From a virus (taxonomy: Duplodnaviria > Heunggongvirae > Uroviricota > Caudoviricetes): a stretch of DNA of 10,460 bases. The stretch lies in the IMG/VR virus record IMGVR_UViG_2585427739_000004, one strand, 5' to 3'. Numbering within the stretch: the stretch's first letter is position 1; every line of letters starts with the position of its first letter. The notes beneath the pieces are model-generated. The model ran no database searches, was not told the origin of the DNA, and worked only from the letters and a program-made list of their open reading frames with translations. Shown in pieces: positions 1 through 10,460 of the stretch. The translations under genes were made by a program, and so were the position numbers.

Positions 1-327
1 TTTTACGCGTATGACAGTCTCCGGAAGACGGTTGTTGCGCACGTATTCGGTGAGCGCACTATGGCGACGCTGGGGCGTCTTATGAGCCTGCTGTCACCCT
101 TTGACGTGGTGATATGGATGACGGATGGCTGGCCGCTGTATGAATCCCGCCTGAAGGGAAAGCTGCACGTAATCAGCAAGCGATATACGCAGCGAATTGA
201 GCGGCATAACCTGAATCTGAGGCAGCACCTGGCACGGCTGGGACGGAAGTCGCTGTCGTTCTCAAAATCGGTGGAGCTGCATGACAAAGTCATCGGGCAT
301 TATCTGAACATAAAACACTATCAATAA
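1..327 (+). CDS. insB: IS1 transposase InsB, C-terminal part (partial, start outside window)
   Basis: Frame 1 is open from base 1 and translates [51 protein letters not shown]...HYQ*, matching the recalled IS1 InsB C-terminus. The ORF-track start at 61 is only an internal Met. Confidence 0.9.
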
Positions 328-342
328 GTTGGAGTCATTACC
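1..342 (+). mobile_element. IS1: IS1 insertion sequence, 3' portion (5' part lies outside the window)
   Basis: InsB C-terminal reading frame runs 1-327 (...[20 protein letters not shown]). The element ends at 342 with the IS1 terminal inverted repeat (reverse complement of 320-342 = GGTAATGACTCCAACTTATTGAT). Confidence 0.95.
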
Positions 343-470
343 AGGCTCCTGATACAAATAGTTTTCTTCTAACAAATAAAGAATACTTATATGGTAAATT
401 TGGTATAAACGGATGGCAAAAATATGTACGATTCTTACGTGCATTCGTTGATGCGTATAAAAATTCCGAC

Positions 471-896
471 ATGATTTATACATATTTGCCTGGTGGTGAT
501 AATTGTACGCTTTCGGCAGACAATAGAATATTCATACCTATACTTGGTCTTGGGCTGATTAATGCAGTAAATGAAAGAGATGTTATAATTGTTAAGCAGT
601 GGCGAAAGCATGAGGGATATAGATATCTGCCATGCTTTGATATATTAAAAATACAGAATAAATTCTATGTAAAAATTAAATATAAAGAAGATGTTTTCTT
701 CCTCAGAAAAAACAAAGATCTTTTACAAGAACTTTCTGGGACAATAGATGTCATCGTAGGTTCTAGGTTTATAAAAGAACTGAAAGAAAGCAGGTCTTTC
801 TCTCGTGTAGAGATAAGCGAGTCAGAGTTATGGGGTATATCAAATAATCCTGTAAACCACGCTCACCAACGAAATCCAAACAAAAAGTGGTCATAA
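471..896 (+). CDS. hypothetical protein, AT-rich; probably a 3' fragment of a larger gene interrupted by IS1 (frame open back to 343)
   Basis: 141-codon ORF in markedly AT-rich DNA. The same frame has no stop between the IS1 boundary (343) and the ATG at 471, and there is no Shine-Dalgarno before 471. Followed immediately by a stem-loop plus T-tract. No recognisable motif. Confidence 0.5.
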   Translation: MIYTYLPGGDNCTLSADNRIFIPILGLGLINAVNERDVIIVKQWRKHEGYRYLPCFDILKIQNKFYVKIKYKEDVFFLRKNKDLLQELSGTIDVIVGSRFIKELKESRSFSRVEISESELWGISNNPVNHAHQRNPNKKWS

Positions 897-919
897 CCCG
901 CTCAGGCGGGTTTCATTTT
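897..919 (+). terminator. putative rho-independent terminator after the AT-rich ORF
   Basis: CCCGC-TCAG-GCGGG stem-loop (897-910) followed by TTTCATTTT, starting 1 nt after the stop codon. Confidence 0.5.
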
Positions 920-1039
920 CACGCAAACAAAAGAATAAACACTGCACTGTGTATTCATTCCAACGAGTGAATACACGGAGCAATGTCGCTCGTAACTAAA
1001 CAGGAGCCGACTTGTTCTGATTATTGGAAATCTTCTTTG

Positions 1040-1064
1040 CCCTCCAGTGTGAGGGAGATTTTTT
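1040..1064 (+). terminator. weak terminator-like hairpin in the leader upstream of ea10
   Basis: CCCTC-CAGTGT-GAGGG stem-loop, then AGA and a T6 run (1059-1064). The stem is short and a spacer separates it from the T-tract. Confidence 0.3.
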
Positions 1065-1084
1065 ATCTATGAGGATATGAATAG

Positions 1085-1453
1085 ATGTCAAACATCAAAA
1101 AATACATCATTGATTACGACTGGAAAGCATCAATAGAAATTGAAATCGACCATGACGTAATGACAGAGGAAAAACTTCACCAGATTAATAATTTCTGGTC
1201 AGACTCTGAATACCGACTCAATAAACACGGCTCTGTATTAAATGCTGTATTAATCATGCTGGCGCAACATGCTCTGCTTATAGCAATTTCAAGCGACTTA
1301 AATGCATATGGTGTTGTGTGTGAGTTCGACTGGAATGATGGAAATGGTCAGGAAGGATGGCCTCCAATGGATGGTAGCGAAGGAATAAGAATTACCAATA
1401 TCGATACATCAGGAATATTTGATCCAGATGATATGACTATCAAAGCCGCCTGA
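1085..1453 (+). CDS. ea10: lambda Ea10-like protein (122 aa)
   Basis: 122-aa ORF MSNIKKYIIDYDWKASIEIEIDHDV... matches recalled lambda Ea10 in sequence, length and position upstream of cIII. GAGGA Shine-Dalgarno at 1071-1075. Confidence 0.85.
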   Translation: MSNIKKYIIDYDWKASIEIEIDHDVMTEEKLHQINNFWSDSEYRLNKHGSVLNAVLIMLAQHALLIAISSDLNAYGVVCEFDWNDGNGQEGWPPMDGSEGIRITNIDTSGIFDPDDMTIKAA

Positions 1454-1476
1454 GCGCGGCGTTACCGCATACCAAT

Positions 1477-1500
1477 AACGCTTCACTCGAGGCGTTTTTC
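1477..1500 (+). terminator. putative rho-independent terminator between ea10 and cIII
   Basis: AACGCTTC-ACT-GAGGCGTT stem (8 bp with one G-U pair) followed by T5, 24 nt after the ea10 stop. Confidence 0.45.
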
Positions 1501-1525
1501 GTTATGTATAAATAAGGAGCACACC

Positions 1526-1690
1526 ATGCAATATGCCATTGCAGGGTGGCCTGTTGCTGGCTGCCCTTCCGAATCTTTACTTGAACGAATCACCCGTAAA
1601 TTACGTGACGGATGGAAACGCCTTATCGACATACTTAATCAGCCAGGAGTCCCAAAAAATGGATCAAACACTTATGGCTATCCAGACTAA
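1526..1690 (+). CDS. cIII: lambda CIII, FtsH protease inhibitor (54 aa)
   Basis: Manual translation from ATG 1526: [54 protein letters not shown], which is lambda CIII. AAGGAG Shine-Dalgarno at 1514-1519. Not in the ORF track because it is short. Confidence 0.92.
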   Translation: MQYAIAGWPVAGCPSESLLERITRKLRDGWKRLIDILNQPGVPKNGSNTYGYPD

Positions 1691-1802
1691 ATTCACTATC
1701 GCCACTTTTATTGGCGATGAAAAGATGTTTCGTGAGGCCGTCGACGCTTATAAAAAATGGATATTAATACTGAAACTGAGATCAAGCAAAAGCATTCACT
1801 AA
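1659..1802 (+). CDS. kil: lambda Kil, FtsZ-directed host killing protein (47 aa)
   Basis: [47 protein letters not shown] from ATG 1659 overlaps the 3' end of cIII in another frame, as in lambda. The track ORF 1533-1802 is this frame extended upstream. Confidence 0.9.
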
Positions 1803-2173
1803 CCCCCTTCCCTGTTTTCCTAATCAGCCCGGCATTTCGCGGACGATATTTTCACAGCTATTTCAGGAGTTCAGCCATGAGCGCTTATTACATTCAGGAT
1901 CGTCTTGAGGCTCAGAGCTGGGCGCGTCACTACCAGCAGATCGCCCGTGAAGAGAAAGAGGCAGAACTGGCAGACGACATGGAAAAAGGCCTGCCCCAGC
2001 ACCTGTTTGAATCGCTATGCATCGATCATTTGCAACGCCACGGGGCCAGCAAAAAAGCCATTACCCGTGCGTTTGATGACGATGTTGAGTTTCAGGAGCG
2101 CATGGCAGAACACATCCGGTACATGGTTGAAACTATTGCCCGCCACCAGGTTGATATTGATTCAGAGGTATAA
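1757..2173 (+). CDS. gam: lambda Gam, RecBCD inhibitor (138-aa long form; internal Met at 1877 gives the short form)
   Basis: [61 protein letters not shown]...VDIDSEV matches lambda Gam and overlaps the kil 3' end. Confidence 0.95.
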
Positions 2174-2178
2174 AACGG

Positions 2179-2964
2179 ATGAGTACAGCACTCGCAACGC
2201 TGGCAGGGAGGCTGGCTGAACGTGTCGGCATGGATTCTGTCGACCCACAGGAACTGATCACCACTCTTCGCCAGACGGCATTTAAAGGTGATGCCAGCGA
2301 TGCGCAGTTCATCGCATTGTTGATCGTCGCCAACCAGTACGGCCTTAATCCGTGGACGAAAGAAATTTACGCCTTCCCTGACAAGCAGAACGGCATCGTT
2401 CCGGTGGTGGGCGTTGATGGCTGGTCCCGTATCATCAATGAAAACCAGCAGTTTGATGGCATGGACTTTGAGCAGGACAATGAATCATGTACATGCCGGA
2501 TTTACCGCAAGGACCGTAATCATCCGATCTGCGTTACCGAGTGGATGGATGAATGCCGCCGCGAACCATTCAAAACCCGCGAAGGCAGAGAAATCACCGG
2601 ACCGTGGCAGTCGCATCCCAAACGGATGTTACGGCATAAAGCCATGATTCAGTGTGCCCGTCTGGCCTTCGGATTTGCTGGTATCTATGACAAGGATGAA
2701 GCCGAGCGCATTGTCGAAAATACCGCATACACTGCAGAACGTCAGCCGGAACGCGACATCACTCCGGTTAACGATGAAACCATGCAGGAGATTAACACTA
2801 TGCTGATTGCCCTGGACAAAACATGGGATGACGACTTATTGCCGCTCTGTTCCCAGATATTTCGCCGCGACATTCGCGCATCGTCAGAACTGACACAGGC
2901 CGAAGCAATGAAAGCTCTTGGATTCCTGAAACAGAAAGCCTCTGAACAGAAGGTGGCTGCATGA
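2179..2964 (+). CDS. bet: lambda Bet (Red-beta), single-strand annealing recombinase (261 aa)
   Basis: [65 protein letters not shown]... over full length. Starts 5 nt after the gam stop and shares the ATGA overlap with exo. Confidence 0.97.
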
Positions 2965-3641
2965 CACCGGACATTATCCTGCAGCGTACCGGGATCGACG
3001 TGAGAGCTGTCGAACAGGGGGATGATGCATGGCACAAATTACGGCTCGGCGTCATCACCGCTTCAGAAGTTCACAACGTGATAGCAAAGCCCCGCTCAGG
3101 AAAGAAGTGGCCTGACATGAAAATGTCCTACTTCCACACCCTGCTGGCTGAGGTTTGCACCGGTGTGGCTCCGGAAGTTAACGCTAAGGCGCTGGCCTGG
3201 GGAAAACAGTACGAGAACGACGCCAGAACCCTGTTTGAATTCACTTCCGGCGTGAATGTTACTGAATCCCCGATCATCTATCGCGACGAAAATATGCGCA
3301 CTGCCTGCTCTCCCGATGGTTTATGCAGTGACGGCAACGGCCTTGAACTGAAATGCCCGTTTACCTCCCGGGATTTCATGAAATTCCGGCTCGGTGGTTT
3401 CGAGGCAATAAAATCGGCTTACATGGCCCAGGTGCAGTACAGCATGTGGGTGACGCGAAAAGATGCCTGGTACTTTGCCAACTATGACCCGCGCATGAAG
3501 CGTGAAGGCCTGCATTATGTCGTGATTGAGCGGAATGAAAAGTACATGGCGAGTTTTGACGAGATGGTGCCGGAGTTCATCGAAAAAATGGACGAGGCAC
3601 TGGCTGAAATTGGTTTTGTATTTGGGGAGCAATGGCGATGA
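2961..3641 (+). CDS. exo: lambda Exo (Red-alpha), 5'-3' dsDNA exonuclease (226 aa)
   Basis: [40 protein letters not shown]... at full length. Catalytic D119, E129 and K131 are present (SPDG...LELKCP). Confidence 0.97.
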
Positions 3642-3657
3642 CGCATCCTCACGATAA

Positions 3658-4071
3658 TATCCGGGTACCGCCTGTAAAGTGTTGCGTGATCAAATAGGCA
3701 AGCATCACAAATGGGTGTTTGTACATACCAAGGCGGCTAAGCGAGCAGATGGAACATCAACGCCTGCGGTCAGGAAGATGCGCATCGACAGCAAGACATC
3801 ATGGCTATCAGCTTGTCGTCGTGCAGGAATTGAAGATTTCCGTTTCCATGACCTCAGACACACCTGGGCAAGCTGGCTGATTCAGTCAGGCGTCCCATTA
3901 TCAGTGCTTCAGGAAATGGGCGGATGGGAGTCCATAGAAATGGTTCGTAGGTATGCTCACCTTGCGCCTAATCATTTGACAGAGCATGCGAGGAAAATAG
4001 ACGACATTTTTGGTGATAATGTCCCAAATATGTCCCACTCTGGAATTATGGAGGATATAAAGAAGGCGTAA
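3658..4071 (+). pseudogene. C-terminal fragment (about 137 codons) of a prophage tyrosine integrase; N-terminal two-thirds deleted
   Basis: Frame opens at 3658 right after a stop and only 17 bp after exo. Contains the catalytic-domain motifs [10 protein letters not shown] and VRRYAHL (Tyr nucleophile) but no N-terminal or core-binding domain. Ends 15 bp from the 3' end of argU, convergent with it. Confidence 0.8.
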
Positions 4072-4086
4072 CTGATTGAATTGTAA

Positions 4087-4163
4087 TGGCGCGCCCTGCA
4101 GGATTCGAACCTGCGGCCCACGACTTAGAAGGTCGTTGCTCTATCCAACTGAGCTAAGGGCGC
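4087..4163 (-). tRNA. argU: tRNA-Arg, anticodon UCU (reads AGA)
   Basis: Reverse complement folds as a cloverleaf: GCGCCCT acceptor stem, anticodon stem ACGAC/GTCGT with loop CTTCTAA, TTCGAAT T-loop, 3' GCCA. Matches recalled E. coli argU (77 nt). Confidence 0.95.
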
Positions 4164-4189
4164 GTTGATACCGCAATGCGGTGTAATCG

Positions 4190-4225
4190 CGTGAATTATA
4201 CGGTCAACCCTTGCTGAGTCAATGG
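4190..4225 (-). promoter_or_regulatory. putative sigma70 promoter of argU with a GC-rich discriminator
   Basis: On the - strand: TTGACT (4222-4217), 16-nt spacer, TATAAT (4200-4195), then TCACGCG discriminator, about 30 nt upstream of the mature tRNA 5' end. Confidence 0.6.
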
Positions 4226-4405
4226 CTTTTGATCTGGTTGCTGAACAAGTGAACGACCGCGTCTGATTTTCTGATTTATTTCGCTATAGTGGCAAACAAA
4301 CGCACACCGCTGCGCGTCTGAATCAAGAAAACCCGTATTTTCATGTATCAAAGTACAATTTACCGCCCTAACGGAAAATTGTCCGCTCCTATGAGACTGG
4401 TAACT

Positions 4406-5038
4406 ATGAAACCAACGTCGGTGATCATTATGGATACTCATCCTATCATCAGAATGTCTATTGAAGTTCTGTTGCAAAAAAACAGTGAATTGCAGATTGT
4501 CCTGAAAACGGATGATTACCGCATAACCATCGATTATCTCCGAACCCGTCCTGTTGATTTAATCATTATGGATATAGACTTGCCCGGAACAGACGGTTTT
4601 ACCTTCCTGAAAAGGATCAAACAAATCCAGAGCACAGTGAAAGTGTTATTTTTATCATCGAAATCAGAATGCTTTTATGCTGGCAGAGCGATACAAGCTG
4701 GTGCTAACGGTTTTGTCAGTAAATGCAATGATCAGAATGATATTTTTCATGCCGTTCAGATGATCCTCTCCGGATACACGTTTTTTCCTAGCGAAACGCT
4801 TAACTATATAAAAAGCAATAAATGTAGTACGAATAGTTCAACGATCACTGTGCTATCTAATCGTGAAGTGACCATATTACGTTATCTGGTTAGCGGATTA
4901 TCTAATAAAGAAATTGCCGATAAGTTATTACTTAGCAATAAAACAGTTAGTGCGCATAAATCTAATATTTATGGCAAGCTAGGTTTGCATTCAATTGTAG
5001 AGCTTATCGACTACGCCAAATTATACGAATTAATATAA
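4406..5038 (+). CDS. fimZ: LuxR/NarL-family response regulator FimZ (210 aa)
   Basis: MKPTSVIIMDTHPIIRMSIEVLLQKNSELQIVLKTDDYRITIDYLRTRPVDLIIMDIDLPGTDGF... with a receiver domain and C-terminal helix-turn-helix. Matches recalled E. coli FimZ and sits next to argU as in K-12. The track ORF starts 21 codons earlier, which I treat as an extension. Confidence 0.88.
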   Translation: MKPTSVIIMDTHPIIRMSIEVLLQKNSELQIVLKTDDYRITIDYLRTRPVDLIIMDIDLPGTDGFTFLKRIKQIQSTVKVLFLSSKSECFYAGRAIQAGANGFVSKCNDQNDIFHAVQMILSGYTFFPSETLNYIKSNKCSTNSSTITVLSNREVTILRYLVSGLSNKEIADKLLLSNKTVSAHKSNIYGKLGLHSIVELIDYAKLYELI

Positions 5039-5040
5039 TA

Positions 5041-5556
5041 TTAATTATAATTGATCATAAATATCGCATCCGCTTTCGCCACACCTGGCCGAACACCGCT
5101 GGCTAACGCTCGATAATTGGCAAAAAAGTTTAGTGTGACATTGCCATTTGCATCTACTTCCTCAGTCGGGCTCGCCTCCCCCAGTGCGAGCCGGGAGCGA
5201 TCGCTATTACGTAATTCGATGGCGACGGTTTGTGCCATTGCGGGATCATCCAGAGCCAGCAGGTTGGTATCGGATGCCGGCGTTCCCGTAAATAAAATCG
5301 CAACTGAACCCGGAGGACATCCCTCCAGCCGCAGGCTAAAAGGGACGAGTGCCGTGGTATCGCCAGCGTTCAGTAATTGTGTCGTAGGCCATCTGCCTAA
5401 ATCTACCGTCTTATCAATATCCGCTGTGTTTACGGTACAGGAGAAATCAACAACGTTACCGTGCAAATTGATATTAATCGTTCCTAAAGGGTCAGCTGCC
5501 CATCCACTGGAACTCCACAGTAACCCGCAGAAACAGCTAAAGAGTACTCTTCTCAT
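5041..5556 (-). CDS. sfmF: fimbrial-like adhesin/minor subunit SfmF (171 aa)
   Basis: MRRVLFSCFCGLLWSSSGWAADPLGTININ... with signal peptide. GGAGA Shine-Dalgarno 5 nt upstream of the start codon at 5554-5556. The longer 236-aa track ORF overlaps sfmH and is rejected. Confidence 0.85.
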   Translation of the reverse strand: MRRVLFSCFCGLLWSSSGWAADPLGTININLHGNVVDFSCTVNTADIDKTVDLGRWPTTQLLNAGDTTALVPFSLRLEGCPPGSVAILFTGTPASDTNLLALDDPAMAQTVAIELRNSDRSRLALGEASPTEEVDANGNVTLNFFANYRALASGVRPGVAKADAIFMINYN

Positions 5557-5566
5557 TCTCCGTACC

Positions 5567-6574
5567 TCATTGATAATCGACGCGTAAATACCCCAGCGCG
5601 CTAAACGGCCCCTCGGTCGGTTTTTGACCGGTAATACTGATAGGCCAGGCGCGAAGTGTGACATTGGCTGCCGCAGCTGCATCCAGACGGAAAGGAATAA
5701 CGCTATTGAGATCGTTAGGCGTAATCGGCGTATCGTTCTGATCGGCGACAATAAAACCTAAATCCTGATTGTCCGACACCATCGCCTGACCAGAAACGGC
5801 ACTGGCTTCCAGACGCATTGTTAAATAAGCCTGCGCAGCAACATTCGTACATTTGACCGCAATGCTCTTGGTTTGCGGCATGACACCAGCAGGTCGATTA
5901 CCCGGCCCTGCCGCACTAAATAACGATGCGCCGATATCACCAAAATCAAATTCAACAATCTGCCCGGCATTTAATTCGCAGTTTTGCGGTACTTCAACCC
6001 GGCCACCAAAACTAATGGTATAAACAGGTGTAACCAACGGATCGTAAGGCGTTGATGTCACATACACGGTAAACATCACCTGTCTGGGGATCTCCACTAT
6101 GTTAATAAAGGGACGAATAACCTTTAAACGAAATATTAAACGAGAATCCATCACCCCGAATGGAAGGTTTTGCGAAACGTTAGGATCTGTTCCCATCCGA
6201 ATATAATTTTGCGGGGGGAACTGAATATCCATAACACTATCAACCAGACTCATCGCACCTAATAGATAATCATGTAATTGCATATATTTATAATTATCGA
6301 TAGTTTCCTGAACAATAAAGTTGGTGACATAACTACGGTATGTATAATTCACCAGCGTGCCGGGTGGACAAATTGCTGACACACCTACCCAGCCGGATTT
6401 TTCCGGTAAAACAACAATCTGCCCTGGCTGGTTATTGGTGCTATTAAAGACATTTGAGAGATCATAGTGTTCATCTTCTGCTACGCCAGTACTATTTGCA
6501 CAAACAGTAGCCCAGGATATGTTTGTTAACCACAAACATGCCATCGCCAATAATAATCTGCAGATTATCTTCAT
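5567..6574 (-). CDS. sfmH: fimbrial minor subunit SfmH (335 aa as called; alternative start 10 codons downstream)
   Basis: MKIICRLLLAMACLWLTNISWA... signal peptide, sfm operon order. Confidence 0.85.
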   Translation of the reverse strand: MKIICRLLLAMACLWLTNISWATVCANSTGVAEDEHYDLSNVFNSTNNQPGQIVVLPEKSGWVGVSAICPPGTLVNYTYRSYVTNFIVQETIDNYKYMQLHDYLLGAMSLVDSVMDIQFPPQNYIRMGTDPNVSQNLPFGVMDSRLIFRLKVIRPFINIVEIPRQVMFTVYVTSTPYDPLVTPVYTISFGGRVEVPQNCELNAGQIVEFDFGDIGASLFSAAGPGNRPAGVMPQTKSIAVKCTNVAAQAYLTMRLEASAVSGQAMVSDNQDLGFIVADQNDTPITPNDLNSVIPFRLDAAAAANVTLRAWPISITGQKPTEGPFSALGYLRVDYQ

Positions 6575-6586
6575 TGATAATTTCCT

Positions 6587-9196
6587 TTATGAGCCAGGAT
6601 GTGTGCAAACTGCCGAAATAACTGTGACGGCTTGCTGTAAGCTTTGCTTCGGCAATACATAGTGCGCAATGCAGCGTGAGTTCGCGCCGTCTCCCCACTG
6701 AACCAGTAATTCACCAGACAATGGCGCACCACTTAAATAAACTTGCCCGTCATCACCCACCATACTGGTTATTCCGGTACTGTTTTCCCGTACCAGTGAT
6801 CCAAACGGCACCGGTTTTCTGCCCTGGGTAACGGTAATGAGCGCCCGCACGCCTATGCGGGTATCAAAATTGGCACGAACCAACGCGCCTTGCGTCGGCA
6901 CAACGCTGCTAATATTTTTTTCAACATCGATGGAATTCCCCATCGTATTGGTATCAAGCGCGATACGGTTATACCGATAAACCGTGGCATACGGCATCAC
7001 CGCATAGCCGCGCCAGTCGGTTAAAATGCCAGTTTGATTTTCAATGCGTACACCGCCTGCGCCAGGCGCTTTAATCAAAACATTGGTATCCCCTAAAGGC
7101 TGGCTCAGCGTTATGCCATTTTCATGCCCGACCACACCGCCAGACAGCTGCCAGTTAACGTCATGTTGATCGCGGTCGTAGTTATACCCGCCCCCCAGCG
7201 TACCGTAAGCGGCCTGCCAGTTTGCCGTGGCGCTGCCCGTATACCCATTATTCGAGGTATCACCCTGGCTTACGTGATAACTCAGGTTGTGGCCTTCCAG
7301 TAAGGTCCCACCTACACCTGCCAGCCAGCTATTTTGCCCGTTGCTGTTACGGTTGGCGTTAAAGGAGGCATAAGCGCGGTCGAGCGCATTTTCCCGGGTG
7401 TAGCGACGTTTGGTCAGAACATTGAAAGGCACTGAAACATTAAGTCCGACAATACGTTCGTTATCGGGGATCCCTACAGATTCATTCCACGAAAATGAGA
7501 GTGAATAACTGATGCCAACCCAGCTGCTGGTATACCCCACCTGATACCAGGTATCTGAATCCGAAGTATTCCAGTATTTTTGATGGGTACCAGAGATATA
7601 AAGCGAGCCAAAGTCATTAAGTGATTGTGAAATATTTAACTGCAAACGGTCTTTACGGCTAAAGCGTAAATTGTGGTAATTCACGATTATCGGTTCATCG
7701 CGATGCTCACCGTCGTAATCGTAATCATATTCGTACCCCTCCATTCGACGATACGCAACATCATCAAGGGTATAAAAACCTTGTGTCGAATAGCGGTAAC
7801 CCATTAACTGAAAATTGGTGCCGAAGGTGTTCATCGATTTCGCATAGAGGAAGCGAATGGAATCCCCCTCATGACGACTGTCGTCGGCTAACTGACTGCG
7901 CGCATGGGTCACATCCAGCGACACTGTGCCCCAGTTCCCGAGGTTGCGCCCCAGCCCTAATAAAAAGGCGGTGTAATTGGCAGATAATTGCGTCCCGCCG
8001 TAGGCAGTAAATTCCTGTGGTAAACCGCCGAGTGCCGTACCCTGAAAAAAGAAAGGCGATGATTGCTGACTATTACCGCTACGAAAATCGCCCGCCGTCA
8101 GGTCAAATTTGAAACGCCCTTCGCGTTGTAAAATTGGCACTGTTGAATACGGAATTGTGTAATTCTGCTGATTACCATCGCGCTCGTCGATGGTGACGTC
8201 CAGATCGCCATTTGAAGATGTCGGGTGCAAATCTGTAATTTCAAAAGCGCCGGGGGAAACATAGCTTTGATAGATAATAAAACCATTTTGCCGAATCGTT
8301 AGCTGGGCCGCCGTACGGGCAATCCCACGTACTGTTGGGGCAAACCCTTGCTGGCTATCAGGATACATATTATCGGAAGAGTAAAGCCGTATACCACGAA
8401 ATCCAACACCATCGAAAATATCACTTCCTGTATTGCCGTCTCCCATTACCAGTTCACTTTTCAGCGGAATAATGGCGCGCTGTACCCAGGTGCCAATATT
8501 ATTCCACTGTTCTGAATGATATCCATTTCCGCGAAAATAGTTCCAGGAACCATTGTTGCGTAAACGCCACGGGCCAATATTAATCCCGCTGAGCTCACTA
8601 AAAAAATAGCTATCGTTACCATTACCTCTGTTACCGGTGAAATTATAATTCAGGAGTAAAGCAGGAATACCTTCATCCCACTCTTCAGGCGGAATGTAAC
8701 CGTGAGCGCTACTCAACAACGCTATCTGAGGAATAGTGATGTTCAGGCGCATCGCTGCAAAATCAAAGTTAATTGTGGCATCAGGTACAGCTTTCAGTAA
8801 ATTGATGCATTTATTGTTTTGCTGCTGGGCTAACTCGGGAAATGCACTGCTATTAAGGCTAATTCGTTCAAGGAGTACCTGGTTAAAACAGGGCATTAAC
8901 CCACCTGATTTATCACCTGTATTTTCTGTTGTCGATTCAAATACGATATCCTGTGAACCAATGAACTCATCATTACGCCAGAGATCTACCCGATACACGC
9001 CCGCAGGTTGATGATTACCTCTCTCAAAGCGCGATAAATCAGCAACGGATGTGCCATTCTCTAATAAAAATGCCGGGTTGAAATAACTTTCCGCATAGCT
9101 TAAAAAGGAGGGTAAAATGGCAAGAGATGAATAACAAATTCCGGCCAGACACCAGGTATACCTCTGCGGAATATCCGTAGTAGTGGGTATTTTCAT
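6587..9196 (-). CDS. sfmD: outer-membrane fimbrial usher SfmD (869 aa)
   Basis: 869-aa ORF of typical usher length with a C-terminal beta-barrel-like region rich in G/Y/N/S/T; lies between the chaperone and minor-subunit genes. Confidence 0.9.
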
Positions 9197-9226
9197 AATT
9201 AGCTCTGATATTGTCAGATGATTCGG

Positions 9227-9919
9227 TTAGTTTAAGTTCACTTCTCTGACCGGGGTTACTGAACCATAATCATTAACGGTCTGAAATTTCAGCTTTCCCT
9301 GCACTCCTGAGGGTAAGGGAATTTGTGAATTAACTCTGGGTGCAGCCATAGCATTCCCCAACTTTTGGTTGCCCACTTGTAAGTTAACCAGAGTGACATA
9401 AAAAGGTGAGGGATTATGAACATTGATATAGTTACCGGATCGCGAAAACTTGAGTGTGTCCGGTGCTTCTGCGGGTAATTCTTGTAATTGAATTAGACGG
9501 AGAAATAATTTCATGCGCGATAAAATCGCCAGTTGCAAAACATTCCTGCCGTTCAATGCATTTTTATCTACCGAAGGGATCGTCTTAACATTCATCCAGA
9601 ACAGAGACTCACGATCTGCTGCCAGCGGTGGACCGGTGTAAATAATACGCAAGGTATTTTCGCTTTTGGGTTCACTAACAAACAGTGGCGGTGTAATGAT
9701 GAATGACTTTTCTTTTACACCGCTGCTGTTTTCAATCCACGAATTGACCAGAAAGCGCTCATTGGTATGGCTATTTCTAATCCATACCGCAGTCTGTTTA
9801 GCATCAGCGGGATAAATAATACGCGTGGCACCTAATGCGATCCCTCCGGCAGCATGGGCGCTGGCCGAAATGATTAAATAAAATATAATGAGCATCAATA
9901 ACTTTATTTTAGTCATCAT
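9227..9919 (-). CDS. sfmC: periplasmic fimbrial chaperone SfmC (230 aa)
   Basis: [42 protein letters not shown]... signal peptide and PapD-like chaperone features; 230 aa as in K-12 SfmC. Confidence 0.9.
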
Positions 9920-10164
9920 AGTTAATACGCCTTGTGTATTCCTGACGGCAAAAATAAGAAATATAAAGAAATGATTGCTTTGGTTTCTTACAACACATCA
10001 TTCCCTTTTCATTTAATAAAGCGGCATGATACAAAGTGAACATGATTTCGATTTACATTGCCACCATACCGCTTCAGACAACCGGTACATTACTTTGTTA
10101 TAAGACGTGGGTGATGCTGCCAACTTACTGATTTAGTGTATGATGGTGTTTTTGAGGTGCTCCA

Positions 10165-10440
10165 GTGGCTTCTGTTTCTATCAGCTGTCCCTCCTGTTCA
10201 GCTACTGACGGGGTGGTGCGTAACGGCAAAAGCACCGCCGGACATCAGCGCTATCTCTGCTCTCACTGCCGTAAAACATGGCAACTGCAGTTCACTTACA
10301 CCGCTTCTCAACCCGGTACGCACCAGAAAATCATTGATATGGCCATGAATGGCGTTGGATGCCGGGCAACTGCCCGCATTATGGGCGTTGGCCTCAACAC
10401 GATTTTACGTCACTTAAAAAACTCAGGCCGCAGTCGGTAA
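10165..10440 (+). CDS. insA: IS1 InsA, transposition inhibitor and N-terminal part of the InsAB' transposase (91 aa)
   Basis: [91 protein letters not shown], apparently with a GTG start. Confidence 0.93.
10414..10424 (+). other. IS1 programmed -1 ribosomal frameshift motif (A6C) joining insA to insB'
   Basis: TTAAAAAACTC at 10414-10424, just before the insA stop; this is the known IS1 slippery site. Confidence 0.8.
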
Positions 10441-10460
10441 CCTCGCGCATACAGCCGGGC

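What the first reader, a model, noticed from the sequence alone, without database searches (positions are those of the whole stretch)
343..919. AT-rich orphan gene at the ral/sieB position of the lambdoid remnant, apparently decapitated by IS1
Bases 343-896 are much more AT-rich than the flanking lambda-like and chromosomal DNA (roughly 30% versus 50% GC, estimated by eye). They carry a + strand ORF whose frame stays open from the ATG at 471 back to the IS1 end at 343, which is 42 sense codons in AT-rich DNA with no ribosome-binding site before 471. The ORF ends in a clean hairpin plus T-tract. It sits upstream of ea10, where lambda carries its accessory ral and sieB genes. I do not recognise the 184-aa fragment (...LYGKFGINGWQKYVRFLRAFVDAYKNSDMIYTYLPGGDNCTLS...KIKYKEDVFFLRKNKDLLQEL..., Lys-rich C-terminal half). 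It is the best candidate here for an uncharacterised prophage cargo gene, possibly defence or counter-defence, but it is only a fragment.
Basis: partly seen in the sequence, partly recalled or inferred. Interest (0 to 1): 0.6.

Follow-up and report, generated by a model that had tools for sequence, protein, structure and literature searches.

The report
IS1-truncated phage 434 Nun-tail gene
The AT-rich stretch is the dead, IS1-beheaded 3' two-thirds of a little-studied lambdoid phage gene (phage 434 gene 48) whose full protein probably joins a nuclease-less TnpB/Cas12-like nucleic-acid-binding module to the RNA-polymerase-jamming tail of the HK022 Nun exclusion protein.

Summary
Bases 343-896 are 33% GC, against about 51% in the flanks. 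IS1 ends at 342. One frame is open from 345 to the stop at 894-896, and a hairpin follows at 895-912.

Intact prophages and phage 434 carry a 289-codon gene directly after N. The window keeps only codons 107-289, so IS1 did behead it. This copy is a pseudogene remnant.

The gene is not a complete orphan. GenBank calls the 434 copy a "Nun C-terminal peptide-containing protein" (phrog_12139), but I found no functional study.

New here:
- **Tail conservation:** the last 14 residues (VNHAHQRNPNKKWS) equal HK022 Nun 96-109. Homologues only 42-49% identical keep the RNAP-contacting residues despite synonymous divergence.
- **Position:** in two phages the gene sits behind pL-putL, exactly where nun sits in HK022.
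- **Relatives:** distant relatives with a different tail lie inside BREX operons.

Best reading: a Nun-type transcription-arrest exclusion factor with a new targeting domain. The function is inferred, not shown.

The parts
1..342 (+). 3' part of IS1 (end of insB, stop at 325-327, right terminal repeat ending at 342)
   Evidence: ORF 61-327 is the InsB C-terminus. It is annotated as an IS1A transposase in the identical NT1F25 locus. The joint alignment shows homology to intact prophages beginning at 343.
343..896 (+). Beheaded 3' part of the phage 434 gene 48 family gene: two bases of codon 106, then codons 107-289 and the stop (894-896). 33% GC.
   Evidence: Translation. 99-100% DNA identity to E. 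coli prophage copies. Full-length 289-aa gene in L001 and phage 434. phrog_12139 matches fragment residues 1-183 to profile positions 107-289, E=2e-129.
345..701 (+). Remaining part (residues 107-225) of the predicted TnpB/Cas12-like WED/REC core. The first WED strand (71-77) and first helix (80-102) are lost with the deleted 5' part.
471..473 (+). Internal Met149 codon, used by automatic annotation as the start of a 141-aa 'hypothetical protein'. It is not the native start.
   Evidence: PGAP CDS 6129-6554 in L002. No Shine-Dalgarno sequence upstream. The native start lies 106 codons upstream of the IS1 joint in intact copies.
804..851 (+). Predicted disordered linker (residues 260-275) between the folded body and the tail
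   Evidence: pLDDT is below 50 for residues 260-282.
852..893 (+). Nun-type C-terminal peptide VNHAHQRNPNKKWS (residues 276-289), identical to HK022 and HK75 Nun residues 96-109
   Evidence: PDB 6alg_N alignment. phrog_5632 Nun-like hit. HK75 Nun translation. Codon table. V, N, H, A, H, R, K, K, W are invariant in homologues of 42-68% identity.
852..1066 (+). DNA module shared at about 94% identity with nun-carrying phages (HK75, mEpX1 and others): last 14 codons, stop, hairpin, inverted repeat and terminator
   Evidence: blastn against phages: homology to HK75 and mEpX1 starts at query base 72 of 780-1084 (about 851) and ends near 1066. Three-way alignment.
895..922 (+). Hairpin (7-bp stem, 4-nt loop) overlapping the stop codon, followed by TCATTTTCAC
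   Evidence: Terminator-like scan. Inverted-repeat search I2.
939..986 (+). Imperfect 22-nt-arm inverted repeat in the spacer, conserved in 434 and HK75. Function unknown.
   Evidence: the repeat finder I1. Nearly invariant columns in the window/434/HK75 alignment.
1040..1065 (+). Intrinsic-terminator-like hairpin CCCTCCAGTGTGAGGG plus T-run, at the position of the terminator annotated in phage 434
   Evidence: Scan. Annotated terminator in 434 (L003 5011-5040). HK75 annotates terminators in the same stretch (L007 2689-2716).
1085..1453 (+). ea10 homologue (DUF2528), the next gene of the pL operon
   Evidence: ORF list. Annotations in L001, L002 and phage 434.

Best explanation
Bases 343-896 are the 3' two-thirds (codons 107-289) of a 289-codon early-left-operon gene of 434-like lambdoid phages (phage 434 gene 48, phrog_12139). 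An IS1-associated deletion removed its first 106 codons, N, the immunity region and the rest of the prophage. This copy is a pseudogene remnant.

The intact protein has four parts:
1. a basic N-terminal helical hairpin (residues 16-65);
2. a core (about 71-225) predicted to fold like the WED/REC nucleic-acid-recognition module of TnpB/Cas12, with no RuvC nuclease or zinc-ribbon domain;
3. two to three helices (about 221-259), followed by a disordered linker (about 260-275);
4. the last 14 residues of the HK022 Nun protein.

Proposed mechanism (inferred, not shown): the folded body recognises a specific nucleic-acid target, either a nascent RNA structure or a DNA site on a competing phage or other invader. 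The flexible tail then threads into the active-site cleft of the nearby elongating RNA polymerase, as Nun's tail does, and locks the enzyme to the DNA and RNA so that it cannot translocate. That would make the protein a Nun-type transcription-arrest exclusion factor whose arginine-rich RNA-binding peptide has been replaced by a much larger targeting domain.
For: **Shown: identity and truncation**
- The IS1 joint is at 342/343.
- 289-aa full-length copies sit directly after N in E. coli prophages and in phage 434.
- The fragment matches phrog_12139 positions 107-289.

**Shown: the tail**
- The tail is identical to Nun 96-109.
- Homologues of 68, 49-47, 42 and 36% identity keep V-N-H-A-H-x-R-x-x-x-K-K-W.
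- Between lineages the tail codons differ at 6-8 synonymous sites. Amino-acid changes within the tail fall only at Nun positions 101, 103 and 105, and the downstream DNA is unrelated. This points to purifying selection on the peptide rather than a recent recombination scar.
- The invariant residues are those reported to contact RNAP, RNA and DNA in the Nun elongation-complex cryo-EM structure: N97, H98, H100, R102, K106, K107 and W108. N103, reported as dispensable, varies. Nun lacking its last 13 residues is reported as inactive and unable to bind RNAP (PMC5386594).

**Shown: position**
- In L005 and L048 the gene follows an HK022-type pL and putL (about 95% identical to HK75 putL) with no N gene. 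That is the slot of nun in HK022 and HK75.
- In 434, L004 and L047 it starts 2-9 nt after the N stop codon.

**Shown: the tail is a portable module**
- Small proteins carry the same tail on different basic N-termini. Hafnia phage Pocitis76 ORF43 has a lambda-N-like arginine-rich motif while its own N has a different one.
- Similar small proteins occur in Photorhabdus, Proteus and Providencia.

**Predicted: the fold**
- The AlphaFold model from a 23-sequence alignment has pLDDT 82 and pTM 0.71, with the tail disordered.
- Foldseek's 11 best PDB hits are all Cas12 proteins. Its BFVD hits include giant-virus 'transposases' and a Cas12f1-like TNB-domain protein.
- Profile-profile alignment to a TnpB WED/REC profile is collinear and in register.

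**Shown: defence context of the core domain**
- Distant relatives lie between brxC and pglX in BREX operons and in a second defence island.
Against: - No experiment addresses this protein, and I found no paper on it.
- Nun residues 87-95, including H93 and R94 which contact the upstream DNA, are not conserved in this family.
- 434 itself uses a lambda-type N and nut system. The factor therefore cannot target lambda-type nut as Nun does without harming its own phage. Its target is unknown.
- No promoter-like site lies just upstream of the gene in 434. It may be made only from pL during lytic growth, not in the lysogen, which fits an exclusion role less well.
- The TnpB/Cas12 similarity rests on a predicted structure. 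Sequence-level support is not significant: hhalign P=0.005-0.04, probability below 10%. There is no Pfam hit and no PDB sequence hit for the core.
- Foldseek E-values are weak, 0.01-0.3.
- A 260-residue folded body might hinder entry of the tail into the RNAP cleft.
Confidence: 0.6

Rival explanations
1. The folded core does the real work, as a sensor or adaptor of an anti-phage or anti-defence system related to the BREX-embedded homologues. The C-terminal tail is an exchangeable docking peptide. In lambdoid phages it happens to be the Nun peptide, but the outcome need not be Nun-like transcription arrest. It could be recruitment to RNA polymerase for another purpose, such as host shut-off, regulation of the phage's own pL transcription, or interference with a host defence.
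For: About 20 distant relatives share the core and the 'S-x-x-Y-S-R-V-D-F' segment. They end in a different conserved tail, G-x-P-V-x-G-G-L-P-S-L-G-K-R-R. Two lie between BrxC and PglX in BREX operons, and one sits beside DISARM-like genes. In 434 the gene is apparently co-transcribed with N from pL, with no promoter-like site of its own.
Against: The conservation pattern of the tail matches the residues through which Nun arrests RNAP. The gene replaces nun exactly behind putL. The E. coli type I BREX layout recalled from general knowledge (not checked with the tools) has no counterpart of this protein. PADLOC does not recognise either the phage protein or the BREX-embedded one.
Confidence: 0.2
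2. The Nun peptide is a recombination scar. An unrelated AT-rich cargo gene was inserted into an ancestral nun gene and borrowed its last 14 codons, stop and terminator. The tail has no function in this protein.
For: In E. coli and 434 copies the homology to nun phages is a DNA-level mosaic joint. It begins at the Val276 codon and continues 170 bp past the stop at about 94% identity. GC content jumps from 33% to 42% at that point.
Against: Homologues at 36-49% identity, with unrelated downstream DNA, keep the tail at the protein level while their codons differ synonymously. The amino-acid changes fall only at positions that Nun tolerates or that were not reported as critical contacts.
Confidence: 0.07
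3. It is a divergent member of a known lambda accessory family from that slot (SieB or Ral), or another known family.
For: Only the map position between N and ea10 supports this.
Against: There are no Pfam, NCBIfam or PADLOC hits at E<=1. PHROGs assigns it to its own family of unknown function. The predicted fold is a soluble alpha/beta protein. The only other PDB sequence hit, D-Ala-D-Ala ligase at E=0.046 over 60 residues, is not supported by the fold search.
Confidence: 0.02

Closest known systems
HK022 Nun transcription termination/arrest factor (phrog_5632; PDB 6ALG chain N)
   Same: The last 14 residues are identical (Nun 96-109) and include all reported RNAP, RNA and DNA contact residues of that segment. 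Both are encoded at the start of the pL operon of lambdoid phages. In L005 and L048 the gene sits exactly in nun's place behind putL. The segment before the tail is predicted to be flexible.
   Different: The protein is 289 aa rather than 109-112 aa. It has no recognisable arginine-rich boxB-binding motif and instead has a folded domain of about 260 residues. Nun residues 87-95 (H93, R94) are not conserved. In 434 it coexists with a lambda-type N, so its target cannot be the same as Nun's. No activity has been shown.
Phage 434 gene 48 product (CPT_434_48, UMO75312.1, 'Nun C-terminal peptide-containing protein'); phrog_12139; E. coli WP_001569075.1
   Same: Same gene: 97% amino-acid identity over 289 residues to the intact E. 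coli allele, and the window fragment matches positions 107-289.
   Different: The window copy lacks codons 1-106 and all upstream expression signals. The GenBank label notes only the BLAST similarity to Nun. No function, fold or family analysis has been published (PMC9119081 does not discuss it).
TnpB / Cas12 RNA-guided nucleases (WED and REC domains), and nuclease-dead TnpB derivatives such as TldR
   Different: There is no RuvC or zinc-ribbon domain at all, whereas TldR proteins keep an inactivated RuvC. No adjacent guide-RNA locus, no IS200/IS605 ends and no TnpA were seen. Sequence similarity is not significant.
Small Nun-tail proteins with other N-termini (Hafnia phage Pocitis76 ORF43; Photorhabdus, Proteus and Providencia prophage proteins)
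   Same: They share the C-terminal NHAHQR...KKW peptide. The phage-encoded example (Pocitis76 ORF43) sits just after N in the pL operon.
   Different: They are 88-103 aa with short basic, arginine-rich-type N-termini, not a folded domain.

Membership tests
Nun (HK022-type transcription arrest factor) | C-terminal RNAP-arrest segment with N97, H98, H100, R102, K106, K107 and W108 at the extreme C-terminus | tested here: met
   VNHAHQRNPNKKWS is identical to Nun 96-109. These residues are invariant in all Nun-tail homologues. Their functional roles are taken from PMC5386594.
Nun (HK022-type transcription arrest factor) | N-terminal arginine-rich motif that binds the boxB RNA hairpin | tested here: not met
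   The phrog_5632 match covers only the last 20 residues. The N-terminal basic stretch (residues 17-32) is lysine-rich. It is predicted to be part of a packed helical hairpin, and its aromatic residue Y32 is not conserved.
Nun (HK022-type transcription arrest factor) | Residues 87-95 (including H93 and R94) that contact the beta' zipper and the upstream DNA | tested here: not met
   The alignment to 6alg_N shows no conservation before V96. The corresponding positions vary within the family.
Nun (HK022-type transcription arrest factor) | Encoded at the promoter-proximal end of the pL operon of a lambdoid phage | tested here: met
   The gene lies directly after N in 434, L001, L004 and L047. It lies directly after pL-putL in L005 and L048.
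Nun (HK022-type transcription arrest factor) | Arrests RNAP translocation and excludes a target phage | not testable with these tools
   This needs in vitro transcription and plating assays.
TnpB / Cas12 (type V) superfamily | WED plus REC N-terminal module | tested here: inconclusive
TnpB / Cas12 (type V) superfamily | C-terminal RuvC nuclease domain with zinc-ribbon (TNB) insertion | tested here: not met
   After about residue 225 the protein has only about 35 helical residues and a disordered tail. No OrfB_IS605 or OrfB_Zn_ribbon Pfam hit was found in any of 23 members.
TnpB / Cas12 (type V) superfamily | Adjacent guide RNA (omega RNA or CRISPR) and IS200/IS605 context | tested here: not met
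   The gene abuts N on the 5' side. The downstream spacer in E. coli and 434 is shared with nun phages, and it is unrelated or nearly absent in L004 and L005. There are no Rfam hits in L004 or L005. No IS200/IS605 genes appear in any of the contexts examined. RNA binding itself was not tested.
SieB / Ral (lambda accessory genes of the same map position) | Sequence membership in the Pfam SieB or Ral families | tested here: not met
   No Pfam hit at E<=1 for the full-length protein or the fragment. That Pfam holds SieB and Ral models is my recollection, not checked here. PHROGs gives only phrog_12139 and the Nun tail, apart from a negligible head-scaffolding match at E=0.17.
BREX accessory component | Encoded within a BREX operon and recognised by defence-system models | tested here: not met
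   The phage gene lies in a pL operon, not in BREX. Only distant relatives (about 20-27% identity, different tail) lie between brxC and pglX. PADLOC recognises neither.

The most novel reading that the evidence does not exclude
A nuclease-less WED/REC module descended from TnpB/Cas12 has been domesticated as a sequence- or structure-specific targeting domain and coupled to short effector tails. In lambdoid phages the tail is the Nun RNA-polymerase-arrest peptide, giving a programmable-looking 'find the invader's nucleic acid, then jam the polymerase on it' exclusion factor. In BREX operons it is a different conserved tail (GGLPSLGKRR) with an unknown partner. This would be a new class of TnpB-derived defence proteins that work through transcription arrest rather than cleavage or simple repression.
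Probability: 0.3. Interest if true: 0.8.

Novelty: new variant of a known kind. Interest (0 to 1): 0.6.

Why it matters
Nun is the textbook case of a phage protein that blocks a rival by freezing RNA polymerase on the rival's DNA. Until now it has been treated as a small one-off protein of about 110 residues.

This analysis shows that its arrest peptide is a conserved, portable module. It appears on several different N-terminal targeting parts, including a 260-residue folded domain in the classical phage 434 and in about 1.5% of complete E. coli genomes.

If the large domain really is a TnpB/Cas12-type WED/REC module, it would link the RNA-guided nuclease superfamily to transcription-arrest immunity and, through its distant relatives, to BREX. 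The mechanism of BREX is still unresolved.

The hypothesis is cheap to test. Phage 434, Nun-resistant rpoC mutants and the Nun in vitro assay all exist.

The window's own copy is a dead fragment with no expected function.

Tried and rejected
- **Wrong frame:** translating from 343 as written gives a stop-filled frame. The correct frame starts at 345.
- **Known families:** Pfam, NCBIfam and PADLOC gave nothing for the fragment or the full-length protein. The SieB/Ral idea was rejected.
- **D-Ala-D-Ala ligase:** a weak PDB sequence hit (E=0.046, 60 residues) was rejected because neither fold search supports it.
- **First AlphaFold run:** with only 4 sequences it was unusable (pLDDT 47). The second run, with 23 sequences, was used instead.
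  - The afdb50 library was unavailable.
  - The search for related loci on genome contigs with the distant-relative alignment failed for lack of a conserved stretch.
- **PDB profile search:** an hmmsearch of the family profile against PDB sequences found nothing.
- **Rfam:** scans of L004 and L005 found nothing. putL was recognised only by direct alignment to the HK75 annotation.
- **N-terminal arginine-rich motif:** residues 17-32 (SERKKHKKEAEKLANY) loosely resemble lambda N's motif (RRRERRAEKQAQW). I did not adopt this. The aromatic residue is not conserved, the stretch is lysine-rich, and it is predicted to pack in a helical hairpin.
- **Split gene in NT1F25:** I checked whether the 5' half of the gene had been moved elsewhere. 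It has not. The second hit is a separate, intact 434-like prophage.
- **Literature:** searches for the 434 gene, Nun-like proteins, TnpB with Nun, and the GGLPSLGKR tail found no functional study.
Full report
**1. What is in the window**

The window is an E. coli chromosomal segment. From left to right it holds:
- the 3' end of IS1 (1-342);
- an AT-rich gene fragment (343-896);
- a run of lambdoid pL-operon genes: ea10 (1085-1453), cIII, kil, gam, bet (2179-2964) and exo (2961-3641);
- a C-terminal integrase fragment (3679-4071);
- tRNA-Arg(UCU) (4087-4163, minus strand);
- fimZ, sfmF, sfmH, sfmD and sfmC;
- the start of a second IS1 from 10111.

Bases 343-1084 are 100% identical to E. coli NT1F25, where the same layout is annotated.

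**2. Checking the observation**

- GC is 33.2% for 343-896, against 52.3% for the IS1 end and 50.7% for cIII to exo.
- IS1 ends at 342.
- Bases 343-344 are the last two bases of a split Lys codon. The open frame then runs from 345 to the TAA at 894-896: 183 residues, APDTNSF...NPNKKWS.
- There are 42 sense codons between 345 and ATG 471, and no Shine-Dalgarno sequence before that ATG.
- A 7-bp hairpin (895-912) overlaps the stop and is followed by TCATTTTCAC.

All elements of the observation are confirmed. The corrections are the frame start (345, not 343), the length (183 residues, not 184) and the imperfect T-tract.

**3. IS1 did behead the gene**

In intact prophages (for example TUM11353, locus L001) and in phage 434 (OL657226, gene CPT_434_48) the gene is 870 bp, or 289 codons. 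It starts 9 nt after the stop of the antiterminator gene N, and ea10 follows it. Aligning the joint shows that the window copy begins inside codon 106.

PHROGs places the fragment at positions 107-289 of phrog_12139, E=2e-129. PGAP's 141-aa 'hypothetical protein' starting at ATG 471 is an annotation artefact built on an internal methionine.

To the left of IS1 in NT1F25 lie IS3, ybcH and nfrA. The event therefore removed the 5' 106 codons together with N, the immunity region and the rest of the prophage.

Among 5426 complete E. coli genomes:
- 84 carry the 5' part of the gene;
- 89 carry at least 80% of 343-1084;
- 9 carry this exact IS1 joint.

NT1F25 also has a separate, intact 434-like prophage with a full-length copy.

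The missing part includes the N-terminal hairpin, the first strand and the first helix of the predicted core, and no expression signals remain. The window copy is best regarded as a non-functional remnant.

**4. The tail is the Nun arrest peptide, and it is conserved**

Pfam, NCBIfam and PADLOC find nothing. The last 20 residues hit the PHROG for 'Nun-like transcription termination factor' and the solved Nun chain 6alg_N. VNHAHQRNPNKKWS is identical to Nun residues 96-109.

In the E. coli and 434 copies this is also a DNA-level mosaic joint. About 94% identity to nun phages (HK75, mEpX1) starts at the Val276 codon (about 852) and runs to about 1066. Taken alone, that could be a recombination scar.

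However, the protein searches found divergent full-length homologues:

| Homologue | Identity to the E. coli/434 protein |
|---|---|
| P0003 | 68% |
| P0004, P0006 | 49-47% |
| P0005 | 42% |
| P0007 | 36% |

All of them end in VNHAH-x-R-x-x-x-KKW(S). In L004, L005 and L047:
- the tail codons differ from the window's at 6-8 synonymous positions;
- 4 of the 15 codons compared are non-synonymous: the residue just before the tail and Nun positions 101, 103 and 105;
- the DNA after the stop is unrelated.

According to the cryo-EM study of the Nun elongation complex (PMC5386594):
- residues 87-109 lie in the active-site cleft;
- N97, H98, H100, R102, K106, K107 and W108 make the contacts with the beta' rudder, RNA and DNA;
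- N103 is dispensable;

The invariant and variable positions of the family match this pattern. Residues corresponding to Nun 87-95 (H93, R94) are not conserved.

**5. Position supports functional equivalence with nun**

In L005 and L048 the 290-codon homologue is the first gene after the repressor gene, with no N gene present. The leader carries an HK022-type pL and a putL element about 95% identical to the annotated putL of HK75. This is exactly the pL-putL-nun arrangement of HK022 and HK75. In 434, L004 and L047 the gene follows a lambda-type N with a 2-9 nt gap.

The same tail also occurs on small proteins with other N-termini:
- Hafnia phage Pocitis76 ORF43 (88 aa) has a lambda-N-like arginine-rich motif, MDAQARRREKRKAKQEEWK. 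It sits directly after an N whose own motif is different, which is the logic expected of an exclusion factor aimed at other phages.
- A degenerate-pattern scan of 185,579 species genomes found six genuine tail-bearing proteins: three near-identical Nun copies of 112 aa (Escherichia sp., Shimwellia and an Oxalobacter-labelled MAG) and three of about 96-103 aa with different N-termini (Photorhabdus, Proteus, Providencia). It also found two chance hits.

The Nun peptide is thus a portable module, and the 289-aa architecture is its rarest and largest carrier.

**6. The body of the protein**

An exhaustive profile search of 1.84 billion cluster representatives found only 27 relatives. About 20 of them are distant (about 16-25% identity, 213-326 aa). 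They share the core (profile positions about 75-225) and a C-terminal 'S-x-x-Y-S-R-V-D-F' segment, but end in a different conserved tail, G-x-P-V-x-G-G-L-P-S-L-G-K-R-R. None has a Pfam domain.

With this 23-sequence alignment AlphaFold gave a confident model: pLDDT 82, pTM 0.71, with residues 260-282 below 50. The model has:
- a helical hairpin (16-65);
- a strand (71-77);
- a helical bundle (80-145);
- a beta-sheet region containing one helix (152-219);
- helices (221-259);
- a disordered tail.

Fold searches gave these results:
- Foldseek's first 11 PDB hits are all Cas12k, p, n, l or f, though weakly (E 0.01-0.3).
- The viral library returns giant-virus TnpB-type 'transposases'.

The topology matches the WED strand, REC bundle, WED sheet order of TnpB.

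I built a TnpB WED/REC profile from 88 homologues of ISDra2 TnpB residues 1-190. The query sequence was first verified against 8h1j, and the homologues came. hhalign aligned the family collinearly and in register ('L-x-P-x-x-x-Q' with 'riyPNxxQ', and 'vyfPI..LG' with 'iKLPKLG'). The result is not statistically significant: P=0.005 and 0.04.

There is no room for a RuvC or zinc-ribbon domain, and none is detected. I therefore treat 'nuclease-less TnpB/Cas12-like WED/REC module' as a fold-level inference at roughly two-in-three confidence, not as established homology.

**7. Context of the distant relatives**

- P0035 and P0036 lie between brxC and pglX in operons that PADLOC identifies as BrxA-BrxB-BrxC-[gene]-PglX. 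Two unassigned genes, an Hsp70-like gene and a second methyltransferase follow.
- P0032 lies in an island with ParB-like, NYN, RelA/SpoT, PLD, MZB and helicase genes.

The core domain is therefore repeatedly found in defence contexts. That fits a role in recognising foreign nucleic acid, but the function of these proteins and of their tail is unknown.

**8. Mechanism proposed**

Shown:
- the identity and truncation of the gene;
- conservation of the Nun contact residues;
- the positional swap with nun;
- the modular distribution of the tail.

Inferred:
- The folded body binds a specific RNA or DNA feature of a target genome.
- The flexible linker lets the tail enter the cleft of the adjacent elongation complex.
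- The tail cross-links RNAP to the nucleic-acid scaffold as Nun's does, aborting the target's early transcription.

Open points:
- The target is unknown. It cannot be lambda-type nut in phages that themselves use lambda-type N.
- It is not known whether the gene is expressed in lysogens. No promoter-like site lies just upstream in 434.
- It is not known whether the body binds RNA, DNA or a guide.

**9. Novelty and literature**

The 434 GenBank record already labels the gene 'Nun C-terminal peptide-containing protein' on BLAST similarity. The genome announcement does not discuss it (PMC9119081). Searches found no functional or structural work.

The Nun tail is thus known at annotation level. 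Four points appear to be new:
- family-wide selective conservation of the tail;
- the nun-slot replacement behind putL;
- the TnpB/Cas12-like core;
- the BREX-embedded relatives.

I classify it as a new variant of a known kind: a Nun-type arrest factor with a new targeting domain.

**10. Verdict**

The window copy is a dead fragment, but the gene it comes from is a worthwhile and easily testable candidate.

Noticed in passing
window 10111-10460 (and 1-342): A second IS1 begins at 10111 (GGTGATGCTGCCAACTTACTG...), in the same orientation as the IS1 that ends at 342. The two direct IS1 copies bracket 9.8 kb holding the prophage remnant, argU, fimZ and sfmF-sfmH-sfmD-sfmC. The right-hand copy sits just upstream of sfmC, where sfmA would be expected. 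The segment looks like a composite-transposon-like or deletion-prone unit.
   Followed up: partly
window 3642-4071: exo (ending at 3641) is followed almost at once by a C-terminal integrase fragment (ORF 3679-4071, annotated 'missing N-terminus' in NT1F25). A second deletion has therefore removed the genes between exo and int, including xis, and the 5' part of int. The remnant cannot excise.
   Followed up: partly
window 939-986: An imperfect inverted repeat with 22-nt arms (82% complementary, 4-nt gap) lies in the spacer between the Nun-tail gene and the terminator. It is almost invariant between this window, phage 434 and HK75, and is not annotated in either phage. It could be a protein-binding site or an RNA hairpin.
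   Followed up: no
window 782-804 (minus strand): A terminator-like hairpin plus T-run lies on the minus strand inside the coding region and is also present in phage 434 (L003 4756-4778). It is probably a chance feature of AT-rich coding DNA.
   Followed up: no
L005 2845-3110 and L048 3709-3973: Two uncultured lambdoid phages have an HK022-type pL and a putL element (about 95% identical to HK75 putL) but no N gene. The 290-aa Nun-tail gene sits in place of nun. This is a natural swap of the small and large Nun-tail proteins.
   Followed up: yes
L014 2282-2548 (Hafnia phage Pocitis76 ORF43): An 88-aa protein annotated 'transcriptional regulator' combines a near-copy of the lambda N arginine-rich motif (MDAQARRREKRKAKQEEWK) with a Nun tail (VVNHAHQRNRHKKW). 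It lies directly after an N gene whose own motif is different. It looks like a Nun analogue built from an N-type RNA-binding peptide.
   Followed up: partly
L010 8001-8867, L008 8001-8831, L011 4390-5256: Distant relatives of the core domain (276-288 aa, with the tail ...GRPV-x-GGLPSLGK-x-R) are encoded between brxC and pglX in BREX operons that also carry an Hsp70-like gene and a second MmeI-type methyltransferase. PADLOC does not recognise them. The role of this gene and of its conserved tail is unknown.
   Followed up: partly
L012 2153-2992: Another distant relative (P0032, 279 aa) lies in a defence-island-like cluster with ParB-N, NYN/OST-HTH, RelA/SpoT, PLD, MZB (DUF1998-type) and helicase genes.
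   Followed up: no
L052, L054, L049 (Photorhabdus temperata, Proteus vulgaris, Providencia sp.): Small proteins (about 96-103 aa) end in the Nun peptide (VVNHAHQRNP[KN]KKW, or ...QRSASKKW) but have N-terminal basic regions unlike Nun's. Nun-type factors are therefore spread across Enterobacterales with diversified targeting peptides. Their genomic contexts were not examined.
   Followed up: no
L013 5001-5870 (NT1F25 3099223-3100092): The strain that matches the window exactly also carries a complete 434-like prophage with an intact copy of the gene. One genome therefore holds both the dead and the live allele.
   Followed up: yes

Follow-up and report, generated by a model that had tools for sequence, protein, structure and literature searches.

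Modules of the lambda Red type, counted when at least 80% of the length is present, occur in 1,363 of 5,426 complete Escherichia coli genomes, and intact but silent recombination genes within a defective prophage are a textbook situation. DLP12-family prophages use the tRNA gene argU as their attachment site, and the DLP12 of E. coli K-12 retains intD and xisD, whereas bet, gam and the greater part of exo are gone. Functionally, an orphaned and silent module finds its closest parallel in the Rac prophage of the same strain, a defective element in which an exonuclease and annealase pair remains intact. These recET genes are present, yet unexpressed unless an sbcA mutation arises or they are captured into lambda (lambda-rev), and lambda itself recombines readily with DLP12 (PMC3945230).

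The window described here, by which we mean the whole stretch of 10,460 nucleotides that was analysed, carries a block of the lambda kind between an insertion sequence and a tRNA gene (Table 1). From 1085 to 3641 it runs through ea10, cIII, kil, gam, bet and exo, and it is the last part of the pL operon of a lambdoid prophage of the DLP12 family that sits at argU. The reading that we favour, with a probability of about 80%, is that the block is a passive fragment of the early-left (pL) operon, orphaned in its transcription, which was left intact by the youth of its clone and by recent copying from other phages.

Table 1. Features of the window around the Red block, with strand and supporting evidence
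Feature	Position	Strand	Evidence
IS1 right end (3' part of insB; IRR ending ...GGAGTCATTACC at 342)	1..342	+	99-100% match to IS1 copies
3' part, cut by IS1, of a 289-aa phage gene (phrog_12139)	343..896	+	Residual ORF 471-896; PHROG match 5.5e-204
Intrinsic-terminator-like hairpin directly after the truncated gene	895..912	+	Terminator scan; common to the 3' flank of HK022 nun (alignment)
Recombination tract acquired from another lambdoid phage	1040..3182	.	Common to NT1F25 only, except six sites at 1477-2382
ea10 (DUF2528)	1085..1453	+	Full length, 122 aa; 3 nt differences from lambda; Pfam PF10800, 1.8e-46
Terminator-like hairpin between ea10 and cIII	1477..1496	+	Terminator scan
cIII thermoregulator RNA	1513..1571	+	Rfam RF01804; 88.5 bits (gathering score 50)
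cIII	1526..1690	+	54 aa; protein identical to lambda CIII; 1 nt difference, synonymous; Pfam PF02061
kil	1659..1802	+	47 aa; protein identical to lambda Kil; 1 nt difference, synonymous; Pfam PF06301
gam	1757..2173	+	138-aa long ORF from 1757; 4 amino-acid differences from lambda (long form), 8 nt differences; Pfam PF06064, 7.2e-64, residues 41-138
bet, single-strand annealing protein	2179..2964	+	261 aa; 4 amino-acid and 27 nt differences from lambda; Pfam PF03837 (RecT family), 2.7e-33
exo, 5'-3' dsDNA exonuclease	2961..3641	+	226 aa; 4 amino-acid and 18 nt differences from lambda; Pfam PF09588 (YqaJ), 6e-30
Deletion junction, 'TA' microhomology	3666..3667	.	The two alignment blocks to the relatives L002 and L004 overlap by 2 bp there
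intD-type integrase 3' stub	3668..4071	+	Last ~134 codons; ORF 3679-4071; 100% identical to the intD 3' end in L002 and L004
argU, tRNA-Arg(tct)	4087..4163	-	ARAGORN and Rfam tRNA

Compared with the Red region of phage lambda (NC_001416, 31348-33904), the window aligns without gaps from 925 to 3667 at 97.56% identity, with 67 mismatches. The first-pass annotation had called six full-length ORFs in lambda-like order and with lambda-like overlaps, together with an Exo that keeps the catalytic residues D119, E129 and K131. The alignment agrees on almost every count: the gene limits were correct, each length equals that of its lambda counterpart, there are no indels, frameshifts, nonsense codons or internal stops in any of the six, and the catalytic residues are present in the translation. 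The gene order holds, as does the ATGA shared by the bet stop and the exo start at 2961-2964, but the kil/gam overlap exists for the long Gam ORF only. A 98-aa Gam ORF (1877-2173), which is also the form annotated by PGAP, is intact as well, and it remains unaffected in the sister genomes and the near-complete relative where an additional T at 1860 breaks the long frame. Kil is the 47-aa ORF of the lambda annotation and not an 89-aa ORF. All six products match their Pfam families (DUF2528 for Ea10, Lambda_CIII, Lambda_Kil, Gam, the RecT family for Bet and YqaJ for Exo) far over the curated cut-offs. Genes, order and lengths are thus those of lambda at 97.6% nucleotide identity, with 0-4 amino-acid changes per protein and the cIII thermoregulator conserved, and a protein identical to the window Bet is encoded at four IMG/VR phage loci. 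Judged by their 98% identity to the lambda proteins and their catalytic residues, the Red proteins, if made, would very probably work.

Where the locus departs from lambda is in its surroundings. The block is severed upstream from pL, nutL and N, and downstream from the genes orf60a to xis and from the 5' part of int; it lies at argU and not at the lambda attB, and its integrase stub is of the intD type and not lambda int. The absence of N, pL and xis from the window and the reduction of int to a stub had been recognised at the first pass. So had an upstream IS1 and an AT-rich gene, both of which are there, but the latter is phage DNA too: it is what remains, 141 codons at the 3' end, of a 289-aa gene located just downstream of N in relatives and cut here by IS1. 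From 343 onward the window aligns to the related locus L004 from 15001 onward, within an 870-nt gene (14685-15554) that follows N, and the 289-aa product has no Pfam or PADLOC match. The IS1 end, in which ORF 61-327 is the C-terminus of InsB, is oriented toward the Red block, and it is here that the prophage is truncated on its upstream side. Its 9-bp target duplication, AGGCTCCTG, could be reconstructed from the left copy in Res13 and the right copy in the window.

On the downstream side, 2,208 bp present in relatives are missing. The gap opens 26 bp after the exo stop and closes near codon 253 of int, and it has taken away an orf60a-like gene, an orf63-like gene, a hypothetical gene, a traR-like gene, a DUF4222 gene, the remnant of xis and about the first 253 codons of int. 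In PKF8, XJ34 and CFSAN061772 the deletion seen in the window may have been inherited by descent or have arisen by recurrence. The Phage_integrase match of the remaining stub spans only profile positions 79-171 of 172. Beyond it stands argU, the sole known tRNA reading AGA, which would form the right-hand limit for viable deletions. Membership of the DLP12 family follows from an intD-type integrase abutting tRNA-Arg(tct) beside fimZ and the sfm genes, and the argU-fimZ-sfm order is present in all relatives. Attachment site and integrase family are those of DLP12 in K-12, where an exo fragment annotated as 'exonuclease' is 100% identical to window 3467-3669; the pattern of loss is reversed, the window having a complete Red module, with int and xis destroyed. 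An inducible prophage would need a complete int and xis together with immunity and replication functions; int and xis were hit by the 2,208-bp deletion, and the window contains none of cI, cro, O, P and N.

A block so placed has few prospects of being transcribed. Expression from pL with antitermination through N and nutL would draw on elements of which the window holds none, and a terminator scan found three terminator-like hairpins upstream of cIII, two of them listed in Table 1 and another at 1040-1055. With pL, nutL and N gone and these hairpins ahead of it, the block is in all likelihood silent, or transcribed only at a low level by polymerase reading out of IS1. Scanning for a strong promoter upstream of ea10 to exo yielded none that was convincing (nine sites against 7.0 expected), and the best plus-strand sites (9 of 12) fall inside the truncated gene. 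IS1 creates fusion promoters at some insertion sites (PMC9330008), and low-level transcription by way of IS1 is possible. The analogy with Rac has its limits here, since that prophage has RecE and RecT instead of Exo and Bet and occupies another site, and silence has been shown for recET, whereas for the window block it is an expectation.

The exact exo/int junction recurs in 18 of the 5,426 complete E. coli genomes and is spanned by none of ~80 IMG/VR loci. Across 6.4 kb of chromosomal flank, the genomes that share it have 1-5 SNPs relative to the window (0.15-0.78 SNP per kb). They were isolated from people, pigs, dogs, birds and river water on several continents and are one young clone, within which 4.4 kb of control prophage DNA (Q-nin-porin) shows 1-4 mismatches. 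This low divergence supports the earlier proposal of very recent decay, and with so little of it an intact 2.5-kb block is expected by chance. In RefSeq sister genomes such as NT1F25, 13P484A, CH4784 and H2 the exo/int and IS1 junctions are identical to those of the window, and PGAP annotates Bet, a lambda exonuclease family protein, Gam, Kil, CIII and DUF2528, labelling the integrase stub 'missing N-terminus'. The window differs from its sisters in having an imported tract of the NT1F25 type and an sfm-side IS1 at 10110, the latter absent from all sister genomes examined.

Decay within the clone, surveyed in 17 of the 18 genomes, is still under way. Four genomes from as many countries have lost ea10 through the 5' part of exo, cIII, kil and gam included, leaving a methylase'-'exo junction with its breakpoint at window 3131; another (S1-INA-02-B) carries bet Q32*, and in three more (PCN061, AB66 and ES2) ea10 has been lost or truncated by deletions adjacent to IS1. 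The right flank of IS1 begins, depending on the genome, at window 343, 493, 1239, 1347 or 1402, its left neighbour ranges from N'/ninB to cusS, and even in the least-decayed sister genomes N is without its N-terminus. The main clone allele has acquired a de novo Kil W34C.

Dismantling is accompanied by overwriting, a feature that the first-pass annotation overlooked. Between 343 and 4200 the window differs from the main clone allele at 46 positions, of which 45 fall within 1040-3182 and one at 905, with none in 3183-4200. On this comparison of alleles the Red block of the window is itself a recent import by homologous recombination, which provides a second, selection-free reason for its pristine look. 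No exact donor of the tract was found in complete E. coli genomes, GenBank phages or 80 IMG/VR loci; the best match outside NT1F25 reached 99.1%, with 98.9% and 23 mismatches in 1,387 bp for the others. In NT1F25 there is an additional patch, the alleles of which circulate in IMG/VR phages, and CH4784 has recombination patches of its own. A second match to the Red query lies elsewhere in the NT1F25 genome (two places in the record), and this copy may be a resident donor of the tract.

The sister genomes allow the probable history of the locus to be reconstructed. First, a phage almost identical to the one that strain EM18-18-42 carries as a prophage would have integrated at argU, after which the 2,208-bp deletion at the 'TA' microhomology would have fixed the prophage in place. 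A second deletion, from ninB to N, would then have taken the immunity and replication region, pL, nutL and the 5' part of N, before IS1 entered the 289-aa gene between N and ea10 with its 9-bp target duplication. Deletions adjacent to IS1 would have spread outward both ways, to an extent that varies among descendants, and homologous recombination with other lambdoid phages would have overwritten parts of what was left, as the tract in the window exemplifies. That the six ORFs are intact is explained by the youth of the clone and by recent copying of their sequence from a functional phage, and host selection for Red is unneeded.

Selection for Red function had been offered at the first pass as the alternative to recent decay. 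Domestication of this sort would have the host keep gam-bet-exo by purifying selection, low-level Red activity being useful in repair, in recombination with incoming DNA, or in defence against or exploitation of superinfecting phages; we regard it as very unlikely. The dN/dS against lambda, a comparison suggested at the first pass, is low (0.088), but it cannot serve to test host selection, since the divergence arose almost entirely between working phages. On very small numbers throughout, constraint at the level of the host does not emerge from the de novo changes within the clone, of which 3 are synonymous and 4 are nonsynonymous or nonsense, against 5:14 in the sfm flank (Fisher p=0.64). 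When all lineage-private polymorphisms of gam-bet-exo are taken together, the ratio of 7 synonymous to 2 nonsynonymous against the same flank does speak for domestication (Fisher p=0.017), but it falls to 3:4 once phage-circulating alleles are removed. As four of the lineage-private sites carry alleles found in 11-38 of the ~80 IMG/VR loci, we attribute the excess to imported phage alleles, with some in-host constraint possible.

All four rightward deletions adjacent to IS1 are shorter than 1.06 kb and end before cIII (window 493-1402), a weak hint that cIII to exo is being spared; modelled on the lengths of the leftward deletions, such small sizes have roughly p~0.06, too weak a signal to build on. 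The block may also owe some protection from large deletions to its position, with an IS1 lying 740 bp before ea10 and argU 446 bp after exo. Domestication can further point to the 13 of 17 examined clone members that still carry gam, bet and exo, but it has to contend with the missing promoter and antitermination elements, the upstream hairpins, a clone too young for intactness to need explaining, and the presence in the same transcription unit of kil, a cell-division inhibitor by family annotation, which would probably make constitutive expression costly. With the module lost from four genomes, bet interrupted in another and de novo changes resembling those of a decaying flank, selection for Red function is unsupported.

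Retention might instead be owed to another gene of the block, with kil, cIII or gam serving stress tolerance or an anti-phage role of the kind proposed for other cryptic-prophage genes. The CIII and Kil proteins identical to those of lambda, the intact thermoregulator RNA and the rightward deletions that stop short of cIII would all suit this explanation, but the four Red-less genomes lost cIII, kil and gam as well, the main clone allele has the Kil substitution, and the promoter scan found no evident promoter, all of which makes it very improbable. We give an equally slim chance to a self-refreshing recombinase, in which weak Red expression, through IS1 read-through or a fusion promoter, would drive recombination with incoming lambdoid DNA and so renew the alleles of the block, letting it persist in the host. 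If true, this would explain several independent import tracts within 2.5 kb despite a flank with less than 1 SNP per kb. A laboratory origin, as an engineered recombineering cassette or a defective lambda prophage, fits a gene content that resembles the gam-bet-exo recombineering unit, but is effectively refuted by 67 mismatches to lambda over 2.7 kb, by a natural setting at argU, within a remnant of DLP12 type that has relatives among wild isolates of several continents, and by the absence of cI857, a selection marker or vector sequence.

The passive, orphaned operon piece that we favour is an ordinary lambdoid leftover, already annotated in the RefSeq sister genomes, and given the precedent of Rac recET it has little discovery value in itself. 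Its worth lies in the worked example that it provides within one young clone, where a grounding deletion, an IS1 insertion and two-way deletions adjacent to IS1 dismantle a prophage that homologous recombination with other phages repairs, at the same locus, during its dismantling. It also carries a caution: neither the intactness of ORFs nor a low dN/dS relative to a phage reference shows selection at the level of the host. For strains of this clone, the Red genes could complicate or assist recombineering, and superinfecting phages could rescue them.

The window is a segment of the E. coli chromosome at the argU/DLP12 attachment site, and comparison of annotations with LST200A (locus L002) and EM18-18-42 (locus L004), near-complete relatives at the same site, shows how the complete operon is arranged: N, a variable gene, ea10, cIII, kil, gam, bet, exo, orf60a-like and orf63-like genes, a hypothetical gene, a traR-like gene, DUF4222, a xis remnant, intD and argU. 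Aligned to lambda (NC_001416), as the first-pass annotation had suggested, window 925-3667 matches without gaps at 97.56% identity (67 mismatches); the nearest GenBank phages reach 98.9%. All six genes of the Red block (ea10 to exo, 1085-3641) have exactly the lambda lengths (Kil 47 aa) and no internal stops, their six proteins fall in the expected Pfam families, and they carry few amino-acid changes: two in Ea10, none in CIII or Kil, and four each in Gam, Bet and Exo. Protein comparison with lambda confirms that Exo keeps D119, E129 and K131, the bet stop and exo start share the ATGA overlap, and Rfam recognises the cIII thermoregulator; the earlier observation of six full-length, lambda-like ORFs is therefore correct. 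The kil/gam overlap it described holds with the 138-aa Gam ORF but depends on a frame (window 1757-1877) that is broken by a +T at 1860 both in EM18-18-42 and in the main allele of the clone described below. As the 98-aa ORF (1877-2173) is always intact, the +T notwithstanding, the shorter form is the conserved gam gene.

Coordinates of features at the argU locus and in related loci
Feature	Sequence	Coordinates	Strand	Remark
Right end of IS1	Window	1-342		Left of argU, after integrase stub, Red block and truncated AT-rich ORF
Terminator-like hairpins	Window	895-912, 1040-1055, 1477-1496	coding	Scan
cIII thermoregulator	Window	1513-1571		Rfam match
tRNA-Arg(tct) argU	Window	4087-4163	minus	
Left end of other IS1	Window	10110-10460		Right of argU, after fimZ, sfmF, sfmH, sfmD, sfmC
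Complete AT-rich gene	L004	14685-15554		289 aa, phrog_12139
HK022 ORF with same C-terminus	L104	7726-8070	minus	Unannotated in record
Recurrent deletion endpoints	L021	9134-9300		
Recurrent deletion endpoints	L022	9134-9300		
Recurrent deletion endpoints	L023	8940-9100		

Phage DNA on either side of the block was lost in different ways. Downstream, the alignment blocks flanking 3666/3667 overlap by 2 bp against both near-complete relatives (a 'TA' microhomology), and a deletion of 2,208 bp fuses intD at codon ~253 to sequence 26 bp beyond the exo stop; in Pfam, the integrase stub left behind matches the integrase domain over its C-terminal part only. Upstream, the sequence of the IS1 terminates at 342. 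In the sister genome Res13 this IS1 has a left flank that ends at L004 15009 and in the window its right flank begins at L004 15001, an overlap that yields a 9-bp target duplication, AGGCTCCTG, as expected for simple IS1 insertion. Res13 and ES2, the least-decayed sister genomes, have an N that is missing its N-terminus and has ninB fused to it, and therefore the immunity/replication region, including pL and nutL, had already gone.

The AT-rich gene cut by this IS1 does lie upstream, as first annotated, but is itself phage DNA: ORF 471-896 corresponds to the final 141 codons of a gene that encodes 289 aa and sits immediately 3' of N in a relative; the product of this gene has no match in Pfam or PADLOC. 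Its C-terminus, VNHAHQRNPNKKWS, shares 14 identical residues with that of an HK022 ORF which we take to be Nun, given a PHROG 'Nun-like' match (E 4e-5); in Nun, the KKW motif seen in this tail is what has been implicated in transcription arrest. At the DNA level, homology to HK022 begins at ~window 851, takes in the terminator hairpin and ends at ~963, which places a mosaic joint inside the coding sequence, with a Nun-type tail on an unrelated protein.

The exact exo/int junction occurs in 18 of 5,426 complete E. coli genomes, 17 of which entered the comparisons. Across 6,443 bp of integrase stub and chromosomal flank (3667-10109) these differ from the window by 1-5 SNPs, against 1.6-10 SNPs per kb for relatives on other backgrounds, and they are one young clone, with pig, dog, chicken, frog-farm, river-water and human isolates from several continents. 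The very recent decay first proposed is thus supported by a clone flank at 0.15-0.78 SNPs per kb. Within the clone the remnant is being taken apart. What lies to the left of IS1 varies: the 5' portion of the AT-rich gene plus N' and ninB (Res13), N' (ES2), NinX (300081), DUF1398 (CH4784, 13P484A, EC190486), IS3/ybcH (NT1F25) or cusS (H2, 127, KMi012, S1-INA-02-B, PCN061, AB66). The right-hand IS1 flank begins at window 343, 493, 1239, 1347 or 1402, depending on the genome, so that three genomes have lost ea10 in whole or in part; such a series anchored at an IS end is what IS-adjacent deletions leave behind (PMC11708052). In a second branch (W21, GPEC206-621, BKQ37E, 2015-01-2097) a deletion joining methylase' to 'exo removes ea10 through exo to window 3131, and in S1-INA-02-B C2272T creates bet Q32*. 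The sfm fimbrial operon (4343-9919, fimZ to sfmC) is also decaying in the clone, with IS1 or IS2 inserted in sfmA, sfmC, sfmD or sfmF of sister genomes, a nonsense allele in sfmH of 300081, and a change private to the window, sfmD V669G (A7191C). The two IS1 ends of the window, IRR at 342 and IRL at 10110, belong to like-oriented copies that flank the 9.8-kb segment from Red block through argU and fimZ to sfmFHDC, in the manner of a composite transposon; the copy at 10110 is absent from all 17 sister genomes, whose sfm-region IS1 copies sit at other positions. A query with the whole window gave 33-40 matches in each genome, most of them probably IS1 copies.

What the first-pass annotation overlooked is that the block owes its pristine look partly to recent import by homologous recombination. 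Between 343 and 4200, 46 sites distinguish the window from the main clone allele, 45 of them in 1040-3182, one at 905 and none in 3183-4200. The main allele is ancestral: only 4 sites separate it from the EM18-18-42 prophage over the 3.9 kb compared, and the Red-deleted branch carries the main-allele base at 3182. The window's tract is common to NT1F25 only, with 6 differing sites clustered in 1477-2382; four NT1F25 alleles, including a kil stop-loss, occur in 11-38 of ~80 IMG/VR lambdoid loci, which marks them as imports too. Patches specific to CH4784 lie between 1940 and 3318, with one more in a 2.2 kb head-tail/ynfO/DUF1398 remnant (L001 9430-11592; 18 mismatches, 0-1 in clone mates), and this strain has therefore recombined with another lambdoid phage in at least two regions; as a control, a 4.4-kb stretch of prophage DNA outside the block (Q-nin-porin) showed only 1-4 mismatches across the clone. 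No exact donor of the imported tract was found among complete E. coli genomes, GenBank phages and IMG/VR loci (best match 99.1%). Lambda-like phages have been shown experimentally to recombine with DLP12-type remnants (PMC3945230). Kil (1659-1823) is variable within the clone: the main allele carries W34C (G1760T), which is de novo and absent from IMG/VR loci covering the site, and the NT1F25 stop-loss (A1802C), giving a 54-aa Kil, is present in 12 of 77. EM18-18-42, nearest to the ancestral prophage, is itself beginning to decay, PGAP flagging intD as interrupted by an internal stop and quuD as frameshifted (L004 19776-20939 and 7591-7973); its flank lies 7.8 SNP per kb from the window, implying that the same phage entered different backgrounds recently.

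Selection for Red in the host, the other explanation first offered, is not supported. The dN/dS of the block against lambda (0.088) reflects constraint in phages, not in this host. Clone-private changes in gam-bet-exo (7 synonymous, 2 nonsynonymous or nonsense) do differ from coding changes in the 3667-10109 flank (5 and 14, two of these SNPs in the int stub; Fisher p=0.017). Once alleles also circulating in phages, probably imports, are removed, however, the de novo set from ea10 to exo is 3 synonymous to 4 nonsynonymous or nonsense, not distinguishable from the flank on these very small counts (p=0.64). Taken with the outright loss of the block in four of the 17 genomes and a nonsense allele in one more, this gives no positive evidence of host-level selection; intact ORFs at <1 SNP per kb are the neutral expectation. 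In the other direction there is a weak hint, as all four rightward IS1 deletions halt before cIII.

In a functional phage, transcription of these genes starts at pL and depends on N/nutL antitermination to continue through the leftward terminators. Because pL, nutL and N are gone from this remnant, a consensus scan found no convincing promoter for the block, and terminator-like hairpins are present, the block is most likely silent or weakly read through from IS1. IS1 can create fusion promoters at some insertion sites (PMC9330008), and silence is thus an inference. The best analogy is Rac recET, intact but unexpressed, which can be activated by sbcA mutations or capture into lambda (PMC3945230). 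The presence of kil in the same transcription unit would argue against constitutive expression. Position between IS1 and argU (446 bp 3' of exo) may passively protect the block from large deletions, since argU is, to our knowledge, the sole reader of AGA codons.

Deletion endpoints in window 3660-3734 recur on unrelated chromosomal backgrounds (flank 8-10 SNP per kb). PKF8 and XJ34 break on the exo side at the window's GGGTA and on the int side at 3695 and 3734; CFSAN061772 shares the window's int-side breakpoint, its left endpoint lying inside bet (2770) at an imperfect 8-bp repeat, TCCGG(T/G)TA. The recurrence may mark a hotspot, or else an older junction that spread horizontally and then underwent secondary deletion.

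With length coverage of at least 80%, lambda-type Red blocks occur in 1,363 of the 5,426 complete genomes, and PGAP has already annotated this remnant in sister genomes; it is ordinary and already known, and the locus is a clear small example of prophage decay.
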